From Bacilli bacterium (lineage in GTDB: Bacteria; Bacillota_I; Bacilli_A; RFN20; CAG-826): a stretch of DNA of 64,000 bases. The position numbers and the translations under genes are program-made. The stretch is from assembly GCA_017468925.1 (NCBI GenBank), contig JAFUHI010000009.1, positions 201,874-265,873 on the forward strand, read 5' to 3'. The notes under the pieces were generated by a model that ran no database searches, had not been told where the DNA came from, and saw only the letters and a program-made list of their open reading frames with translations. Positions within the stretch are counted from its first letter, which is position 1, and every line of letters starts with the position of its first letter. Shown here in pieces: positions 1 through 64,000 of the stretch.

Positions 1-11
1 ATCTTGTTACT

Positions 12-1667
12 ATGGCGGGGCTAACCCACGAAGAATGTGAGAGCGTTAGAGGCATATTATTAGGCGATATCGATACTGGATTTGTTGCAGGAGATGTCAA
101 TCCTGAACCTTATACCGATTTAGCCAAAGTCACATTCAGGAAATATGGCGAGACTCCAATCATCAAGATGGTGGAAATCGGGTCCACAGTCGATAGGCCT
201 GATCTAGGAAATGGCTCCTGGTACCATGGGAATGATTTATGGGATTTTGATAATGATGTGGTCATTAGCGATATGTATTTGGATTATCGCTCCACCGATA
301 AATGCAAAGTGGCGGTCCATTATTCCGGATTGAATTTGCCAGATGGAGTTTTCGATGTTGATTATGGAACGACATTTGACTTATCTGTTTTCGCTAGAGA
401 CGGTTACACATTTAGAGTGTATGACGATGCGTTCAATAGAATCAATTCTTTGGTGGTAACTGGCGATATCTCCATCAATGTCATCTATTCTCCCATCAAC
501 GGATATAAGCCAAAATCCAATTCCCGCATAATCGTTATGGCAGGACAAAGCAATGGTGCGGGCGTAGGTCATTACCAATATCTTGAGAATTCATTAGATG
601 AAGCGAAGATTGCAGAGATAAATAACGGATACGACAATGTTTTGATATATGGCTATTCGCATGGCGATTATTTCACTGATGGCTTTAGGAAAGTAAATGC
701 GACCAGGCAAACCGCTACCGCGGCCACGCCAGGGACATTTGGCTTTGAGGTAGGACTTGCAGATAGACTATCAAAAGCCTTCCCTGATGAAACAACCTAT
801 ATCCTCAAATACGCCCATGGAGGAACGTCCCTCAATTATGACTGGGCTTCTCCGACGATGAAGGAGAATATCAGCAACATCTTCCCGCTTCCTGCCGATT
901 ATCCTTATGAAAGAGGATGGCTGTACAGTGGATTGGAAGAATCTTTGAGAACCGCTATAGATTATATAAGTGAGACGACAAACACCATCCCGATGGTTGA
1001 AGCGTTTATGTGGATGCAAGGAGAAGCGGATGCTGATCTTGAATCGACATTAGATATCTATGAAGAATCATTCAATATGCTTATTGATGATTTCAAAACC
1101 ACTTTCGAAGACAATATCAGCTATAAATTTGCCGTGTATGATGCAGCGATAAGTGAAACATCTTTGTGGGCGTATCCAAAGCAGATGAACGCTATAAAAA
1201 AGCAAAGAGCCGAACAGCATAACGATGTCTATATCGAAACCAACACCAGGCTCACAACACGCTTTGAGCCATTAGGAACATACACTGATAAAGCCCATTA
1301 TGATGCAGCCTGCTACATTGACTTGGGGCATATGTTTGCCGATGCATATCTATCAAGAACGGTAAAAGGTTATACGCCGAATGCATTAGAAATTGCCTCG
1401 GTTGATAAAATAACTTTGACGATGGGCAGCGATTATACGATTGAGCCACCAGAGACTTTCTTCAATGGTGACCCCGTCGAAGCCAAATTGTCATATTTTG
1501 CAGAACAACATACATCTTTCTCTGGCTCGGTTTATTCCTATTTCAAAGTCAACACCGATTCTTCATTTACACCACTTAGAGTAGGAAATACCGAACTTAG
1601 GATAACAGCATACTATAATGATGAAGTTAGAACCATCCTCGTGCCGGTTGAGGTTGTTGAAGCCTAA
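12..1667 (+). CDS. Carbohydrate esterase, sialate O-acetylesterase-like (SASA/DUF303-type), with extra N- and C-terminal beta-rich regions. The frame is open to the window start, so the N-terminus may be cut.
   Basis: 551-aa ORF. 'IIVMAGQSNGAGVG' resembles the GQSN catalytic-Ser block of SASA-type esterases. There is no in-frame stop between nt 3 and 12. Confidence 0.55.
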   Translation: MAGLTHEECESVRGILLGDIDTGFVAGDVNPEPYTDLAKVTFRKYGETPIIKMVEIGSTVDRPDLGNGSWYHGNDLWDFDNDVVISDMYLDYRSTDKCKVAVHYSGLNLPDGVFDVDYGTTFDLSVFARDGYTFRVYDDAFNRINSLVVTGDISINVIYSPINGYKPKSNSRIIVMAGQSNGAGVGHYQYLENSLDEAKIAEINNGYDNVLIYGYSHGDYFTDGFRKVNATRQTATAATPGTFGFEVGLADRLSKAFPDETTYILKYAHGGTSLNYDWASPTMKENISNIFPLPADYPYERGWLYSGLEESLRTAIDYISETTNTIPMVEAFMWMQGEADADLESTLDIYEESFNMLIDDFKTTFEDNISYKFAVYDAAISETSLWAYPKQMNAIKKQRAEQHNDVYIETNTRLTTRFEPLGTYTDKAHYDAACYIDLGHMFADAYLSRTVKGYTPNALEIASVDKITLTMGSDYTIEPPETFFNGDPVEAKLSYFAEQHTSFSGSVYSYFKVNTDSSFTPLRVGNTELRITAYYNDEVRTILVPVEVVEA

Positions 1668-1708
1668 AATCCCTGCAAAAACTGCATAAATTGCTATTTA
1701 TCAGTCAA

Positions 1709-2761
1709 TTAATTCTTTTTCAGGCCGAAAATTTGATTGATATCTTTTTCCAATTCAATCGTGTGCGGAGCGCCCGATCCACCAAAAGAGATGGAATTAT
1801 GCAAATAAACAACGGTTAGGTTTTCCTTTGGATAAGAAAAATAATGGCCACCATAGGCTCCAGACCAGCCAAATGCCCCCGGAGGTAATGTTTCCCAATC
1901 ATCGCCTTGTCTAATATAGACGCCTAATCCGAAATATGACTTATAGTCTTTCGGCTTATATAGTTCAATCATTTCTTCAAATGCTTTTTTTGAGATTAAA
2001 CCTTCTCCTTTGTTGGTTAAAGCGATGGCGAATTTGAGGTAATCGCTAAGCGTAGATAGAAGTCCTGCGCCGCCCCCATTGAAGCCATTTGGGTATTTGT
2101 CAAAACCATAAGTCAGTTTGTTTTCTGGGATCAAAATTCCATCTTTGTATTCACATAAAACCGGCATGTTTTTTATTCTGTTCTCATCAACGTAGTAGCA
2201 AGTATCTTTCATGCCGAGTGGATCGAATATGTATTTCTTCAAGAAATCCTCGTATTTCATCTTAGAGACAATTTCCACGATTCTCGCTGCAACATCGTAG
2301 GCCTCGTTGCTATATGTTTCCTTTGTTCCGGGGATCGATTGAAGTGTGAAATCCTTATAAGTCTCAACAGTTTTCTCCAAAGAAGAGCCATTATCGAATC
2401 GATGATCTTCAAAAGAGGAGGGGAAGCCTGAAGAATGGCTTAATAGTTCGCGTATGGTGATTCGATACGTTCCATTTTGCCCATCCACCTTAAAATTACC
2501 GAGAAAAGGTATGTATTTGTCGATGTAATCATCAACTTTTAACAAGCCTAAATCCTCGCATATTAGAACCGCTACGGCGGTGATTGGTTTGGTTAAAGAA
2601 GCAAGACGATATAATGTTGTTTCTTTCGAATCTCCAAAACATTTACTAAACAAAATGTTTCCATCCTTCGCAATCGCAAGCGAAAGACCGGAAACCATAT
2701 TATCTGAAACGTATTTGTTTAGCCTTTGCTCCAATGATATGAAATTATATTTCATACCCAT
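1709..2761 (-). CDS. Serine hydrolase of the beta-lactamase / PBP-like family
   Basis: 350-aa ORF with an SxxK motif ('ASLTKPITAV') and a YxN motif ('YSNEAYD'). Confidence 0.75.
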   Translation of the reverse strand: MGMKYNFISLEQRLNKYVSDNMVSGLSLAIAKDGNILFSKCFGDSKETTLYRLASLTKPITAVAVLICEDLGLLKVDDYIDKYIPFLGNFKVDGQNGTYRITIRELLSHSSGFPSSFEDHRFDNGSSLEKTVETYKDFTLQSIPGTKETYSNEAYDVAARIVEIVSKMKYEDFLKKYIFDPLGMKDTCYYVDENRIKNMPVLCEYKDGILIPENKLTYGFDKYPNGFNGGGAGLLSTLSDYLKFAIALTNKGEGLISKKAFEEMIELYKPKDYKSYFGLGVYIRQGDDWETLPPGAFGWSGAYGGHYFSYPKENLTVVYLHNSISFGGSGAPHTIELEKDINQIFGLKKN

Positions 2762-2897
2762 AATTATAAACAGTTAATAGTCGTGTGTCGCTTATGAATT
2801 TTGGTTTGTTTCTTTTTTCTTTGTTAGAACGTTTTTGCGTGAACAAAAATATTTTTGTTGTTTATGACAATTGATAGCAAAGCTATAATATTGTCAC

Positions 2898-4922
2898 ATG
2901 ATTAAATCGCTTAAAAAACTTAGAAACATAACATTCATAATATTCGGGGTCGAGGCCGTCATTTTTGTTTTGCTAGTCGTGGCCTTGTATCTTAACTGGT
3001 TCAACATCAACGAAGTGTTGGAATTTTACCATCTGATAATCGGATTCAGCGTCTTATTTGTTTTAGACGCCTTGGTTTATTGGTTCGGGCTTTTATCACT
3101 GAATAGGAAAAGGACTTTGAACGACTTTGAGGCTGCAAGTTTAGTCTCCAACGATATTCAAAGCGCTTATAACTTCGGTCAAATCGGCTTGTTGGTTATA
3201 GACGAGGAGAATGTTGTCATCTGGACAAGCAACCTTTTCCCAGAGAGAAATATGAATCTAGTGGACACAAAGGTATTCGAGTGGAAGCCAGAATTGAAGG
3301 AATTGGTGGATGGACCAGTCGGGAAAAACAAGAAAATAAACGTCTCCAATAGCGTTTATGAGGTCTCATATCTTTCAGAACCCCGCTTATTCATCTTCAA
3401 AGACAGAACCGATTACGAATCATTGCTCCATTATTCAAACGACAACGCGATGGTTCTAGGAATCGTCCAAATCGATAACTATGATGATGTCGCTTCAGAT
3501 ACGGATGAAAGTGCGGCATACGTAACAAAAGTAAGGACTTTGACCGTCGAATATTTCAGAAACATGGGCGTTTTGCTAAGAATGGTGAGGGCAGATACAT
3601 ATTTCGCCATATGTAATAGCGCTTCGCTAGATGCTTTAGAAGCGGATAAATTCTCCATTCTTGATGAGATACATAAATCAAGCGACGGCCAAAGAAATAG
3701 ACTTACATTATCAATTGGCTTTGCGCATAATTTCGCAGATACCGCAAAACTTAATGAGATGGCTTCGACTGCGCTTGATGTTGCTTTATCTAGAGGTGGT
3801 GACCAAGCCGTTGTCTCCCACTATGGCAAGGAGCTTGCTTTCTATGGAGGAAAAACCGCCGCGGTGGAGAATACCTCTAAAATCAAAATCAGAACCTTTG
3901 CCGATAGCTTGATAACTTTGATAAAAGACGCTTCCGATGTCTATGTCATGGGCCATACAGAGGCAGACATGGATGCTTTAGGCGCTTGTTTAGGAATCAT
4001 GGCTATCTGCCATCATTTGAATAAGCCTGTGAAAATGATTTATGACCCGAACAAAGCTGAAAAGAAAACTAGATTAGCGTTCAAGAACGCTTTCCCAAAA
4101 GATGTAGGGGAATCGATGACAATTTCTCCTTCTGCCGCATTGACCAAGATAGAAAATAGGTCTTTGTTGGTGGTAACTGACGTCGCCGTTCCTGCCAATA
4201 CAATGTGCCCTGCGGCATTGGAAAAAGCCTCGAAAATAATTGTCATTGACCATCATATGCGTGGTGACCATTATATCGAAAGACCAGTTCTGGACATGGT
4301 TGATCCTTCAGCCTGTGCTGCTTCGGAGTTAATCGCCGAAATGATTTATTTCGCCACCGAGAATCCTCGAATCGAATTGTCGCCAAGCTACGCCACATTA
4401 ATGCTTTCCGGCATATTCTTGGATAGTAACTATTTCAAGAGCAAATCAACTGGCAGGGGTACATTTGCCGCCGCCCAAATCTTAAAAGAATATGGGGCGG
4501 ATAACACCATTGCCTATAACTATCTAAAAGACGATTACGACGAATTCCAACTCATAAACAAAATATTGGGCACCATGGCTACCCCGCATTTCGGCATCAT
4601 ATATTGCAAAGCCGATGAAAAAGAGTTGGTGGAAAGATCCACCCTAGCCAAAGTCGCAAACGAAGCGATGAGATTGCAAGGCATATCCGCTTGCTTCGTA
4701 ATAGGTAGAACCGATGAAAAAACAGTCCGTATTTCCGCTAGAGGAGATGGCTCCGTCAGTGTTGGTTTGCTTATGCAAAAATTAGGCGGCGGAGGCCATT
4801 ACAGCATGGCAGCAGGCGCCAGGGAAAATACAACCATAAAAGAAATGGAAAAAGAACTCTTGGAGGTTTTGGATACATATCTAGAATCCGCCAGAGAATA
4901 TAAGAATATCGAGGGGGATTAA
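2898..4922 (+). CDS. gdpP: Cyclic-di-AMP phosphodiesterase GdpP (membrane-anchored, DHH/DHHA1 family)
   Basis: Two N-terminal TM helices, a DHH motif ('VIDHHMRG') and a DHHA1 'GGGGH' motif. It sits in the conserved Firmicutes gdpP-rplI-dnaB order. Confidence 0.85.
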
Positions 4923-4924
4923 GC

Positions 4925-5389
4925 ATGAAAGTTATTTTGAAAGCCGATGTTAAAGGCGTTGGCAAAAAAGGCGAATTGGTCAATGTAAGCGATGGATATG
5001 GCACCAATTTCTTGATTCCTCGCGGTTTAGCCGTTGTGGCCAATTCAAGCAATCAGGCGATACTCGCTAACGATAATGCCAAGGAGCAAGCGAGGCAAAA
5101 GCAACTCAAAGCCGATGCGGAAGAGCTAGCCAAACGCCTTGAGCATATCGATGTCGAATTCCAATTAAGTTCCAAGGGCGGAAAAGTATTTGGGACCATC
5201 TCCACCAAAGAAATCGAAGAAGGGCTTAAGAAGCAGTGGGGTATCACCATCGATAAGCGCAAATTCATCGATAAATATCCAGCGAATGCCTTGGGTTACA
5301 CAAGGCTCAAAATCGAATTATATAAAGGAAGTGAAGGCCAAGTAATAGGCACCGTCAACGTCCATATAAGCGAAAAGGAGGGAGCCTAA
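4925..5389 (+). CDS. rplI: 50S ribosomal protein L9
   Basis: '[36 protein letters not shown]' is the canonical L9 N-terminus. The gene lies between gdpP and dnaB. Confidence 0.95.
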
Positions 5390-5390
5390 T

Positions 5391-6926
5391 ATGGCAAAGG
5401 CCAAGACATTGGTTTTACCTTCTAACGTCGCAGCCGAAAGAGCAGTCCTCGGAGCGATGATGATGGATGAGCAAAGCGCGGTTTTTGCTTTGTCCATTCT
5501 TTCAGTTGATGATTTCTCCGATGTCGATCCCAGGAACAAACTTATATATGATGCGATGGTCAAATTGAATCAAAGCCATGCGAAGATTGACCCGCAGACA
5601 GTCAATGAGGAATTGACAATTCTCCATACCTCATCGGAGGCTGGAGGCATTGAATATCTTTCCGAATTGATTGATACATTCATGAACCCAGAAAACATCA
5701 ACCATTATGTCACAATGGTGAAAAACAATTCGGTTTTGCGCCAATATTTGATCGCTTTAGGGAAAATCAGGGATGATTATATGGATGGCAAAGCCTCTGA
5801 TATCGCCTCTTTCCTCCAATCATCGCAAATATTATTGACGGATATCTCAGAAAACCGTTCGGTTGGCGATTTCTTAAGAGCCGATAGCGTTGCCGAGCAA
5901 ACCTTGAACACGATTGAACTAAAAAGAAAAACCGATAGGACTGGTTTGACTGGTGTAGAAACGGGCTATCCTAGATTAAACAAATACACCCATGGTTGGC
6001 AGAAGGAGAATTTGATTTTTATCGCTGCTAGACCTGGTGTAGGTAAAACCGCTTTTGCCATCAATCTTGCTTATAATGCTGCCAAAGCCGGTACGACAGT
6101 CTTATTCTTCTCTGGAGAAATGTCTTCGGAATTAATAATGGAGAGATTGCTTTCTTCTGTCACCACCATCGATTCAGAGAAAATCCAGACCGGATTCTTA
6201 AATGATGGACAAAGAGTGGGAATCAAGCAAGGATTGCAGCAAATCTCCACTTTGCCTATTTATTTTGATGACACCCCAAACCCAGCGCTTGGCGATATCC
6301 TTGCCAAATCAAGGAAAGTCAAGAACGTTGGACTTATCGTTATTGACTATTTGAATATTATCTCAGCTGGTTCCTCTAGAGGAAGCGATAACCGTTCTAG
6401 AGAATTAGGCATAGTCACCCAATCTTTGAAAGGATTGGCAAGAAGCCTCCATGTCCCAGTTATTTGTCTTGCTCAGCTTAATAGAAGCGTTGAAGATAAT
6501 GAGAACAACATCCCAATGCTTTCAAACCTCAAAGAATCAGGAAAGATAGAAGAAGATGCTGACTTGATTCTTCTTATGCATAGAGGCGATTACTGGTCAT
6601 CTTTGGGCATGAAGAAGAAAGAAGACGTGAAGGCCGCGGCGGCAAAATATGCGCAAGGGAACAATTCCGAGCAGGGTATGAAAACAGATGATTTCACCAA
6701 GAAGATCCAGCAACAAGTCAATGTCAACAAAGCCCAAGGAAACGATAAAGGTGGAATGTCGGTTGTCGAGATAATGATTGCCAAAAACAGAAACGGAAGA
6801 ATAGGCGAAGTCACTCTTATGTTCGAGAAGAATTTCTCTAGATTCACCACCCCAACATTAGAAATGGAAAGAATGGTGGCAAAAAATAGAGGCATAGATC
6901 TCCCCGAGGACGACGAAGAAGAATAA
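5391..6926 (+). CDS. dnaB: Replicative DNA helicase DnaB, carrying a ~50-aa insertion in the C-terminal RecA-like domain
   Basis: N-terminal 'LPSNVAAERAVLGAMM', Walker A 'ARPGVGKTAF', and 'AKNRNGRIGEV' near the C-terminus. Confidence 0.95.
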   Translation: MAKAKTLVLPSNVAAERAVLGAMMMDEQSAVFALSILSVDDFSDVDPRNKLIYDAMVKLNQSHAKIDPQTVNEELTILHTSSEAGGIEYLSELIDTFMNPENINHYVTMVKNNSVLRQYLIALGKIRDDYMDGKASDIASFLQSSQILLTDISENRSVGDFLRADSVAEQTLNTIELKRKTDRTGLTGVETGYPRLNKYTHGWQKENLIFIAARPGVGKTAFAINLAYNAAKAGTTVLFFSGEMSSELIMERLLSSVTTIDSEKIQTGFLNDGQRVGIKQGLQQISTLPIYFDDTPNPALGDILAKSRKVKNVGLIVIDYLNIISAGSSRGSDNRSRELGIVTQSLKGLARSLHVPVICLAQLNRSVEDNENNIPMLSNLKESGKIEEDADLILLMHRGDYWSSLGMKKKEDVKAAAAKYAQGNNSEQGMKTDDFTKKIQQQVNVNKAQGNDKGGMSVVEIMIAKNRNGRIGEVTLMFEKNFSRFTTPTLEMERMVAKNRGIDLPEDDEEE

Positions 6927-6927
6927 A

Positions 6928-7680
6928 ATGCTCTCATTTATAAATGTCGGTTCCGGTTCTAAAGGGAATGCGACTTTGATATACAACGAAGACACATTGA
7001 TCCAAATAGATATGGGTCTTCCTTTGAAGTCGATTAAAGCGGCTTTAAAAGAAATAGGGAAATCCATTGGGGATTTGCGGGCGGTTTTTATAACCCATGA
7101 CCATTCGGACCACATTTCAACCTTGGAAAGATTACCAAAAAATGTCGTGAGGTTTGCTTCAGAAAAGACAATAAACGGGGAATATAGGATCTTATATTTA
7201 GATGAATGCGTCCTTATTGGTTCTATGGTGGTTCAGCCATTAAAAACAAGCCATGATGCGATAAACCCAATCGGGTTTTTGATAAAAGATAACGATGAAT
7301 CTTTGGCTTATATAACCGACACCGGATTCATCCCCGATGAGACTCTCCCTTTTTTAGTTGACGCCACATATTACATATTCGAAAGCAATCACGATTACAA
7401 GATGCTTATGAAATCTAAGAGGCCTCCTAGCTTAAAAAAGAGAATCCATAGTGATTTGGGGCATCTTTCTAATGTCGACAGCGCTTTCTACTTATCCCAT
7501 TTCATCGGGCCTAAAACGAAAGAGATATATCTCGCCCACCTTTCGGAGGAATGCAATCTCCCTCATTTAGCGATAGACGCCCATCTAAAAGCCTATAAGA
7601 AGAAGAGGATCGATGTGGATAAAATCGATTTGGTTTGTTTGAAGCAACGCTCATTCACCAAAGGAGGCCACGCGAAATGA
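6928..7680 (+). CDS. MBL-fold metallo-hydrolase (YycJ/WalJ-like)
   Basis: HxHxDH motif ('ITHDHSDHI'). The gene is adjacent to rlmH, as in Bacillus yycJ...rlmH. Confidence 0.8.
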   Translation: MLSFINVGSGSKGNATLIYNEDTLIQIDMGLPLKSIKAALKEIGKSIGDLRAVFITHDHSDHISTLERLPKNVVRFASEKTINGEYRILYLDECVLIGSMVVQPLKTSHDAINPIGFLIKDNDESLAYITDTGFIPDETLPFLVDATYYIFESNHDYKMLMKSKRPPSLKKRIHSDLGHLSNVDSAFYLSHFIGPKTKEIYLAHLSEECNLPHLAIDAHLKAYKKKRIDVDKIDLVCLKQRSFTKGGHAK

Positions 7681-8144
7681 GAATAAAAATATATGCTGTG
7701 GGCTCAATAAAAGAAAAATATTGGGTGGACGCGATTGATGAATACATAAAAAGAATCAGCCCTTATTCGAAGATTGAAATAATTGAAGTGGATGATTTGT
7801 CTATGAAAGGGAAAAGCGATGAACAAATCAAAGACAAAGAATGCGATTCGATTTTATCGAAAATCAAACCGAATGAATTTGTCTGCAATCTGGATTTGAA
7901 CAAAAAAGAATACGATTCCGTTTCTTTTTCCTCCAAGTTGATGGAGATGATTGAAAAAGGGGGAGCTTCCTTGTCTTTTGTGATCGGAGGATCGCTAGGA
8001 ATAAGCGAGAAGATGAAACAAAGGGCAAATGAATCGATATCTTTATCAAAGATGACTTTCACCCACCAGATGAGCAGGGTGATATTGCTTGAGCAGATTT
8101 ATCGGGCTTTCAAAATAAATAAAGGGGAGCCTTACCATAAGTAA
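7677..8144 (+). CDS. rlmH: 23S rRNA (pseudouridine1915-N3)-methyltransferase RlmH (SPOUT)
   Basis: 'MRIKIYAVGSIKEKYW...' and the C-terminal 'GEPYHK' are typical of RlmH. I place the start at the ATG at 7677, which overlaps the upstream TGA (ATGA), rather than at the 7635 start in the ORF track. Confidence 0.9.
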   Translation: MRIKIYAVGSIKEKYWVDAIDEYIKRISPYSKIEIIEVDDLSMKGKSDEQIKDKECDSILSKIKPNEFVCNLDLNKKEYDSVSFSSKLMEMIEKGGASLSFVIGGSLGISEKMKQRANESISLSKMTFTHQMSRVILLEQIYRAFKINKGEPYHK

Positions 8145-8186
8145 GGAATCTTTATATAAAAGGTAAAAAGGTTTATATTAAACACG

Positions 8187-8525
8187 ATGGAATACGAGGA
8201 ATTCTCTGAATTTGAAAAAATAAGCGATCCCACAAACCCTTTTTGCAATGGCTACAAAACCAAGGAGGGCGCCATATTTTTCATTGAACCAGGTTTCTAT
8301 GTCGGCTTGATGGGTTTCAAGGATAGAAGAGGCGATGAATATAAAAAGATAATCGATGCGATGATAGAAACGGCGAATAAAGAGAAAAATGTCATATTCT
8401 GCGGGGATTTTGAGAATCCATTCATGGAAAAAGAGGGATTTATATATCGCGAGATACAGGATTTAAGTGATCCTCTACAGATATACGTAGAGGATAAGAA
8501 TCGCCCAAGCGACTATGGAGATTAA
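8187..8525 (+). CDS. Hypothetical protein
   Basis: 112-aa ORF in the same orientation as its neighbours, ending 1 nt before the ugd start. No motif recognised. Confidence 0.45.
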   Translation: MEYEEFSEFEKISDPTNPFCNGYKTKEGAIFFIEPGFYVGLMGFKDRRGDEYKKIIDAMIETANKEKNVIFCGDFENPFMEKEGFIYREIQDLSDPLQIYVEDKNRPSDYGD

Positions 8526-8526
8526 T

Positions 8527-9813
8527 ATGGATATAGTGGTAATTGGACTCGGATACGTAGGAATCGCAAATGCCATTTCTTTAGCGAAGAAAGGCCATAA
8601 CGTTTTAGCGTTTGATTTAAACAAGGAAAGAATCGAAACCTATATCAAAGGTGATTCGCCTTTATCGGAGCCAGATGTCGCCCACTATATCAGAAGATAT
8701 AGAAACAGGATTGATTTCACGTCCGATCCAAATAAAGCCTATTCATTCTCTTCTATATATTTGATTGCGGTGGACACTCCATCATTAGAGACCGGGGAAA
8801 GCGATTTAACCCATCTAAATGAAACGATTGAAATGATAAAGAAAGAGAACAACAAAGAAGGAACAATCATAATTCGTTCTACTGTCCCATTAGGCACCGC
8901 AGCATCATTAAAAGCGCAATTGCCTCAATATAGGATAATAAGCAACCCGGAATTCTTAGCGGGCGGAAGTGCAATCAGGGATGAATTATTCCCGATGAGA
9001 ATCGTCGTTGGTGCTTCTTCCGTGGAAGAGTTTAATTTCATGCGCACAATCTATAAAAAAGATATTGCGTCTGGCGCGCCATATTATGAAACCACTAATA
9101 TCTCCGCCGAATTATCCAAATACGCATCAAATTCTTTTTTGGCGACGAAAATAAGCTTCATAAACTCTCTTTCTAGGCTATCTGATGAAATCGGCGCAGA
9201 TATTGATATAGTCTCTTCGATTATGGGCGCTGACCCACGCATCGGCTCCTCAATGCTTAAAGCAGGGGTGGGGTTCGGCGGCTCATGTTTCAAAAAAGAC
9301 AGCGAATCGCTTCTACATGTGGCAAAAAATAACGGGGTTTCCTTGCCTTTGGTGGAAGACGCATTGAAAATCAACGAAAGTCAGCCTTTATACCTAATTG
9401 AAAAAATAAGAAAAGAAGTTGGGAGTCTTAAAGGAAAGAAAATATCCTTATTAGGTCTTTCCTATAAAGGCAATTGCTCTGATTTAAGAAGCGCCAAATC
9501 AATCGATTTGGTAAATGAACTAATAAAGGATGAAGCGGATATCACCGCTTATGATCCTTATGAAGACGCCAGAAGCAAATTCAAAGAATTATTTCCCAAT
9601 GTTGATGTGAAGGAAGCGATCAGAGACGCTATCAAAGACGCGGAAATTCTGCTTATCTCCAATGATAATAAATCATTCAAGAACATGAATGAGGAGGCTC
9701 TATTAAAATTAATGAAAGGCAGGCTCATATTCGATGGGAGAAACCTTTATCAAAAGAATTACTTCAAATACTTCAAATACATCTCAATAGGAAGAACAGG
9801 GAAAGATAAATAA
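8527..9813 (+). CDS. ugd: UDP-glucose 6-dehydrogenase / nucleotide-sugar dehydrogenase
   Basis: N-terminal Rossmann 'VVIGLGYVGIANA' and the catalytic-Cys block 'GFGGSCFKKD'. The start is taken at 'MDIVVIG'. Confidence 0.85.
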   Translation: MDIVVIGLGYVGIANAISLAKKGHNVLAFDLNKERIETYIKGDSPLSEPDVAHYIRRYRNRIDFTSDPNKAYSFSSIYLIAVDTPSLETGESDLTHLNETIEMIKKENNKEGTIIIRSTVPLGTAASLKAQLPQYRIISNPEFLAGGSAIRDELFPMRIVVGASSVEEFNFMRTIYKKDIASGAPYYETTNISAELSKYASNSFLATKISFINSLSRLSDEIGADIDIVSSIMGADPRIGSSMLKAGVGFGGSCFKKDSESLLHVAKNNGVSLPLVEDALKINESQPLYLIEKIRKEVGSLKGKKISLLGLSYKGNCSDLRSAKSIDLVNELIKDEADITAYDPYEDARSKFKELFPNVDVKEAIRDAIKDAEILLISNDNKSFKNMNEEALLKLMKGRLIFDGRNLYQKNYFKYFKYISIGRTGKDK

Positions 9814-9814
9814 A

Positions 9815-9858
9815 GGGGCTGTTCGAAAACCTAAAAGGTGAATGACAACCCCTTTTTT
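9815..9858 (+). terminator. Probable intrinsic terminator after ugd
   Basis: An imperfect GGGG...CCCC hairpin followed by TTTTTT. Confidence 0.45.
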
Positions 9859-9953
9859 ATTTATCTTTTCATATTAAAAGAAAAATGTCCTTTTATGCAC
9901 GCGTTGAAATATCCAATACCTTTGTGTAAAATAAACAAAAAAAGGAAAAAAAT

Positions 9954-11183
9954 ATGAAGAAACTATCACTATCAATGTTGATTCTTTCAGCCGTTTCACT
10001 TTTTGCTGTTACGGCATGTGACAATGGCGGTGTTAAAGAAAGCAGTGGACTTCCTATTAATAGAGCGGAAGTTAATAAGAGAATGAGAAATCTCGCTAAA
10101 GAGCAAGGTTATTTTATCAATTACGAAATGCAATATAATGGCGAGCACTTTGGCGTTGATGCATTAGGAAAAGGAGAAACATTCTCCTATGTAAAAGCTA
10201 ATGGATTACAAAATGAAGGTGTTGCCATCAAACATCAAGGCGATTATTATCACATCTATTTCCTTAATAATCTTGATTTTGAATATTATATGTCTTATCA
10301 AAAAGATGTTTATGATCAATGGTATGAAAATGCTAGTTTTATCACCTTCGCTAATGGTTTAGGAGCTAAATTTACCAAAGAAGATGAAGACCTTAGCATT
10401 TGCGATCGTCCAGCCACATCCTATACCTTCTCCTATAAAGCAGAATTTGCCACTAAAGAATATAATTATCGTGCTTATATTGATGATGAATACGGTGTTA
10501 CCTTAGGTATTGAAAGTTTAGATGAAGTTCCAGCAAACGAATTAATCTCCATTCAAACAAATATGTTTTTAGTCGGTGATGATGTTAAAGCTCCTGCTCT
10601 TGCGGATGTTGATGAAGAAGATATCGTCAATGCTGAAGATGTCATGAAAGATTGGGAAGTTAAAATCCCTGAAAAGATTGCTCTTAATTATTTCCATGGT
10701 GATGAAAAGCTACAAACAGAACGTATCGAAATCATCGGTAAAGATGTCTATCTTTATAATAAAGGCGATAGTAACGAATCCGCTAAATTCTATAAATTTG
10801 AAGATGGCGCTTATACAAAATATGAAAGAGACTACTACGCTGGTGAACAATGGGTAGCATCAAATGGTGTTGAAACCGCTAAAGATGTCGCTGATGTCCT
10901 TTCATCTAATGCTGGTTGCTATGACGCCTTTGATTTAAATGAATTACATAGTGCTAAACTTGTTGGCAGCCAAGTATTCTTAGGAAAACCAGTCAGCATT
11001 TATGAATCTAAACGTAACGGAACAGTTTCAAGATATTACTTATATGCTGAAATGAATATGTTCCTTCTCCGTGATGACATCGGTGAACCATATCGCTTTG
11101 AAGTAACAAGTTTTGACGCTGAAATCAAAGCATTTACTGATACACCAGATAATCCTCTTAATAATGCCTTAGGATTATTCTAA
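9954..11183 (+). CDS. Lipoprotein, function unknown
   Basis: Signal peptide plus lipobox 'LFAVTAC|DNGG'. Confidence 0.75.
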   Translation: MKKLSLSMLILSAVSLFAVTACDNGGVKESSGLPINRAEVNKRMRNLAKEQGYFINYEMQYNGEHFGVDALGKGETFSYVKANGLQNEGVAIKHQGDYYHIYFLNNLDFEYYMSYQKDVYDQWYENASFITFANGLGAKFTKEDEDLSICDRPATSYTFSYKAEFATKEYNYRAYIDDEYGVTLGIESLDEVPANELISIQTNMFLVGDDVKAPALADVDEEDIVNAEDVMKDWEVKIPEKIALNYFHGDEKLQTERIEIIGKDVYLYNKGDSNESAKFYKFEDGAYTKYERDYYAGEQWVASNGVETAKDVADVLSSNAGCYDAFDLNELHSAKLVGSQVFLGKPVSIYESKRNGTVSRYYLYAEMNMFLLRDDIGEPYRFEVTSFDAEIKAFTDTPDNPLNNALGLF

Positions 11184-11230
11184 TAACAATATATTGTTAT
11201 AGTTATCTGATATAACAAGGATAAAATGAT

Positions 11231-12157
11231 ATGAAAGTTAACAAATTATTAGTTTTATTGGCCACTTTATCATTGGGCTTAAGCGCTTGTAATGAAGGCG
11301 GAGATAAAAAAGAAAGTAAAGACGAACCAACCACTGAAAGCGCTGAACCAGTCGAATCAGGTGAACAACCAACTGAATCAGAAAACCAACCAGGCGGTGA
11401 AGAAAGCGGACCAGAGGAAGAAGATGATTTTATTTACCCATTCCTTGAGGAAGGAATAAAAACTGGATTCCCAGTAGAAGAACTTCAAACGTTCTTAACA
11501 ACTTATCATATGTATATCGAACTTCCTTCATTTGGCGCGGATGATCTTTCTTGGGAATGGCATTCCTATCTCTTAAATGGATCGACCCCTGCATTTGAAC
11601 TTGACGCTCAAGATGAAGGTACAATCGGTACTGATTCTTTAGAAGATGTTCTTTTAGCATTATTAACGGAAGCTGAATTTGAAGTTGATTCTTCGGATTA
11701 TGATAAATCCGGATATAAAATCGTATATGATAACAATGATACGATGATGCTTTGGTACACTTATAATGGCTCTTTTCACTTCTGGCTTTATGCTGAAGAA
11801 TTCATTAACGAACCAACTACTGAATTCCCGTATGAAATCATGCGAAAAATCCATAAACATTATTTTGGATATAAACCTGAATTTCCTCTTCCTGTTGGTG
11901 GAGATGAATGGTATTACGGCGTTGAAAGAGATGACCAAAGCTATTATGGATACGCTTATACTTTAGATAATGGTGAAATCGGCGTTAATTCTATTGAAGA
12001 TGTCTATAAATCCGCTTTAGAAGAAGATGGCTGGAATATCGACGCTACAAAATATGATGAAGACGGCTATTATGCCTCAAAAGATAATGTATTAATTCAA
12101 TTCTTCACATGGGATGGAGAATTTGATTTCTACTTATTCGAGAGTGTGCCTGAATAG
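11231..12157 (+). CDS. Lipoprotein with an acidic low-complexity linker, function unknown
   Basis: Lipobox 'LGLSAC|NEGG' followed by an E/P/S-rich linker. Confidence 0.75.
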   Translation: MKVNKLLVLLATLSLGLSACNEGGDKKESKDEPTTESAEPVESGEQPTESENQPGGEESGPEEEDDFIYPFLEEGIKTGFPVEELQTFLTTYHMYIELPSFGADDLSWEWHSYLLNGSTPAFELDAQDEGTIGTDSLEDVLLALLTEAEFEVDSSDYDKSGYKIVYDNNDTMMLWYTYNGSFHFWLYAEEFINEPTTEFPYEIMRKIHKHYFGYKPEFPLPVGGDEWYYGVERDDQSYYGYAYTLDNGEIGVNSIEDVYKSALEEDGWNIDATKYDEDGYYASKDNVLIQFFTWDGEFDFYLFESVPE

Positions 12158-12194
12158 ATATTATCGAAGTTTTATCATTGGGAAAGATAAATAA

Positions 12195-12227
12195 AACGTG
12201 GCGGATTATCTCCTGCCACGTTTCTTT
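12195..12227. terminator. Bidirectional intrinsic terminator between convergent genes
   Basis: An AACGTGGC...GCCACGTT stem flanked by an A-run on the 5' side and a T-run on the 3' side. Confidence 0.6.
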
Positions 12228-12238
12228 AATATCGTTCT

Positions 12239-13435
12239 TTATTGTTGAGGACCGCCGACAGGTCTTAAGCTTCTCATCGACATCCACATGATTCTCATGC
12301 CGAAGAAGAAGATGAAGGCAAGCATGGCGAATTGGCTTAATCCTAATCCTATTAAAGAGAGGAGAGCAGGGGTGAAGGAAGCCCAATAGGCAATCTTCTG
12401 GCACTCCCAGATCTTATATACGTGGAGAGGATTCTTTTTGCCTCTGGTGATAAGCCAGACCATGAAGCCGAGGAATAATTGCAACGCAGCGAATACGCCT
12501 AAGGCGATGCCGGTGTACATCCAGGCTTGATTGAGTCTGGTATCTTCCCAGCCATCATTGAATAGTTGTCTCCAGTTGCTTAGGGTTTGGTTGAGATATT
12601 TCTGGTAATTTGTAGAATCAAGCCCGCCATTTTCTTTTGTCACATCATAAATGATCTCATTATCTTCGTTGTGGGTGTTTTTGCTTACCAAGGTCATGAA
12701 ATCAAAGGTGGTGGCGCTGCGATTGTAATTGCAGGTGATAGAACCGGTGAAACCGTTGTTGTTTCCTTTCCCTTTATAGGCTACAAACTTTTCAGGCCCA
12801 AAGAATATCGCGGAAATGGAATATTTCGAATTGCCTTCTGGGTCAGCATTTTTGACATAGTCAGATACTTTCTTGTCGAATTCGCTTCCTATTTCATTGA
12901 ACCAGTAGACCGCTAAATCGACATGTTCTTCTTTTTTGGTGGAAAGCTCTTTTGTGCCATCCTCTTTCTCTTCTCTCCAATCTTTGGTTGTCTCTTGCAA
13001 GTACCAATGGGTGTAGAAGAGGGAGCTTGATTTGGTTATTGAAGGATATATCGCTTTTCTTTCCTCATTCACCGCTTTCCAGGCATTGCCCCACGCTTCT
13101 TCATCGACTTCGAGAAGATGATTCTCATTGATCTTCATCGAAAGGTTCTTGCTTGCAAGTTTTTGCTGGAAGTCTGCAAGTGATATTTCTAAAGAGGAGG
13201 TTGGGGAGTCAACGAATTGCCCTCCGTTTCTCTTGAAATACATGACTGAGATTGGGACTGTTGCGATAATAACGGATAATAAACCTAATATAACAGCAGG
13301 ATACCAAGGCTTTTTCCTTGCCTCAACGCAGTAATCATTCTTGAAAAGAGAAAATAAAAAGAATTTGATGTTGGCCCAAACTTTTGATTTTTTATTTGGC
13401 TGATTCTTATTGTATTTTTGATTTTTATTGGCCAT
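12239..13435 (-). CDS. Polytopic membrane protein, function unknown
   Basis: 398-aa ORF with a Lys-rich N-terminus, one N-terminal TM helix and about three C-terminal TM helices. Confidence 0.65.
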   Translation of the reverse strand: MANKNQKYNKNQPNKKSKVWANIKFFLFSLFKNDYCVEARKKPWYPAVILGLLSVIIATVPISVMYFKRNGGQFVDSPTSSLEISLADFQQKLASKNLSMKINENHLLEVDEEAWGNAWKAVNEERKAIYPSITKSSSLFYTHWYLQETTKDWREEKEDGTKELSTKKEEHVDLAVYWFNEIGSEFDKKVSDYVKNADPEGNSKYSISAIFFGPEKFVAYKGKGNNNGFTGSITCNYNRSATTFDFMTLVSKNTHNEDNEIIYDVTKENGGLDSTNYQKYLNQTLSNWRQLFNDGWEDTRLNQAWMYTGIALGVFAALQLFLGFMVWLITRGKKNPLHVYKIWECQKIAYWASFTPALLSLIGLGLSQFAMLAFIFFFGMRIMWMSMRSLRPVGGPQQ

Positions 13436-13504
13436 TTTCTATCTCCTAATCTTCAAAATTATATCAAAGAAGCGTGAAATACAAAGTATTTTAAAGATTT
13501 CTCT

Positions 13505-13532
13505 TTGCAAAAACAAAATACAAACCTATAAT
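13505..13532 (+). promoter_or_regulatory. Sigma-A-type promoter for ssrA
   Basis: TTGCAA (13505-10), a 16-nt spacer, then TATAAT (13527-32), about 30 nt upstream of the mature tmRNA 5' end. Confidence 0.6.
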
Positions 13533-13561
13533 TCATAAGCCTAATAATAGGCATTGTTCTT

Positions 13562-13955
13562 GGGCTCGTACTGGTTTTGACGGGGAAATTATCCGGCTCT
13601 GACTGCAGTGGCGTGGTGAGCTTAAACACCAAAAGGCAATAACTGCCAACAACTATTCTTTCAGGAACGCCCAGCGCGTCTCCTACGCTTGCGCTTAATT
13701 AAGTAACCTACGGGTTCCTCTCTGCGGAGATGGGCAGCTCGCTTCCACCTATTAAGTGCCTTCTAGGTGGGTCAAGCGTTAAAAAGGCAATAAGCGTATG
13801 CGGTTAACTAGCCGCCTACGACGAAAACCACTTTAGTCCCGTTCGATGGTTCTTGGTTGTGCCTTACCATCGAATCAAATATGGCATGACCTAAACTGTA
13901 GAGGTCATTGTGGGATGTTCTCCGGACAGGAGTTCGACTCTCCTCGGGTCCACCA
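13562..13955 (+). ncRNA. ssrA: tmRNA (SsrA)
   Basis: The 5' GGGCUCG pairs with the 3' CGGGUCC, followed by ACCA, and includes the G3:U pair. A T-arm is present ('AGGAG-UUCGACU-CUCCU'), as is the 5' 'UUUGACGGGG' block. The internal tag frame reads ...ANNYSFRNAQRVSYACA and ends at TAA 13696-98. Confidence 0.9.
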
Positions 13956-13967
13956 TCTGTAAAGAAT

Positions 13968-13999
13968 AGGTTTGATACACGTTATCAAGCCTTTTTTCT
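13968..13999 (+). terminator. Intrinsic terminator of ssrA
   Basis: A 10-bp stem AGGTTTGATA / TATCAAGCCT (one G:U pair) with a 5-nt loop, followed by a T-run. Confidence 0.75.
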
Positions 14000-14268
14000 T
14001 GCTTTTTTGCCCATTTTTAGTGATTTTTGATGGTTTTTAAAAGCAATGGCGGATAAGCAATAACTGAAGAATATGTATCAAAACCCTCAATTGCTACACC
14101 CTTGATGCAAATTTTTAGATTGTTGACGGGACTTGAGCTGCCTAAGATGCACGCTTATTGATAAAAAAACTCAAGGAACTATTACTTGCTTCTAAATAAA
14201 AATCACAAAACCGCGCTAAACGGAAATGTGATATTTATTTGAATAATCTTTATATTTTGATTCAGTCT

Positions 14269-14679
14269 TTATTGATGATTATTGATCCAAACATTAATTG
14301 AATTTAGGATATCTTTGACTTTATCTTTAGCCTTATCTTTTTCTACTAAATCCAAATTATCAATATCAGTTAGAACGTTGATTAATGATTCATCGTTTTC
14401 CGGTTCTTCTCCATCTGGTATTAAATCAAAGAAATCCATCATATGTATCCACTCGCCCCATTGTTGCAGTTGAAATAGGGTTAATTCATCGTCAAGAAAT
14501 AATTCACAGGCATGCTTGGCATCGTACATTGTTACTGGAGCGTTTTTGCCGTTATCAACTTCTAATGTTGAAGTAGAAATGCCATCTTCACTAAAAAGTG
14601 AAGGATTGGTTTCTTTGAACTCTTTAATGTCGTCTAGATGAACGAATTTTACCAATGACTCATATTTATGTTGTGCCAT
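14269..14679 (-). CDS. Hypothetical acidic protein, a candidate immunity/antitoxin-like partner
   Basis: 136 aa, rich in D/E. Its RBS (AAGGAG) lies inside the last codons of the upstream gene, with a 1-nt gap. Confidence 0.55.
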   Translation of the reverse strand: MAQHKYESLVKFVHLDDIKEFKETNPSLFSEDGISTSTLEVDNGKNAPVTMYDAKHACELFLDDELTLFQLQQWGEWIHMMDFFDLIPDGEEPENDESLINVLTDIDNLDLVEKDKAKDKVKDILNSINVWINNHQ

Positions 14680-14680
14680 A

Positions 14681-15091
14681 TTATAACTCCTTTGTAGGCC
14701 ATTTGATGTGCCTATGAACTTTATTTCCTTTATTGTCGACAGTGTCTTTAAATACTGCTCTTATTGTACCATCTTTATACAAAAATTTTACGTATTCAGC
14801 ATACGAACCGGGAACATCACCTGGCTTAGTTGCCCTTAATACATGCAATCCATTTTCATGAATCTCATATCTAAAATTTGTATAAGATGAACCGGTTCTT
14901 TTTGCAAATAACTTCGCTTCCTTCCTTATAGTGGAGTCCATCTTGTTTATTGATTTCACAAAATCGCTTTTTGATGGACTTACTTCGCTTTTTATTAATA
15001 ATGAATTATTGGCATGATAATTTAGTGCTTCAGCATATAATTGCAAAGAACCAGAAACATAACTAAACGGCCCGCTATTTGGTGATCCCAT
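14681..15091 (-). CDS. Hypothetical basic protein, a candidate toxin-like partner
   Basis: 136 aa, rich in K/R/H. A strong RBS (GGAGGA, 6 nt, ATG) is present, and the gene overlaps the upstream one by 17 nt. Confidence 0.55.
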   Translation of the reverse strand: MGSPNSGPFSYVSGSLQLYAEALNYHANNSLLIKSEVSPSKSDFVKSINKMDSTIRKEAKLFAKRTGSSYTNFRYEIHENGLHVLRATKPGDVPGSYAEYVKFLYKDGTIRAVFKDTVDNKGNKVHRHIKWPTKEL

Positions 15092-15797
15092 AATTGTTCC
15101 TCCAAAAATCCTTATTCCTATTGTCCGGCCTAACGATATTGATATTATTATCGAGGCATTCTTTAAAGATTTTATTATATTTCTCCTCGGTGCATTCGCC
15201 GAAAACGATAATTGTTGATGGTCTAATTCTGATTATTGTTTCATGCAAACCATTGATAAGATTTTGAACATCTATTGGTTTTGAACAAAGGCCCAAAATG
15301 CTTAAGCATACAACACTTTTGTAAGCTATTCCGTCAAAGCAATATTCGTAGCTCTTTTGATTGTTGAATCTTAAATTAGGAATAATAGTGCAGCCGCAGA
15401 ATTCTCTTAGCCAAATAGCCACAACTCTCGACCGATAAACATTAAATATTTGCATTGCCAAAGGCATATCGCCCGTTATTGAATAATCAGGGCAACAAAC
15501 AAACTTTACATCCTTAAATCTTTGCTTATATTGAGATAATAGTTTTTCTTTTTTATGAATAATTGCATTCCATAATCCATTTATAGAATCAAATTGTTCA
15601 TCATATTGGTAAAAAACCACACAAGTATTCTTGGTTTTCCTATAATCTTGAATATCTGTATATAAAGCAAGATAATCAGGAAGATCATACCCAAAATAAC
15701 CAATAACTGGCATATCGTATTTACCAGCGACGAGCACATTATTAATTACATATGCGCCAAATGTATCTGGCAGCAAGCCACGTTTACGATTTTTCAT
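15075..15797 (-). CDS. DUF4417-like protein (assigned from memory of the family motif; function unknown)
   Basis: 240 aa. The block 'CCPDYSITGDMPLAMQIFNVYRSRVVAIWLREFCGCTIIPNLRF' resembles the DUF4417 core as I recall it. RBS: AAAGGGGGAA. Confidence 0.5.
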   Translation of the reverse strand: MKNRKRGLLPDTFGAYVINNVLVAGKYDMPVIGYFGYDLPDYLALYTDIQDYRKTKNTCVVFYQYDEQFDSINGLWNAIIHKKEKLLSQYKQRFKDVKFVCCPDYSITGDMPLAMQIFNVYRSRVVAIWLREFCGCTIIPNLRFNNQKSYEYCFDGIAYKSVVCLSILGLCSKPIDVQNLINGLHETIIRIRPSTIIVFGECTEEKYNKIFKECLDNNINIVRPDNRNKDFWRNNYGITK

Positions 15798-16029
15798 TTT
15801 TAGGTTTCCCCCTTTCTTTAATCGCTAACGTGAGCCCCGGGGCTGCACACTTATATTTTTATTTCAATTAATGAAATGAACAATTGAGCGAATCACTTTT
15901 ATTTTTCGCAACAATACGCACAAAAATTCAATAAAGAAATTGGAAAATAGTCAAAAAGCAACATTGTTAACTTTTACTGCTATTTTATGTTGAAATTTAA
16001 TATAATGGGTTTGATAAGGAGATACTAAA

Positions 16030-16530
16030 ATGGCAAAAGTCGAAGAATTGGCAATAGTTTTTGGAAAAAAACTTTCAAAACTTCTAGATGAAAAAAAGAT
16101 TTCTCATAACAAATTAGCTCAAGAAATAGGGATTGATCGTGCATCGATTACAAAATACGTTAAGGGTGAAAGTGCCCCTCGGCTAGATACTTTTCTAGCC
16201 ATTTGCGATGCTTTGCAGGTTCAACCTAATTATTTTTTAAATGCTGAATATGACGACTATTCTGCGGATAACTCAAAAACAGAAGAAAGAAAAATAATCG
16301 AATCGCTTTATTGTTTGTGCAAATCGGAAATAATAACTAAATATAGCGATAATGGATATGTATCAACTTATAATTATGTTTTAAGGATATTAGAAGGATC
16401 ATTGTTGGACACAGTTCTTTTAGAATGTCTAAGATATGCTGGCTCGGATCTTGCTGATGATGTTGAAATGTGCAAAAAAATAGTTGATAAATATGAGCCG
16501 TTATTTATCGAATATTTAAAAAAAGAATAG
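16030..16530 (+). CDS. XRE-family helix-turn-helix regulator
   Basis: HTH_3 signature 'ISHNKLAQEIGIDRASITKYVKGESAPRLDTFLAICDAL'. It is divergent from the DUF4417 operon. Confidence 0.8.
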   Translation: MAKVEELAIVFGKKLSKLLDEKKISHNKLAQEIGIDRASITKYVKGESAPRLDTFLAICDALQVQPNYFLNAEYDDYSADNSKTEERKIIESLYCLCKSEIITKYSDNGYVSTYNYVLRILEGSLLDTVLLECLRYAGSDLADDVEMCKKIVDKYEPLFIEYLKKE

Positions 16531-16777
16531 ACACGGAACACGCTCTTATTAAATGACATCTTTTTAAAACTAGAGGGATATTTGCATCACAATTAATTAC
16601 GCTAATATTAGAAAGATTGGGCGCCGATTTGTTCTATTTTTAATATTTGCAACAAACTTATATCGTATAGTTTCAAGCCTCGTCACCTCAGTGATTTTGT
16701 ATCAAAAGACTTCATCTACCTATCGAAAAAAACTTATTTTATATCGGTAATATTCCACTAGCTCATAAAAGAACTAG

Positions 16778-16811
16778 AATTGTGATACGAGAAATCTGTC
16801 ACAATTTTTTT
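16778..16811 (+). terminator. Orphan intrinsic terminator in a non-coding stretch
   Basis: An 8-bp stem AATTGTGA / TCACAATT with a 13-nt loop and a T7 run. It lies about 250 nt past the XRE stop codon. Confidence 0.5.
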
Positions 16812-17213
16812 GTTTTTAGGGGTAAAATAGGTAAAATCACCGGAGTTCGATACCGCACAATAAGGAATTTGCCTTATTTTTAGCCCCATTTTTTTAATTC
16901 AATAAATCAAATCATCAATTTACGGTGCCTTTCTAAAACATATAAAAAAATCAGCTCAGAAAACATTTATATTAGAACCTTTACAAATAATTGACGGGCA
17001 ACTAGGAAATGTTTTTAATGAAAATATAAATGATTTAGTTATGGTTTTTGCTTTGTATTTTATAGAAACAATGTCCAGACAAATGTCCATGCTGATGTCC
17101 ACGCATATGATAATTTGACTAAATTATAAATTTGGTTTTGGTGTCATTCTCTAGAAAAACCCTATCGTCATCTGTCAATTATAAAAATACTAACAGATAC
17201 TAATAGAAAATAA

Positions 17214-17405
17214 CTCTTGAATTTAACCAAAGAGGAGCAGAGAAAAACTTCTGACATTATTAAAGATTTAGGCTTTTCAAACAAAGAATATTCGGTATAT
17301 CGTGATAGATTGTTACAAAAGTGATTGGTTATTGCAAAGCAAAGGGGATACTTATCTCTTGCGTTGCCAAGATTTAAAGAATACATTTTTGATTATTTTA
17401 AATAA
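17214..17405 (+). pseudogene. C-terminal fragment of a paralogue of the NTPase at 18360-19412, with an in-frame TGA at 17322
   Basis: The translation '...YSVYRDRLLQK*LVIAKQRGYLSLALPRFKEYIFDYFK*' aligns with '...YQNYRSSLISKGIIEVVGYGKVDFALPRFDEFIQSISVYF*'. Confidence 0.55.
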
Positions 17406-17531
17406 TAGCAAATAATATTTTTCTATTCGCAATTGGCTTTATTTTGTTGTTTTTTCAAATTTGATATTGACAAGTACGCTTGGCAAAAACTAAGATAATA
17501 ATGACAAGTTAACTTGGCAAAGGAGAAAGAT

Positions 17532-17861
17532 ATGGATAAAGAAGAAATTTTACAAAAAGCCCAGCAAGAGAACAAAGGAGCAGACTTAGTAGACAAGCAA
17601 GCTCAAAAAGAAGGAGCTTGGATTGCCTATTTTGTTGCGGTATTAGCAATAATTTTAGTAGATGTCGTTAATGGGGTCGTTCTTCATAATGTAAATAGGG
17701 GAGCGGATTTTGCTTTATTCTCAATGGCGTTTACCGCATTTTTAATTAAATACATTAGATTAAGAAAGAAACATGAATTATTTGTGATGATCTTTTGGGG
17801 AATTGGCTCAATTGGGATGATGGTGTGGTGGATTCTTCAACTTTGTGGAGTGGCAGCCTAA
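17532..17861 (+). CDS. Small membrane protein (3 TM) paired with an XRE regulator
   Basis: AAGGAG RBS followed by an ATG at 17532. Hydrophobic helices are present, and the stop lies 1 nt before the next start. Confidence 0.6.
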   Translation: MDKEEILQKAQQENKGADLVDKQAQKEGAWIAYFVAVLAIILVDVVNGVVLHNVNRGADFALFSMAFTAFLIKYIRLRKKHELFVMIFWGIGSIGMMVWWILQLCGVAA

Positions 17862-17862
17862 T

Positions 17863-18069
17863 ATGGACGAATCATTAGTTCTTCATAATAATTTAGCAAA
17901 TATTAGAAGAGAAAAAGCTCTTTCTCAAGCTGATTTAGCAAAACTTGTCGGCGTATCAAGAAACACAATAAGTTCCATTGAAACAGGACAATATCAACCA
18001 ACCGCAAAATTGGCGCTGCTATTATGCGTGGCACTGGATAAAAAATTCGAGGAATTGTTTTATTTTTAA
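17863..18069 (+). CDS. Short XRE-family HTH regulator
   Basis: 'LSQADLAKLVGVSRNTISSIETGQYQPTAKLALLLCVAL' is an HTH_3 signature. The ATG at 17863 is preferred over the GTG at 17845. Confidence 0.8.
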   Translation: MDESLVLHNNLANIRREKALSQADLAKLVGVSRNTISSIETGQYQPTAKLALLLCVALDKKFEELFYF

Positions 18070-18243
18070 ATCGCCTTAAAAATCAAAAGACTCTATTATT
18101 TATCAAAATAGCGGTATTATTCGAGAATTAAAGGAAATTTTCTGTTTTAATTTGGCATTATTTGGGTTATTTAAATACATTCGAAAAAATACGACAAAGT
18201 GTTAAACATTTTGTCTTTTTTTATTGGTTTATGCTAGCGGCAA

Positions 18244-18331
18244 AGTTGCATAAAGTTGCATAAAAAATTTGAAGTTGCATAAAGTTGCATAAAGTTGCAT
18301 AATATTTTCAGAGTTGCATAAAGTTGCACAA
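18244..18331. repeat. Array of seven direct AGTTGCATAA decamers, arranged 2+3+2 with 9-bp AT spacers
   Basis: Copies start at 18244, 18254, 18273, 18283, 18293, 18312 and 18322; the last copy reads AGTTGCACAA. The array embeds TTGCAT(-35)/CATAAT(-10)-like hexamers. Confidence 0.9.
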
Positions 18332-18359
18332 CGCATCAAAGGTTAGTGGAGGAATAGAC

Positions 18360-19412
18360 ATGGTTAAGAGCAATCCGTTTAGCTTGATGTATGGAAGAAT
18401 CCCATCAAGCATTATTGAAAGAACCGCAGAGTTCAAAACAATAATCAACACTTTCACTAGCGATACTCCAAGCACGCTTGCATATACGATTACAGGAATT
18501 AGAGGTGCAGGCAAAACGGTTTTATTACGAGCAATCGCAAGGGAATTGCAAGAAAAAAATGATTTCTTGGTGGTTGATTTGAATGCGCAAGAAGAAATGA
18601 TCAGCTCTTTTGGGCAAAAACTATTTTACGAAGGAAGAAGAATTAAATTATTTTTCGATTTCAATCTCACCATCGATTTTAAATATGTTCAACTTGAAAT
18701 TGGCAAAGATGACAAGATTAACAATCCTGAAGTAATAGGGGAAAGATTGATAAAAGATCTAGAAAAGAAAAATAAGCGGATCTTGATCACAATTGATGAA
18801 GTCAACAACACGCAAGACATTAAAAAGTTTGCAAATTTCTATCAGTCAATGGTTGGGAAAGGTTACCATGTTTTCTTGCTAATGACTGGATTAAAAAACA
18901 ACATTGACGTTCTCGTCGAATCAAGTGCGACTAGTTTTTTATCAAGAACGCCAAAGATAACGCTCAAGCCTTTGGATTTGGTGGATATAGCAAAAGAATA
19001 CAAAAAGGTATTCTCTATCGATGATGTCAAAGCGTTCTCGCTAGCAAAGCTAACAAAAGGATATGCATTTGCATACCAAGTACTCGGCTATCATTTCTAT
19101 GAATCTGCGTCTAGAGAAATAGACGATGAGTTGTTGGACCAATATGACGAGTATCTTAGAAAAAATGGCTATGGCGTCATCTGGAACGAATTGACGGATA
19201 GAGAAAAAGGGCTGTGCATTGCCATCCATAATTCGAACAGCAAAGACACAAACGATATTATGAATTTAGCCGATTTGAAGGAAAGCAATTACCAAAATTA
19301 TCGATCCAGCCTCATCAGCAAAGGAATCATTGAAGTTGTTGGCTACGGCAAGGTTGATTTTGCTCTACCGAGATTCGATGAATTCATCCAATCCATATCG
19401 GTTTATTTTTAA
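18360..19412 (+). CDS. P-loop NTPase (archaeal-ATPase / AAA-like) with a C-terminal winged-HTH-like region
   Basis: Walker A 'GIRGAGKT' and Walker B 'ILITIDEV'. A GGAGG RBS precedes the ATG at 18360. Confidence 0.7.
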   Translation: MVKSNPFSLMYGRIPSSIIERTAEFKTIINTFTSDTPSTLAYTITGIRGAGKTVLLRAIARELQEKNDFLVVDLNAQEEMISSFGQKLFYEGRRIKLFFDFNLTIDFKYVQLEIGKDDKINNPEVIGERLIKDLEKKNKRILITIDEVNNTQDIKKFANFYQSMVGKGYHVFLLMTGLKNNIDVLVESSATSFLSRTPKITLKPLDLVDIAKEYKKVFSIDDVKAFSLAKLTKGYAFAYQVLGYHFYESASREIDDELLDQYDEYLRKNGYGVIWNELTDREKGLCIAIHNSNSKDTNDIMNLADLKESNYQNYRSSLISKGIIEVVGYGKVDFALPRFDEFIQSISVYF

Positions 19413-19514
19413 AGCCGCAAATCTATAAGTGATACATTCAAAACCACCTAAATGTTGATTTATTTTATTGACTGATTTTGTCAAAACCTCTAGAGTTTTG
19501 AAAGAAGGGTTTTT

Positions 19515-20384
19515 ATGGGTGAATTTGATTATTCTTTAGAAAAAAGACTGAAAGAGCTTGATAAGGATTTACACGATAGGTTTGTTAACACCGTCTTTGC
19601 GGTTCAGCATATTCTTTCAAACTATAAACTCATTTTCCCAGAATTCACCGACCATACCGAATTACATTCACTAAACATCATCGAATTCTGCAATTACTTA
19701 ATCGGTGACCAGGTCAATAAATTGAATGCAGATGAGATATATTCGATTTTGGTTGGCTGCTATTTCCACGACAGCGGAATGGGAATAAGCATGAGAGATT
19801 ATGAGGAATTCTCCAAAAACATCGATTTCAAAGATTATTTCCAAACACATTCAAAGGATGATATACCCCAAATTATCAGGGCGTTCCATAATGAATATTC
19901 TGGCCAATTCATCAAAAAATATTCAAGATTCTTTGAATTCCCTTCAAAAGAGCATATGTTTGCGATAATCCAGATTTCTAGAGGACATCGCAAAACTGAT
20001 TTGAATGATAGAGAAGAATATCCGCTTAATCTGAAGGTCCCAAATGGCAACACGATTTGCTTGCCTTATCTTTCCGCAGTCGTGCGTTTAGCGGATGAAA
20101 TAGATGTCACGGCCTCAAGAAACTCCCACGCGATATATGATTTAAACAAAATCACCCATGAAATAGATTTGATCGAATTCATGAAGCATGATGCGGTAAA
20201 AGGGTTAGAAATACATGAGAAAGAATTCATCATGAAGGTCGAAACCGATGATGAATTGATATTCAAAGGGCTTGAAATGGTAGCAATGAAGATGCAGAAG
20301 ACCTTAGACTATTGCCGAGAAGTCGTAAACGGCAAAACGCCTTACGAGATAACCCAAGAGAAAGTTGTCTTGGTCAAGATTTGA
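19515..20384 (+). CDS. HD-domain protein (predicted metal-dependent phosphohydrolase)
   Basis: 'HSLNII' ... 'CYFHDSGM' (H...HD) ... 'RLADEID'. Confidence 0.65.
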   Translation: MGEFDYSLEKRLKELDKDLHDRFVNTVFAVQHILSNYKLIFPEFTDHTELHSLNIIEFCNYLIGDQVNKLNADEIYSILVGCYFHDSGMGISMRDYEEFSKNIDFKDYFQTHSKDDIPQIIRAFHNEYSGQFIKKYSRFFEFPSKEHMFAIIQISRGHRKTDLNDREEYPLNLKVPNGNTICLPYLSAVVRLADEIDVTASRNSHAIYDLNKITHEIDLIEFMKHDAVKGLEIHEKEFIMKVETDDELIFKGLEMVAMKMQKTLDYCREVVNGKTPYEITQEKVVLVKI

Positions 20385-20451
20385 TTTTTGTCATTAGACA
20401 ATCAATTTACGTATATCTATAATAATCTACTCCCTTAAAGGAGGGGTAGAT

Positions 20452-22356
20452 ATGAAGAAAAATGTAGTTTTATTGGTAATAGCGTCATCTCTTATTTTGG
20501 CGTCTTGCAATCTCGCAAGAAGACCAATTAAATCATCACAAATCAGCGAAAGCGAAGATAGTTCCTCAGAAATATCATCTTCTGAGAGTCACGAAACATC
20601 TGAATCATCTGAAACATCAGAAGAAAGTGCATCTTCAAGCAAATCAACAAGCAAAACTTCTTCGTCCTCTTCATCAATTTCATCTTCCTCATCCTCCTCG
20701 GACGAAGTGGTGGTTTCTTCTACCCTTCAATCTAAATTTTTATCACCCAAATTCAATGAATCAACCGGGGAAATCGAGACCTCATCATATGATTCACAAG
20801 ATATTCAAACAACATATTTTAGAGGATACGATTCCATTCCATACGTTGTCGCCTCGGATGCCTTATCATTCGCCCACACATTTAGAAACGGTGCATCTTT
20901 AGTTGATGATGGAGGTGTTCTCACCGTCTCCAATTCATCATATGTGCCTGATGAAGTGATAATAGACGCATCAAACGATACGATTTGGTTCGCGGATTAC
21001 GAACATTTCGCCGCTGATAGCGGGTCAGGCAATCAAATCGCCGCAGATTCAGTCGGTGGAGTGGATTATTATAGCTACCTCCAGCTTTCTTCATCCGAAT
21101 TATTGGATGATGACCGTTCCCTCACGTTCTATTTAGGCGATTATGGCGCGGATATTCTCTGCTATCAAAACGAGACTTATGTGCCAGCTATGCACCTATT
21201 TGGAACTTTGCTTGGATCTAATTTGGCGATAGGTTTCAATGGCCAAGACTATTATTTGGCGTACGATGCGGCGCTGGAGAATGATTCATACGCTTATACC
21301 CAAGAAGTTTATTCCGGTCCATATGTTTCAAAAAGGACAAGGGATTCATCATTTGCCCAATACAATTATGACTATCTTTGTTTCATGTTAGACCATTTCT
21401 ATGGTTTGGCGGATGATTCTGAGTTGAAGCCGTTTGATGTGACTTTGGAAAATGAGGGATACAAGAGCAAATTGTTATCCACGAATGTATCAACATACAA
21501 CAAAGCTTTGTTTGATTTCGTTGAAACCGTCCTCGATGAAGGACATTCGCATACCGATTATAACTCCTATTACAACACCTCATACGCTGTCTCTGGGTGG
21601 TCATCGCAATCAGGAGTCAGGAATTCAGAGATAATTAACGCTCGTAATGATGTACGTTCTGCTAGAGGCAGAAACACAGCAGGTTATTTCACTTATGGTG
21701 ATGTTGCAGTACTTCGCTTTGACGCTTTCCAAGACAATTTCTCCGGCAAACAATACGTTTCTTACGTCGACGATCCTACACAAGATGATTTCGATGTGTT
21801 CTCTTTTTTCTATTCCTCATTTGAAAAAATCCAGGCGAATTCCAGCATAAATAATGTTGTGATTGATTTGTCGATGAATGGCGGAGGAGAAGTGGGATCG
21901 CTCTTTGGTGCGATTGGTTTCTTGGGTGGCTCTTTCTCGACCTCAATCACCAATCCTTTGACTGGGTCTATCATGCACGAGACATACAAAGTCGACACCA
22001 ATCTAGATGGGAAATTCAATTCCAGCGATGGATTTAAGGGCCAATACAATTTCTATATCCTCACCTCCGGATACTCATATTCCTGCGCTTCATTCATGCC
22101 TGAACTATGCAAAGAGAATGGTATCGCTACACCTATTGGACATAAATCAGGTGGTGGAGCGTGCTCCGTAGGATATTTTGCTTCAATCGATGGGGCAATG
22201 GGCTGGATGAGCTCAAACATGCTTGCGGCTTATAAGCAAAGCGATGGCTCATATATCAATTACGAGCATGGATATCCAGTCGAAAGCAAGTATCAATTCG
22301 ATTACAGCAATTACTTCACCTTAAGCAAATTGGCGGCAAAAGTTGACAGTTTCTAA
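20452..22356 (+). CDS. Lipoprotein with a Ser-rich linker and a peptidase-S41-like C-terminal domain
   Basis: Lipobox 'LILASC|N' and a poly-Ser/Glu linker. 'VVIDLSMNGGGEV' resembles the S41 'DLRxNxGG' block. Confidence 0.6.
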   Translation: MKKNVVLLVIASSLILASCNLARRPIKSSQISESEDSSSEISSSESHETSESSETSEESASSSKSTSKTSSSSSSISSSSSSSDEVVVSSTLQSKFLSPKFNESTGEIETSSYDSQDIQTTYFRGYDSIPYVVASDALSFAHTFRNGASLVDDGGVLTVSNSSYVPDEVIIDASNDTIWFADYEHFAADSGSGNQIAADSVGGVDYYSYLQLSSSELLDDDRSLTFYLGDYGADILCYQNETYVPAMHLFGTLLGSNLAIGFNGQDYYLAYDAALENDSYAYTQEVYSGPYVSKRTRDSSFAQYNYDYLCFMLDHFYGLADDSELKPFDVTLENEGYKSKLLSTNVSTYNKALFDFVETVLDEGHSHTDYNSYYNTSYAVSGWSSQSGVRNSEIINARNDVRSARGRNTAGYFTYGDVAVLRFDAFQDNFSGKQYVSYVDDPTQDDFDVFSFFYSSFEKIQANSSINNVVIDLSMNGGGEVGSLFGAIGFLGGSFSTSITNPLTGSIMHETYKVDTNLDGKFNSSDGFKGQYNFYILTSGYSYSCASFMPELCKENGIATPIGHKSGGGACSVGYFASIDGAMGWMSSNMLAAYKQSDGSYINYEHGYPVESKYQFDYSNYFTLSKLAAKVDSF

Positions 22357-22386
22357 AAAATAGCCGGGAAATCCCGGCTATTTTTG
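22355..22386. terminator. Bidirectional intrinsic terminator
   Basis: A-run, then the stem TAGCCGGG-AAAT-CCCGGCTA, then a T-run, between convergent genes. Confidence 0.8.
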
Positions 22387-22403
22387 TTTTTATTGTTCCA
22401 AAA

Positions 22404-24653
22404 TTATTGTTGGGGTATTCTTCCTGTCGAGAATTGCTCATCCAAATTCCATCTTGTAACGACCCAGGATTCTTCGTAAGTCGCAGAGGTTATTGGGGTC
22501 TGGTCGAAAAGGAAGTCATCGGGCTTCAAACCATCGAAATGGCCTTTCCCCTCGTAATGCAAACTTCCTTCTATAGACCATGTAGTAGAATAGATGTGGA
22601 AATCGTTTTGAACTGTTTTTGTGGAGCCGTCTTTCCTGTTGTATAAAGTCGGATAGATTCTATCGATGTAGAAGTCGCGTGAATTTGTGTATAGCCAATT
22701 AACATAGTAGTTTGAGTGATACGATGGGTTTCTGCCTGTATCGTATTCTGGTATTATCTCCATATTCAAAGCTTTTTTTGTCAAATGTTCCTCGCCATTC
22801 CAATTCCTGAATCGGACGCTGGCGGTTCCAAAACGGGTGTCATTCCCAAAGACATATCCCAAATCGAACATCGGGACAGATGAAGCGGTCTCAAATTCAA
22901 AGGTTGGGTATAATACGAGCACGCTTCCGGGAACATTTTGATATTTGGTTCCCTCTTTTATGGCCTCGATAGAAGGTATCTTGTTATCGCTTAAAGTTAT
23001 TGGTAGTCTTTTATCTTCGATATATGTGGTGGGTGTTATCCCCCCTTTATAATCCTCAGGATTGTCGATTCTCGCAATTTTCCAGCCAGTTAAAGTTAAT
23101 CCGTGGGCTTCTATTTGGCCAAATGATCCACCGTTTGTTGGAAGCTCTGCCCCGACATCAAAATTATAGACGTAGGTCGATTTGCAATTTAATTGAGGGA
23201 AACGGAGATCGTTGACACTCATATGGATGAATGTGGGATCCAAAGCGGAGTCATCGTAGATGCGATAATCTATGATTAATGGCACGACATCGGTCTCAAA
23301 TGTCGGACTGATGCTGACGACATCTTCTAATTCATTTGGATCGTCAACTAATTTGCTGAAATCCGGGAGGTTATAGAAAGTATTTGTGCTATAGCCGCAT
23401 CTATATCCAGCAAAGCTTGCATTTTCTTTCGTGAATAGGCCTATAGGCAAAGCATCCCCCGGCTTAAATGTGAATATTTTTCCTGAATATTTATTCTCCA
23501 TCTCACTAGATGCCCACTCGAATGAGGAATTCTTTACGAAGCGAATCTTGTAATCTTTCTCGGTTAGCGTGGCGATTAAGGAATAGGTTGTGTGATCTTC
23601 TCCCCAATTTCCCACTTGGGTTATCGCCTCCGTGGGATTGGCCTTATCCCCCAATGTCCAACCATAGAATTGCTTAGGATCGGCTACCGATCCATCAATC
23701 ATCAAATAGTCATCAAATGTAGGCAAATCATCGCCATAAGTATAGACGCAGCGGTGGATATCGACATCATATGTGTCCAAGGCGGATTGATCTAAGTCTC
23801 TTCCGTCGTGGTCATAGAAATCGATATAGAATTCCTTTGGCCTGATGACCGGGTATAAAGTAATGGTCTCTCCATTCCATTCGCTTTGGTGGTCTCTTAT
23901 GGCAGTCCAAGCCATAGAGGAGATTGTTTCACCTGGAATATAAACTTCATCATCATATTGGTCATAATCCGATAATGACCAGCCGTCCAAGCAATATCCT
24001 TCTGGCACCTCGATATCGGTAGGTAAAGCGCTGAAGATTGTCGCGTTTTCTATTGGATCTGGCGCGGCATATCCTTCATCTGCAGGCTCGAATTCAATGT
24101 TGAAAATAGAATCTGCAAAGACGGGATTCAAATAGAAATCGTCGCCATCATCGCCTAAATCCTTGACTATATTTATCGGGCTTCCATCATCGCCTAACAC
24201 CTTCCATCCTTGGAAAAGGCCTTGGTCGGTGATTTTGCTTTGCGGAATGCTTTCGCCATACGTATAGAAGTTGGAATATTCGACGTCTTTATGAAAATGA
24301 AGGAAATATTTTTCCACTTCGAATTGAGCGTATAAATTTATGTCATTCTCAGGGAATTCAGTCAGTTTTTGAATCGTGTTCATGCTGTTTTTGAACCCCC
24401 ATCCAACAAAATTATGTCCTTCTTTTTCCGGAACTTTGTTCATTCTGAGTTTGGAACCAGGCAAACCTGCGATTTGCTTGAATAATGTGCTCCCGTTGTA
24501 ATAAGATACAAGAACTTCGCCTTCCTTTTTGTCGATGACTGGGATGATTATATCGCTTGTTGAAGAATCGGTGGCGGGCGACTCTCCTCCGTTTTCTCCA
24601 ACGCACGAGAAGAGAAGACCTAAAGAAAATAATAAAATCAATTGCTTTTTCAT
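22404..24653 (-). CDS. Large surface lipoprotein with repeated Listeria-Bacteroides (InlB B-repeat/Flg_new-like) modules
   Basis: Lipobox 'LLFSC|VGENGG'. Recurrent motifs: 'GHNFVGWGF', 'GYCLDGWSL', 'FYGWTL', 'LTLTGWKI'. Confidence 0.7.
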   Translation of the reverse strand: MKKQLILLFSLGLLFSCVGENGGESPATDSSTSDIIIPVIDKKEGEVLVSYYNGSTLFKQIAGLPGSKLRMNKVPEKEGHNFVGWGFKNSMNTIQKLTEFPENDINLYAQFEVEKYFLHFHKDVEYSNFYTYGESIPQSKITDQGLFQGWKVLGDDGSPINIVKDLGDDGDDFYLNPVFADSIFNIEFEPADEGYAAPDPIENATIFSALPTDIEVPEGYCLDGWSLSDYDQYDDEVYIPGETISSMAWTAIRDHQSEWNGETITLYPVIRPKEFYIDFYDHDGRDLDQSALDTYDVDIHRCVYTYGDDLPTFDDYLMIDGSVADPKQFYGWTLGDKANPTEAITQVGNWGEDHTTYSLIATLTEKDYKIRFVKNSSFEWASSEMENKYSGKIFTFKPGDALPIGLFTKENASFAGYRCGYSTNTFYNLPDFSKLVDDPNELEDVVSISPTFETDVVPLIIDYRIYDDSALDPTFIHMSVNDLRFPQLNCKSTYVYNFDVGAELPTNGGSFGQIEAHGLTLTGWKIARIDNPEDYKGGITPTTYIEDKRLPITLSDNKIPSIEAIKEGTKYQNVPGSVLVLYPTFEFETASSVPMFDLGYVFGNDTRFGTASVRFRNWNGEEHLTKKALNMEIIPEYDTGRNPSYHSNYYVNWLYTNSRDFYIDRIYPTLYNRKDGSTKTVQNDFHIYSTTWSIEGSLHYEGKGHFDGLKPDDFLFDQTPITSATYEESWVVTRWNLDEQFSTGRIPQQ

Positions 24654-24656
24654 CTT

Positions 24657-25709
24657 TTATTCCTCCTCCACATGGTAATTGGGTATTTTGGTTATGGTGA
24701 GATATCCTATTAGTTTCCCGGCGTATTTGATTGAGAAGGAGAGGAAGGGGCATACATAGGTGTAGATGCCATTCCTAATGCGGAACGTGACTGATTTCGT
24801 CTCGCCTGGTTTAATCGTCTCCGAATCAACCAGATCCATGATTATCGTGAAATCTCCAACTCCTACTTCGGTATAGGCTTGTGGGCTATATGTCCCAGTG
24901 ATCGGCCCTTTTCCCGTTCCTCCATATTCGCTGGTCAGATATTCGAATCTGCCATACATTATCTCGGAGTTATTATTTACATCATTTTCATCAAACTTAT
25001 AGCGATATAAGTTATTCACGGTGGACATGAATGATTGTCCGATGTTGATGCTGGATTTGAATGACTTGGCATCTTCTGATGTATCGAAAAAGAACTGCAA
25101 AGCAACTCCGTGATTTACCGTTAAATCGGAGAATGAGACTTTTTCTCGGTTTGACCTTGTTGTGATTTCTTCCGTCTTTGGGTCGGTGTAATACAGGGTT
25201 ATGACATCGATTTTCGTTTTAAGCATACCGCCGTCATTTGTGAAAATATATATGTCATCTGTTGTTGAGACAAAAGTCTCTTCATTTACCAAAATAATGT
25301 CCATGAAGGTTATATAATGTCCATCTTTAGGAGTGGACATATCTTGTATTTCTTTTATCCAAATGAGGGGCTGTTTATCTATTTCTTTTCTTTCGGTGTA
25401 GCCGCAGACTTTGCAACGTCTTTCTTGGATACCGACTAGTTTGGCGCCGGTCTCTCTTTCGGTGTACCAATCAGTGAAGGTGTGCTCTTCTTTGCCATCT
25501 ATTTCCTTAGAACCATCGAGGGCAGGATGCCAGTGAAAATCCTCATCAGACGCGTATTCATCACTGAACTTGTTATTATCCTTTTGGCCCGTGGTTTTGG
25601 AAGTTGAAGTGGTGGGAGTCTCCCCTTCAGAAGAAGGGGGATTATCCCCTCCGCATCCAGTAAGGATAAGGATGGACGCTAATACAGCTGTAAATAGTGA
25701 CTTTTTCAT
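24657..25709 (-). CDS. Lipoprotein, function unknown
   Basis: Lipobox 'LILTGC|GGDN'. It lies 3 nt upstream of the next lipoprotein gene. Confidence 0.75.
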   Translation of the reverse strand: MKKSLFTAVLASILILTGCGGDNPPSSEGETPTTSTSKTTGQKDNNKFSDEYASDEDFHWHPALDGSKEIDGKEEHTFTDWYTERETGAKLVGIQERRCKVCGYTERKEIDKQPLIWIKEIQDMSTPKDGHYITFMDIILVNEETFVSTTDDIYIFTNDGGMLKTKIDVITLYYTDPKTEEITTRSNREKVSFSDLTVNHGVALQFFFDTSEDAKSFKSSINIGQSFMSTVNNLYRYKFDENDVNNNSEIMYGRFEYLTSEYGGTGKGPITGTYSPQAYTEVGVGDFTIIMDLVDSETIKPGETKSVTFRIRNGIYTYVCPFLSFSIKYAGKLIGYLTITKIPNYHVEEE

Positions 25710-25813
25710 AAGTTCTACCTCATTGAATATTTAATCTTAACATTTAATCAATATTAAATGATATTGTTTTTGAAAAAGCGCCTCGTTTTGAGACGCTTTA
25801 GAATCAATGATGA

Positions 25814-27700
25814 TTATAAGAGTTGGAGATATGTGTATGCCTCAAATGCTTTGAGCGCGGTGATCTTGAAGAAGATTTCTCCTTCGAATTCGGCTGGGAC
25901 TCCGCTTACATCGACTCCATCAACCTCCAATTCGACTTTGGTTTCCCCATCGTAATACCAAGCACTCATCGTGAAGTCAGTGCCTAGTTTTAGACCAGTT
26001 AAGCTCGTCGCATAGTGTCCTAAGGTTTGGCGTTCTGTGCCTGTGCTATAGACATGGAATTCTTTTCCCCAGTTGAATTGGTCTTCGCCATGTCCATGGT
26101 CAAGGACCAGATAGAAGCTTTTTGTTTCGGCAAGCCCGCTTATATCCTCATTCACGACTTCACCTTCTTTATCCCAAATGCCATCCCATAGCACTTTTCT
26201 TGCTTCGTCTTCATCACCGCCATACCTATAGTCGTATATTGTTCTCGTCGCTTCGACTTCATGGTTGTTTCCATCGTTTATGTTCACTAGAGTGTCGAAT
26301 ATTTCCTCGCCATCGAGTTTAACATCCGGGCAATGGATGCCGGCAGCTCTTATTGTGTTTATTTTGTAATTGCTGGCGGCGCTAGAAGAGATGATTTCAT
26401 ATTGGCCCCGGACTTCATATTCGACATCTTGCATGTTGAATAAGGAATCAAGTAAATCCTTGGTTTCCTCCGGCAAGGAGCTTACATATGTATCGACGTG
26501 CTTATCAATGTATGTGTAATCGACTTCGATGAATCCATCTTTTGCGTGTCCATCAATATATAGAGTGTTTTGGAAGTTGAAAGACGCTGTTAAGTCCGTG
26601 AACTTATTTGTGAATTCTTTGTCGTAATAATAACCATCTATTACTATATTTTCTTCTCTTGTAGCGACATCCGCATTTAATATGGCTGTCGTGAGCGGAT
26701 CGCCAGGTTGAATGCTTAGCCAACCGAGCCTTTGGCCTTTATAATAGGCAACCACATTATTGGAATAATATGCTTTTCCTTTTTGTGATTCGATGACGGC
26801 CTTATCGACTGCGATGGACTCATACATCTCATTATCGAATACCGGCTCGAATTCAGTTTTCATGAGCATTTTTTGTTCTATTACATCGGTCTCTTTGGGC
26901 CCCACTCTCATTTGCATTATTTGGTCGGCGTCTAATGAATAGATATAATCCTCATCAAATTCAAACTTATAGCCCATATCGATAGTGATTGAAGGGAAGC
27001 CAAGGCCTGTGCTTTCATCAACCAATTTGGTTACCATTTGCAACTCAAAACCATATCTTCCATCATCAAGGGTGGTGAACACATAGTCTGCTCTGCCCTC
27101 TTTGTATTTGAAATCTCCCATCTTTGCAAACATCATTTCATAGACAAGGCTTGCTGCATCAGGATTCTCTTTGATATATGAAAGAGTTTCGTAGCTCATT
27201 CCATTGACAGGTGATTCAACCTCGGCGGTGAGGATGCTTTTCGAATAATCCAACGAAGTGGTTATGTATTTTTCTTCGTCGCCATTTTTCTCGTATGCCA
27301 TTCCGAGAAGTCTTTCGTTCTGGAGCTCGCACATTTTAAATATAGACGTGATCTTGCCTTCAGCATCTTTATCTATGGAGTATCCTTTGTATGTAGTGGC
27401 ATCGAATCCAGAGAAAGATTCCTCGTATCCATCTTCTGGATTGTCGTATATCTCATGGAGGGTGAATGATCCTTCGTAATCATCCATGTTGATGCCGGCT
27501 TCACTTAGCATGTCGAACATTTCTTCTTCGCTTAGTTCGTCGTCTCCTGAAAGTTCGGTTCTGCTAGTTAATCCAGTCCCGGTGAATGCAGAAGTTGAAA
27601 GTCCAGTGGACTGAGCGGGGTCATCTCCGCCATTTTGGCAGCCTGCTAGCAAGCCAATTGACATTGATGCCAACACCAATAAACAAGATTTGCTTTTCAT
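25814..27700 (-). CDS. Lipoprotein, function unknown
   Basis: The start is taken at 'MKSKSCLLVLASMSIGLLAGC|QNGG'. Confidence 0.75.
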   Translation of the reverse strand: MKSKSCLLVLASMSIGLLAGCQNGGDDPAQSTGLSTSAFTGTGLTSRTELSGDDELSEEEMFDMLSEAGINMDDYEGSFTLHEIYDNPEDGYEESFSGFDATTYKGYSIDKDAEGKITSIFKMCELQNERLLGMAYEKNGDEEKYITTSLDYSKSILTAEVESPVNGMSYETLSYIKENPDAASLVYEMMFAKMGDFKYKEGRADYVFTTLDDGRYGFELQMVTKLVDESTGLGFPSITIDMGYKFEFDEDYIYSLDADQIMQMRVGPKETDVIEQKMLMKTEFEPVFDNEMYESIAVDKAVIESQKGKAYYSNNVVAYYKGQRLGWLSIQPGDPLTTAILNADVATREENIVIDGYYYDKEFTNKFTDLTASFNFQNTLYIDGHAKDGFIEVDYTYIDKHVDTYVSSLPEETKDLLDSLFNMQDVEYEVRGQYEIISSSAASNYKINTIRAAGIHCPDVKLDGEEIFDTLVNINDGNNHEVEATRTIYDYRYGGDEDEARKVLWDGIWDKEGEVVNEDISGLAETKSFYLVLDHGHGEDQFNWGKEFHVYSTGTERQTLGHYATSLTGLKLGTDFTMSAWYYDGETKVELEVDGVDVSGVPAEFEGEIFFKITALKAFEAYTYLQLL

Positions 27701-27788
27701 TTTTCTTACCTCTTTGCTTTTATTATATACCACCTTAAATTAAACAAAGTACGGGTTATTGAATAATTCTTGTGGTATAACATTCACC

Positions 27789-28979
27789 ATGAATTACGTT
27801 TTTATTTCCCCAAATTTCCCAAAAATATATTCCCATTTTGTGAAGTCACTAAAAGATAAAGGTGTCAAAGTGTTTGGGATAGGCGATGAGCCATATTCTA
27901 ACCTGAATGATGAATTAAAGGAGAATCTAGAAGAATATTGTTTTGTCTCAGATTTAGGAAATCTTCAATATATGAAGGACACGATGTCTTATCTTCGCAA
28001 CAAATACGGGGAGATTGATTATATTGAATCGAATAACGAATATTGGCTATATTCCGATTCTCTATTAAGGGAATATTGTGGATGCAAAAACGGTTTCCTC
28101 CCTTATGAGATGGATAAGATCAAATACAAATCAAAGATGAAGGAATATTTTTCTAAAGCCGGGGCGAAAGTGGCTAGATATACCCTTTCTTCATCGTTTG
28201 AAAAGGCTAAAGAATTCGCTTCTATTGTCGGATATCCTCTTTTCGCCAAGCCAGATAACGGGGTAGGGGCCTCTTCCACGTACAAAATAGAAAACGAGGC
28301 GGATTTGCGGAGATTCTATAGCGAAAAAGATAACGAAACCTACATCATTGAGGAATATTTGGATGGATATATCATCTCATATGATGGGATATGCGACGAT
28401 GAATCTAACGTAGTCGTTTCTTTTAACGAAGTGTTCCCCAGGCCAATCGCGGATGTGGTTAACGAGAATACGGATATTTATTATTACGTCAAAGCGGATG
28501 TTAGAGAATCTTTAGAGAAACTTGGCAGAAGCGTCGTTAAATCATTTGGCGTTAAGAAGAGATGCTTTCACATCGAATTCTTTGTTCTGAATGAAGACAA
28601 AGCTGGGTTAGGCGAAAAAGGAGACATCGTTGCCCTAGAAGTCAATATGCGTTCCCCTGGAGGAAACACCCCAGATTTGCTTTGTTTGGCGTTAAATGGT
28701 TCGTATTACGACATATACGCAGAAGTAATTGCGAATAATTATTGTGACACTTCAGCTTTCGCCAACAGGAAAGTCGCCATATCAGTCAATAAGAAAAATG
28801 ATTTTATATACGTACATACGCATAAAGAAATAGTGAATAAATATGGATCGAATATAAAAGAGCATGGCTTTTATAACGTAGAGATAAGGGACGCCCTGGG
28901 AGATGAATTCTATTTCGCCCAGTTTGAAAACGAAGAAGAGGCTCTAGCGTTTACGAAATTCGTTCAGGAAAAAAGATAA
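27789..28979 (+). CDS. ATP-grasp domain protein (carboxylate-amine ligase-like)
   Basis: 'MNYVFISPNFP...' start, and an ATP-grasp-like core ('GYPLFAKPDNGVGASSTYKI', 'IIEEYLDG', 'LEVNMRSPGG'). Confidence 0.6.
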   Translation: MNYVFISPNFPKIYSHFVKSLKDKGVKVFGIGDEPYSNLNDELKENLEEYCFVSDLGNLQYMKDTMSYLRNKYGEIDYIESNNEYWLYSDSLLREYCGCKNGFLPYEMDKIKYKSKMKEYFSKAGAKVARYTLSSSFEKAKEFASIVGYPLFAKPDNGVGASSTYKIENEADLRRFYSEKDNETYIIEEYLDGYIISYDGICDDESNVVVSFNEVFPRPIADVVNENTDIYYYVKADVRESLEKLGRSVVKSFGVKKRCFHIEFFVLNEDKAGLGEKGDIVALEVNMRSPGGNTPDLLCLALNGSYYDIYAEVIANNYCDTSAFANRKVAISVNKKNDFIYVHTHKEIVNKYGSNIKEHGFYNVEIRDALGDEFYFAQFENEEEALAFTKFVQEKR

Positions 28980-29134
28980 GAAAGCACTTTCATAAAAAGT
29001 TTTATAAATAATTCTTAACTTTGAAACGAAAATGTCTTATTGTCAGTTAAAAGGCGAAAAGAAAATGAGAATACGAATCATCCCGTTACCAAAAGTTGCG
29101 TTGATGGAGTCAGTGTCCTTATTGTCTAATTATT

Positions 29135-29160
29135 GAGGCTTGATTAAGCCTCTTTTTTTT
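29135..29160 (+). terminator. Intrinsic terminator 17 nt upstream of the permease RBS; a probable attenuator
   Basis: GAGGCTT-GAT-TAAGCCTC followed by T8. There is no room for a promoter between it and the AAGGAGG RBS. Confidence 0.6.
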
Positions 29161-29176
29161 GCCTGAAGGAGGAAAT

Positions 29177-30706
29177 ATGGAAGAAGTCAAACAACCAGAG
29201 AAGAGAATGCTTCTTGACGTCGATGAAACGCCAAAGAAAATCTCTTCGCGCATCATCCTAGCGATTCAGCACATCCTCGCGATGTTCGTCGCTTGCATCA
29301 CGGTTCCTATGATCGTGTTTTCGGGATACGTCACCCCAAACGGCACCTCACTAGCGGGCGTAATGATTGCCCCAACCTTGGTGTCCGCTGGAATCGGAAC
29401 CCTGTTCTATCTCTTTGTCACCAAAAGAAAGAGCCCAATGTTTTTGGCGTCCAGCTTTGCTTATATGGCAGCGATGTCAAGCGCGATTGCTCAAAACGCT
29501 CAGCCAGTCTATGACGAAGCGAACAACGTAATCGGAAGTACCGCCAATGTATGGATGCTTCCAATTGGCATGGCGATGGTTGGCGTCGTTTATTGCGTAG
29601 TCGCCTTGCTCATTAAGAAATTCGGCGTTACATGGCTAAATAAACTCTTGCCTCCAATCGTTATTGGACCAGTCATCATGGTAATCGGTCTTTCTCTTGC
29701 CGGAAGCGCCATAAATAACTTAACCGGGACAGCAGCTGGTAATTACAACCTTGTCAAAATTGTCTGCGGCTTGGTGGCCATGGTCACAACCGCTGTCTGC
29801 GCTCACTTTGGCAAAAAGACAATTTCTCTTATCCCATTCTTGCTCGGTGTTGTCGGAGGTTATATCGCCGCAGCAATCTTTACAGGAATTGGCTATGCCG
29901 CGAATAATGACTACCTAAAAGTCATCGATTTTTCACCGCTAGTAAACAATTTCTCGCCAATCAGATTCACCTCATTCCTTGATTATCCAAAATTCTTATT
30001 CCTCGCCAACGTCGAGAATCCAGGCGTAGGAACATTAACAAATGTCGCCTTAACTGGCGCGGATATCGGCAAAGCAGCCGCCTTATTCATCCCAGTCAGC
30101 TTAGTCACAATCTGTGAGCATATCGGCGATCATAAGAATATGTCAGGCATCCTTGGCCGCGATCTATTAGAAGAGCCAGGATTATCCAGAACCCTTATCG
30201 GTGATGGTGTTGCCACCGCCATCAGTGGTTCTTTATGCGGTGCCGCCAATACCACATATGGTGAAAACGTTGCGGTTGTCGGTGTTACGAAAATCGCTTC
30301 TGTTAAAGTCATGATTCTTGCTTGCTTAATTGCAATCGGATTAGGCTTCTTCTCACCGCTCATGTCGCTAACAATGACAATTCCTGCCTGCGTCACAGGC
30401 GGAATCTCACTCATCCTCTATGGATTCATTGCTTCAAGCGGTGTCAAGATGATCATCGCCGAGAAAGTCGATATGACCAAGACAAGAAACATCTTCGTTG
30501 CCTCAGTCATTCTCATCACCGGTATCGGTGGACTTGTCCTCGCCTTTGGCGCGCCAGGTGAAGCCCCAGTCATACAAATCACTTCAGTTGCTACCAGCAT
30601 GATTCTTGGCATCTTGATGAATCTACTTCTAAAAGAAAAGAAAGAAGATAAAGAAGATGTTAAGGAAGTAGAGCCTGCATCAGTAGAAGAACCAAAAGAA
30701 AACTAA
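29177..30706 (+). CDS. Nucleobase:cation symporter (NCS2; uracil/xanthine permease family)
   Basis: Polytopic membrane protein. The 'AIQHILAMFVACITVPMIV' N-terminus is typical of NCS2. The ATG at 29177 follows an AAGGAGGA RBS. Confidence 0.8.
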   Translation: MEEVKQPEKRMLLDVDETPKKISSRIILAIQHILAMFVACITVPMIVFSGYVTPNGTSLAGVMIAPTLVSAGIGTLFYLFVTKRKSPMFLASSFAYMAAMSSAIAQNAQPVYDEANNVIGSTANVWMLPIGMAMVGVVYCVVALLIKKFGVTWLNKLLPPIVIGPVIMVIGLSLAGSAINNLTGTAAGNYNLVKIVCGLVAMVTTAVCAHFGKKTISLIPFLLGVVGGYIAAAIFTGIGYAANNDYLKVIDFSPLVNNFSPIRFTSFLDYPKFLFLANVENPGVGTLTNVALTGADIGKAAALFIPVSLVTICEHIGDHKNMSGILGRDLLEEPGLSRTLIGDGVATAISGSLCGAANTTYGENVAVVGVTKIASVKVMILACLIAIGLGFFSPLMSLTMTIPACVTGGISLILYGFIASSGVKMIIAEKVDMTKTRNIFVASVILITGIGGLVLAFGAPGEAPVIQITSVATSMILGILMNLLLKEKKEDKEDVKEVEPASVEEPKEN

Positions 30707-30724
30707 AATTACTGAAACAAAAAA

Positions 30725-30756
30725 AGGATAGGCGTTTGATTGCCTATCCTTTTTTA
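30725..30756. terminator. Bidirectional intrinsic terminator
   Basis: A 9-bp stem AGGATAGGC / GCCTATCCT flanked by an A-run and a T-run. Confidence 0.8.
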
Positions 30757-31308
30757 TTTCGCTAATTTTTCGTCCAATCGCTTTATTTCTTCTTCGTCTG
30801 GGATATAGACGTAGGGGACGTTTCTTAATAAGCCGTTATAATCCAGGCCGTAACCCACTAAGAATTTGTTTTCGTCTAATACTTTACCAACATAATCTAT
30901 TTTGACATCGGAGATTCTATTGACCTTTTTGTCGAACAAAGCGCAGACAATGACTCTTTTTGGATTCTTTTGCTTAAGATGCTCAACTAGATATTTCATC
31001 GTGGTTCCTAGATCTATGACATCTTCGACTACCACGACGGTTCTGCCTTCTATATCTTGTTCTATGTCTCTTTTAAGAATTATCTTCCCGGTGGATGAGG
31101 TGCCTTCATATGAGCTTATTTGGATATAATCGCATAGGATGTCAGTTTTGACTTGCTTGATTAGATCCGCCATAAAATTTAAGGCGCCTTTCATAACGCA
31201 TAGGAAAACAGGGAGTTTTTCCTCATTCTTTAATTTACTACCCAGAGCAAAACCCAACCTTTTGCAGGTATCTAGGATTTCCTCCTCATTCATCACGACT
31301 TCTTTCAT
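30754..31308 (-). CDS. hpt: Hypoxanthine-guanine phosphoribosyltransferase
   Basis: PRPP-binding motif 'VVVVEDVIDLGTTM' and 'GYGLDYNGLLRNVPYVYI'. Confidence 0.85.
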   Translation of the reverse strand: MKEVVMNEEEILDTCKRLGFALGSKLKNEEKLPVFLCVMKGALNFMADLIKQVKTDILCDYIQISSYEGTSSTGKIILKRDIEQDIEGRTVVVVEDVIDLGTTMKYLVEHLKQKNPKRVIVCALFDKKVNRISDVKIDYVGKVLDENKFLVGYGLDYNGLLRNVPYVYIPDEEEIKRLDEKLAK

Positions 31309-31382
31309 ATACTTATTTTAAGCAATTAACTCATATTTGATTAATGAAAGCGTTTTACTTAATGTGGGTTATAATCTTATCC

Positions 31383-32585
31383 ATGAAGAAAATATACATT
31401 TACCCCATTAGGTCGATGATGTCTCATGGCGATATGATTTCATCGGATTCAGAGAAGCTTTTATCGTCATTATCATCTTTGCTAGATGACTATGATTTTG
31501 AATTCATAGACAATTTCAAAAAAGCGAATGAAGATGGCATCGTCCTGATACTTGTTCAAAGCGGCGGAAGCGAAGGGATATTCAAAAACGAAGTCTACCC
31601 AAAATTCAAAGGACCTTATTATTTGCTTACATACGGCTCCTCAAATTCTTTGGCGGCTTCTTTGGAAATCCTCACATTTTTGAAGCAAAACAACAAAAAG
31701 GCTGAGGTTTTGCATGGAAATGACGAATATATTGCTAAAAGAATAAAAACAATTGCAGAAAGCGAAAACGTCTATAGCGTCAGTAGACTTGGTATTATAG
31801 GAGAGCCTAGCGATTGGCTTATTTCTTCATATGTAGATAAAAAACAATGCTTAGAAACATTCGGGATTGAATTGGTGGATATACCTCAGGAAGAAGTGAT
31901 TGAGGAAATTAAAGCAGCAAAAGAGGAAAAAGATACAGCATACAACTTTGAATATGATAAAAAGGAATTGTCAAAAGCTTTAAAAATATATGCCGCGCTG
32001 AAGAAAATCGTGGAGAAATATTCTCTTTCAGGGTTCACAATCCGCTGTTTTGACATCATTAAAGAAATAAAATCATCAGCCTGCCTTGCTTTATCATTGT
32101 TTAATAAAGATGATGTGATTGCCTCATGCGAAGGCGATGTTCCAGCGATGATAACGGCCTATTTGGCGTTGAAGAAACTTAAAGTCCATTCTTTCCAATG
32201 CAACCCTCAATGGATCGACCCATCAAAAGATGAGATTTATTTCGCCCACTGCACTTTGCCTCTAGATATGGCAAAATCAATCACATTATCCACTCACTTT
32301 GAGTCTGGAATCGGGATAGGAATCCATGGAGAAATGGAAGAAGGAGATGTCACTATTTTAAAAATCGGCGCAAAACTCGATGAATTTTATTGTGAAGAAG
32401 GGGTTATAGAGAAAAACGAATACAGGAAAGATCGCTGCAGAACCCAAATAAAAATAAAAATGAATTCATCAGTTAGATATTTTCTATCAGCTTCTTTGGG
32501 AAATCACCATCAGGTCATTTACGGCCATCATAGAAAAGAGATATCAGAATATCTATCTTCCTTTGGGCTTAGGCAAGTTATTTGA
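31383..32585 (+). CDS. Putative sugar isomerase (L-fucose/L-arabinose isomerase-like); weak assignment
   Basis: About 400-aa ORF. The family call rests only on general resemblance. The start is taken at 'MKKIYIYP'. Confidence 0.35.
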   Translation: MKKIYIYPIRSMMSHGDMISSDSEKLLSSLSSLLDDYDFEFIDNFKKANEDGIVLILVQSGGSEGIFKNEVYPKFKGPYYLLTYGSSNSLAASLEILTFLKQNNKKAEVLHGNDEYIAKRIKTIAESENVYSVSRLGIIGEPSDWLISSYVDKKQCLETFGIELVDIPQEEVIEEIKAAKEEKDTAYNFEYDKKELSKALKIYAALKKIVEKYSLSGFTIRCFDIIKEIKSSACLALSLFNKDDVIASCEGDVPAMITAYLALKKLKVHSFQCNPQWIDPSKDEIYFAHCTLPLDMAKSITLSTHFESGIGIGIHGEMEEGDVTILKIGAKLDEFYCEEGVIEKNEYRKDRCRTQIKIKMNSSVRYFLSASLGNHHQVIYGHHRKEISEYLSSFGLRQVI

Positions 32586-32877
32586 TTTTCTTCATCGACT
32601 TCTCGATCTCTCTTTTGACGAATTCCGCAAAAGCATCGGGATCGATTTGTCTGAAGGCATTGCTTATCAGTTCGCTTTGGTTCATTGATTTGAAGTCGCG
32701 GCCCACTAGATAATCAATGGTGACGTTAAATAAGTCTGCTAACGCTATAAGATGCTCAATATCCGGCTCATGGATGCCATTCTCCCAATTCAATATAGTT
32801 TGAGGGCTGGTTCCAACCGCCTTGCCGACATCTGTCTGTGTCATCTCATTCATTATTCTCAATTCACGTAGTCTCAT
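32578..32877 (-). CDS. XRE-family HTH regulator
   Basis: 'MTQTDVGKAVGTSPQTILNWENGIHEPDIEHLIALADLF'. It is divergent from the candidate ncRNA promoter. Confidence 0.8.
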   Translation of the reverse strand: MRLRELRIMNEMTQTDVGKAVGTSPQTILNWENGIHEPDIEHLIALADLFNVTIDYLVGRDFKSMNQSELISNAFRQIDPDAFAEFVKREIEKSMKKIK

Positions 32878-33215
32878 ATCTAAAACAATTCAATAAAATT
32901 TGAAAATTAAAAGAAAAACCAAGTTTTCGTATATGTAACTCTAAGAAAATTCAAGTAAACCTGAAATTTAAGCGATTTTACATTGAGGTTCTTGAGCGAA
33001 TTTTTTAATTGATAAATATGAGAAAAGCCATATTACATACATATTTATTTATATATATGTAACACGCGTATACGTGTGTAATATTTGTATGCAAAACATT
33101 TTTATAAAAAAACAAAATATTTTTGTGAAAAATTTTTAAAAAATAGCAAAAAAATATCAATTATCAGTGATTATACCTTAATAAAATAAAAGAATGTAAA
33201 GATTTAAAAAAAGTG

Positions 33216-33243
33216 TTGCATACACTTGTTGTAGGTGTACAAT
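33216..33243 (+). promoter_or_regulatory. Sigma-A-type promoter of the candidate large ncRNA
   Basis: TTGCAT (33216-21), a 16-nt spacer, then TACAAT (33238-43). It is preceded by more than 150 bp of A/T tracts that resemble an UP element. Confidence 0.6.
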
Positions 33244-33249
33244 ATACCA

Positions 33250-34714
33250 ACACCCCAAAAGAGAGGGCCGCAAGGTTCGCTCACAAGGGTGCTAGCAACT
33301 GATTGCAAAATCAGCTCTGCTACGGAGAGATAGATGCCATTGGAATCTAATTCCAAAAAACGTCTTCTCTGGTTAATCGCCAGGATTGGTTCAGATAACT
33401 TGTATGCTGGATCAAAAGGAACCCTTCGCCTCTCGGTAAACCGAAAAATGGAAGAGCCTCCCAAAACTTCAAGCTCGTCTTGAAGGGGAAAGGAACGCAA
33501 AGGACGCTTGAGTTCGTCTTAAGCAAGTCATCGCCAAGACACCCTGACGACTAGTAACCTAGAAAAAAGGGAGATTCGGAAAGGCCTTGAAACAGGACAA
33601 ATCCGAAAAGCAGGAAATAGCTGACTCTACAGCTTAGCCTCAGCGATAAGCCAACAATCGCCTGGTAAACCAGAAAACATGTTGCTGATCCGATAAATTC
33701 ACAAAAGGATCGAAATTCATCTCTCGCAGATGAAACAAGAGGAATTCTCCCTCTTCCGGTAGACCGGAAAAACGAAGAAACGAAGAGGATGACAACAACG
33801 CGTCTGAAACTTCGCAAATTCTTGTAGCAATTCAAGGATGAGGAAAAGCCAATCCTCTGGGTGCACCCAAAAACATCGGAAGCCTTGATTCTCTCCATCT
33901 TGCGAAAGATGGCTGAAATCAAAAGCGACTCCATCAAGTGAAAACTTGACGAAGCAACGAACTCCTAATCGCTGTCTGGTAGAACCAGAAAAACAAAAAG
34001 GGATATATCCGTAAGGATATGATGGGAGAAAAACCCATGGCAACGAAGATGGGCCAACGGTAAACCAAAAATCATCTCTTCTTAGCCTAGAAGCGGTATA
34101 AAGGCCGATTAACTTCGCTAAGATAAGCTTTGCATCCTCTAGATGTGGATCTGTGAAAACCTCATTCACCGGTGAAACCGTCAACAAAGAGGATACGAAT
34201 CTCTCGAATGATTCACTTCATTAGGGAAATCCGAAAACTTCTAGGAATTCATAACTAGAAGGTGCCGACAAAGGCTAGGCGTGCGGTAAACCGCTGGAAA
34301 TGCCTTAACCTCACATCTTCGGATGATGAGTAGTTGATCGAGGACATTCATTGTCTTCGAAGGAAGTCATTCCACCCTACAATTCGTAAAGTTGGAATGT
34401 GACATTAGAAACACGCTGAAGGGAGACGTAAGCGACATCTGATGCCGAGACTTGTCAAGAGTGATCCGAAACAAGCCTAGGAAGATAAGAGTTCTTCTCG
34501 CCAGTAAACTGGAGAAACAAAAACTTGTTCTGAACGACTTCCTCGCAAGGAGAGAAGCCAGTAAGAACTGATCAGAGCAATCTGAGTGGTTAATTGGAAC
34601 TTCCCACACGGTAAACCGTAAATAAAACATTCTCGTCGAATTTGGAGCTCATATAGACGTTAAAACGAAAAGCCGAGCGACACCTCGCAGTAATGCGAGG
34701 CGTTTTCTTTTTTT
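33250..34714 (+). ncRNA. Candidate giant structured non-coding RNA (~1.46 kb), family unknown
   Basis: Bounded by a promoter and a terminator, with no + strand ORF of 60 aa or more. It is GC-enriched relative to its flanks. It contains many 5-7-bp hairpins with GNRA/UUCG loops and ten GGUAAACC-type hairpin repeats. Confidence 0.6.
34683..34714 (+). terminator. Intrinsic terminator ending the candidate ncRNA
   Basis: CCTCGCA-GTAA-TGCGAGG followed by TTTTCTTTTTTT. Confidence 0.85.
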
Positions 34715-34715
34715 G

Positions 34716-34724
34716 TGATATAAT
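34716..34724 (+). promoter_or_regulatory. Extended -10 element (TGaTATAAT) ending 7 nt before the ATG of the next gene
   Basis: TG at 34716-17 and TATAAT at 34719-24. No Shine-Dalgarno sequence precedes the ATG at 34732. Confidence 0.4.
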
Positions 34725-34731
34725 CTTCAAT

Positions 34732-35754
34732 ATGAAACCTAAGCAATTTGATTATGAGCCGGAATATGCGACAATCGCGATGAAACAAGATGGTTTTTAT
34801 GTATGGGATTGCTCAACCATCAAGGTAGGAAATGAATACCATATGTTTTCTTCTCATTGGCCTTTTAAATTGGGCTTTGGATGGAATTGGCTATTCCATA
34901 GTGAAATCTGCCATTTCGTATCTTCATCACCAGAAGGTCCATTTGTGTTTAAGAACGTGGTATTTTCTAGAAGAGATAAGCATTATTTTGATGGAATGAA
35001 CACCCATAATACTTGCATCAAAGAATATAAAGGAAAGTTCTATTTATACTATATGGGCTGCACTTATCCAGGGCCTATTCCTCAGAATTTAAGTGAGATT
35101 GACGAGTATTTTGCAAGGGAAACGTGGAATCGCAAAAGAATTGGTGTCGCTGTTGCGGATGATATAAATGGTGAATTCGTTAGGCTAGATTCGCCTATTT
35201 TGGAACCAAGAGATTGCTCCCATTGGGATTGCACATGCACTACAAATCCTAGCGTTATCATAAAGCCAGATGGTACAACATATATGATTTATAAATCGAG
35301 GACTATGGCGACATCCCAATTGAAGTTAGGAATCGCTATTGCGCCTAGCCCCACTGGACCATTTTCTCGTTTGTGCGAAGGACCAATACTCGATATGGAT
35401 ATGGAAGATCCATTCATTTGGTACGATGAAAAAAGAAATAAATTCTGTTTGATAGCAAAAGACAATGAATTGAATAATAACGGCATTAACAAAGAATATG
35501 GCAGCGCTTTTTACGCCGAAAGCGATGATTGCATCAATTTTGAGGTGGCAGAATTCCCCAAAGTCTATTCAAGGACGATAAGATTTAAAGATGGTGCTAC
35601 TAAAACATTATGCAATCTAGAAAGACCATCAGTGTTGTTTGATGAAAATGGCGAGCCGTCATATATTTATTGCGCATCCGGCGATGGAGAAGGCCCATAC
35701 TGTTTTGTTGGGCCTACATATATTGTCGGAATAAAGCTGAAAAGGAGAAAATAG
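34732..35754 (+). CDS. Predicted glycoside hydrolase, beta-propeller type (GH43-like); family not verified
   Basis: About 340 aa. The blocks 'VWDCSTIKVGNEYHMFSS' and 'MEDPFIWYDEKRNKFCLIAKD' resemble GH43/32-clan blades. Confidence 0.5.
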   Translation: MKPKQFDYEPEYATIAMKQDGFYVWDCSTIKVGNEYHMFSSHWPFKLGFGWNWLFHSEICHFVSSSPEGPFVFKNVVFSRRDKHYFDGMNTHNTCIKEYKGKFYLYYMGCTYPGPIPQNLSEIDEYFARETWNRKRIGVAVADDINGEFVRLDSPILEPRDCSHWDCTCTTNPSVIIKPDGTTYMIYKSRTMATSQLKLGIAIAPSPTGPFSRLCEGPILDMDMEDPFIWYDEKRNKFCLIAKDNELNNNGINKEYGSAFYAESDDCINFEVAEFPKVYSRTIRFKDGATKTLCNLERPSVLFDENGEPSYIYCASGDGEGPYCFVGPTYIVGIKLKRRK

Positions 35755-35756
35755 TC

Positions 35757-36320
35757 ATGAAAGTAGTGTTGTTTGGCGATTCAATCCGTCTAATTGGGTA
35801 TGGTCCATTAGTTTCTGATATTTTAAAAGATAAGGGATATGATGTGTATCAACCCGAAGACAATTGCCGTTTCTGCAAATACACATTAAGACTCATCTTT
35901 GAGTTAGACCAATATATTAGAGATGCGGATATAATTCATTTTAATGTTGGTTTATGGGATGTTTGTACAATCAATAAAGATGGCAAAGCATTCTCTTCTA
36001 TTGAGGAATATAAGGAAAATTTAAGGAGAATTGCCGAATTATTCCTTGATATAACCCCACATGTCATATTTGCAACGACAACGCCTGTTAGGAAAGAAAA
36101 TCCATATAACATGAACGAAGTAATAGACAAATATAATGAAGTCGCAGTGGAAATAATGAAAGAATTAGGAATCAAAATCAATGATTTGAATTCGTTATTC
36201 AAAAACGATATCGAGAAATACATTAGGGCGGATGATTTGATTCATTTGACTGAAGAAGGGGCGGAATTAGCCGCAAAACAAGTCGCGGATATAATTGAAG
36301 AAGAAGCCAATTCTATTTAA
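35757..36320 (+). CDS. SGNH/GDSL-family hydrolase (esterase)
   Basis: Block I 'VVLFGDSIR', and near the C-terminus 'DLIHLTEEG' (the DxxH block). Confidence 0.75.
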   Translation: MKVVLFGDSIRLIGYGPLVSDILKDKGYDVYQPEDNCRFCKYTLRLIFELDQYIRDADIIHFNVGLWDVCTINKDGKAFSSIEEYKENLRRIAELFLDITPHVIFATTTPVRKENPYNMNEVIDKYNEVAVEIMKELGIKINDLNSLFKNDIEKYIRADDLIHLTEEGAELAAKQVADIIEEEANSI

Positions 36321-37821
36321 ACCGTTTCTTTCCTAAAAGAATCAATAACGTTGCAATTCCTGCACAAATTAGGATATTTAAGCATGCGGCAACAACCGAA
36401 ACAATAGCAGGACCAATTAGACCGCTCGCGAATAATCCTCTGGCGATGAATATGGCAGTTGGAGGAGCTATGAAGGAAGCGATTCCGCCAAATAAACCGA
36501 CAATTACATTAAGAGCGATATTGATTGCGTAATATCCTCTGGCAGTAGGATTCTCGCTTTCGCAAATCCCGAAGAACAAATTCTGATTAAAGCTTGGGTT
36601 TGTTATTTTATATGTATAGCCAAAATCCGTTTTCTCAAATTCCATATTGGTGTTGACGACGTAAGCGTCACTAATTTCAACATTGATGGTCAACTCATTG
36701 AAGGATTTCCAGTATTTGGCGGGTGTTAAAGCGTACGAAACACCATAAACATATGGGTCATATCTTGTGATAACTTTTGTTTTCAAATCATATTCAACAC
36801 TCATAGAGAATCTATTGTTATTGCCGGGCAAATCTAAGTCATATAGATACATTGCAATAACATCAGATCCGCCTAATGTTATATTTGCAATATTTGCGTA
36901 ATGATTCTGCCAGTATGAGAACAATAAAATATCGCCTATTGAGTCAGCACTTATTCCGTTTAACATTGACAAGGAATTTAATATTGAATTAAACGTTGTT
37001 TCTTTTAGTTTTTCTAATACAAAAACACCGTTTTCATAGACGGTTCTATATACATTATTAATCCGTTCGTTCCAGCTATAAGTTACTTTATCAATTTCTA
37101 CTTCGCTTGTTGAATAGAAAGAAAACGACATGCTTGTGGTAGAGGGATCTACATATTTGGTGAATTTTTTCTCATCATGAAAGTAATTTGGGCATCCATT
37201 CTCACCGAAAATAAATACATCATCGGGAGCGGTGTCGATGAAGTTTAAAGCTATTTCGAGATCTGCATAAGTGAAATTGGCGCCGTTTTTGCCGCGATTT
37301 ACAGATATTTTGTATTCATATAGCGTTTTGTCGTTATCTATCCTGCTTGCTTGGCTTGCGTTATATTCATCAAGCATTTCATAAAAATCCAAATACTGAA
37401 ATTCGCCACGATCCAGGTAATAAGGATTGAGGATTATGGTTTCTGCTTTAACCTTCTCATCATTGTATTTGATTGTCGGAGCATTGGTATTGCTTAAAAC
37501 ATCATCTAGGGTGGAAACAAAAGGGAAACCGAAAGATGCAGTTCTTGCTTCGCCAACATCGACAAGTTTATAATCCGCTTTTATATTGACTGAATTTGTT
37601 TTAATAAAATCTTCATATTTGCCCACTTTGAAATCAATTGTTTCAGATTCAACTTCAATCATGCTGTCTTTTGCAGGCATTATGGATGTTGTCCCTCCAC
37701 CTGGGTAGATAACTTCGGCGGAGTTGGCGTTGCTTTCTTTTGGAGAAGTGGCGATAGCAAAAAAGGAAGCCATTAGTAGTGGTAGCGTAAATAAAGAGAT
37801 TATTGTCTTGCCTTTTCTCAT
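36313..37821 (-). CDS. Secreted protein with a C-terminal multi-TM anchor, function unknown
   Basis: Signal-like 'MRKGKTIISLFTLPLLMASFFAIA' and a hydrophobic C-terminal region of about 90 aa. Confidence 0.6.
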   Translation of the reverse strand: MRKGKTIISLFTLPLLMASFFAIATSPKESNANSAEVIYPGGGTTSIMPAKDSMIEVESETIDFKVGKYEDFIKTNSVNIKADYKLVDVGEARTASFGFPFVSTLDDVLSNTNAPTIKYNDEKVKAETIILNPYYLDRGEFQYLDFYEMLDEYNASQASRIDNDKTLYEYKISVNRGKNGANFTYADLEIALNFIDTAPDDVFIFGENGCPNYFHDEKKFTKYVDPSTTSMSFSFYSTSEVEIDKVTYSWNERINNVYRTVYENGVFVLEKLKETTFNSILNSLSMLNGISADSIGDILLFSYWQNHYANIANITLGGSDVIAMYLYDLDLPGNNNRFSMSVEYDLKTKVITRYDPYVYGVSYALTPAKYWKSFNELTINVEISDAYVVNTNMEFEKTDFGYTYKITNPSFNQNLFFGICESENPTARGYYAINIALNVIVGLFGGIASFIAPPTAIFIARGLFASGLIGPAIVSVVAACLNILICAGIATLLILLGKKRFK

Positions 37822-38057
37822 ATTAATGACATCAAGTAGAATAGCAAAACCATTGTCCAAACTCCTGTTATAACAAAGGAAAGGACAAGTCCTGCTCTAC
37901 TGAGTTTGCTCCTACATTTCGCCCCTCTGGATAAAAAGCCTAAAACAATTCCTGCTGGGGCAAGAAATTCAGTCAAAGCAAAAAAGAAACAAAGAACAGC
38001 AAACGTATCTTTCTTGCTCCACGTGGCTTTTTCTTCCATAAACTTATTTTCGCACAT
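37818..38057 (-). CDS. Small membrane protein (2 TM)
   Basis: 79-aa ORF with two hydrophobic helices. Its stop overlaps the start of the downstream gene. Confidence 0.45.
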   Translation of the reverse strand: MCENKFMEEKATWSKKDTFAVLCFFFALTEFLAPAGIVLGFLSRGAKCRSKLSRAGLVLSFVITGVWTMVLLFYLMSLI

Positions 38058-38073
38058 AATGTATCATTTATGT

Positions 38074-39144
38074 ATGACAAAAACGAAAAAGCGAATAGTG
38101 ATCATATCTTCATCGATACTGGGCGGACTCGTTTCTTTATATGTTTTTGGTGGAATCGCTGCAGCGTTTATTGTTTCAAAAAGTTTGTTGTCAAAAAGAC
38201 AAAGCCTTGCTTCTGATCTTGATGAAATAAGACTTACTAAAACTCAGAAAAACTACCCATTATTACAAGATAGGGAATTAGTGAGATTTGCTTCAGATGG
38301 CGATGAATTGCAGGGATATTTATATAAAAACGATAATCCGAAGGGGCTTGTTGTTGCTGCACATGGCATCACATCGCAGGCTGATGATTCCCACGCTTCA
38401 TATCAAAATTTCTTCTTAGAAAATGGTTACAGCGTTTTTAGTTTTGATATGGTTGCATCAGGGAGAAGCAGCGGGGAAGATGCGAAAGGATTGCATCAAA
38501 GTGCTTTAAATGTTAGAGATTGTCTATCATACATTCATAGCAATGACGAAATAAAAGATTTGCCAATATTTATGATTGGCCATAGCTGGGGTGGATATGG
38601 GGTAAGCGCCGCCCTAAATTTCGACCAAACACCGAAAGCAGTGGTTTCTTTCTCTGGGTATGATATGCCCAAAGAAGAAATATTTGAGTTTGCAAAGTCA
38701 TACGCCGGAAATATAGCGTACGCTGGCAAATGGCAAATTGATTTTGCGCAGGAGTGCTTGAGTAAATACTCATCCACGCGCGCGGTCACTGGAATAAATA
38801 AAGCAACTGAAACTAGATTTTTATCTGTTCAAGGATCGGATGATCCCACAGTTCCTTATGAAGCATCCATTTATTCAAAGTTTGATGAAATTACAAATGA
38901 TCATGCTCAAAGAATATTCTTGGAAGGTTATGCTCATAAATACGTTTGGTATTCAAAAGATTCTTATGAATACATAACAAACGAATTGGAACCGGCCTAC
39001 GATAGATTGAAAGAACAATACTCAGGAAATATTCCTGATGACATCAAAAAAGAGTTTATAGAAAACATAAATTATGAAAAATCCAGTCAACTTAATTTAG
39101 ACTTATTTAATTCAATCTTGTCTATGTTTGAAGAAAGCATATAA
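38074..39144 (+). CDS. Membrane-anchored alpha/beta hydrolase
   Basis: N-terminal TM helix and the nucleophile elbow 'GHSWGG'. The start is taken at 'MTKTKKRIV'. Confidence 0.7.
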   Translation: MTKTKKRIVIISSSILGGLVSLYVFGGIAAAFIVSKSLLSKRQSLASDLDEIRLTKTQKNYPLLQDRELVRFASDGDELQGYLYKNDNPKGLVVAAHGITSQADDSHASYQNFFLENGYSVFSFDMVASGRSSGEDAKGLHQSALNVRDCLSYIHSNDEIKDLPIFMIGHSWGGYGVSAALNFDQTPKAVVSFSGYDMPKEEIFEFAKSYAGNIAYAGKWQIDFAQECLSKYSSTRAVTGINKATETRFLSVQGSDDPTVPYEASIYSKFDEITNDHAQRIFLEGYAHKYVWYSKDSYEYITNELEPAYDRLKEQYSGNIPDDIKKEFIENINYEKSSQLNLDLFNSILSMFEESI

Positions 39145-39177
39145 AAACCGCCTCATGGATTTATCCACGAAGCGGTT
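39141..39177 (-). terminator. Intrinsic terminator of eno
   Basis: A long imperfect hairpin (AACCGC...GCGGTT). On the minus strand it is followed by TTTTTAT. Confidence 0.6.
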
Positions 39178-39190
39178 ATAACAATCTAAT

Positions 39191-40507
<1,317 letters not shown>

Positions 40508-40638
40508 TTAAGTTACAAACATGCTTACAATGTAAGCAATAGGATTATAAGACATTATTATCATTAAAGATAGAAAAAAAGACTTTTGATTATTCAAATC
40601 TATTTAATGAGCACTTGTTGGGTTAAAATACTATTTGC

Positions 40639-41574
40639 ATGGGCAAGAGACTAGTCTACATAGGTTATTTTCTTAAGAACGCTCCTTCATCTCTTTTTGA
40701 AAGGCTTTTTCATAAACCAAAGCAAATAAAAAGATTTAGAGGCACAAAAAGCATCACGACAAAAAGCAGTGGTGAAGTTTTGGCTGAGATGATAAACAAA
40801 GGAGAGCCATTTGCGGCGATTAGGTTTGGCGCGACTGAAATTGGTTGTTTAAACAATCATGAGAAGATATCTTTAGGCTTCAGGAAAACATACAAAGACA
40901 AAGTCAGATGGGCAATGAAAGTCAGGGGAGGATATTATCCAACCACTGATGAATATTTAAACAAATATGCCGAAATCTTTGCAGAATTGGCGCCAAATAT
41001 AGACATACTTGCTATATCTGGCATCCATATGGAAGATTATTTTGCCAAAAGATATTGCCCCAACGCGACAATAATATCCAATTGGGGAATGGAACCTTTG
41101 TTAGGCAAATGGACCTATGCCCTAAAAGGAAAGAAGGTGTTGGTGATCACCCCATTTGTGGATGAAGTCAAATCACAATATGAGAAAAGGGGGCATCTCT
41201 TTCCTAAAAATGATATTCTCCCAGATTTTGATTTGAAATTGATCAAAGCGCCAGTGACGTTAGGGAACGATAAAGAATTTGAAGTTGAAAGTTCGATCGA
41301 ATACATAAGACTTTTGGAAGAAGAAATCAAAAATACAGATTTTGACATCGCCTTGATAGGGGCTGGTGCCTATGGAAGCATACTAACAATGTATTGCAGA
41401 AGCATTGGCAAAATGGCCATTCAAAGCGGTGGCGCGACCCAAACATTATTTGGAATAATGGGCAAAAGGTGGGAAAATAGGCAACATGTAGCCAAATATG
41501 TAAATGAATATTGGGTTAGACCGAATTCTAAGCCCGATGGATTTGAGCAAGTGGATAATGGAGCGTACTGGTGA
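40639..41574 (+). CDS. Possible GT-D-fold glycosyltransferase (DUF1792-like); weak assignment
   Basis: 'PFAAIRFGATEIGCL' resembles the DUF1792 'RFGDGE' N-terminal block. The gene sits in a glycan-locus context. Confidence 0.4.
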   Translation: MGKRLVYIGYFLKNAPSSLFERLFHKPKQIKRFRGTKSITTKSSGEVLAEMINKGEPFAAIRFGATEIGCLNNHEKISLGFRKTYKDKVRWAMKVRGGYYPTTDEYLNKYAEIFAELAPNIDILAISGIHMEDYFAKRYCPNATIISNWGMEPLLGKWTYALKGKKVLVITPFVDEVKSQYEKRGHLFPKNDILPDFDLKLIKAPVTLGNDKEFEVESSIEYIRLLEEEIKNTDFDIALIGAGAYGSILTMYCRSIGKMAIQSGGATQTLFGIMGKRWENRQHVAKYVNEYWVRPNSKPDGFEQVDNGAYW

Positions 41575-41575
41575 T

Positions 41576-42976
41576 ATGGAAGAAAACAAACCTGCAAAGA
41601 AACTAGATTTTATAAGCTATGCGATTTTGCTTTTTATTGGCCTTCTATCTTTTTCCTTTGGTGGTGGCACGATCGCAACAATTTTTGCGTCTGTGGGATT
41701 TGTGATTGCCATCGTCCTTTTGATGGTTGTGGGTGAGAAACTCAAGAAAAACGAGAAACTTTCCTTTGTTGCGGATTCCTTGCCTCTTTTGGTTTTCATG
41801 ATTTTGATTTCATTTAATAGGTTCTGGCTATCATCGTCTTCGGGTTTTTTCTCCTCGCTGTTGCTGTTTTTGGGCCTCTTAGGTGCATACCTTTTAGGGT
41901 TCTTTCTAAGAAAATACGAATCGATTACACCAAAAATCATTTTGACCGTTGTTGTAATTTTATCGGGCTTATATGTTCTCATTAATCTCATAATTAATAT
42001 GGTTGATTATGGGTTCTTTTATGCGGCTTTATATAATGGCAAAATTTATTATCTCGATGGCAATCATTATCTAGTTTCCGGAGAGATGAAATCGCTAATT
42101 GGCTTTGATGTTAAAAGAACAACGCTGCCTTATTCGTCGACATTGGCCTTTATGCTTGCGTCGATTTTGCCTTCTATTCTATTTATGAACTTTTCTTCCT
42201 TCAAAGAGGTGGGAGAAGGTAATTTTATTAAACGAAATCTCAATAGAATATATCTAATATCAGTGATTTCTGCAGGGATAATAGGGTTATTCAGTCTTGT
42301 TTTTATTCCATATACTAGAGCGTTGATATTGTTGGCGGTGGTATTTGTCTTCGCGTTAGTGATGCGCTTTGTGCCATACAAAAAAGAAGCGTCTCTATGG
42401 GTAAAGATAGTTGGCATAGCGATTTTGATTATTGCTTTGGCCTATATTATTCTTCTTACCTATGCAGGCGTAAAAGGGAACGTAGATAACATATTGGTTA
42501 CCAATGGTTTGGTTTCTGATAACCTTCCGGTATTTAAAGCGATATTTGAAAACGATAAAGGTATAATCGCCACCTTGTTTGGCACGAATCTAAATGATTA
42601 TTTCGATAAACTAAATAGCACCTCAGTCAGCAATATAAGAACGAATTCGTTTGAATTTGAAGCCTTGCTAGAGGGTGGACTTATTTGCTTTGTCGCGTTG
42701 ATAGCCGCTATTGTTTTCTCCGTGATTTCTTTAAGAAAATATCTCCACAAAGAAGATAAGATCACGAACGAAAGAATGGTCTTCGCCTTGATGATTCTTG
42801 GCTGGTTTATTTATAAATCACTGCTGGTCGATACGGTTCCGTTTGTCGGATCGAATATTTATATGACTCCATTTAGTCAGGATTCGACAATCATAATCGT
42901 CTTGATGTTGCTCGGATATACTCACGAAAACATCTTTTCTATAAAAACGGAGGGCGAAAAACATGAAGAAAAATAA
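41576..42976 (+). CDS. Polytopic membrane protein, possibly a Wzy/O-antigen-ligase-like glycan polymerase
   Basis: More than 10 predicted TM helices. The start is the ATG at 41576, 1 nt after the upstream stop. Confidence 0.5.
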   Translation: MEENKPAKKLDFISYAILLFIGLLSFSFGGGTIATIFASVGFVIAIVLLMVVGEKLKKNEKLSFVADSLPLLVFMILISFNRFWLSSSSGFFSSLLLFLGLLGAYLLGFFLRKYESITPKIILTVVVILSGLYVLINLIINMVDYGFFYAALYNGKIYYLDGNHYLVSGEMKSLIGFDVKRTTLPYSSTLAFMLASILPSILFMNFSSFKEVGEGNFIKRNLNRIYLISVISAGIIGLFSLVFIPYTRALILLAVVFVFALVMRFVPYKKEASLWVKIVGIAILIIALAYIILLTYAGVKGNVDNILVTNGLVSDNLPVFKAIFENDKGIIATLFGTNLNDYFDKLNSTSVSNIRTNSFEFEALLEGGLICFVALIAAIVFSVISLRKYLHKEDKITNERMVFALMILGWFIYKSLLVDTVPFVGSNIYMTPFSQDSTIIIVLMLLGYTHENIFSIKTEGEKHEEK

Positions 42977-43859
42977 GTCAACAATTATTATCGCCGCCCT
43001 ATCTCTGGTATTGTTAAGCGGCTGCAAAGAAACAAGCGAGCTCTATAACGCTTACGAATATATGACTCCTTATTTTGAGCGGAATTATTACAAGAATGAT
43101 GTTTTTAGTGACGCAACGATAAAGGAAGCATTCGAACTTTCCTCCGATAAATACTTCAACGGTGACTTTGTCACAGATTTCAAAGTGAACTCAAGCATTA
43201 CTAGAGTTGGTGCGAAAACCAAATACCCCGAGATGTTCCAATATAAAAACGGAGAAACAACATCAACGTTAGATGGTTTCGGCTATACGATGAATCATGC
43301 TAACGAAGATGAGAAATACATAGGAAATGATTTTGGAAGAACCAAATGCATGGATAAACAAGATAGTTCTTTCCAAAGAGGTATCTTGAGCAAATTGTAT
43401 GATGGGCAAATGTTCTGCTATAACTACCATAGCGCTGCTTTAGTGGAAACATCCGCGTCTGGCTTTGGCCACAGATTCTCTAAGAAATTAATTGAAGGTG
43501 AATATTTCTTGCTCTCCATGAGAGGTGGTTCCACTAGGGGCGAAGGCAGAATTACATCCATTGATTTGAGTGTGACCTTCTATAAAGAAACATCAAATGG
43601 CTTTGAAGGAACGAAAGTTACGCTGAATGAAGTTTATGAAAGAACCGACAGTGGCGGAGAAAGCTGTTCCTTTGTCGGTTTTAAGTTCTCCGATGCTTTG
43701 CCAAATTTCGATATCAAAGATATATGTGGCTATAGAATAGGCTTCACCAACCTTCACGATGGAACAAATAATGATTCCGTTGAGCCTGAAAATGAGTCCG
43801 AGCATTATTGGGGACTGCTCATTTATGAACTGATGTTCGTTAATGCTTCTTGGCGTTAA
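42963..43859 (+). CDS. Lipoprotein, function unknown
   Basis: Lipobox 'LVLLSGC|KETS'. Confidence 0.7.
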   Translation: MKKNKSTIIIAALSLVLLSGCKETSELYNAYEYMTPYFERNYYKNDVFSDATIKEAFELSSDKYFNGDFVTDFKVNSSITRVGAKTKYPEMFQYKNGETTSTLDGFGYTMNHANEDEKYIGNDFGRTKCMDKQDSSFQRGILSKLYDGQMFCYNYHSAALVETSASGFGHRFSKKLIEGEYFLLSMRGGSTRGEGRITSIDLSVTFYKETSNGFEGTKVTLNEVYERTDSGGESCSFVGFKFSDALPNFDIKDICGYRIGFTNLHDGTNNDSVEPENESEHYWGLLIYELMFVNASWR

Positions 43860-44760
43860 TGTATTTGCGTATATCTAGCCATTCGCCTTGAATGAAGTCG
43901 GCTTTGTCGTCGTCGAATATTAATGTGCCTTTCGCTGGAGTGAACGTCATTTCACTGAAATATATCTTTCCACCAACATCATATAGATCCACTCTAACGA
44001 AAGGAAATGGCTTCGCTAAATCCTCCGCAATTTTAACCATTTCATCAAAATTTGAAGGTTTTACAGGGATTTCATCACTTTTATTCCATCCATTGAACTG
44101 TGATTCATCGAATGGAGTCCAATCGATATAAAGCTGGTCATAACGGATATCTTTCCCTCTGCCAGTCACCGTGTATAGGTTTCTCGCAATCCCATTAAAT
44201 AAATGTATCTTGTATTCGATCGGAAGAGAATCATCGCTGCCGATATACTCTTCAATGATAATCTGTGGCTTAATTGGAGAATAATGCCTCTCAACGGTTT
44301 TCTTCCCATAATCAGTCCTGAGCCATCTGTCGAAATTCTTTTTTGCCGCTTTTAAATCTAACTCATTTTTGTTTTTCACAATTAAATTGAATCCTGAAGC
44401 GTGAGAGCATTTCATCACGAATCTATTCGGAAGAGAAGAAAAATCAATATCATCAAAATGATCGTAAACACCAAGGCATTTTATTAGACAGCCTTCATAT
44501 CCTTTTTCTTTTACATAATCTCTCACACCGACTCTTCCGGCACATCTAATCACATCTTTATCCTTTGGATAAACAAATAATCTAAGATATTGTAGTTTTT
44601 CCGTATATCTGACTGGGTTTTTCAGATTCAGTTTATGATGGGTTATGTATTTATATTGGGCTTTTACGTAACCGATTGGAGAAAAGAATTTGACAAAAGG
44701 CCTAACGATAGATGCCACAAATCTTTTGGCTTTATTTTCCTTCAATCTTGGCTGCAACAT
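43840..44760 (-). CDS. ATP-grasp fold amidoligase, TupA-like
   Basis: 'FVMKCSHASGFNLIV', 'PFPFVRVDLYDVGGKIYFSEMTFTPAKG' and 'YKIHLFNG' match the TupA-like ATP-grasp family as I recall it. Confidence 0.75.
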   Translation of the reverse strand: MLQPRLKENKAKRFVASIVRPFVKFFSPIGYVKAQYKYITHHKLNLKNPVRYTEKLQYLRLFVYPKDKDVIRCAGRVGVRDYVKEKGYEGCLIKCLGVYDHFDDIDFSSLPNRFVMKCSHASGFNLIVKNKNELDLKAAKKNFDRWLRTDYGKKTVERHYSPIKPQIIIEEYIGSDDSLPIEYKIHLFNGIARNLYTVTGRGKDIRYDQLYIDWTPFDESQFNGWNKSDEIPVKPSNFDEMVKIAEDLAKPFPFVRVDLYDVGGKIYFSEMTFTPAKGTLIFDDDKADFIQGEWLDIRKYINAKKH

Positions 44761-44817
44761 AAAAATAATTATACAAGAATGAATGCAAAATGATTATTTT
44801 GTGTAATAATCTTTCAC

Positions 44818-46008
44818 ATGAAGATTTTGGTTGTGTGCCAATATTATTATCCAGAGAGTTTTTCCATAACTTCCATTTGCGAATCTCTTGTTAAACGAGG
44901 ACATCAAGTTGATGTTGTCACGGGGCAACCGAATTATGGCATGCCCGGAATTAAGCCTGGTTATGAGAAAGTAAGGTATGAAGAGATTAATGGCGTTCAT
45001 GTCAACAGGGTGAAAATAAAACCACGGAAATCTGGGATGATGAACCTTTTCAAAAACTATATTTCGTTTTGGAGGAAGTCGAAAAGATTCGTAGGCCGCA
45101 TTAAAGACAAATATGATGTTGTTTATTCTATGTCGCTTAGCCCTGTCATTTCTATTGTGGCCGCGAACAAATACGCAAAAAAACATAAAATCAACCACGT
45201 GTCACACATACTGGATATTTGGCCGGAAAGCCCTGTTGCAGTGCATGCTATCAAAAGGGGTTCTATTTTGTATAAATTCCTCTTTAATTGGTCGAGGGCA
45301 ATATATAGAAACGCTGATAAATTATTGGTCTCATCACCATCTTTCATCAAATATTTCGACAAAGTTCTGGGATTAAAAGACAAAGATATTAAATTTGTTG
45401 CCCAACCCGCTATTTCAAAAATTTCCTCTGGGGAGAAGTCCTTTGAAAAAAGAGTCAATATCACATATGCTGGTAACATCGGAACCATTCAAAGATTGGA
45501 CGAGTTTGTGAAAGCCATCTTTTTGCTAAGAGATAGAACCGATTTCCAAATGCATATTTTTGGCGCTGGTTCGCAGGGAAAAATAGTTTCCAAAATGATA
45601 GAAGAAAGAAACTTAGGGGACACAATAAAAATGCATGGTTTTATTAGTCCAGAGGAACTTTCTGGATATTATAACAAGAGTACCGCCATCATCGTTCCTT
45701 TAGAAAACGACGGTTCGTGGGTATCATCAACCATTCCTAATAAACTTGTTACTGCTATGAGTTACGGCAAACCTATTTTGGCATCGATTTCTGGAGACGG
45801 TGAAAAGATACTCAAAGAAACCGGGGGTGCTTTCTTTTCTTCTTTAAATGAGCAATCTCTCTGCGCGACGATTGAAAAAATAATCAACACCGATGAAGAG
45901 ACGCTAAAGCAAATGGGTTTAAATAATAAAAAATATTACGATGAACATTTCGATTATGAAAATGTCATTTCTCAAATTGAAGCTGAATTGAGTTCACCCA
46001 AGAACTGA
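44818..46008 (+). CDS. Glycosyltransferase family 4 (WcaI-like)
   Basis: 'MKILVVCQYYYPESFSIT' N-terminus and a GT-B C-terminal region. Confidence 0.8.
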   Translation: MKILVVCQYYYPESFSITSICESLVKRGHQVDVVTGQPNYGMPGIKPGYEKVRYEEINGVHVNRVKIKPRKSGMMNLFKNYISFWRKSKRFVGRIKDKYDVVYSMSLSPVISIVAANKYAKKHKINHVSHILDIWPESPVAVHAIKRGSILYKFLFNWSRAIYRNADKLLVSSPSFIKYFDKVLGLKDKDIKFVAQPAISKISSGEKSFEKRVNITYAGNIGTIQRLDEFVKAIFLLRDRTDFQMHIFGAGSQGKIVSKMIEERNLGDTIKMHGFISPEELSGYYNKSTAIIVPLENDGSWVSSTIPNKLVTAMSYGKPILASISGDGEKILKETGGAFFSSLNEQSLCATIEKIINTDEETLKQMGLNNKKYYDEHFDYENVISQIEAELSSPKN

Positions 46009-47096
46009 TTGATTTTAGATTTTGTTTTTTCTATTCCAAATAAGTCTTGGATTTTTTCTTTTGCATTGTTCCCTTTCAACCCATAGACATTCCCATTCTC
46101 GTCTATGTGATTGGAGAAGAAGCTCTTCCATGATTCAACGGAAGTGTCTTCGATCCAATTAATGTCATCATCAAAGTGTTTTTTGATTATGGAATTGGGG
46201 GTTGACACAACGACTTCACCCAAAGAGATATATTCAAGCAATTTTGAAGGAACGGATTCTTTGTCGAGAGTTTCATCAAAGAATCTTGGGTTTATTAACA
46301 GGGATGATCCAGCCTCCAACGCATAGTTTTCTTTTTTGTCTACTTGCCCTAAATACTTAAGATTTGCAAAGTTTTTTGCAATTTCCTGTATGTCATTTTC
46401 TAAAGGGCCATGCCCCGCAATTCGTAATTCAATCGGTCTAGATGATTCCAAAAATCCTTTTATCATATTCGCGACGCCGTATCTTTCGTATAAGGCGCCG
46501 CCAAAATAGATGTATTTCTCTTGTTTTGATTCTACTGGTGAATCAACTATTCCTGGGATAATAAGATTTTGCTTTTCTTTTAAATTGAATGCATCAACGA
46601 GTCCATCGGTTAAGGCAATAGACGCATTTGAATAAGAGACATATTCGTAAACCTTTTCAACGAAATTGCCATCGACCTCGGATAGGTTCGCAGGATTATC
46701 CGTAATTACCGCGACAGTTTTTGAGCCCCAAATATCTTGCAGTTTTTTTGCCGCTCTTCCTAGAGGAATAGAAAGAGAATCAAAGACAATGAATTCAGGT
46801 TTCTCTTTGTCTTTGTATATCTTTCTGGCCTCGTTTATCAATTCTTTGTGCCTAGGAAATAGAAGCATCTCCCATTTGGAACCATAGTTGATGTAGTGGT
46901 AACATCCAGAATTTATGAATTTGGTTTTCGATATGACTGGCAATAAAGAAATGACTTGCAGGTCATTATCTTCAAAGCATTTGATTAATTTTGAATGAAA
47001 ATTTTGATTTGAGGGGTTTGGTTTTTTGGTTGTCAATTTGAGCAATGCAGAATAGTCTTCTTCCTTTAAAGAAGTTGTCAAATAAAGCACCCTCAT
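45972..47096 (-). CDS. Glycosyltransferase (GT-B fold)
   Basis: 374-aa ORF with GT1/GT4-like C-terminal 'E..LE' features. It is coupled to the upstream GT by a 4-nt overlap. Confidence 0.6.
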   Translation of the reverse strand: MRVLYLTTSLKEEDYSALLKLTTKKPNPSNQNFHSKLIKCFEDNDLQVISLLPVISKTKFINSGCYHYINYGSKWEMLLFPRHKELINEARKIYKDKEKPEFIVFDSLSIPLGRAAKKLQDIWGSKTVAVITDNPANLSEVDGNFVEKVYEYVSYSNASIALTDGLVDAFNLKEKQNLIIPGIVDSPVESKQEKYIYFGGALYERYGVANMIKGFLESSRPIELRIAGHGPLENDIQEIAKNFANLKYLGQVDKKENYALEAGSSLLINPRFFDETLDKESVPSKLLEYISLGEVVVSTPNSIIKKHFDDDINWIEDTSVESWKSFFSNHIDENGNVYGLKGNNAKEKIQDLFGIEKTKSKINQFLGELNSASI

Positions 47097-48196
47097 AATT
47101 TTAGATACTCCTCGAAGAAGGAATTGTGTTTCTCCGCCATAATCTCTATGGTGTTATTTTTTGATGTGCTAATCGCGTTCTTTCTCATTTCTTCGGATAT
47201 CGGTGAATTTATTGCATCAAGAATCTGTTTTTCATCTAAGATATCCACCAAAAAGCCGTTTTTTCCATCTCTTATGAGGTTAGTCGAGGAATTCGCGTTT
47301 TTGCTCCCTATCACTGGGCATCCTTGGCTTAACGATTCATTAACGACATGGCCATAAATATCTTCCTTGGTTAATAGAATGGATGCTTCGGAGATGCTAA
47401 AGAATTCCAAAAGCTTTTCATGCGGCATATATGGCTTTATCAGTATGTTTGAAATATTTTGCTCTTTTATATATTTCTCATATTGTTTTTGCTCGCTTCC
47501 GGAACCGACTAAAACCAAAACTTTATTGTCAGGGACGTTTTTCCAGATTTTGATTAATTGAGCATCGTTTTTCCTTGGGATGAATTGGCCTGCTGCAACA
47601 TATATTTCCTTGCCTTTCAACCCATATTCATCCTTTTTGTTTTCTTTTTCTTCTAAGGATAAAAGATTATTTAAAATCTCTTTCTCATATATGGTGCTAT
47701 AAGGGTAAAGGCGGATTTTAGTTTCATCCGCGCCATAGTATTTAAGATAGGAAGCGGAATTCTCATCTGGAGCGAGGTAAAACTTTGCCCCGCTTATATA
47801 TTTGGTTTTTATTTTTTTGTATAGTTTTCTTTCGTTTGCTTTGATGATTCCGCCATTTATCGCGAAGATATAGGGGATGTTATGTTTTTTGAGATAAGAT
47901 AATGTTTTCATCTCTGTGAACGTTCTCCAGCCATTCACCACGATGATGTCATATTTCTTCTCTTTTATTCTTTTCACGACTTTCCCGGTGTAGTTATTCA
48001 TATAACCAAATCTAAGAGAATTGATTATTTCGCAATGGAAATTAATTACTTTTTGATAATAGAAAGCGGGATCCCTATCATCCTCTTTTCTGCGTTCGAA
48101 AATGACATCGAGATCAACGATTTTTCCTAGTTCGTTGAAGAAATCGATCTTGTATGGAGCGGGATGATTGAATATCCAGAGCACTTTCATAGTCAA
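47093..48196 (-). CDS. Glycosyltransferase family 4
   Basis: 'EDIYGHVVNESLSQGCPVIGS' is the EX7E-type region. Confidence 0.75.
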   Translation of the reverse strand: MTMKVLWIFNHPAPYKIDFFNELGKIVDLDVIFERRKEDDRDPAFYYQKVINFHCEIINSLRFGYMNNYTGKVVKRIKEKKYDIIVVNGWRTFTEMKTLSYLKKHNIPYIFAINGGIIKANERKLYKKIKTKYISGAKFYLAPDENSASYLKYYGADETKIRLYPYSTIYEKEILNNLLSLEEKENKKDEYGLKGKEIYVAAGQFIPRKNDAQLIKIWKNVPDNKVLVLVGSGSEQKQYEKYIKEQNISNILIKPYMPHEKLLEFFSISEASILLTKEDIYGHVVNESLSQGCPVIGSKNANSSTNLIRDGKNGFLVDILDEKQILDAINSPISEEMRKNAISTSKNNTIEIMAEKHNSFFEEYLKL

Positions 48197-48254
48197 TGAT
48201 AAGTATAAACTTCTCGGCTTTCTTTTTCCTTAATGAAATGATTATATATTTATA

Positions 48255-48920
48255 ATGCTAAAAGATTGGAATGATTTTTTTAAACAAATTAAAGAAAAGG
48301 AATATTCTCACACTCTAAATGAGTTTTTGGATGAAGAATATAAGAATTTCACCGTCTACCCGCCAAGGCGATTAATGTTCAATGCTTTCGATAAGACGAA
48401 TCCTACAACCATTAAAGCGGTTATCATAGGACAAGATCCTTATCACAATCCTGGACAAGCCATGGGCATGTCTTTTTCTGTCCCTAAAGGGATAGAACCG
48501 CCACCCTCATTAATCAATATCTATAAAGAAATAGAAAATGATTTAGGAATAAAAATGGATATGTCCAATGGAGATTTGACCAAATGGGCAAACCAAGGGG
48601 TGCTTCTCTTGAATGCATATTTAAGTGTCAGAGAGAACGAGCCGCTTAGCCACAGTAGAAAAGAATATGATTATTTCATCGCTGATACGATGAGATATAT
48701 TGATACACTCGATCAACCAATCGTTTTCTTCCTTTGGGGCGGTTTCGCAAAGAAATTTGAGGGTTTTATTAAAAATAATAATCGTTTGATTATCAAATCC
48801 GTCCACCCATCTCCGTTATCTGCGAATAGGGGTGGATGGTTCAACACAAAGCAGTTCTCTAGGTGCAATGAATTTCTATTAAGCAAAGGAGTCGCGCCTA
48901 TTGACTGGTCCAACAAATAA
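48255..48920 (+). CDS. ung: Uracil-DNA glycosylase
   Basis: 'VIIGQDPYHNPGQAMG' and 'HPSPLSA' motifs. Confidence 0.92.
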   Translation: MLKDWNDFFKQIKEKEYSHTLNEFLDEEYKNFTVYPPRRLMFNAFDKTNPTTIKAVIIGQDPYHNPGQAMGMSFSVPKGIEPPPSLINIYKEIENDLGIKMDMSNGDLTKWANQGVLLLNAYLSVRENEPLSHSRKEYDYFIADTMRYIDTLDQPIVFFLWGGFAKKFEGFIKNNNRLIIKSVHPSPLSANRGGWFNTKQFSRCNEFLLSKGVAPIDWSNK

Positions 48921-48937
48921 GATTAGTCTAATTTATG

Positions 48938-49040
48938 CCGGAGCTCACCATCAGTGGGCTGAGAGGAACTTAAGGCAAGTTCGACGGGACCTGATCCAGA
49001 TAATGCTGGCGGAGGAATGAATTTTATCCTCCGTTTGAAT
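48938..49040 (+). promoter_or_regulatory. TPP (THI-box) riboswitch with a GGAGGA/TCCTCC expression-platform hairpin
   Basis: 'GGGCTGAGAGG...ACCTGATCCAGATAATGCTGGCGGAGGA' matches the conserved 'CUGAGA' and 'ACCUGAUCUGGAUAAUGCCAGCG' cores. Confidence 0.85.
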
Positions 49041-49055
49041 ATGGAGGAATTTTTT

Positions 49056-50192
49056 ATGGACGAGGAAATGACTGCTCAAGAAAGAGAAGATGAACCTATT
49101 AGGCAGGAAGACAAACCCAATGGTAAAGTCATAGAGTGGCTTAGGAATCATTATTGGCTTATCGCTATAGTCTCTGGAATCATCGCGCTTGTCGGTTTGT
49201 TTGGCCCAATCGTAAGCGGCAAGGCGTTCACCGGTGAATTCATTGACGGTTGGTGGGCTTTTGAAAGAACTGGCGCGGATAGAGCAGGAGTATTCTTAAA
49301 CGGATTATTCTCTCCATTCAACTGGACAGCTTTACTGCCTTATATGCTTCTAGTCGTGGGCATCGTTATTTCTTGTGTTTCATTCAAAAGGCATGATTTA
49401 TACATAATCGCAACATTCTTTTATATCGTTTCTGGAATCTTTTTCCTTTTTGGAAAACACCTATATAACTTGGGACTTTCTCTATATTACAATTCCTTGA
49501 ATCCAGTTGAAGGAGGGGCATCTAGCCTGATAGAAGATATCGCATCGACCTTCAGCACGAAATTATCATTTGGCTACACTTTCTCAGCAATCCTTTCCTT
49601 TGTCGCCGCATTGATTAATTTCAATGCTGCAACCCAAAAGGAAGCAATGAATATAAGAGACTTGACTGAAGTGGCTATTTTTTCCGCCGTCGCAATTGGC
49701 CTTCAATTCATCAAGATTCCCATCGGAGTAACCGGTGGTTCCGTTAATTTAGGCATCGTTCCTTTGTTCATGATTGCCTTAAGGCATGGTCCGATAAAAG
49801 GGTTTATCGCAGGCGGTTTGATATATGGTTTAATCACTTGCATCCTAGATGGATATGGCTTATTCACATATCCGTTTGATTATTTAATTGGATTTGGAAG
49901 CGTGGCGATTTTAGGTTATTTCCGCAAATTCGTTTTTCTTAAACCAGGCGGAAAGAGAACTTTAGTGCCTGTCTCCGGATTTATCTGGATTGCTCTAGGG
50001 GTGACATTAGGAACTGCGGTTAGATTTATTGGCTCTACCCTTAGCTCAATCGTGAATTATGGTTATCCGTTTGGAGCCGCTTTGGCTTACAACTCGATAT
50101 ATATCCCAGTTACTGGGGCGATTGCCTTGGGAATTACTGAAGCATTATATATGCCTTTGGCGATACTAAATCGTCGATTCCCCGCTAAATAA
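49056..50192 (+). CDS. ThiT-like thiamine transporter S-component with an extra N-terminal membrane domain
   Basis: The C-terminal half ('VAIFSAVAIGLQFIKIPIG...GSVNLGIVPLFMIALRHGPIKG') is ThiT/YuaJ-like. A TPP riboswitch lies upstream. GGAGGA RBS followed by the ATG at 49056. Confidence 0.7.
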   Translation: MDEEMTAQEREDEPIRQEDKPNGKVIEWLRNHYWLIAIVSGIIALVGLFGPIVSGKAFTGEFIDGWWAFERTGADRAGVFLNGLFSPFNWTALLPYMLLVVGIVISCVSFKRHDLYIIATFFYIVSGIFFLFGKHLYNLGLSLYYNSLNPVEGGASSLIEDIASTFSTKLSFGYTFSAILSFVAALINFNAATQKEAMNIRDLTEVAIFSAVAIGLQFIKIPIGVTGGSVNLGIVPLFMIALRHGPIKGFIAGGLIYGLITCILDGYGLFTYPFDYLIGFGSVAILGYFRKFVFLKPGGKRTLVPVSGFIWIALGVTLGTAVRFIGSTLSSIVNYGYPFGAALAYNSIYIPVTGAIALGITEALYMPLAILNRRFPAK

Positions 50193-50257
50193 ATATATTT
50201 ATTCGTTATTTGCCGCTTTTCGTGTTAGAGTATTTTCAACGCACGGAGGAAACAACG

Positions 50258-51337
50258 ATGGAAGAAGAAAAGAAGAACGTTGAGGAAAATGAAAGCGACT
50301 TCGCCGATGAAGTTGCCCCGCTAGAAGAGCAAGAATCCACTTTGCCGCCACCAGAAGAAACGAAAGAAGAAGAAAAACCAGAAGAAAAAAACTGGGATAG
50401 AGAAGGAGAGGCCCCAGAAGTTAAATCCGCAGGGGAAATAACCGATGAGAGGCTCAAATTAATTGAATCACGTCGAGCGGACTTCCATAAAAAATATAAA
50501 AAAACCAACATATTCAGATGGGTTGTGTCGTTATCTGCTTTGGCTTTGATTGTTCTTGGATATGTCATTCCGACAACCGTACCTCCAATGGCAGGTTCAA
50601 CCTGGGGGATATATATTACCTTAGGTGTCCTTATTCTCGCAGTTTTGTGCATTGCCATTTATAGCTTTGTCTCAAGAAGATGGATCAATAAGCATATGAA
50701 GCAGTATTTTGCCGATTATTACGCCAGTGCGAATTCATATGTTTACGAAGGCGACGAAGAAGGCGCGAAAGGCGATGTTGATACAAAACTCGAACCTTTG
50801 ACTTTGAAAGAAGCGAAGACCTATGAGGATATCTATAAAATCGGCAGCAGAGACACGCTTAAGTTCTCCATAAACGGCAAAAACGCATTGGTTAGCGACT
50901 GCGCTGCTCAAATTTCAATCGGCAAACAACTAAAAACAGTTTTCGTCGGAAAGTTATTTGTCATTGATAATGAATACAAAGGCGACCAAATATTGCTTTA
51001 TATCAAAGGCTATAGCAGAGGTTTACCCCCAACAGCCTTAAGCGGAAAAGAAGAGATTTTAAACGATGGAAGAATGGCCGCTTTTGGAAATAAGACGGAA
51101 TTTGCAAAGATATTTAGCGACAAGACTTTAAAAACTCTTCTCGATGAATTTGACACAAACAAAATATTGGTGGATGTGACCATTTCAATCGTCGAAGGCA
51201 AAACCTATTATTTCATGGGGTATGATGACTCCGCGATGGTGTTACCACTAGAAAAGCCGCTTGTGCTTGCTCCACTTGATGAAATCAAAAAGAACTATGC
51301 TTCTATAAAGAAAGTCGATTCATTGCTCAACTTATAA
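50258..51337 (+). CDS. Membrane protein with an acidic N-terminus, function unknown
   Basis: The start is taken at 'MEEEKKNVEEN'. Two central TM helices. Confidence 0.55.
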   Translation: MEEEKKNVEENESDFADEVAPLEEQESTLPPPEETKEEEKPEEKNWDREGEAPEVKSAGEITDERLKLIESRRADFHKKYKKTNIFRWVVSLSALALIVLGYVIPTTVPPMAGSTWGIYITLGVLILAVLCIAIYSFVSRRWINKHMKQYFADYYASANSYVYEGDEEGAKGDVDTKLEPLTLKEAKTYEDIYKIGSRDTLKFSINGKNALVSDCAAQISIGKQLKTVFVGKLFVIDNEYKGDQILLYIKGYSRGLPPTALSGKEEILNDGRMAAFGNKTEFAKIFSDKTLKTLLDEFDTNKILVDVTISIVEGKTYYFMGYDDSAMVLPLEKPLVLAPLDEIKKNYASIKKVDSLLNL

Positions 51338-51377
51338 GAAAAAAGGAACCTGAATGAAAAATCAGGTCCCTTTTTTT
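51338..51377. terminator. Bidirectional intrinsic terminator
   Basis: A-run, then the stem GGAACCTGA...TCAGGTCCC, then T7. Confidence 0.75.
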
Positions 51378-51385
51378 ATCATGGA

Positions 51386-52102
51386 CTATTCTTCTTTGGC
51401 TGGTTCTTCTTGAACTGGCTCTGCTTCAACTTCAACAGGCTCTTGTTTGTTTTGCTCAGTTGTTTCTTCTATAGCAGGTTCTTCAACATCATCAACTTCA
51501 TAGAAGAAGGCGATGTAAAGGAATGACATAAGCGGTAACAATGCCAAGTATTCGCTTATATACCAGAAATATTCAAACCACTCATATTCGAACATGCTAG
51601 CGTAGACGCATCTAAATAAGAAAACGAATACCGAAAGGCCAACCGCCGAAAGCATGAGAATCAAGGAAACTTTTCTTAGCTTCTTTAGCGTTGGGAAGAA
51701 TTCCCCAAGCAAGACGAAAACGAAAGCAGTGGCGATAACTAATGTCATAGCTGTGCCGAATATACCGGCAGCGATCTCCATGCCTGATCCATCCCATTCC
51801 GGGTCGGCGCCCATCATTGAGAAATACCAAGCGATGTCTCTAATGAAATAGAATAAAGAGAAGAAGAACCATAGACCGGTCAATATTTTAACCGCGCCAG
51901 CCTTCTTCAAAATCAAAGCGACCGCCAACGCCGCACATAGCAATGTGATGATGGTGACCGCAACGATGCTTCCGATAATCGGGAAGAATGTGTCGCCAAT
52001 TGTCGCAAACTGATAAATCAGATAGCAGAAGTTGTACAATCCTAGGAAAATCAAGCTTAACAACAAGGCGTTCTTTTTTACAAAAAGTGCTAATTTGCTC
52101 AT
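51386..52102 (-). CDS. Polytopic membrane protein with an acidic C-terminal tail, function unknown
   Basis: About 6 TM helices and a C-terminal E/P/V-rich tail. Confidence 0.55.
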   Translation of the reverse strand: MSKLALFVKKNALLLSLIFLGLYNFCYLIYQFATIGDTFFPIIGSIVAVTIITLLCAALAVALILKKAGAVKILTGLWFFFSLFYFIRDIAWYFSMMGADPEWDGSGMEIAAGIFGTAMTLVIATAFVFVLLGEFFPTLKKLRKVSLILMLSAVGLSVFVFLFRCVYASMFEYEWFEYFWYISEYLALLPLMSFLYIAFFYEVDDVEEPAIEETTEQNKQEPVEVEAEPVQEEPAKEE

Positions 52103-52250
52103 AAAAGCCTCCTTTCGCATTTTTTTGCAATGATTTACTAGTAATAGTATACCCCGTTTGATGATAATTCCTGTATTTTCTTAAAGATTTTTTCGTGGTG
52201 TATCATTGATAAATACATTTATCATCTTTCAAGTGTATAATGTCATTAGT

Positions 52251-52850
52251 ATGAACGAGACCGTAGATCAAAGATTTAAAAAATGGATAATCGTGCAAGC
52301 ATATAAGCACGATGGAAAATTACACAGGCAGTGGTCGCCTGCATATTTAACCGTGGATGATGATGACGTATACGCTGTTTGCTCTAGAGCGAGTTTAGTA
52401 ACAGAGGCGAACGGAAGAAAATGGATCACAAGAGAACACGCTGTTTTCATCTTCTTCAAAAAGAAGTGGCTAAATGTTATCTGTATGCTGAAGAATGATG
52501 GCTCTCATGATCCAAATGCCGAAAAAGGGATCTGCTATTACGTCAATATTGCCACCCCAACCATAATGGATGAAGGCAAGCTTAAATACATCGATTATGA
52601 TTTGGATATCAAACTATTCCCAGATAAAACAACAAAGGAATTGGATGAATCGGAATTCGAAAGGCATATCAAAACATACGGCTATAGCGATGAATTGACC
52701 TCTGCCATAAAAAAATCGATGAACGAAGTCAAACTAATGATATCAAAAGGAGAATATCCCTTTGATGATTTATCAATCAGGGAAATATATGAGAAATTCC
52801 TGAATGAAAACAAGCCATTCACGCCTTTTAAACAGAATAGAGACTTATGA
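52251..52850 (+). CDS. DUF402 protein (nucleoside tri-/diphosphatase Ntdp-like)
   Basis: 'QAYKHDGKLHRQW', 'YYVNIATP' and 'IDYDLDIKLFPD'. Confidence 0.7.
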   Translation: MNETVDQRFKKWIIVQAYKHDGKLHRQWSPAYLTVDDDDVYAVCSRASLVTEANGRKWITREHAVFIFFKKKWLNVICMLKNDGSHDPNAEKGICYYVNIATPTIMDEGKLKYIDYDLDIKLFPDKTTKELDESEFERHIKTYGYSDELTSAIKKSMNEVKLMISKGEYPFDDLSIREIYEKFLNENKPFTPFKQNRDL

Positions 52851-53311
52851 GAATTGAATTCAATACCATTTCAAGCGAACAAACTAAAGCGCTTGGCGAA
52901 TTTGTTTCGTCGTTTTTCACTGCAGGAGATGTCGTTCTCCTAAAAGGAGATCTCGGCGCAGGCAAGACGACATTCGTAGGAGGGGTTGCCAAAGGACTCG
53001 AGATAAAAGAGGATGTCATTTCGCCTACTTTTAACATTATGAAGTGTTATTTCAAAGGGAAGTTGCCGATGTATCATATCGATGCATATAGATTGGAGAA
53101 TATGTCGATAGAGATAGGGCTAGATGAATATATTGAAGGTGATGGTGTTTGTTTGATTGAATGGCCTCAATATATTTTGCCTCTTATCCCCGATGACCAT
53201 CTTGACATAACTTTGTTAAACAAAGGCGACAATCATAGGCACATCGTTTTTGAAAGCGATTCAACGCATTTTTCCGAATTGATTGAGGGTTTGAGGAGAT
53301 TTTCGTTATGA
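52847..53311 (+). CDS. tsaE: tRNA t6A37 biosynthesis ATPase TsaE
   Basis: 'LKGDLGAGKTTFVGG' and 'YHIDAYRL'. Confidence 0.9.
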   Translation: MRIEFNTISSEQTKALGEFVSSFFTAGDVVLLKGDLGAGKTTFVGGVAKGLEIKEDVISPTFNIMKCYFKGKLPMYHIDAYRLENMSIEIGLDEYIEGDGVCLIEWPQYILPLIPDDHLDITLLNKGDNHRHIVFESDSTHFSELIEGLRRFSL

Positions 53312-53904
53312 TTTATCTTCTTTTAGATTCATCGGATAAATATCTTTCTGTTGGGTTATCTAAAGACGGGAATGTTTTCGATTCAATTTCTTATGAAGCC
53401 TGGCAAAAGCAAAGCGAATTCATGATTCAGGAAATAAAGAGGCTGATGGATCGAAACAATTTGACAAAAGATGATCTTGCAGGAGTTGTTTCTTCTAGAG
53501 GTCCTGGTTCATATACTGGTGTAAGAATTTCTTTGTCCATCGCTAAAACAATTTCGTTTGCTCTGCAAATCCCTCTGTATCTCGTTTCGTCTTTAGAATG
53601 CTTCCGTCAAAAAGACAAACCAACGATTTGCTTGATGAATGCCAGAAGCAAAAGAAGTTATTTTGCGGTCTATAAAGGCAAAGACGCCATCATAGAAGAT
53701 AAGATTTTGACGAATGAAGAGGTGTTTGCTTACATCAATGAGCACAAGGATTATTTGATTAGCGGGGATGTCGCTTATCTTTCCCTTACCGGGGAACAAT
53801 ATGATGTTTTGTCTATCCTATCTGATTCGGTGGACGAGAGACATTTAATTAAGGACAGTTTGTCCGCTAAGCCGGTTTATCTAAAGGACACGTATTTGGT
53901 ATGA
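53308..53904 (+). CDS. tsaB: tRNA t6A37 biosynthesis protein TsaB
   Basis: 'GPGSYTGVRISLSIAKT'. It occupies the expected position in the tsaE-tsaB-rimI-tsaD order. Confidence 0.85.
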   Translation: MIYLLLDSSDKYLSVGLSKDGNVFDSISYEAWQKQSEFMIQEIKRLMDRNNLTKDDLAGVVSSRGPGSYTGVRISLSIAKTISFALQIPLYLVSSLECFRQKDKPTICLMNARSKRSYFAVYKGKDAIIEDKILTNEEVFAYINEHKDYLISGDVAYLSLTGEQYDVLSILSDSVDERHLIKDSLSAKPVYLKDTYLV

Positions 53905-54335
53905 ATATAAGGAAAGCAGAACTAAAAGATGCCAATTTGATTGCGGACCTAGAAGCGAAGTGTCTAAAGAATCCTTGGCCTTTATCGCAAATCGAATATG
54001 AAATATCGTCAAATCCCTGCGCAATAACGATTATTGCAGAAAAAGATGGCGAATTGCTGGGATATTTAGATTATCTTATTACATTCGATTCATCCTCTAT
54101 TTGCAGGATTGCCGTCTATCACGAACATAGAAACAAAGGAATCGCATCTTCTTTATTGGAAGAGATGGATAAAAATTTGAAAGAAAACAGTGTTTCATGG
54201 TCAACATTGGAAGTGAGAACGAGCAACGGAAATGCAATCAATTTATACAAAAAAAGAGGGTACGAATTGATAACGACAAAGAAAGCGTATTATGACGATG
54301 GAGAAGATGCGTTGTATATGGTGAGGTGTTATTAA
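53901..54335 (+). CDS. rimI: Ribosomal-protein-alanine N-acetyltransferase (GNAT)
   Basis: GNAT motif A 'HRNKGIASSLL'. Supported by synteny. Confidence 0.8.
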   Translation: MNIRKAELKDANLIADLEAKCLKNPWPLSQIEYEISSNPCAITIIAEKDGELLGYLDYLITFDSSSICRIAVYHEHRNKGIASSLLEEMDKNLKENSVSWSTLEVRTSNGNAINLYKKRGYELITTKKAYYDDGEDALYMVRCY

Positions 54336-55354
54336 TGGCAAAAATTTTAGCGATAGAAAGCAGCTGCGATGAAACCGCGGTCGCCATAATCGATGGCGAT
54401 AAGCTTTTATGCAACGTCATCTCAAGCCAAGTGGAAGTCCATAGAAAATATGGAGGAGTCATGCCAGAGATTGCTTCTAGACTCCATGCTGAAAACATCA
54501 CCGTCTGCCTCAAAGAAGCCTTGGAACAAAGCAAATGCTCTTTGGAGGAAATCGATGCTTTTGCAGTAACCAGAGGGCCTGGTCTAATCGGTTGTTTACA
54601 TGTGGGATTGCAGGCTGCTAAAACTCTTGCGATGCTATATAACAAGCCTTTGATTCCGGTCCATCATTTGTGTGGGCATATATACGCTAACGAATACGCT
54701 GGTGAATTTATTTTCCCGATGCTATGTGTCGTTGTAAGCGGCGGTAATACCGAACTTGTATTGATGAAGGACCATCTCCAGTTTGAAATCATCGGTGAAA
54801 CGAAAGACGATGCGGTCGGAGAGTGTTACGACAAAGTAGCTAGGGTTTTAGGCCTCCCATATCCAGGTGGCCTCCCAATAGACCAAAAGGCTAAATTAGG
54901 CAAACACACCTACGATTTGCCTTTGCCTCTCCATAAAGAAAATACCTATGATTTCTCTTATTCCGGCTTGAAAACAAGCGTCATTAATCTTGTTAACAGC
55001 GAAAAGATGAAAGGCCACGAAATTAGAGCGGAAGATATGTGCAAATCATTCCAGGATGTGGCGATAGGGATGATTGTGGAAAAAGCCATAAAAGCCGCAT
55101 TGGAATATAAGGTCAAACAAGTTGTTCTTGCAGGAGGAGTCTCTGCGAATAGCTATTTAAGGGAGCAGATGAAAGAAAGACTTGAAGGAACCGGAATAGA
55201 TTTGATTATCCCGCCTCTATGGTGCACTACCGATAACGCCGCGATGATAGCGAAAGTTGCGGCTAGGCTATATAAAGAAAAGGTATTCGCCTCATTGGAT
55301 CTGGGAGTGGACCCAAATTGGAAGATAAGCGAATACCGTAATTTTGAGAATTAA
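54335..55354 (+). CDS. tsaD: tRNA N6-adenosine threonylcarbamoyltransferase TsaD
   Basis: 'ILAIESSCDETAVAI' and 'VHHLCGHI'. The ATG overlaps the rimI stop (TAATG). Confidence 0.95.
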   Translation: MAKILAIESSCDETAVAIIDGDKLLCNVISSQVEVHRKYGGVMPEIASRLHAENITVCLKEALEQSKCSLEEIDAFAVTRGPGLIGCLHVGLQAAKTLAMLYNKPLIPVHHLCGHIYANEYAGEFIFPMLCVVVSGGNTELVLMKDHLQFEIIGETKDDAVGECYDKVARVLGLPYPGGLPIDQKAKLGKHTYDLPLPLHKENTYDFSYSGLKTSVINLVNSEKMKGHEIRAEDMCKSFQDVAIGMIVEKAIKAALEYKVKQVVLAGGVSANSYLREQMKERLEGTGIDLIIPPLWCTTDNAAMIAKVAARLYKEKVFASLDLGVDPNWKISEYRNFEN

Positions 55355-56055
55355 TAATATATTGTGATCGATAAAGCGTACACCGCATTTCCATCCAGAT
55401 TGCACAAAACAAAATAACGGTCATCTTCATCGAAATCGAATGTCACGGTGTATGTGTTTTCATCTTCTTTGAAGGTCCTATCCAATTTCCTTTCGCCTTG
55501 ATTTGCTTCATCTCCAGCAAAACATGACATTAATGCAGTGTTGGTAAAGTAAGCGGAACTGAAGATTTTTTCGACAACGACAATCCTTTTAATTTCTAGA
55601 GAATCTGCGTTATATAAATATCCTCCTTCGCCTTCGTCACCTCTTTTGGTTTGGATGGTCCCATTATGCTCACCTCCGCCTTGCATCATATTGAAGGAAC
55701 AAAAATGGATGTTGTCTTTCTCGATTTCTACCTCGTCTGAAGGATAACCGCTTCCAGTTGGGGCGGGGAAATCAGAAAAAGTGAATTCTATTTGCTGCAT
55801 TTCTTGCGCAGAAGAAGATTCGATTGATTGGGATGATGTTTCTTCGGAAGTCATTGATTCGCTTGATGGTTCAACGCTAGTTTCTGAGGCAGTTATTCCG
55901 CTGGAAACTTCGCTTGTTGAGGAAATGGAGGATGCATTACTTAATGAGGCAGACGATTCCTCACTAAAGAAAGTCGATGATGTCTTTTCTTTTTCACAAG
56001 AGAATAGAAAAGGAATGATAGATAGGCTAACAAAAATCAAAAATTTATTTTTCAT
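55351..56055 (-). CDS. Lipoprotein with a Ser-rich linker
   Basis: Lipobox 'PFLFSC|EKEK' and an S/E/T-rich linker. Confidence 0.7.
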   Translation of the reverse strand: MKNKFLIFVSLSIIPFLFSCEKEKTSSTFFSEESSASLSNASSISSTSEVSSGITASETSVEPSSESMTSEETSSQSIESSSAQEMQQIEFTFSDFPAPTGSGYPSDEVEIEKDNIHFCSFNMMQGGGEHNGTIQTKRGDEGEGGYLYNADSLEIKRIVVVEKIFSSAYFTNTALMSCFAGDEANQGERKLDRTFKEDENTYTVTFDFDEDDRYFVLCNLDGNAVYALSITIYY

Positions 56056-56138
56056 ATGTTAATAATCTAAGACAAAACCTAGACAAATTCACTAAAAATC
56101 CCACAAAAAAATATGGTAGAGAAAACAAAGTTTTCCTA

Positions 56139-56147
56139 TGGTATAAT
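56139..56147 (+). promoter_or_regulatory. Extended -10 promoter element (TGgTATAAT) for the degV-fakA-plsX operon
   Basis: TG at 56139-40 and TATAAT at 56142-47, about 30 nt upstream of the ATG at 56179. Confidence 0.45.
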
Positions 56148-56178
56148 CTCTTTGTTTAAAAAATCGAAAGGAATTACT

Positions 56179-57060
56179 ATGAAAGAAATCGCAATATTAT
56201 TAGACTCAACCTGCAACATGACAAAAGAGCTCATGGAGAGGTTCGATGTCGATTACTTCAGAATGGGAGTGTCCGTTGGCGAAGAAGAGCATGAGGCCTC
56301 TTTGACCTGGGAAGATTACACCCCACATCAGTTCTATGACATAATGAGGTCAGGCACTAGGGTATTCACCATCCAAGTCCAAGACCACACATATAGAGAT
56401 AGATTTGTCAAATTGGTGCAAGAAGGAAGAGATGTTCTTTATATAGCTTGCTCTGGTGCCTTATCCGCTTCGGTAAAGGCTGCATCTAAGGTCGCAGACG
56501 AAGTCATGAAAGAATATCCTGACTCAAAAATCGTTGTTGTCGATTCCTTATGCGCTGGCATGGGCCAAGGTTTGATGGGAATCAAAGCCTCGGAAATGAG
56601 AAGCGAAGGCAAATCCATCGAAGAAATAAGAGATTATCTAGAAGCGAATAAATTAAAATTCAACCAATGGGCCACCGTTGGAGATTTGAATTATCTAAAG
56701 AGAGCGGGCCGCATCAAAGCCTCCAAAGCTTTCTTTGGAAACCTTTTTGGCGTTAAGCCAATCATTATTTCGGATATCAAAGGAAATAATTTTGCCTACA
56801 AGAAAGTGAAAGGCAGAAAAGCCGCTCTCCAAGAGTTGGTTGACTCTGCCAAAAACTCTTTTGTGGATGGATATATTTCCATTGATCACGGCGACTGTGA
56901 AGCAGACGCGCTCGAGTTGAAGAGGATGTTAGAAGAAGCCGGCGTCAAAGCCAAAGAGATCTTCATCGTACCTCTTGGACCAATCCTTGGTGCCACCTGC
57001 GGTCCTGATACTGTTGCCATATATCACTTTGGAAGCGAAGTGACCATACTAGGAGAATAA
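56179..57060 (+). CDS. DegV-family fatty-acid-binding protein (FakB-type)
   Basis: 'IAILLDSTCNM' and DegV-like architecture. It lies directly upstream of the DAK2-domain protein. Confidence 0.85.
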   Translation: MKEIAILLDSTCNMTKELMERFDVDYFRMGVSVGEEEHEASLTWEDYTPHQFYDIMRSGTRVFTIQVQDHTYRDRFVKLVQEGRDVLYIACSGALSASVKAASKVADEVMKEYPDSKIVVVDSLCAGMGQGLMGIKASEMRSEGKSIEEIRDYLEANKLKFNQWATVGDLNYLKRAGRIKASKAFFGNLFGVKPIIISDIKGNNFAYKKVKGRKAALQELVDSAKNSFVDGYISIDHGDCEADALELKRMLEEAGVKAKEIFIVPLGPILGATCGPDTVAIYHFGSEVTILGE

Positions 57061-57075
57061 AGACAAAAAACAATT

Positions 57076-58728
57076 ATGGATTCCCTTACCCTTGATGGGG
57101 CGTTATTTAACCAGCTTTTAAATTACGCTTACCAAGATTTGGCCGCACACTACGAGGCCATTAATGATTTAAACGTGTTCCCGGTTCCTGATGGAGATAC
57201 GGGCACAAACATGAAGATGACCTTCAACAATGGGTTGAAGAACATCAAAGAAAGCGAGAATATAGGCGACATCGCCGATAATCTTGCTAGAGGTATGCTT
57301 TTCGGCGCCAGAGGAAATTCCGGCGTCCTTACCTCACAATATTTCAAAGGTCTAGCCGATGGTCTCAAAGGCAAAAAAGAAGTAACAGTCTCCGAATTTG
57401 CCGAAGCCATGGTCCAAGGCTACAAAACAGCCTACTCTGCCACAGTCGATCCTACAGAAGGAACGATTCTCACCGTTGCCAGAGAAGGCATCGAGAATGT
57501 CAAAAAGAGCATTGTAAGCGGCAAAACAACATTTGCCCAATTATTCGCAATGGTTGTGGATGCGATGAAGATATCGCTAGACAACACTCCAAATCTTTTG
57601 CCTGTCCTTAAGGAAAGTGGAGTAATCGACTCCGGAGGCAAAGGTTTATTAACAATCTTTGAAGGCATTCTCAAATATCTCAATGGAGAAGAGATAACTG
57701 GATATGATGAAGAGGATACCCATTCTCTTCCGACATCATCTGTTGATTTCTCCGCCTTCAATGAGAATTCCGTCCTTGACTACGGTTACTGCACTGAATT
57801 CTTGCTTCAGTTACTAACATCGAAAATCGATGTTGAGAAATTCGACATTCAGTCATTTATCGCGTATTTGCAAGAGCACGGAAATTCAATCGTCTGTTTC
57901 CAAACTGGCACGATTGTCAAAGTCCACATTCACACCAAAAAACCATATGAGGTGATTGAATTCGCCCAGAGATATGGTGAATTTGTTGCCTTCAAGATGG
58001 AGAATATGGCTTTGCAACACAATGAAGTTCTTCATAAAGAAGAAGAGAAAGCAAAAGTCAGAAAGAATGTTTCTATCATTTCTATCGCCCAAGGTGACGG
58101 TATCATCGAATTGTTCAAAGAACTTGGCTCCGATATCGTCTTGAATGGCGGCACAACGATGAATACTTCAACCGCTGAAATGATCGATGCTTTCAAGTTC
58201 GCAAATTCGGATGAAATCATCCTTCTTCCAAACGAGACCAACATCATAATGGCCGCGAAACAGGCTGCGGAATTATTCAAAGGTAGCCGCGTCCGCGTCA
58301 TCGAGACAAAGACCATCCCTGAAGGATATAACGCCTTGTCGATGCTTATGGGCGGAGATGAAAGCGCGGATGATGCCTATAACGACATGCTAGAAGCTTC
58401 CCAGGCTGTTATTTCCTGTTTCGTTACCAAAGCCAGCAGAGACACGACATTGAATGGAGTCAAAGTCAAAAAAGGATATTACATCGAATCCGTTGATGGC
58501 AAATTGGTAGGATGCAACGAGAATAGAGAAGAAGCGATTCTAGAGATGCTATCCAAAGTTGAAGACATCGAAAACCGCGAGGTTATGTTTGCTTTCTATG
58601 GACAAATGGTGAGCGAAGAAGATGCTGAGCACGCCATATCTAGAGTAAATGAAGCCTTCCCTCAACTTGAGACAGGGCTCATTGAAGGCAAGCAAGATGT
58701 CTATGATTTCTTGATTGGCATCAATTAA
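57076..58728 (+). CDS. fakA: DAK2-domain protein (YloV/FakA-type fatty acid kinase)
   Basis: 'LNVFPVPDGDTGTNM' and 'GARGNSGV'. It is 550 aa long and lies upstream of plsX, as in other Firmicutes. Confidence 0.8.
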   Translation: MDSLTLDGALFNQLLNYAYQDLAAHYEAINDLNVFPVPDGDTGTNMKMTFNNGLKNIKESENIGDIADNLARGMLFGARGNSGVLTSQYFKGLADGLKGKKEVTVSEFAEAMVQGYKTAYSATVDPTEGTILTVAREGIENVKKSIVSGKTTFAQLFAMVVDAMKISLDNTPNLLPVLKESGVIDSGGKGLLTIFEGILKYLNGEEITGYDEEDTHSLPTSSVDFSAFNENSVLDYGYCTEFLLQLLTSKIDVEKFDIQSFIAYLQEHGNSIVCFQTGTIVKVHIHTKKPYEVIEFAQRYGEFVAFKMENMALQHNEVLHKEEEKAKVRKNVSIISIAQGDGIIELFKELGSDIVLNGGTTMNTSTAEMIDAFKFANSDEIILLPNETNIIMAAKQAAELFKGSRVRVIETKTIPEGYNALSMLMGGDESADDAYNDMLEASQAVISCFVTKASRDTTLNGVKVKKGYYIESVDGKLVGCNENREEAILEMLSKVEDIENREVMFAFYGQMVSEEDAEHAISRVNEAFPQLETGLIEGKQDVYDFLIGIN

Positions 58729-58733
58729 TAAAT

Positions 58734-59708
58734 ATGAAAAAAATAATTATCGACACCCTGGGGGGAGACAACGGAGAAGAGGAGATTGTTCGTGGAGTAA
58801 TCGAAGCGAGCAAAATTTATTCCGATTATTCTTTTGTTCTTGTCGGTAGTTATGTAAACATCAGCAACATTCTAGCGAAGTGCGATGTCGATAAATCCCG
58901 CTTCGAGATTGTTAATGCCCCCTCATCGATTAGTAACAGCGATGATCCGCGCCTTGTCGTTAGAGGCAAGGAGAATTGCTCTATGGCTTCCAGTTTCAAT
59001 ATTCTTAAATTGGATAAAGAAGCGGTTGGGATGATATCCAGCGGATCCACTGGTGCTTTATTGGTTGGCACGATATTTAAGTTAGGCTTGTTTAGAGGGG
59101 TTAATTTTCCTGCTCTATCAAGCCTACTTTTTTCAATCAAAGGCGAATATATTTGCTTGGTCGATTGCGGCGCCAACATCGATGTGAATAGAGTTCAGCT
59201 TCTTAGCTTTGCTAAGATGGGCGCGGCTCTGCTTAAAAGCTACTGTGGCATTGAGAACCCTCGTGTTGGGCTTCTTAATGTTGGGGTAGAAGAAGGCAAA
59301 GGTAACCGCCTTCTAAAAGAAGCATACCCTCTTTTTAAAACCAGCAGCCTTAATTTCATTGGCAACATTGAAGGGAATGATATTTTCCTCGGAGGGGTAG
59401 ATGTCATTGCGTGCGATGGATTCGCTGGCAACATAGTTTTGAAAAATGCAGAATCTGTCGCAATGATCGCTGCTAATATCGTAAACAAGACACTTGGAGA
59501 TGAAGGAAAGCCTGCCATCGATGAGATACATAGGCTTTTCGCTTATAATGAGCAAGGCGGGGCTATAGTGCTTGGCTCAAGGAAGATGGTTATTAAAGCA
59601 CATGGTGCTGCGACGAAAAACACAATAGTCTCAGTCATAGGCGATATGATAAAGATGGATAAAGGGGATTTCATACAAAATCTCCGCAAAACCTTGGGGG
59701 ATATATGA
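58734..59708 (+). CDS. plsX: Phosphate acyltransferase PlsX
   Basis: 'IIIDTLGGDNG', 'VDCGAN' and 'DGFAGNIVLK'. Confidence 0.92.
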   Translation: MKKIIIDTLGGDNGEEEIVRGVIEASKIYSDYSFVLVGSYVNISNILAKCDVDKSRFEIVNAPSSISNSDDPRLVVRGKENCSMASSFNILKLDKEAVGMISSGSTGALLVGTIFKLGLFRGVNFPALSSLLFSIKGEYICLVDCGANIDVNRVQLLSFAKMGAALLKSYCGIENPRVGLLNVGVEEGKGNRLLKEAYPLFKTSSLNFIGNIEGNDIFLGGVDVIACDGFAGNIVLKNAESVAMIAANIVNKTLGDEGKPAIDEIHRLFAYNEQGGAIVLGSRKMVIKAHGAATKNTIVSVIGDMIKMDKGDFIQNLRKTLGDI

Positions 59709-59709
59709 A

Positions 59710-60090
59710 ATGAGATGCCCAAAATGCAAAAACGAAATCAGCGATAATTCTGTTTTTTGCTCTTTTTGTGGCGTCAAATTGAGCAATGAGATGCCAGATG
59801 CCCCAAGCAAATTCAAAAAGGCCAGTGAGATATTGGAGAGAATAGGCTATGGGGTTTCTATAGCAGGGCTTGCCACATCCTGGCTCTTGTTCGTCGGTTT
59901 AGTGTTATCGATATCGGGCTTATTCACAACGGTGCTTATAGTCGATAGCGATAACTATTCTTCAGTTAGAAAAACAAGGAAGATAAGTATTATCGGAATG
60001 ATAGTCGGAGGAATATTCACCATCGCTGAGATTGTTTTGCTCATCTGGGCAATAATATTTTTGGTGAATAAATATCTAGGAAACGCATGA
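59710..60090 (+). CDS. Zinc-ribbon membrane protein
   Basis: 'MRCPKCKNEISDNSVFCSFCG' followed by three TM helices. Confidence 0.6.
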   Translation: MRCPKCKNEISDNSVFCSFCGVKLSNEMPDAPSKFKKASEILERIGYGVSIAGLATSWLLFVGLVLSISGLFTTVLIVDSDNYSSVRKTRKISIIGMIVGGIFTIAEIVLLIWAIIFLVNKYLGNA

Positions 60091-62015
60091 AAACTTGGAA
60101 CGGTCATATCAAAGAATGCCTAAATAGGCTTAAGAATTCTTCTCCAACCCTCAAATCGCTTTATGAAGGGGTGTTCTCCAACGGGAAGATGATTTGTTTT
60201 GAATATGACGAGGGCGATTCAATTAAAAAAGTCACCTTTGATGAAGCTTATTTGAAAACAAGAAATATTGCATTCTCTTTAGAGAAGGCGCTTGATGGGC
60301 AAAAGGACCAGTATATCGCCCTAAATCTTGAGAATTCAGAGGAATGGGTCATCTCTTTCTGGGCGATTCTATTAAGCGGAAACAAGCCATATCTTGTTAA
60401 TCTTAGGCAGCCTTCTTCGTTCACGAAGAAAATCACTGATACTTTACAAATTGTCTATTCGCTTGATCATGGCAAAAATGATTTGGGACTTAAATCGATT
60501 GATTACTCATCTTTGAAAGAAAAATGTGACAAGGAGCATGAGTTTTCCTTCTCCGATGAATTCGCTTTAGCCACAAGCGGCACTTCGATGAAGCAAAAAA
60601 TCTGTATTTATACCGGAAAAGAAATCTATCAGCAGATTCTAAACAGTGAATACGCGATAAAAAACAGCAAAGAAATCAAGCGAAGATATAAGAAACAATT
60701 AAAACAGTTAGCCTTCTTGCCTTTCTATCATATCTTTGGTTTTATCGCGACTTATTTCTGGTTCACTTATTTTGGCTGCACGATGGTGTTCATGAAGGAT
60801 TATCATCCATCGACTATTTTATCCACGGTGAAAAAACATGGAGTGACCCATATTTTTGGCGTCCCGATGCTTTGGCACACGATTGAGAACTCAATCAAGA
60901 AAGAAGTCAAAGCAAGAGGAGAGAAAACCGAGAAGAAATTTAATAAAGCTTTGAAAACAAGCAATAAATTGCTTTCTTCTTGTAAGCCCCTAGGCAAATT
61001 ATTCGTCAAATTAGCCTTCAAAGAAATCAGGAACCAGGTTTTCGGGAACAGTGTTCGTTATTGTATTTCAGGCGGCTCCTACATAAGAAATAGCACCCTG
61101 GAAACCATAAACGGAATCGGATATCTGTTGCGCGGAGGGTATGGTGCGAGTGAAATAGGCATCACCTCTGTCGAGACCTCGGGAAAACCATCGATTCTCA
61201 ATAAAAACGGGGTCGGAGTTCCATTCCCTTCGATCCATTATAAAATCGAGAATGATACTCTTTTCGTCAAAGGAAAGTCAACATGCCACAAAATAATTGA
61301 GGATGGCAAGGAAATCGTTCCAGAAGAATGGTTCAATACGAATGACGTCGCCCACATGGAGGGCGGAATGTATTTCATCGATGGAAGAAGAACCGATTTG
61401 ATAATATCCGAATCCGGCGAGAACATTAACCCAGATTTAATAGAATCAAGGTTCAACCCTAATTTAGAGGGATTAAACGATTTTTGTGTGATCGGTTTAG
61501 GGGAAGGGCACAACGAAGTATCATCGCTTATTGTTTCGTTGTCTCTTGATTGCTCCGATGTCCAATTCGAGGAAATTAAGTCATATTTCTATGAAGAAAA
61601 TGAAAAGATGAGCAGAACCTTTAGGGTTAAATCTTTCTATTTCACCTATTCCCCGATCAAAGCCGCGACTGCGATTAAGGTATCGCGCGCTAAATTGAAG
61701 AAAGACATCAACGATAAAAACGTAGTGATTAGTCCTTTTGATGAATTCGCCAAAAAATCAATGTCCAAACAAAACGAATTAGAAAAGCAAATAATATCCC
61801 TTTTTGCAGAGATTTTGGGCATAGATATCAACAAAGTTCAACCAGATTCGCATTTCATTAACGATTTGGGTGGTAGCAGTTTAGATTATTTTGCCTTGCT
61901 CACATTGCTAGGAGAAAGATTTGATATCAAAGTCGGGGAAGAAGAGACGCCAAGATATACTGCAAAGGATATTGCAGAATACATAAAGAACAAGCAAGAT
62001 GAAGCATCCAATTAG
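60087..62015 (+). CDS. Adenylate-forming enzyme (acyl-AMP ligase-like) fused to a C-terminal carrier (PP-binding) domain
   Basis: 'ATSGTSMKQK' (A3-like), 'GGYGASEIG', 'NTNDVAHMEGGMYFIDGRRTDLI', and the carrier motif 'DLGGSSLDYFAL'. Confidence 0.75.
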   Translation: MKTWNGHIKECLNRLKNSSPTLKSLYEGVFSNGKMICFEYDEGDSIKKVTFDEAYLKTRNIAFSLEKALDGQKDQYIALNLENSEEWVISFWAILLSGNKPYLVNLRQPSSFTKKITDTLQIVYSLDHGKNDLGLKSIDYSSLKEKCDKEHEFSFSDEFALATSGTSMKQKICIYTGKEIYQQILNSEYAIKNSKEIKRRYKKQLKQLAFLPFYHIFGFIATYFWFTYFGCTMVFMKDYHPSTILSTVKKHGVTHIFGVPMLWHTIENSIKKEVKARGEKTEKKFNKALKTSNKLLSSCKPLGKLFVKLAFKEIRNQVFGNSVRYCISGGSYIRNSTLETINGIGYLLRGGYGASEIGITSVETSGKPSILNKNGVGVPFPSIHYKIENDTLFVKGKSTCHKIIEDGKEIVPEEWFNTNDVAHMEGGMYFIDGRRTDLIISESGENINPDLIESRFNPNLEGLNDFCVIGLGEGHNEVSSLIVSLSLDCSDVQFEEIKSYFYEENEKMSRTFRVKSFYFTYSPIKAATAIKVSRAKLKKDINDKNVVISPFDEFAKKSMSKQNELEKQIISLFAEILGIDINKVQPDSHFINDLGGSSLDYFALLTLLGERFDIKVGEEETPRYTAKDIAEYIKNKQDEASN

Positions 62016-63261
62016 CTTTTTTATGATGAAGACGACAGGGATTCCCCTGGAGCTTTTGTTTTTTAAACGCCGCACCTTCTATGAAGATAAATATGTTCAG
62101 AAAAGAAGAATAAAAGGCGGGGCATTGCTCGTATCGAATCATAAATCGATTTTTGATTATATGATGTATTTCTTTTTGTTTTTCTTTAGAAAAATCTATT
62201 GTCTTGTCGCAGAAGTGATGTATAGGAATGCCTTTTTCCGTTTCTGTTTGAATACGATAGGCGGCATCAGGGTGGATAGGAGTGATCCAAACATCGTTGG
62301 CTTCGTCAACAAAAGCGTCGAATTAATAAAAAAAGGAAAATTGGTTCTTTCATTCCCAGAAAGCAGGCTCATCCATGATAAAGAACTTGGTGTTTTCTAT
62401 CCTTCATATATCCTTATCGCTTTGAAAGCGGACGCTCCAATAATTCCTATTTATACCGATGGAAGATATGGGTTGTTCAAAAGAAGCAGCGTCATTATTG
62501 GGAAACCGATTAATCTTAGGGACCGTTGTCATGACGAAAATCCTTCGGCCCAGGAAATAAATGCCTTGAATGACTTGGTTAAAGATAAAATCCAGGAACT
62601 AAAAGAGACCTTAGAGAGAAGAAAAAGAAACCATTTGTTTTCATTCAAGAAGATCCTTATGGATTTTGGAAGGTTCTTGGTTTACACAACTTTAGGTCTT
62701 TTATTCCGCGTCAAAATACATAAAAACCCTTCAAATCCCAATTTAAATAGAATCCAAGGCCATGCGATAGTGGTCGCCAATCACAATAGCTTCATGGATC
62801 CTTTGGTGTTGCTATGCGCTTATTGGAGAAGAAGATGTCGTTGCCTTATGGCAGATGTCGTGGTGAAAGGGCATAAACTAAGAGGGTTTTTGCTTAACCA
62901 ATTGGGCTGTATAAAAATCAATAGAAACGCATTGGATGTCGAATCGATCAGCAAATGTAGCAAGGCGTTGAATAATGACCAGATTCTAATAATGTTCCCA
63001 GAAGGCAAAATCAATAGGGACTCCCTAGCGGGCTCATTCAAAGCCGGAACCGCGATGCTTTCCATCAAAACCAAGGCTCCAATCATACCTTGCTATGTTA
63101 AACCAAGAAAACATTGGTATAATCGTTCACATGTCTATTTTGGCGACATGATTAAAGCCGATAGAAAAAACACAAGTCTTAAGATGATGAATGAATTGAC
63201 CGAAAGAATAAGGAATTCAATCATCGACTTGGAAGAGATGGCGGAGAAAGAAGGCAAGTAA
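61999..63261 (+). CDS. Tandem double lysophospholipid acyltransferase (two PlsC/LPLAT domains)
   Basis: Two HX4D motifs ('NHKSIFD', 'NHNSFMD') and two 'FPE(S/G)' blocks. The start is uncertain; the 61999 start overlaps the upstream gene by 17 nt. Confidence 0.75.
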   Translation: MKHPISFFMMKTTGIPLELLFFKRRTFYEDKYVQKRRIKGGALLVSNHKSIFDYMMYFFLFFFRKIYCLVAEVMYRNAFFRFCLNTIGGIRVDRSDPNIVGFVNKSVELIKKGKLVLSFPESRLIHDKELGVFYPSYILIALKADAPIIPIYTDGRYGLFKRSSVIIGKPINLRDRCHDENPSAQEINALNDLVKDKIQELKETLERRKRNHLFSFKKILMDFGRFLVYTTLGLLFRVKIHKNPSNPNLNRIQGHAIVVANHNSFMDPLVLLCAYWRRRCRCLMADVVVKGHKLRGFLLNQLGCIKINRNALDVESISKCSKALNNDQILIMFPEGKINRDSLAGSFKAGTAMLSIKTKAPIIPCYVKPRKHWYNRSHVYFGDMIKADRKNTSLKMMNELTERIRNSIIDLEEMAEKEGK

Positions 63262-63262
63262 A

Positions 63263-63514
63263 ATGGAAAATGAGAAGATTATCGGTGAATTGATTGAAAT
63301 GTTTTCTTCTGTGAATGAAGATCCTTCTTTTGATTATTCAAAAATAAACGAAGAGACATTGATATTCGATGACCTTGGTTTGAATTCGATTGGAGTAATG
63401 TATATTTCTCTTTCAATAGAGGAAAAATACGGCTTCACCATTTCTAATGAAATGATGTCGAATATAAAAACGGTCGGTGATTTGGTGAATCTAATACTGA
63501 ACAACAAGAAGTAA
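63263..63514 (+). CDS. Stand-alone acyl/peptidyl carrier protein
   Basis: 83 aa and acidic. 'DDLGLNSIGVMYI' has a carrier-type Ser. Confidence 0.7.
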   Translation: MENEKIIGELIEMFSSVNEDPSFDYSKINEETLIFDDLGLNSIGVMYISLSIEEKYGFTISNEMMSNIKTVGDLVNLILNNKK

Positions 63515-63522
63515 TCGCTTAT

Positions 63523-64000
63523 TTAATTGTTTAAATAATCGTATATCGTCTTATCGTATTCTTCCTCGGCGTTGATCCTGACATGGCTATGGGCTCCGTG
63601 GTCGAAGAAGACGATTTTTTTGTCTTTGCTTGGGCAATTTGCGTATATTTTCTTTGCGTCTTTTGGGGTGGAGAAGAGGTCTTCTTTTGTATAAATCATC
63701 AAAATTGGTTTCTCCATTTTCTTAATTCTTTTCACTGGCCCATCGCATATGTTGATTTTGTTTGATAGCCTCGCTCTTAAAGTGATGAAGTCAAGGAGAA
63801 GGAAAACAGGTCTTTTCAAGGCTATAAGGTGATTTTTGAATGATTCTCTAAAGGTGGAGAACATCCCATCGCTTATCATCCTCTTAACATAAGGGGGGCA
63901 GGAAGGAGAGGTTATAGCGTTCAAACATCCATTGCTTCCGATGCAGATGCCAAATAAAGTGATGTCATTGATTTTATATTTCTCATGAATGAATTTGCTC
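63523..64000 (-). CDS. Alpha/beta hydrolase, 5' end beyond the window edge
   Basis: The frame stays open upstream of the track's TTG start. Translating to the edge gives 'LFGICIGSNG' (nucleophile-elbow-like), with a C-terminal 'DHGAHSH'. Confidence 0.6.
   Translation of the reverse strand, partial: SKFIHEKYKINDITLFGICIGSNGCLNAITSPSCPPYVKRMISDGMFSTFRESFKNHLIALKRPVFLLLDFITLRARLSNKINICDGPVKRIKKMEKPILMIYTKEDLFSTPKDAKKIYANCPSKDKKIVFFDHGAHSHVRINAEEEYDKTIYDYLNN

Follow-up and report, generated by a model that had tools for sequence, protein, structure and literature searches.

The question raised by this locus is what a bacterium encodes in nearly 1.5 kb where a promoter and a terminator can be read but no protein is apparent. 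The window analysed here is the whole 64,000-nucleotide stretch of DNA from a Bacilli bacterium (GCA_017468925.1), and positions are counted from its first letter. A first-pass annotation had proposed that positions 33216 to 34714 form a promoter-to-terminator unit without a credible reading frame, giving a giant structured RNA of unknown family. We find that the + strand from approximately 33250 to 34714 constitutes a free-standing gene, equipped with a promoter and an intrinsic terminator of its own, and that its product is a ~1.45-kb highly structured non-coding RNA of a rumen bacterium. At least two diverged lineages of rumen Bacillota have kept this RNA, at chromosomal sites unrelated to each other. 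To our knowledge, very few bacterial non-coding RNAs are longer than 500 nt.

The second lineage was found in a rumen Erysipelotrichaceae MAG; it is ~52% identical to the window RNA, has different neighbours, and is collinear with it module for module. The promoter proposed for the window is present in the sequence (33216-33243, + strand), with a -35 box TTGCAT at 33216-33221, a 16-nt spacer, and a -10 box TACAAT at 33238-33243, preceded by an A/T-rich spacer (32878-33215) with a G+C content of 0.22-0.26. A consensus promoter scan made no call at this site because the -35 box agrees with the consensus at only three of six positions. The -35 box is overlapped by an inverted repeat, and the neighbouring XRE gene is divergent. 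At the equivalent place, the second lineage carries TTGACA-17-TAGAAT, the same 6-7 nt from the conserved 5' CACCC. The 3' tail and intrinsic terminator occupy 34620-34714 (+ strand), with the stem-loop CCUCGCA-GUAA-UGCGAGG at 34683-34700 and a U-tract at 34701-34714. This terminator was called by the scan, and its counterpart in the second lineage, CCTCCTA-GTGA-TAGGAGG, has a covarying stem. The segment as a whole, which carries the conserved GCGUUAAAAC.AAAAGCC, shows 63% identity between lineages and a consensus-fold z of -8.0. With promoter and terminator at equivalent positions in both lineages, the proposed transcription unit holds. We infer a 5' end at ~33250 and a 3' end between ~34685 and the U-tract; the resulting transcript of ~1.43-1.46 kb (33250-34714, + strand) is supported by contig ends, folding z-scores, and compensatory pairs.

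No + strand ORF inside the interval reaches 60 aa, as had been claimed, the longest being 49 aa, and each + frame contains 24-30 stops across the RNA. No ORF is conserved between the two lineages, and stop-free stretches are not kept beyond the nucleotide-conserved blocks. Four ORFs had been reported on the minus strand; there are in fact more, of 44-156 aa, but the expectation that they are not genes was correct in that none has protein-level homology. The 156-aa minus-strand ORF found only near-identical copies of itself among 5.8 billion proteins, and a HMMER search of the pseudo-ORF against 1.84 billion protein representatives returned no real relative. Stop counts, ORF conservation, and protein homology thus agree that the interval is non-coding, with no protein-coding gene recognizable on either strand, which favours the RNA reading. 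The composition is also distinct, with a G+C content of 0.43-0.45 inside the interval versus 0.34-0.39 in the flanking genes. The AT-skew is +0.13 to +0.35, and 52% of the unpaired positions of the RNA are A.

We considered whether the interval might not be an RNA gene of its own, being instead the long 5' leader of the downstream GH43-like gene, the mRNA of a small protein, a decayed pseudogene, or a DNA repeat array with assembly breakpoints. The GH43-like gene is co-oriented and starts only 18 nt past the U-tract, as a leader would require, but it has its own -10 box and is preceded by a strong terminator. The window locus lies among XRE, GH43, and SGNH genes, and the second-lineage locus among oligopeptide-ABC, DUF3899, and M13 peptidase genes; a comparison of the flanks of both loci found no shared neighbour. 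Because the neighbours differ completely and the terminator at 34683-34714 intervenes, the RNA does not behave as a cis-regulatory leader or riboswitch, in which the same regulated gene would follow with no terminator between. Also against these readings, there is neither a conserved ORF nor a protein homologue, and compensatory changes keep RNA helices. All of these readings together appear very improbable, and we are highly confident that the locus is a real, independent non-coding RNA gene.

Public assemblies bear on whether the RNA is made. Dozens of contigs carrying either lineage are RNA-sized, at 0.9-1.55 kb, in libraries that could be DNA or RNA. All 39 index blocks with pseudo-ORFs of the RNA held only contigs shorter than 2 kb, and flanking genes of the same species lie on contigs 20 kb to 1 Mb long. 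The 15 window-lineage contigs that were fetched all map inside 33257-34685, between the -10 box and the terminator; their 5' ends fall at 33257-33355, with 14 of the 15 at 33257-33272. Second-lineage contigs are alike, one of them (L078) beginning ~10 nt past the -10 box. In another contig (L069), an Illumina adapter remnant adjoins position 34685. These RNA-sized contigs suggest a discrete transcript, so the RNA is probably expressed, and it may well be plentiful in rumen samples. If the samples were DNA libraries, the short contigs could instead reflect breakpoints in a repeat array, but the locus is also present, at 98.5-100% identity, on DNA contigs of the same species, which pass through it unbroken. 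No paper citing the sample accessions of the contigs was found in the literature.

The claim that the RNA belongs to no known family was borne out, in that none of the 4227 families of Rfam 15 matched it, even at E<=10. At gathering scores, cmscan of the whole 64-kb window found only the tmRNA of this genome (13562-13955), separate from the locus studied here. At E<=10, the region 33100-34800 and the second-lineage RNA gave only noise, at 16.4, 14.6, and 13.7 bits, for models whose gathering scores are 70, 81, and 40. There was no covariance-model match to GOLLD, ROOL, OLE, HEARO, or raiA, for which a check had been suggested, and none to the other Rfam 15 families, including riboswitches, RNase P, SRP, 6S, T-box, and group I/II introns; the novelty therefore stands. 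ARAGORN found neither a tRNA-like domain nor a tag reading frame in 33000-34900, so the RNA is neither a tmRNA nor tRNA-like, and the idea of tRNA-like modules was rejected on the same empty result. Literature searches likewise turned up no description of such an RNA, or of such a 13-module architecture in any bacterial RNA. Descriptively, the RNA belongs with the large "ornate" bacterial non-coding RNAs: it exceeds 500 nt, is intergenic, has its own promoter and terminator, and, as judged on two lineages, has a structure kept with compensatory changes.

That the RNA is structured is supported by its folding and by its evolution. Its two halves fold at z = -5.24 and -5.01 relative to dinucleotide shuffles, with none of 20 shuffles folding as well. 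The seven hairpins listed in the first-pass annotation all correspond to hairpins of the MFE fold, and the coordinates of two (33299-33314 and 33340-33356) were confirmed by eye. The hairpins are real, but they do not form the loose chain that had been described. We consider it very likely that the RNA consists of a 5' domain and 12 further tandem, degenerate modules of ~105 nt, 13 in total, built around a stem (stem A) and a small hairpin (hairpin B). In each module, one or two variable hairpins lead into a constant core, in which stem A (3-7 bp) is followed 0-3 nt later by hairpin B and then by an A-rich strand (AAAAAC). GNRA loops occur in the MFE folds, as had been noted, but the dominant recurring loop is the U-N-N-A of hairpin B, mostly UAAA. 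Only this loop and the A-run are common in sequence to all modules, and they stay constant while the stems covary. The sequence GGTRNAMCNNRAAA has five mismatch-free occurrences in the 64 kb, all of them within the interval, and a three-module pattern gave four matches at two distinct places versus none in 100 shuffles.

In approximately three-quarters of the modules, the A-rich strand is followed by 4-6 nt complementary to the 3' part of the stem-A loop. With less certainty than the modules themselves, we read the stem-A loop and this downstream strand as a classical H-type pseudoknot, which is probably present in most modules. Its loop 1 measures 2-7 nt and its loop 2 0-2 nt, as read by eye. 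The third loop, made of hairpin B and the A-run, would follow the minor groove of stem A. Consequently, the A-rich sequences that had been taken for linkers are mostly something else, namely a defined strand after hairpin B that lies within the pseudoknot. The limits of stem A and of the pseudoknot were initially drawn by eye, and the later duplex and hairpin energy tests reduce this bias without removing it. The tests of the module core were conducted directly, without a covariance model, as MAFFT cannot align stem A across its variable loops.

The modules can be followed along the + strand. The 5' domain, M0 (33250-33356), has a closing helix CACCC/GGGUG around a GCAA-capped hairpin, a hairpin with a GCAA loop at 33299-33314, and a hairpin at 33340-33356 that is followed by AAAAAAC; the consensus fold with its orthologue has z = -3.8 and four compensatory pairs. 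M1 (33357-33443) has stem A at 33417-33431 and hairpin B, CGG-UAAA-CCG, at 33434-33443; its pseudoknot pairs CUUC (33424-33427) with GAAG (33451-33454), and that of the orthologue UUCC with GGAA. In M2 (33444-33562), stem A (33527-33551) and hairpin B (33551-33562, CUAG-UAAC-CUAG) differ from those of the orthologue (CACCA/UGGUG and GCG/CGC). The GGG of its conserved tail AAAAAAGGGAGAU can pair with CCC in the stem-A loop; these pseudoknot strands are invariant and therefore yield no covariation. M3 (33563-33673) has stem A, GCGAU/AUCGC, at 33643-33661, hairpin B, CUGG-UAAA-CCAG, at 33662-33673, and a pseudoknot of CAACA (33652-33656) with UGUUG (33680-33684), for which the orthologue has CGCUUC/GAAGCG. 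M4 (33674-33767), with a consensus-fold z of -7.2, contains hairpins at 33687-33711 and 33716-33734, stem A at 33738-33754, and hairpin B, CCGG-UAGA-CCGG, at 33756-33767; its candidate pseudoknot, AUUCUC with GAGGAU (33785-33790), is ambiguous. M5 (33768-33869; z = -6.7, seven compensatory pairs) opens with a long hairpin with a purine-rich internal loop (33781-33815), followed by stem A (33840-33857) and hairpin B (33858-33869, UGGG-UGCA-CCCA); its pseudoknot is unconvincing in the window (-2.0 kcal/mol) and reads UCCUA/UAGGA in the orthologue (-5.8). M6 (33870-33989) contains a GCGA-capped hairpin at 33895-33912, stem A at 33955-33974, and hairpin B, UCUGG-UAGAA-CCAGA, at 33975-33989, and pairs UCCU with AGGG (33999-34002), where the orthologue has GACUU/AGGUC.

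The second half of the RNA continues in the same manner. M7 (33990-34067; z = -8.9, eight compensatory pairs) is the shortest module in both lineages, with periods of 83 and 84 nt; it has a GUAA-capped hairpin at 34005-34020, stem A at 34039-34055, hairpin B at 34058-34067, and a pseudoknot of GAAGAUG with CAUCU(C)UUC at 34072-34080 (AAUGG/CCAUU in the orthologue). M8 (34068-34180) combines stem A, GUGAA/UUCAC, at 34153-34169 and hairpin B, CGG-UGAAA-CCG, at 34170-34180 with a pseudoknot of CCUC and GAGG (34189-34192), and the orthologue has GGCGG/CCGCC and UUUCCU/AGGAAA. The most conserved module is M9 (34181-34294; z = -8.9), in which the 24-nt block AGGCGTGCGGTAAACCGCTGGAAA (34277-34300) is identical in both lineages. 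It comprises a hairpin at 34236-34259 with the invariant loop AAUUCAUAA, stem A, GUGCC/GGCGU, at 34262-34282, and hairpin B at 34283-34294, and its pseudoknot of AAGGC (34271-34275) with GCCUU (34302-34306) is AAGCC/GGCUU in the orthologue, a compensatory change. M10 (34295-34395) is aberrant in both lineages. It has hairpins at 34314-34325 (UUCG loop) and 34338-34356, and a long helix, GUCA-UUCCA/UGGAA-UG-UGAC, competes with the layout of stem A and hairpin B (34362-34404); the corresponding position in the orthologue reads AUCUCUCUU/AAGAGAGAU. M11 (34396-34512; z = -4.7) has stem A, GAAGA/UCUUC, at 34481-34497, hairpin B, CCAG-UAAA-CUGG, at 34501-34512, and a pseudoknot that is weak in the window (-1.7 kcal/mol; AUGG/CCAU, -4.3, in the orthologue). 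M12 (34513-34619; z = -5.2, seven compensatory pairs) has stem A, GUGG/CCAC, at 34586-34607, hairpin B, ACGG-UAAA-CCGU, at 34608-34619, and a weak or uncertain pseudoknot; its orthologue has GUCU/AGAC and GAGG/CCUC.

At 52% identity, a global alignment of the two lineages cannot be relied on, and modules were therefore anchored one by one. In 10 of 14 segments, the best match was the positional orthologue, and module lengths correlate at r = 0.68. Consensus folds of orthologous modules have a mean z of -4.6 and contain 72 compensatory pairs and one broken pair, versus 21.8±5.3 compensatory pairs, and at most 39, in column shuffles. For hairpin B, 87% of cells are paired versus 62% when shuffled and 10-40% in slid registers, and covariation is 0.65 versus 0.19 (0/500 shuffles). 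The hairpin anchored 0-3 nt 5' of it, stem A, has a mean energy of -3.49 versus -0.80 kcal/mol (z = -9.2). Cognate pseudoknot duplexes between loop and downstream strand average -4.44 in the window versus -2.44 for non-cognate ones (p = 0.0005), and -6.01 versus -3.54 in the second lineage (p = 0.0013). Seven orthologous pairs have different sequences at the same place, in line with an H-type pseudoknot whose pairing is kept by compensatory change, though it is weak or absent in M5, M11, and M12 of the window. Folding and compensatory pairs thus exceed their controls, in line with the structure that had been proposed. With two lineages, the covariation rests on one orthologue comparison and on paralogous modules, and R-scape-type statistics are not possible. 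Variants among ~99% identical copies are neutral and too few to weigh, as 14 alleles keep and 12 break a predicted centroid pair (eight and three, respectively, among variants present in at least two contigs).

The strand was judged by tetraloop identity and the A-content of loops, in place of reverse-complement consensus folding. GNRA or UNCG loops cap eight of 38 tetraloop hairpins on the + strand versus three of 57 on the minus strand. The consensus fold does not discriminate, with -180 kcal/mol for the U-rich complement versus -125. Further relatives were sought widely. A two-module pattern found 57 loci in 185,579 species genomes, and all but one (L012) were rejected as coding repeats (GKPEN, AT-hook GRPKK) or DNA tandem repeats. 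A metagenome scan with the 24-nt conserved block returned the second lineage again and one high-GC chance match (L073). Two chance matches in viral contigs were set aside as iterons and an AT-hook coding repeat, and protein searches with the pseudo-ORFs gave near-identical copies only and no third lineage.

What could an RNA of this design do? One reading is that it is a polycistronic precursor, a 1.45-kb transcript cut at A-rich single strands into ~13 individually acting RNAs of ~100 nt. The regular ~105-nt period, the A-rich single-stranded joints, and the hairpin at the end of each module would suit such processing. However, assemblies repeatedly yielded contigs of 1.3-1.55 kb that span all module joints, the A-run is accounted for by the pseudoknot, and the modules have neither terminators of their own nor conserved seed-like single-stranded regions. 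We think it improbable that the RNA is cut up in this way. A row of tandem aptamers, in which each pseudoknot module binds a small molecule or ion and the RNA buffers or senses its ligand cooperatively, seems a similarly slight prospect. The core does have the topology of small H-type pseudoknot aptamers (a stem, a loop, and an A-rich tail whose end pairs with the loop), and its loops 1 and 2 are short. Against this, no riboswitch family matched at E<=10, the RNA has no conserved position upstream of a regulated gene, and the stem-A loops vary in sequence from module to module, leaving no conserved pocket. The likeness extends to preQ1-I and SAM-II, which share the stem, the loop with the 5' strand of helix 2, and the A-rich tail along the minor groove that ends by pairing with the loop. 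The window RNA differs in that hairpin B is inserted ahead of the A-rich tail; it also lacks conserved ligand-pocket nucleotides, is not a 5' UTR element, and matches none of their models.

The best explanation overall, which we rate at about an even chance, is a structured non-coding RNA gene of 13 modules that acts as a multivalent scaffold. That the scaffold serves a protein partner is a tentative suggestion, somewhat short of even. The pseudoknots would be rigid pedestals on which 12-13 copies of one small hairpin are displayed along a single chain. Through these hairpins, the RNA would capture a single kind of partner, most likely a protein, in many copies, which could thereby be organized into a defined particle or held away from other targets. 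In support of a scaffold, the loop of hairpin B and the A-run are constant across modules while the stems covary. No partner protein was found and no neighbouring gene is shared; the proposed function is read from the architecture.

Multivalent display has precedents. The CsrB and RsmZ sponges and the eukaryotic NORAD show many copies of the same small motif on one RNA and serve as models of multivalent binding; in Csr/Rsm RNAs, repeat number and spacers turn over freely. The window RNA is not of this type, as its recurrent loops are UAAA, UAGA, UGCA, and UGAA (U-N-N-A rather than GGA) and its modules are ten times larger and individually orthologous. By eye, GGA triplets lie mostly in pseudoknot strands and not in loops, and CsrA-type sites were dropped. 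An anti-Shine-Dalgarno sponge was dropped as well, CCUC motifs being mostly stem strands, and so was the 11-nt tetraloop receptor, which is not recurrent (both judged by eye).

The modules keep their order and oddities across lineages, as would suit one specific global fold more than a generic sponge. In another reading, protein is not needed, and A-minor contacts together with docked UAAA loops hold the 13 modules against each other as a solenoid or closed ring. At ~52% identity, the two RNAs still agree in the number, order, and lengths of their modules and in their irregularities (M7 short and M10 aberrant in both), and A makes up about half of the unpaired bases. OLE, ROOL, and GOLLD all form RNA-only multimers through A-minor contacts and kissing loops (PMC12286853). 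However, no recurrent receptor motif for the UAAA loop was seen by eye in the variable hairpins, kissing complexes are impossible with four-nucleotide loops, the kept order may reflect vertical descent without rearrangement, and two lineages give no test of tertiary covariation. We regard an RNA-only architecture as possible but unlikely. Slightly more doubtful still is a broader speculation, that the modules are repeats of one pseudo-symmetric fold, ring or solenoid, or that the 12-13 UAAA hairpins nucleate a protein shell. The former, by analogy, would correspond to the homo-oligomeric cages of ROOL and GOLLD, but with the units covalently fused, and would be an RNA equivalent of a tandem-repeat protein. 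In the latter, the evenly spaced hairpins would act like viral packaging signals, with a protein shell around the RNA.

Other RNAs share parts of this design. A tmRNA has several H-type pseudoknots in a row (PK1-PK4), which form a structural scaffold and carry no sequence information. The window RNA is likewise a string of H-type pseudoknots within one bacterial RNA, but it has no tRNA-like domain or tag frame, and it has 12-13 pseudoknots rather than four, all with one inserted hairpin. STAXI, reported by Weinberg et al. in 2010, is said to be a small pseudoknot motif in tandem repeats, and its model is presumably among the 4227 scanned. A tandemly repeated small pseudoknot is common to both, but the window RNA has no Rfam match and is not associated with genes for ssb, topoisomerase, antirestriction, or integrase, and its unit is much larger, with extra hairpins.

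The closest comparison is with ROOL, GOLLD, and OLE, which are about half the length of the window RNA; on these sizes, the claim that it is longer than all three is correct. Shared traits are a large, intergenic, stand-alone gene, dense conserved structure, A-rich unpaired regions, stable tetraloops, occurrence in Bacillota and, as for ROOL, in the rumen, and a function that cannot be read from the sequence. The proposed likeness is sound as an analogy but not as membership, as the window RNA has no similarity to their covariance models and no prophage context, and internal repetition has not been described for them. They are single-copy folds that multimerize, versus 13 tandem paralogous modules in one chain here. 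ROOL, GOLLD, and OLE build defined higher-order particles via A-minor contacts and kissing loops (PMC12286853).

Each of OLE, GOLLD, ROOL, and raiA has posed a question new to RNA biology, and three proved to build unprecedented RNA-only particles. The window RNA adds approximately twice the length and a different building principle, ~13 tandem, individually conserved pseudoknot modules. The regular, rigid, modular design could interest RNA nanotechnology, and the ring, solenoid, or shell, if true, would be a natural RNA architecture without a described bacterial precedent. If confirmed, the window RNA would be the first bacterial example of a giant structured RNA built from repeats and a natural test case for how large RNA folds evolve by internal duplication. 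It would also be a ready target for cryo-EM and for the discovery of a new RNA-protein machine in the Erysipelotrichaceae, a family that is important for rumen and gut fermentation.

The giant RNA, an ncRNA gene of ~1.45 kb (window 33250–34714, + strand), was delimited in the first-pass annotation by a promoter and a terminator, and both are present in the sequence. The promoter (TTGCAT at 33216–33221, 16 nt, TACAAT at 33238–33243, + strand) lies behind a spacer of 22–26% G+C and was missed by a consensus scan because its −35 box has only three of six matches; the terminator (CCTCGCA-GTAA-TGCGAGG plus a T-run, 34683–34714, + strand) was called by consensus scan. The longest + strand ORF between them is 49 aa, in agreement with the earlier statement that none reaches 60 aa. 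The distinct composition described there was also borne out (G+C of 0.43–0.45 in the interval vs 0.34–0.39 for the genes on either side), and A is in excess on the + strand (AT-skew of up to +0.35). All seven hairpins listed match hairpins in minimum-energy folds, with the coordinates of two checked by eye. Downstream, a GH43-like gene starts without a Shine–Dalgarno sequence at an ATG at 34732, 7 nt past an extended −10 box (TGATATAAT, 34716–34724), and its mRNA is possibly leaderless. Two sizeable ORFs near the locus, of 413 aa (31344–32585, + strand) and 515 aa (36313–37860, − strand), had no Pfam match at E ≤ 0.001.

A two-module pattern was scanned against 185,579 species, each represented by a single genome, and the scan yielded 57 loci. 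Nearly all of these were coding or DNA tandem repeats rather than homologues. Two chance matches to the pattern brought up tandem DNA repeats unrelated to the RNA: a run of ten 21-nt units (GGTGTACCGAAAAACTTTTTC) in L034 (838–1040), from a Dysgonamonadaceae MAG, and an array with a 52-nt unit in L006 (6836–7776), from Rossellomorea vietnamensis. The one true homologue (L012) comes from a rumen MAG that carries the label uncultured Erysipelotrichaceae RUG14006, and a metagenome scan added two full-length copies of this second lineage (L075 and L076). Identity between the two lineages is only ~52% over ungapped columns. They are collinear from promoter through terminator: the second has a TTGACA-17-TAGAAT promoter, at the same distance from a conserved 5′ CACCC, and a CCUCCUA/UAGGAGG terminator stem. 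Its neighbors (oligopeptide-ABC ATPases, DUF3899, and an M13 peptidase) are unrelated to those in the window (an XRE regulator, a GH43-like hydrolase, and an SGNH hydrolase). The giant RNA is a gene in its own right rather than a leader.

In the window, the A/T-rich spacer between the divergent XRE-type HTH gene (32578–32877, − strand) and the giant-RNA promoter holds an inverted repeat, TGTATGCAAAACATTTTT (33086–33103) and AAAAAAGTGTTGCATACA (33207–33224), whose arms show 89% complementarity and are separated by 103 nt, the second overlapping the −35 box. A palindrome, ACACGCGTATACGTGTGT, lies at 33062–33079. These elements could be operators for control of the giant RNA by the XRE protein; no comparable inverted repeat was seen at the second-lineage promoter.

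The giant RNA is non-coding, as had been claimed. There are 24–30 stops per + frame in both lineages, and a stop-free stretch is conserved between them only if the underlying nucleotide sequence is, and then across several frames and both strands. The spurious ORFs that gene callers assign to the U-rich minus strand served as search handles. The 156-aa pseudo-ORF retrieved nothing but near-identical copies, which form a 29-member cluster at 90% identity, and HMMER against 1.84 billion representatives gave just two weak matches, to repeats in proteins of >1,800 aa. ARAGORN found nothing in the giant RNA. The two halves fold far better than dinucleotide shuffles (z = −5.24 and −5.01). The structure is conserved: consensus folds of the two lineages, computed module by module, have a mean z of −4.6, and 72 pairs are changed on both sides, with one broken, vs 21.8 ± 5.3 (maximum 39) in column-shuffled alignments. 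Natural variants seen in at least two near-identical contigs keep the predicted pair in eight cases and break it in three, too few to decide. A leader, an mRNA, or a DNA repeat is essentially excluded as a reading of the locus. Consensus folding of the reverse complement scores even better than the + strand, which is to be expected because the complement of an A-rich RNA is rich in U; strand was therefore not assigned in this way. It is indicated instead by the promoter and terminator conserved on the + strand, by GNRA or UNCG loops in 8/38 tetraloop hairpins on + vs 3/57 on −, and by A making up 52% of unpaired bases in both lineages.

Index blocks with pseudo-ORFs of either lineage contain only contigs of <2 kb (39/39), whereas every contig with the flanking GH43 gene measures between 20 kb and 1 Mb, and the XRE gene is on contigs of >2 kb in 23/34 blocks. 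The 15 contigs of the window lineage that were fetched share ~99% identity with the window, and all lie within 33257–34685; 14 have their 5′ end at 33257–33272, and none reaches a flanking gene. One second-lineage contig begins ~10 nt 3′ of its −10 box. In the RNA-sized contig L069 (1–33), an Illumina adapter remnant is joined on at window position 34685, where the terminator hairpin has its foot. Locus and flanks together are also present on DNA contigs of 3.8–83 kb (98.5–100% identity). In the simplest reading, the short contigs would be transcript assemblies, probably of a discrete RNA of ~1.43 kb. Two further RNA-sized contigs also have foreign ends, unrelated stretches from chimeric assembly (L059, 1414–1547, 134 nt; L077, 1–164, 164 nt). 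For RNA-seq data, a complete tmRNA gene at window 13562–13955 (+ strand; Rfam RF00023, 112 bits, E = 5.7e-43) is a useful internal yardstick for giant-RNA expression.

The giant RNA is modular. Small hairpins of the form NGG-UAAA-CCN, each with AAAAAC after it, recur at intervals of 83–121 nt, and GGTRNAMCNNRAAA has five mismatch-free copies, all in this interval and none elsewhere in the 64 kb. A three-module pattern gave four matches (two distinct places) vs none in 100 shuffles. Thirteen module ends were placed, at 33340, 33434, 33551, 33662, 33756, 33858, 33975, 34058, 34170, 34283, 34380, 34501, and 34608. The second lineage also has 13, module lengths correlate (r = 0.68), and the positional orthologue is the best match for 10/14 segments; the array is thus old and has retained every module. 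In an alignment of 22 module cores from both lineages, the constant hairpin B is paired in 87% of cells vs 62% in shuffles (10–40% in slid registers), with a covariation of 0.65 vs 0.19 (0/500 shuffles). Its stem varies freely, and its loop is U-N-N-A, mostly UAAA. Stem A, a hairpin of 3–7 bp, lies 0–3 nt 5′ of B (mean −3.49 vs −0.80 kcal/mol in shuffles, z = −9.2) and differs in sequence between orthologues (GCGAU/AUCGC vs GUG/CAC; GUGAA/UUCAC vs GGCGG/CCGCC). Each core is preceded by one or two variable hairpins, often with GNRA or UNCG loops or purine-rich internal loops. M9 is the most conserved module, with a 24-nt block identical in both lineages (34277–34300).

On the 3′ side of hairpin B, an A-rich strand is followed by a short strand whose sequence complements the stem-A loop in its 3′ part. 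Cognate loop–downstream duplexes are more stable than non-cognate ones in the window (−4.44 vs −2.44 kcal/mol, p = 0.0005) and in the second lineage (−6.01 vs −3.54 kcal/mol, p = 0.0013). In seven tabulated modules, orthologous pseudoknots have the same position and different sequences (window, then second lineage): M1, CUUC/GAAG and UUCC/GGAA; M3, CAACA/UGUUG and CGCUUC/GAAGCG; M6, UCCU/AGGG and GACUU/AGGUC; M7, AGAUG/CAUCU and AAUGG/CCAUU; M8, CCUC/GAGG and UUUCC/GGAAA; M9, AAGGC/GCCUU and AAGCC/GGCUU; and M11, GAGU/ACUU and AUGG/CCAU. Read by eye, loop 1 is 2–7 nt, loop 2 is 0–2 nt, and loop 3 consists of hairpin B and a 5–10-nt A-rich strand opposite a helix 1 of 3–7 bp, a geometry that fits a classical H-type pseudoknot. 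In the window, M5, M11, and M12 fit poorly and M4 is ambiguous. M10 (window 34295–34404; L076) is aberrant in both lineages, where it can fold into the usual stem A/hairpin B layout or into a long helix incompatible with it (GUCA-UUCCA paired to UGGAA-UG-UGAC in the window; AUCUCUCUU with AAGAGAGAU in the second lineage). This alternative pairing could be a conserved conformational switch or merely mark a divergent module.

In sequence, only the hairpin-B loop and the A-run are common to all modules. The pseudoknot would account for the A-run, and the UAAA loop would be exposed at the tip of a rigid helical stack 12–13 times per chain. This architecture leads us to favor, tentatively and at somewhat under even odds, a multivalent scaffold that may bind one partner, most likely a protein, in many copies. 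The main rival, a pseudo-symmetric fold made by RNA only, seems unlikely to us; in its favor, module number, order, and oddities are strictly retained between lineages, and OLE, ROOL, and GOLLD set a precedent by multimerizing as RNA alone through A-minor contacts and kissing loops (PMC12286853). A precursor processed into ~100-nt RNAs and tandem ligand-binding aptamers are less likely, though for the latter the core topology is like that of preQ1-I and SAM-II-type pseudoknots.

Neither lineage is matched by any Rfam 15 model, even with the threshold relaxed to E ≤ 10, in line with the unknown family first proposed, and literature searches found no description of such an RNA. The first-pass annotation likened it to OLE, GOLLD, and ROOL; as a large, ornate, structured RNA it does resemble them, but the build from 13 modules was overlooked, and this internal repetition sets it apart from those classes. 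Its string of pseudoknots recalls tmRNA and its display of a repeated hairpin CsrB/RsmZ, and it has no tRNA-like domain, GGA loops, or conserved regulated gene. By these comparisons, the giant RNA is a member of no known family. It is a real, apparently new class of giant structured bacterial RNA, built from repeats and known from two lineages.

Follow-up and report, generated by a model that had tools for sequence, protein, structure and literature searches.

Several kinds of RNA carry one short motif many times over, and it is with them that the locus described here, a candidate non-coding RNA (ncRNA) of about 1.46 kb within a 64-kb stretch of DNA (the whole stretch analysed, hereafter the window), can best be compared. 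In CsrB/CsrC/RsmX-Y-Z and CrcZ, motifs that are single-stranded or presented by hairpins titrate one RNA-binding protein, and the candidate resembles them as one ncRNA with many copies of a short motif that is conserved while the rest varies. They differ in the motif (ANGGA or CA-rich versus GGUARACC plus A-tract in the candidate), in size (0.1-0.4 kb versus 1.46 kb) and in spacing (sites every 10-30 nt versus ~106 nt apart, with constrained, structured spacers). The original prediction for this locus had drawn an analogy to CsrB/RsmZ sponges, which holds as far as multivalency is concerned but goes no further: the RNA is 4-10 times larger, its whole length is constrained, and of the 48 hairpin loops predicted a single one contains GGA, a count on which a CsrA sponge was rejected. 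The type III antitoxin RNAs ToxI, AntiQ and CptI are likewise repeated arrays with A-rich sites, each repeat binding one protein, although theirs are near-identical tandem repeats of 34-45 nt directly upstream of a toxin gene, whereas the units here measure ~106 nt, cannot be aligned to each other and are followed by a gene for a GH43-like hydrolase; that identity was also rejected.

At the other end of the scale, OLE, GOLLD and ROOL are very large structured bacterial ncRNAs from Firmicutes-type or uncultured genomes, with many GNRA-capped hairpins and A-rich linkers. The candidate shares these traits, multimeric or multivalent behaviour is plausible for it, and RNA-only homo-oligomers of large bacterial RNAs have been documented (PMC12286853). 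Nevertheless, no covariance model of these three matches the candidate even at E <= 10, it is about twice the size of GOLLD, periodic ~106-nt units with one reiterated hairpin are not a described feature of any of them, and, unlike them, it is known from one species-level lineage alone, without comparative structure. By analogy only, the packaging-signal hairpins of single-stranded RNA viruses and the A-repeats of Xist, degenerate stem-loops that jointly recruit many copies of one protein, show the same combination of a small loop and upper-stem consensus with semi-regular spacing along a long RNA, but they belong to viral genomes and to a eukaryotic lncRNA, and no capsid or partner gene lies at the locus studied here.

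The main features of the region are the following.

32578..32877, minus strand: gene for an XRE/HTH_3 regulator of 99 aa, divergent from the candidate RNA
33216..33243, plus strand: promoter-like element, TTGCAT, 16-nt spacer, TACAAT, with a putative start at ~33250
33250..34712, plus strand: candidate structured ncRNA of ~1.46 kb, marked by GC/A enrichment, non-coding status, a terminator and constraint
34683..34712, plus strand: strong intrinsic terminator, CCUCGCA-GUAA-UGCGAGG followed by CGUUUUCUUUUUUU

Judging from these elements, the plus strand would be transcribed from ~33250 to the terminator at 34683-34712, with both ends approximate. The promoter-like element was read by eye; with 8 of 12 consensus positions matched it falls under the threshold of the scan tool, and its -10 hexamer differs among strains (TACAAT or TAAAAT). 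The GC content of the region is 43-48% versus 30-39% in the flanks, with an AT skew of +0.16 to +0.37; all six 290-nt segments have folding z-scores of -2.1 to -3.6, and 57% of the positions left unpaired in the predicted fold are A. GNRA or UNCG hairpins with stems of at least 5 bp number 7 on the plus strand versus 1 on the minus strand (shuffle mean 0.33; P < 1/3000). This asymmetry bears on a functional transcript of the minus strand, on which the hairpins would read GGUUUACC with U-tracts before them. Such a transcript would have a slightly more stable fold (-487.7 versus -444.5 kcal/mol), a weak hairpin followed by U7 at ~33203-33256 and, by eye, a TTGCTT-17-TTATAT element near 34740, and 4 local strain substitutions are wobble-compatible there only. 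However, the lower energy is expected since that strand is U-rich, the mean z-score is -3.0 on the plus strand versus -2.75, 9 local substitutions are wobble-compatible on the plus strand only, and a strong canonical terminator is found on that strand alone, which makes a minus-strand transcript very unlikely.

The octamer GGTAAACC matches six times on both strands of the window, against 0.92 expected in dinucleotide shuffles of the whole window (six or more in 0 of 100 shuffles). Five of these matches fall on the plus strand within 33435-34617 (starts at 33435, 33664, 34059, 34285 and 34610), in agreement with the five exact copies first reported, and the remaining 62 kb hold one more, at 51020 on the minus strand, beyond the locus. 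The extended motif GGTARACCNRAAA occurs four times in the window, always within the locus, where 0.02 occurrences are expected. A covariance model of the 25-nt module (hairpin plus A-tract), searched over the 64 kb, gave 10 matches at E < 0.02, all on the plus strand and all within 33428-34627, while the best score elsewhere in the window was 16 bits (E 0.15). The possibility that the motif is a generic REP-like repeat had been raised together with the motif itself; with no module outside 33428-34627 in the 64 kb and a single stray octamer on the opposite strand, a REP/BIME or MITE-like repeat was rejected for that stretch. A CRISPR array was rejected as well, the shared element being 12-25 nt, the spacing ~106 nt, and both Tandem Repeats Finder and a repeat finder reporting none. 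The individual copies, all on the plus strand, are listed below with base-pair probability (p) and model score.

33433..33449, plus strand: module 1 (predicted copy 1), UCGG-UAAA-CCGA + AAAAU; p 0.72-0.78; 27.8 bits
33551..33568, plus strand: module 2 (new), CUAG-UAAC-CUAG + AAAAAA, hairpin at 33551-62; p 0.97-0.99; 24.6 bits
33662..33679, plus strand: module 3 (predicted copy 2), CUGG-UAAA-CCAG + AAAACA; p 0.86; 28.9 bits
33756..33773, plus strand: module 4 (predicted copy 3), CCGG-UAGA-CCGG + AAAAAC; p 0.99; 26.4 bits
33858..33874, plus strand: module 5 (new), UGGG-UGCA-CCCA + AAAAC, hairpin at 33858-69, repeat family D1; 22.4 bits
33976..33994, plus strand: module 6 (predicted copy 4), CUGG-UAGAA-CCAG + AAAAAC; p 0.99; 24.4 bits
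34059..34072, plus strand: module 7 (predicted copy 5), GG-UAAA-CC + AAAAAU, weak; 19.6 bits
34169..34187, plus strand: module 8 (predicted copy 6), CCGG-UGAAA-CCG + UCAACAA, hairpin at 34169-34180, degenerate
34283..34299, plus strand: module 9 (predicted copy 7), GCGG-UAAA-CCGC + UGGAA; p 0.96; 22.7 bits
34501..34518, plus strand: module 11 (predicted copy 8), CCAG-UAAA-CUGG + AGAAAC; p 0.99; 23.2 bits
34559..34570, plus strand: predicted copy 9, CAG-UAAGAA-CUG, doubtful and off-period; p 0; not found by the module model
34608..34625, plus strand: module 12 (predicted copy 10), ACGG-UAAA-CCGU + AAAUAA; p 0.76-0.84; 27.1 bits

Seven of the ten hairpins originally predicted (copies 1, 2, 3, 4, 7, 8 and 10) form in the full-length partition function with base-pair probabilities of 0.72-1.0, but copies 5, 6 and 9 are weak, and two further copies, modules 2 and 5, had been overlooked. 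The coordinates given for copies 1-4, 7 and 8 and for the bare octamer of copy 5 were exact, while copies 6, 9 and 10 were shifted, the last of them lying at 34608-34619 instead of 34618-29, that is, off by 10. An A-run does follow the hairpin on its 3' side in most copies; the pyrimidine-rich segment said to precede it is found in only ~5-6 of 10. The immediate context varies: the hairpin of module 2 is enclosed by CCCU/AGGG, module 9 stacks on GGCGU/AUGCC, and in module 7 the flanks fail to pair, which leaves only two G-C pairs (p 0.64). Module 8, predicted in the shifted register CGGU-GAA-ACCG and missed by the module model, occupies a ~106-nt slot, and no clear module copy is seen near 34391, where slot 10 is expected. 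Across the whole fold, 48 hairpin loops are predicted, and UAAA is the sequence found most often among them, 7 times.

The hairpin is a genuine element of RNA type, specific to one strand, and its outer stem varies in a compensatory way. Ten copies, partly picked for palindromy, were aligned: 95% of the cells in the 4-bp stem are paired and there are 10 double changes, a result reached in 0 of 500 shuffles, and slid registers fall to 7-48% paired. The outer pairs alternate between CG, UA, AU and GC, the third pair is GC in 8 copies and AU in 2, and the loop-adjacent pair is GC in 10 of 10, so that the proposed covariation of the closing pairs is borne out for the outer stem, with the loop-proximal G-C constant. 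In the unbiased set formed by the five exact octamers, four are extended by two more complementary pairs in their flanks, and these are of four different kinds. Between strains, no double compensatory change was found among the ~34 substitutions of five alleles, which are too few to assess covariation at that level; within predicted helices, ~10 substitutions preserve pairing (for instance, C33976U in module 6 retains the pair as U-G) and ~10 disrupt it (as does C33764A in module 4, which breaks a stem pair in one strain allele).

These observations weigh upon the view that no RNA is involved, and that the repeats are DNA-level protein-binding palindromes, REP or MITE elements, a degenerate CRISPR-like array or a decayed or unrecognised coding region. 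GGT-AA-ACC is indeed an imperfect DNA palindrome and the nearby regulator gene encodes a DNA-binding HTH protein, but the variable flanks remain complementary, the A-tract is strand-asymmetric, the rest of the window lacks the module, and spacing and repeat length are unlike those of CRISPR. As for coding, long minus-strand ORFs exist and have been called by gene callers; they are explained by that strand being A-poor, show no third-position bias and are interrupted by 2-nt indels between strains. The plus strand has no ORF of at least 50 aa in the region, nor any long ORF under alternative genetic codes, the strain substitutions show no codon-position bias, and those in the 49-aa plus-strand ORF at 33334, examined by hand, are non-synonymous in 4 of 4 cases. 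No biased ORF and no relevant match in translated searches points to a gene or pseudogene, and the translations of the spurious ORFs, compared with protein databases for mis-called homologues, gave nothing usable. Altogether, an explanation without RNA is extremely improbable.

The genes around the locus were followed through their homologues. Those of the XRE regulator, at most 53% identical over at least 92% of its length (63-66% over the HTH portion alone), adjoin operons with a D12 methyltransferase, a 128-aa protein and GmrSD, type I restriction-modification operons or unrelated genes, and the candidate RNA is absent beside all those examined. A decayed copy of such an HTH-associated defence operon was considered and rejected, tblastn with the methyltransferase, 128-aa and GmrSD proteins being negative. 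It is possible that the XRE/HTH_3 protein regulates the promoter of the RNA, an association that, to judge from the genomes compared, is not conserved elsewhere. The downstream GH43-like hydrolase gene has its own promoter, and its homologues fall in identity from 99% to 63%, the latter clostridial; no sister species was on record by this route. The neighbours being sugar-metabolism genes and the XRE regulator, no candidate partner gene was found near the locus.

The copies of the module are quasi-periodic, at ~106 nt (Rayleigh R 0.89; P ~5e-4), with successive gaps of 118, 111, 94, 102, 118, 81, 112, 114, 218 and 107 nt. This periodicity, overlooked in the original prediction, is the most informative feature of the locus. 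The RNA would be laid out as a 5' leader of ~180 nt and ~12 units of ~106 nt, each predicted to fold as the hairpin with its A-tract plus 2-3 other, unrelated hairpins. Unit-to-unit alignment finds no similarity past the 25-nt module and Tandem Repeats Finder no array in the locus, so only the module has been retained, apart from short extended similarities of up to 17-19 nt between some copies (repeat families D1, D4 and D6).

Such regularity could have an evolutionary origin, the hairpin being the slowest-decaying remnant of an ancient tandem duplication of a ~106-nt unit, with no shared role at present; the periodicity and the 17-19-nt similarities agree with it. Yet the remainder of the units has diverged past alignment while five octamers are identical and the stems carry compensatory changes, which requires selection on the module itself and leaves a mere relic decidedly unlikely. 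The same regular spacing, together with A-tracts that are predicted single-stranded immediately downstream of a small, stable hairpin, would also suit an endoribonuclease that cleaves the A-tract at each hairpin or beside it and releases about a dozen ~106-nt RNAs, and type III toxin-antitoxin nucleases do have A-rich cleavage sites in repeated RNAs. Processing of this kind is nonetheless quite unlikely, considering that its products would be 12 unrelated RNAs with no sequence in common past the module, that internal terminators and promoters are absent, and that no nuclease or toxin gene adjoins the locus.

Selection on the RNA can be followed through five strain alleles of the species-level lineage, which shares 96-100% identity. 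The RNA region diverges by 0.9-1.5% versus 6-9% at neighbouring neutral-like sites; the 1470 nt of the RNA contain 16 differences, compared with 31 in the 341 third codon positions of the gene next to it and 22 in the 367 nt of the upstream spacer. At least 7 independent samples have yielded contigs with this locus, which is therefore real and not an assembly artefact; SRR12529324, SRR14556334, SRR30827665 and ERZ28593758 are examples of samples in which it occurs. Constraint is about equal along the whole 1.46 kb, the modules being no more conserved than the spacers, which exceeds what a simple sponge would need and counts against reading the hairpins as docking sites.

That whole-length constraint is in turn what would be expected if the hairpin and its A-tract were structural building blocks, a tertiary module (A-minor or loop-helix docking) without any trans-acting protein reader, including the version in which the RNA forms a higher-order particle of RNA only, as in OLE, ROOL or GOLLD. 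In favour of such building blocks are the ~48 predicted hairpins, many with GNRA or UNCG caps, the A-rich unpaired positions and uniformly negative z-scores mentioned above, a setting shared by several modules (outer helix, internal loop, hairpin and A-rich 3' strand), and the RNA-only homo-oligomers of large bacterial RNAs on record (PMC12286853). Still, the GNRA loops are not one per unit, so a simple loop-receptor scheme does not fit, and the plus strand has no complementary UUUA or GGUUUACC segments for loop-loop pairing. Tertiary motifs normally let adjacent stem pairs covary freely, whereas the two pairs nearest the loop are G-C here in 8 of 10 and in 10 of 10 copies. Purely structural modules are a possible explanation, if a rather unlikely one.

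Relatives of the RNA were sought widely. At gathering threshold, Rfam 15 returned only the tmRNA (13562-13955) for the whole window, and none of OLE, GOLLD, ROOL, HEARO, raiA, CsrB/Rsm, group II intron domains or riboswitches; at E <= 10, the interval 32800-34800 gave five chance-level eukaryotic or viral matches, all of at most 22 bits. No match was found by blastn (word size 11) in phage and plasmid collections, and the loci picked up in viral contigs by triple-octamer scans were all coding repeats, of Gly-X-Y or other type, without any nhmmer match to the RNA at E <= 1. A two-module pattern (GGTARACCNRAAA, a gap of 61-121, GGTARACCNRAAA) matched 91 genome-contig, at least 120 metagenome-contig and 7 viral-contig loci, all tandem or coding repeats, with nothing at E <= 10 by nhmmer in the genome and metagenome loci and the 7 viral ones checked by motif count only; as the pattern needs two exact 13-mers, this is a weak negative. 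The scan of genome contigs did not match the source species itself. A 52-nt, 20-copy tandem array in Rossellomorea vietnamensis has the octamer and the A-run in common, lacks the palindromic flanks and was set aside as unrelated. With no homologue outside one species-level lineage in the collections scanned, and hence no phylogenetic covariation, the candidate is best read as an RNA restricted to a lineage of uncultured, gut-type Bacilli. It may belong to the large ornate bacterial ncRNAs, a descriptive class and not a homology family, of which it shows, within this lineage, the length, the lack of coding, the purifying selection and an enrichment in tetraloops specific to one strand.

The reading preferred here, held tentatively and with slightly less than even confidence, is that the hairpins mark the units of an undescribed ~1.46-kb ncRNA and serve as equivalent recognition sites for one partner. 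Each unit would open with a 4-bp stem having two near-constant loop-proximal G-C pairs, a U-A-R-A tetraloop and a 3' A-tract, RAAAAAC-like and single-stranded. Since constancy is confined to the loop, the A-tract and the upper two G-C pairs, while the lower stem need only pair and the rest is free, the sites are probably read base-specifically. The RNA may then act as a multivalent platform on which some dozen copies of that partner are bound or organised; the partner itself is most likely a protein that binds RNA, perhaps an oligomeric one, and less likely another RNA surface. The poor hairpins at copies 5, 6 and 9, the empty slot at ~34391 and the pair break by C33764A speak against docking sites. 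A bolder proposal, speculative and on present grounds rather doubtful, is that the RNA is the first of a new class of giant ncRNAs, exceeding in size every structured bacterial RNA described apart from those of the ribosome: a solenoid-like succession of ~12 three-hairpin units, each with an identical GGUARACC hairpin and A-tract, that would nucleate or template a regular multi-subunit assembly, made up either of one protein in a dozen or so copies or of RNA alone as a self-assembling particle.

If transcribed as predicted, this RNA would be among the largest structured bacterial ncRNAs known outside the ribosome, and its source is a lineage of uncultured Bacilli that lacks close relatives in current databases. 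One base-specific hairpin with its A-tract, repeated with a ~106-nt period within otherwise unrelated but constrained sequence, is unlike both CsrB/RsmZ and OLE/GOLLD/ROOL, and from the periodicity a fixed stoichiometry of ~12 would be expected. Beyond this locus, strain-level variation in metagenomes can demonstrate selection on an orphan RNA that has no homologues.

The repeated hairpin of the original prediction is real, and its periodicity, its confinement to one locus and a selection signal make the case for it stronger than had been stated. It lies in a candidate non-coding RNA of about 1.46 kb (plus strand, about 33250-34712), where the exact octamer GGTAAACC can be read directly at 33435, 33664, 34059, 34285 and 34610; the only other occurrence in the 64-kb window is at 51020, on the opposite strand. 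These six, both strands together, compare with 0.92 expected, and none of 100 dinucleotide shuffles of the window reached that number. With the A-run included, GGTARACCNRAAA has four matches against 0.02 expected, all of them in the locus. The looser, context-free pattern RGTRRAMCY showed no locus specificity, the specific signal being the exact core together with its context. The listed coordinates hold for copies 1-5, 7 and 8, whereas copies 6 and 9 are one base off and copy 10 is ten bases off; two hairpins of the same shape were absent from that list:

34608-34619, plus strand: acGGTAAACCgt, copy 10 at its corrected position
33551-68, plus strand: CUAG-UAAC-CUAG followed by AAAAAA, additional hairpin
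33858-74, plus strand: UGGG-UGCA-CCCA followed by AAAAAC, additional hairpin

The 25-nt module, i.e., the hairpin and its 3' A-tract, was modelled as a stem-loop with 5 nt before and 8 nt after it; this covariance model, run unfiltered on both strands of the window, gave ten matches at E < 0.02, all on the plus strand at 33428-34627, the top score elsewhere being 16 bits (E = 0.15). The motif is thus confined to the locus within the 64-kb window, and a REP-like dispersed repeat is ruled out over that span.

The claim that closing pairs covary between copies was borne out as well. In the ten-copy alignment, partly picked for palindromy, 95% of stem cells are paired, with ten double (compensatory) changes, values matched by 0 of 500 shuffles, and a shift of the partner by 1-3 columns lowers pairing to 7-48%. 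Of the five exact octamers, an unbiased set, four are flanked by two further complementary pairs, with four different kinds among them. The outermost two pairs use CG, UA, AU and GC, the third is GC in eight copies and AU in two, and all ten have GC next to the loop. Partition-function folding of the full 1,468-nt RNA gives the four stem pairs of copies 1, 2, 3, 4, 7, 8 and 10 probabilities between 0.72 and 1.0; copy 5 has two G-C pairs only, copy 6 is predicted in a shifted register and the copy 9 hairpin is not predicted to form.

Beyond what had been noted before, the modules are periodic. They start at 33428, 33546, 33657, 33751, 33853, 33971, 34052, 34164, 34278, 34496 and 34603, with gaps of 118, 111, 94, 102, 118, 81, 112, 114, 218 and 107 nt (coefficient of variation 0.32 vs 0.74 under random placement, P = 0.0014). 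A period of 106 nt fits best (Rayleigh R = 0.89), and only 0.05% of random placements do as well at any period between 60 and 200; the one double gap leaves one vacant slot near 34391, and copy 9 is out of phase. The RNA can therefore be described as a leader of ~180 nt and about twelve units of ~106 nt, each laid out as the module first and then two or three other hairpins. Unit-to-unit alignment found no similarity outside the module and Tandem Repeats Finder detected no array in the RNA, on which grounds a CRISPR array and a ToxI-type array were each rejected. The module is the sole part kept, whatever process made the periodicity, and a relic of duplication is among the less likely readings.

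The RNA lies between the gene of an XRE/HTH_3 regulator of 99 aa (HTH gene, 32578-32877, minus strand) and a GH43-like gene (ATG 34732), an interval with no plus-strand ORF of at least 50 aa, even under stop-reassigning genetic codes. Its GC content is 43-48% across 33250-34700, against 30-39% around, with A far above T. Its features are:

33216-33243, plus strand: promoter-like TTGCAT-16-TACAAT, found by eye
33467-33485, 33506-33524 and 33716-33734: second repeated hairpin type, three 7-bp stems with YUCGY pentaloops (CUCGU, UUCGU, CUCGC), the first two 39 nt apart and sharing AG(C/T)TCGTCTT
34683-34712, plus strand: canonical intrinsic terminator, from a terminator scan

Some gene callers report long minus-strand ORFs, as expected because that strand is A-poor; these show no third-position bias among strain substitutions and are disrupted by 2-nt indels between strains, and a DNA-level or coding explanation is less likely. 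All six overlapping 290-nt segments out-fold dinucleotide shuffles (z -2.1 to -3.6; four coding controls, -2.3, +1.7, +0.3 and +0.6). Transcription of the minus strand instead, which has the lower absolute folding energy expected from its U content, is also less likely, given that its z-scores are no better and that GNRA/UNCG tetraloops on stems of at least 5 bp number seven on the plus strand vs one on the minus (shuffle mean 0.33, with 0 of 3,000 reaching seven). A minus-strand hairpin followed by U7 (~33203-33256, -12.4 kcal/mol) overlaps the putative RNA promoter and could be a weak terminator against antisense read-through.

The exact HTH protein is known from 24 or more contigs of independent samples; the RNA is covered at eight loci, drawn from at least seven of the samples, which gave five distinct alleles, the window allele serving as reference. 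Divergence from it is 0.9-1.5% in the RNA and 6.0-7.6% in the spacer upstream (32878-33244); in the GH43-like gene it is about 9% at third codon positions (31/341) and 2/682 at first and second positions. The 1.46 kb therefore evolves 5-8 times slower than neighbouring neutral-like sites over its full length, which is the strongest evidence that the region is functional. Across only five alleles, predicted helices carry about ten pairing-preserving substitutions (Watson-Crick to G-U), about ten pair-breaking ones and no doubly compensatory ones; C33764A loses a pair of module 4 (copy 3) in one allele, and C33976U retains one in module 6 (copy 4). The spacer is very AT-rich and hypervariable, with several indels, and contains an imperfect palindrome, ACACGCGTATACGTGTGT (33062-33079), that varies between strains.

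Homologues of the RNA were not found outside its own lineage by Rfam, phage, plasmid, neighbour-based or pattern searches: Rfam and the phage and plasmid collections gave no match, and nhmmer found nothing in the scan loci searched, the seven of the last viral scan being checked by motif count alone. Pattern scans of genomes, metagenomes and viruses, which demand two exact 13-mers, yielded only regular tandem or coding repeats among the matches listed. This is suggestive, short of proof, of the RNA being absent from the scanned collections. The best non-self relatives of the flanking proteins are 53% and 63% identical, which leaves no recorded sister species. One array, in Rossellomorea vietnamensis (L043, NZ_VTEI01000002.1, 6762-7817), is a non-coding-looking 52-nt tandem repeat (20 copies, 86% identity) whose unit includes GGTAAACC and then an A-run; it lacks palindromic flanks and is unrelated to the window RNA. 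Other regular arrays share the 13-mer (L081, 110-nt period; L190, 134-137 nt; L127).

The HTH homologues share ~50% identity with most of the regulator's length (P0088, 66% across the HTH part). They are divergently paired with methyltransferase/GmrSD operons, type I R-M operons or other genes (in L010-L016 and L260-L265, D12 methyltransferase, a 128-aa protein and GmrSD, or type I R-M) and look like controller (C-protein-like) regulators. The RNA gene sits here where they have a defence operon; no such RNA lies beside them at the loci examined, and a decayed copy of those operon genes was rejected, the translated search for them being negative.

Elsewhere in the window, the GH43-like gene has TGaTATAAT ending 8 nt upstream of its ATG and no Shine-Dalgarno sequence (34716-34734), which several other genes also lack (e.g., 43840-44760 and 32578-32877); this suggests that leaderless mRNAs may be frequent in the organism. 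The gene of a 413-aa protein (31344-32585; no Pfam match, weak sulfoquinovose/sugar isomerase similarity, NCBIfam E 1.5e-14, far below cut-off) overlaps the convergent HTH gene by 8 nt at its 3' end. Another long stretch that lacks ORFs of at least 120 aa (16531-18323; 1.8 kb, GC 0.31, ORFs up to 115 aa) is, unlike the RNA locus, AT-rich without A/T skew.

13562-13955: tmRNA gene (Rfam, 112 bits), tag peptide ANNYSFRNAQRVSYACA

In size class and ornateness the RNA resembles OLE, GOLLD and ROOL, although it matches none of their covariance models and its periodic modular plan is not described for them. In its working, the closest analogues are CsrB, RsmZ and CrcZ, multivalent RNAs acting as sponges or scaffolds, but it is far larger, its sites are wide apart and regular, and GGA, which defines CsrA sponges, occurs in 1 of its 48 predicted loops. 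Sequence is constrained in the UARA loop, in the two G-C pairs nearest to it and in the 3' A-tract, only pairing is constrained in the lower stem, and the other ~80 nt of each unit differ from unit to unit, yet are constrained from strain to strain. Hairpin-binding proteins (MS2/PP7 coat proteins, lambda N-boxB, SLBP) usually read specific bases in the loop and upper stem but only the shape of the lower stem, whereas tertiary loop-helix contacts usually let the adjacent stem pairs vary. That the module is an intrinsic tertiary or quaternary building block of the RNA is rather doubtful, as its loop-proximal pairs are constrained and GNRA loops are not one per unit; constraint uniform over the whole RNA and the lack of a partner gene nearby nonetheless keep such a structural model alive and count against a simple sponge. 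Processing signals at the module are less likely. The constraint pattern and the GNRA distribution therefore favour docking sites over building blocks: tentatively, the hairpin and A-tract of each unit would form about twelve equivalent sites per RNA, occupied by one partner, probably a protein. The earlier reading of the repeats as binding sites or tertiary modules is thus supported in part, its functional side being read from sequence, and the locus most likely represents a new, lineage-restricted, very large structured non-coding RNA presenting the same element in each unit.
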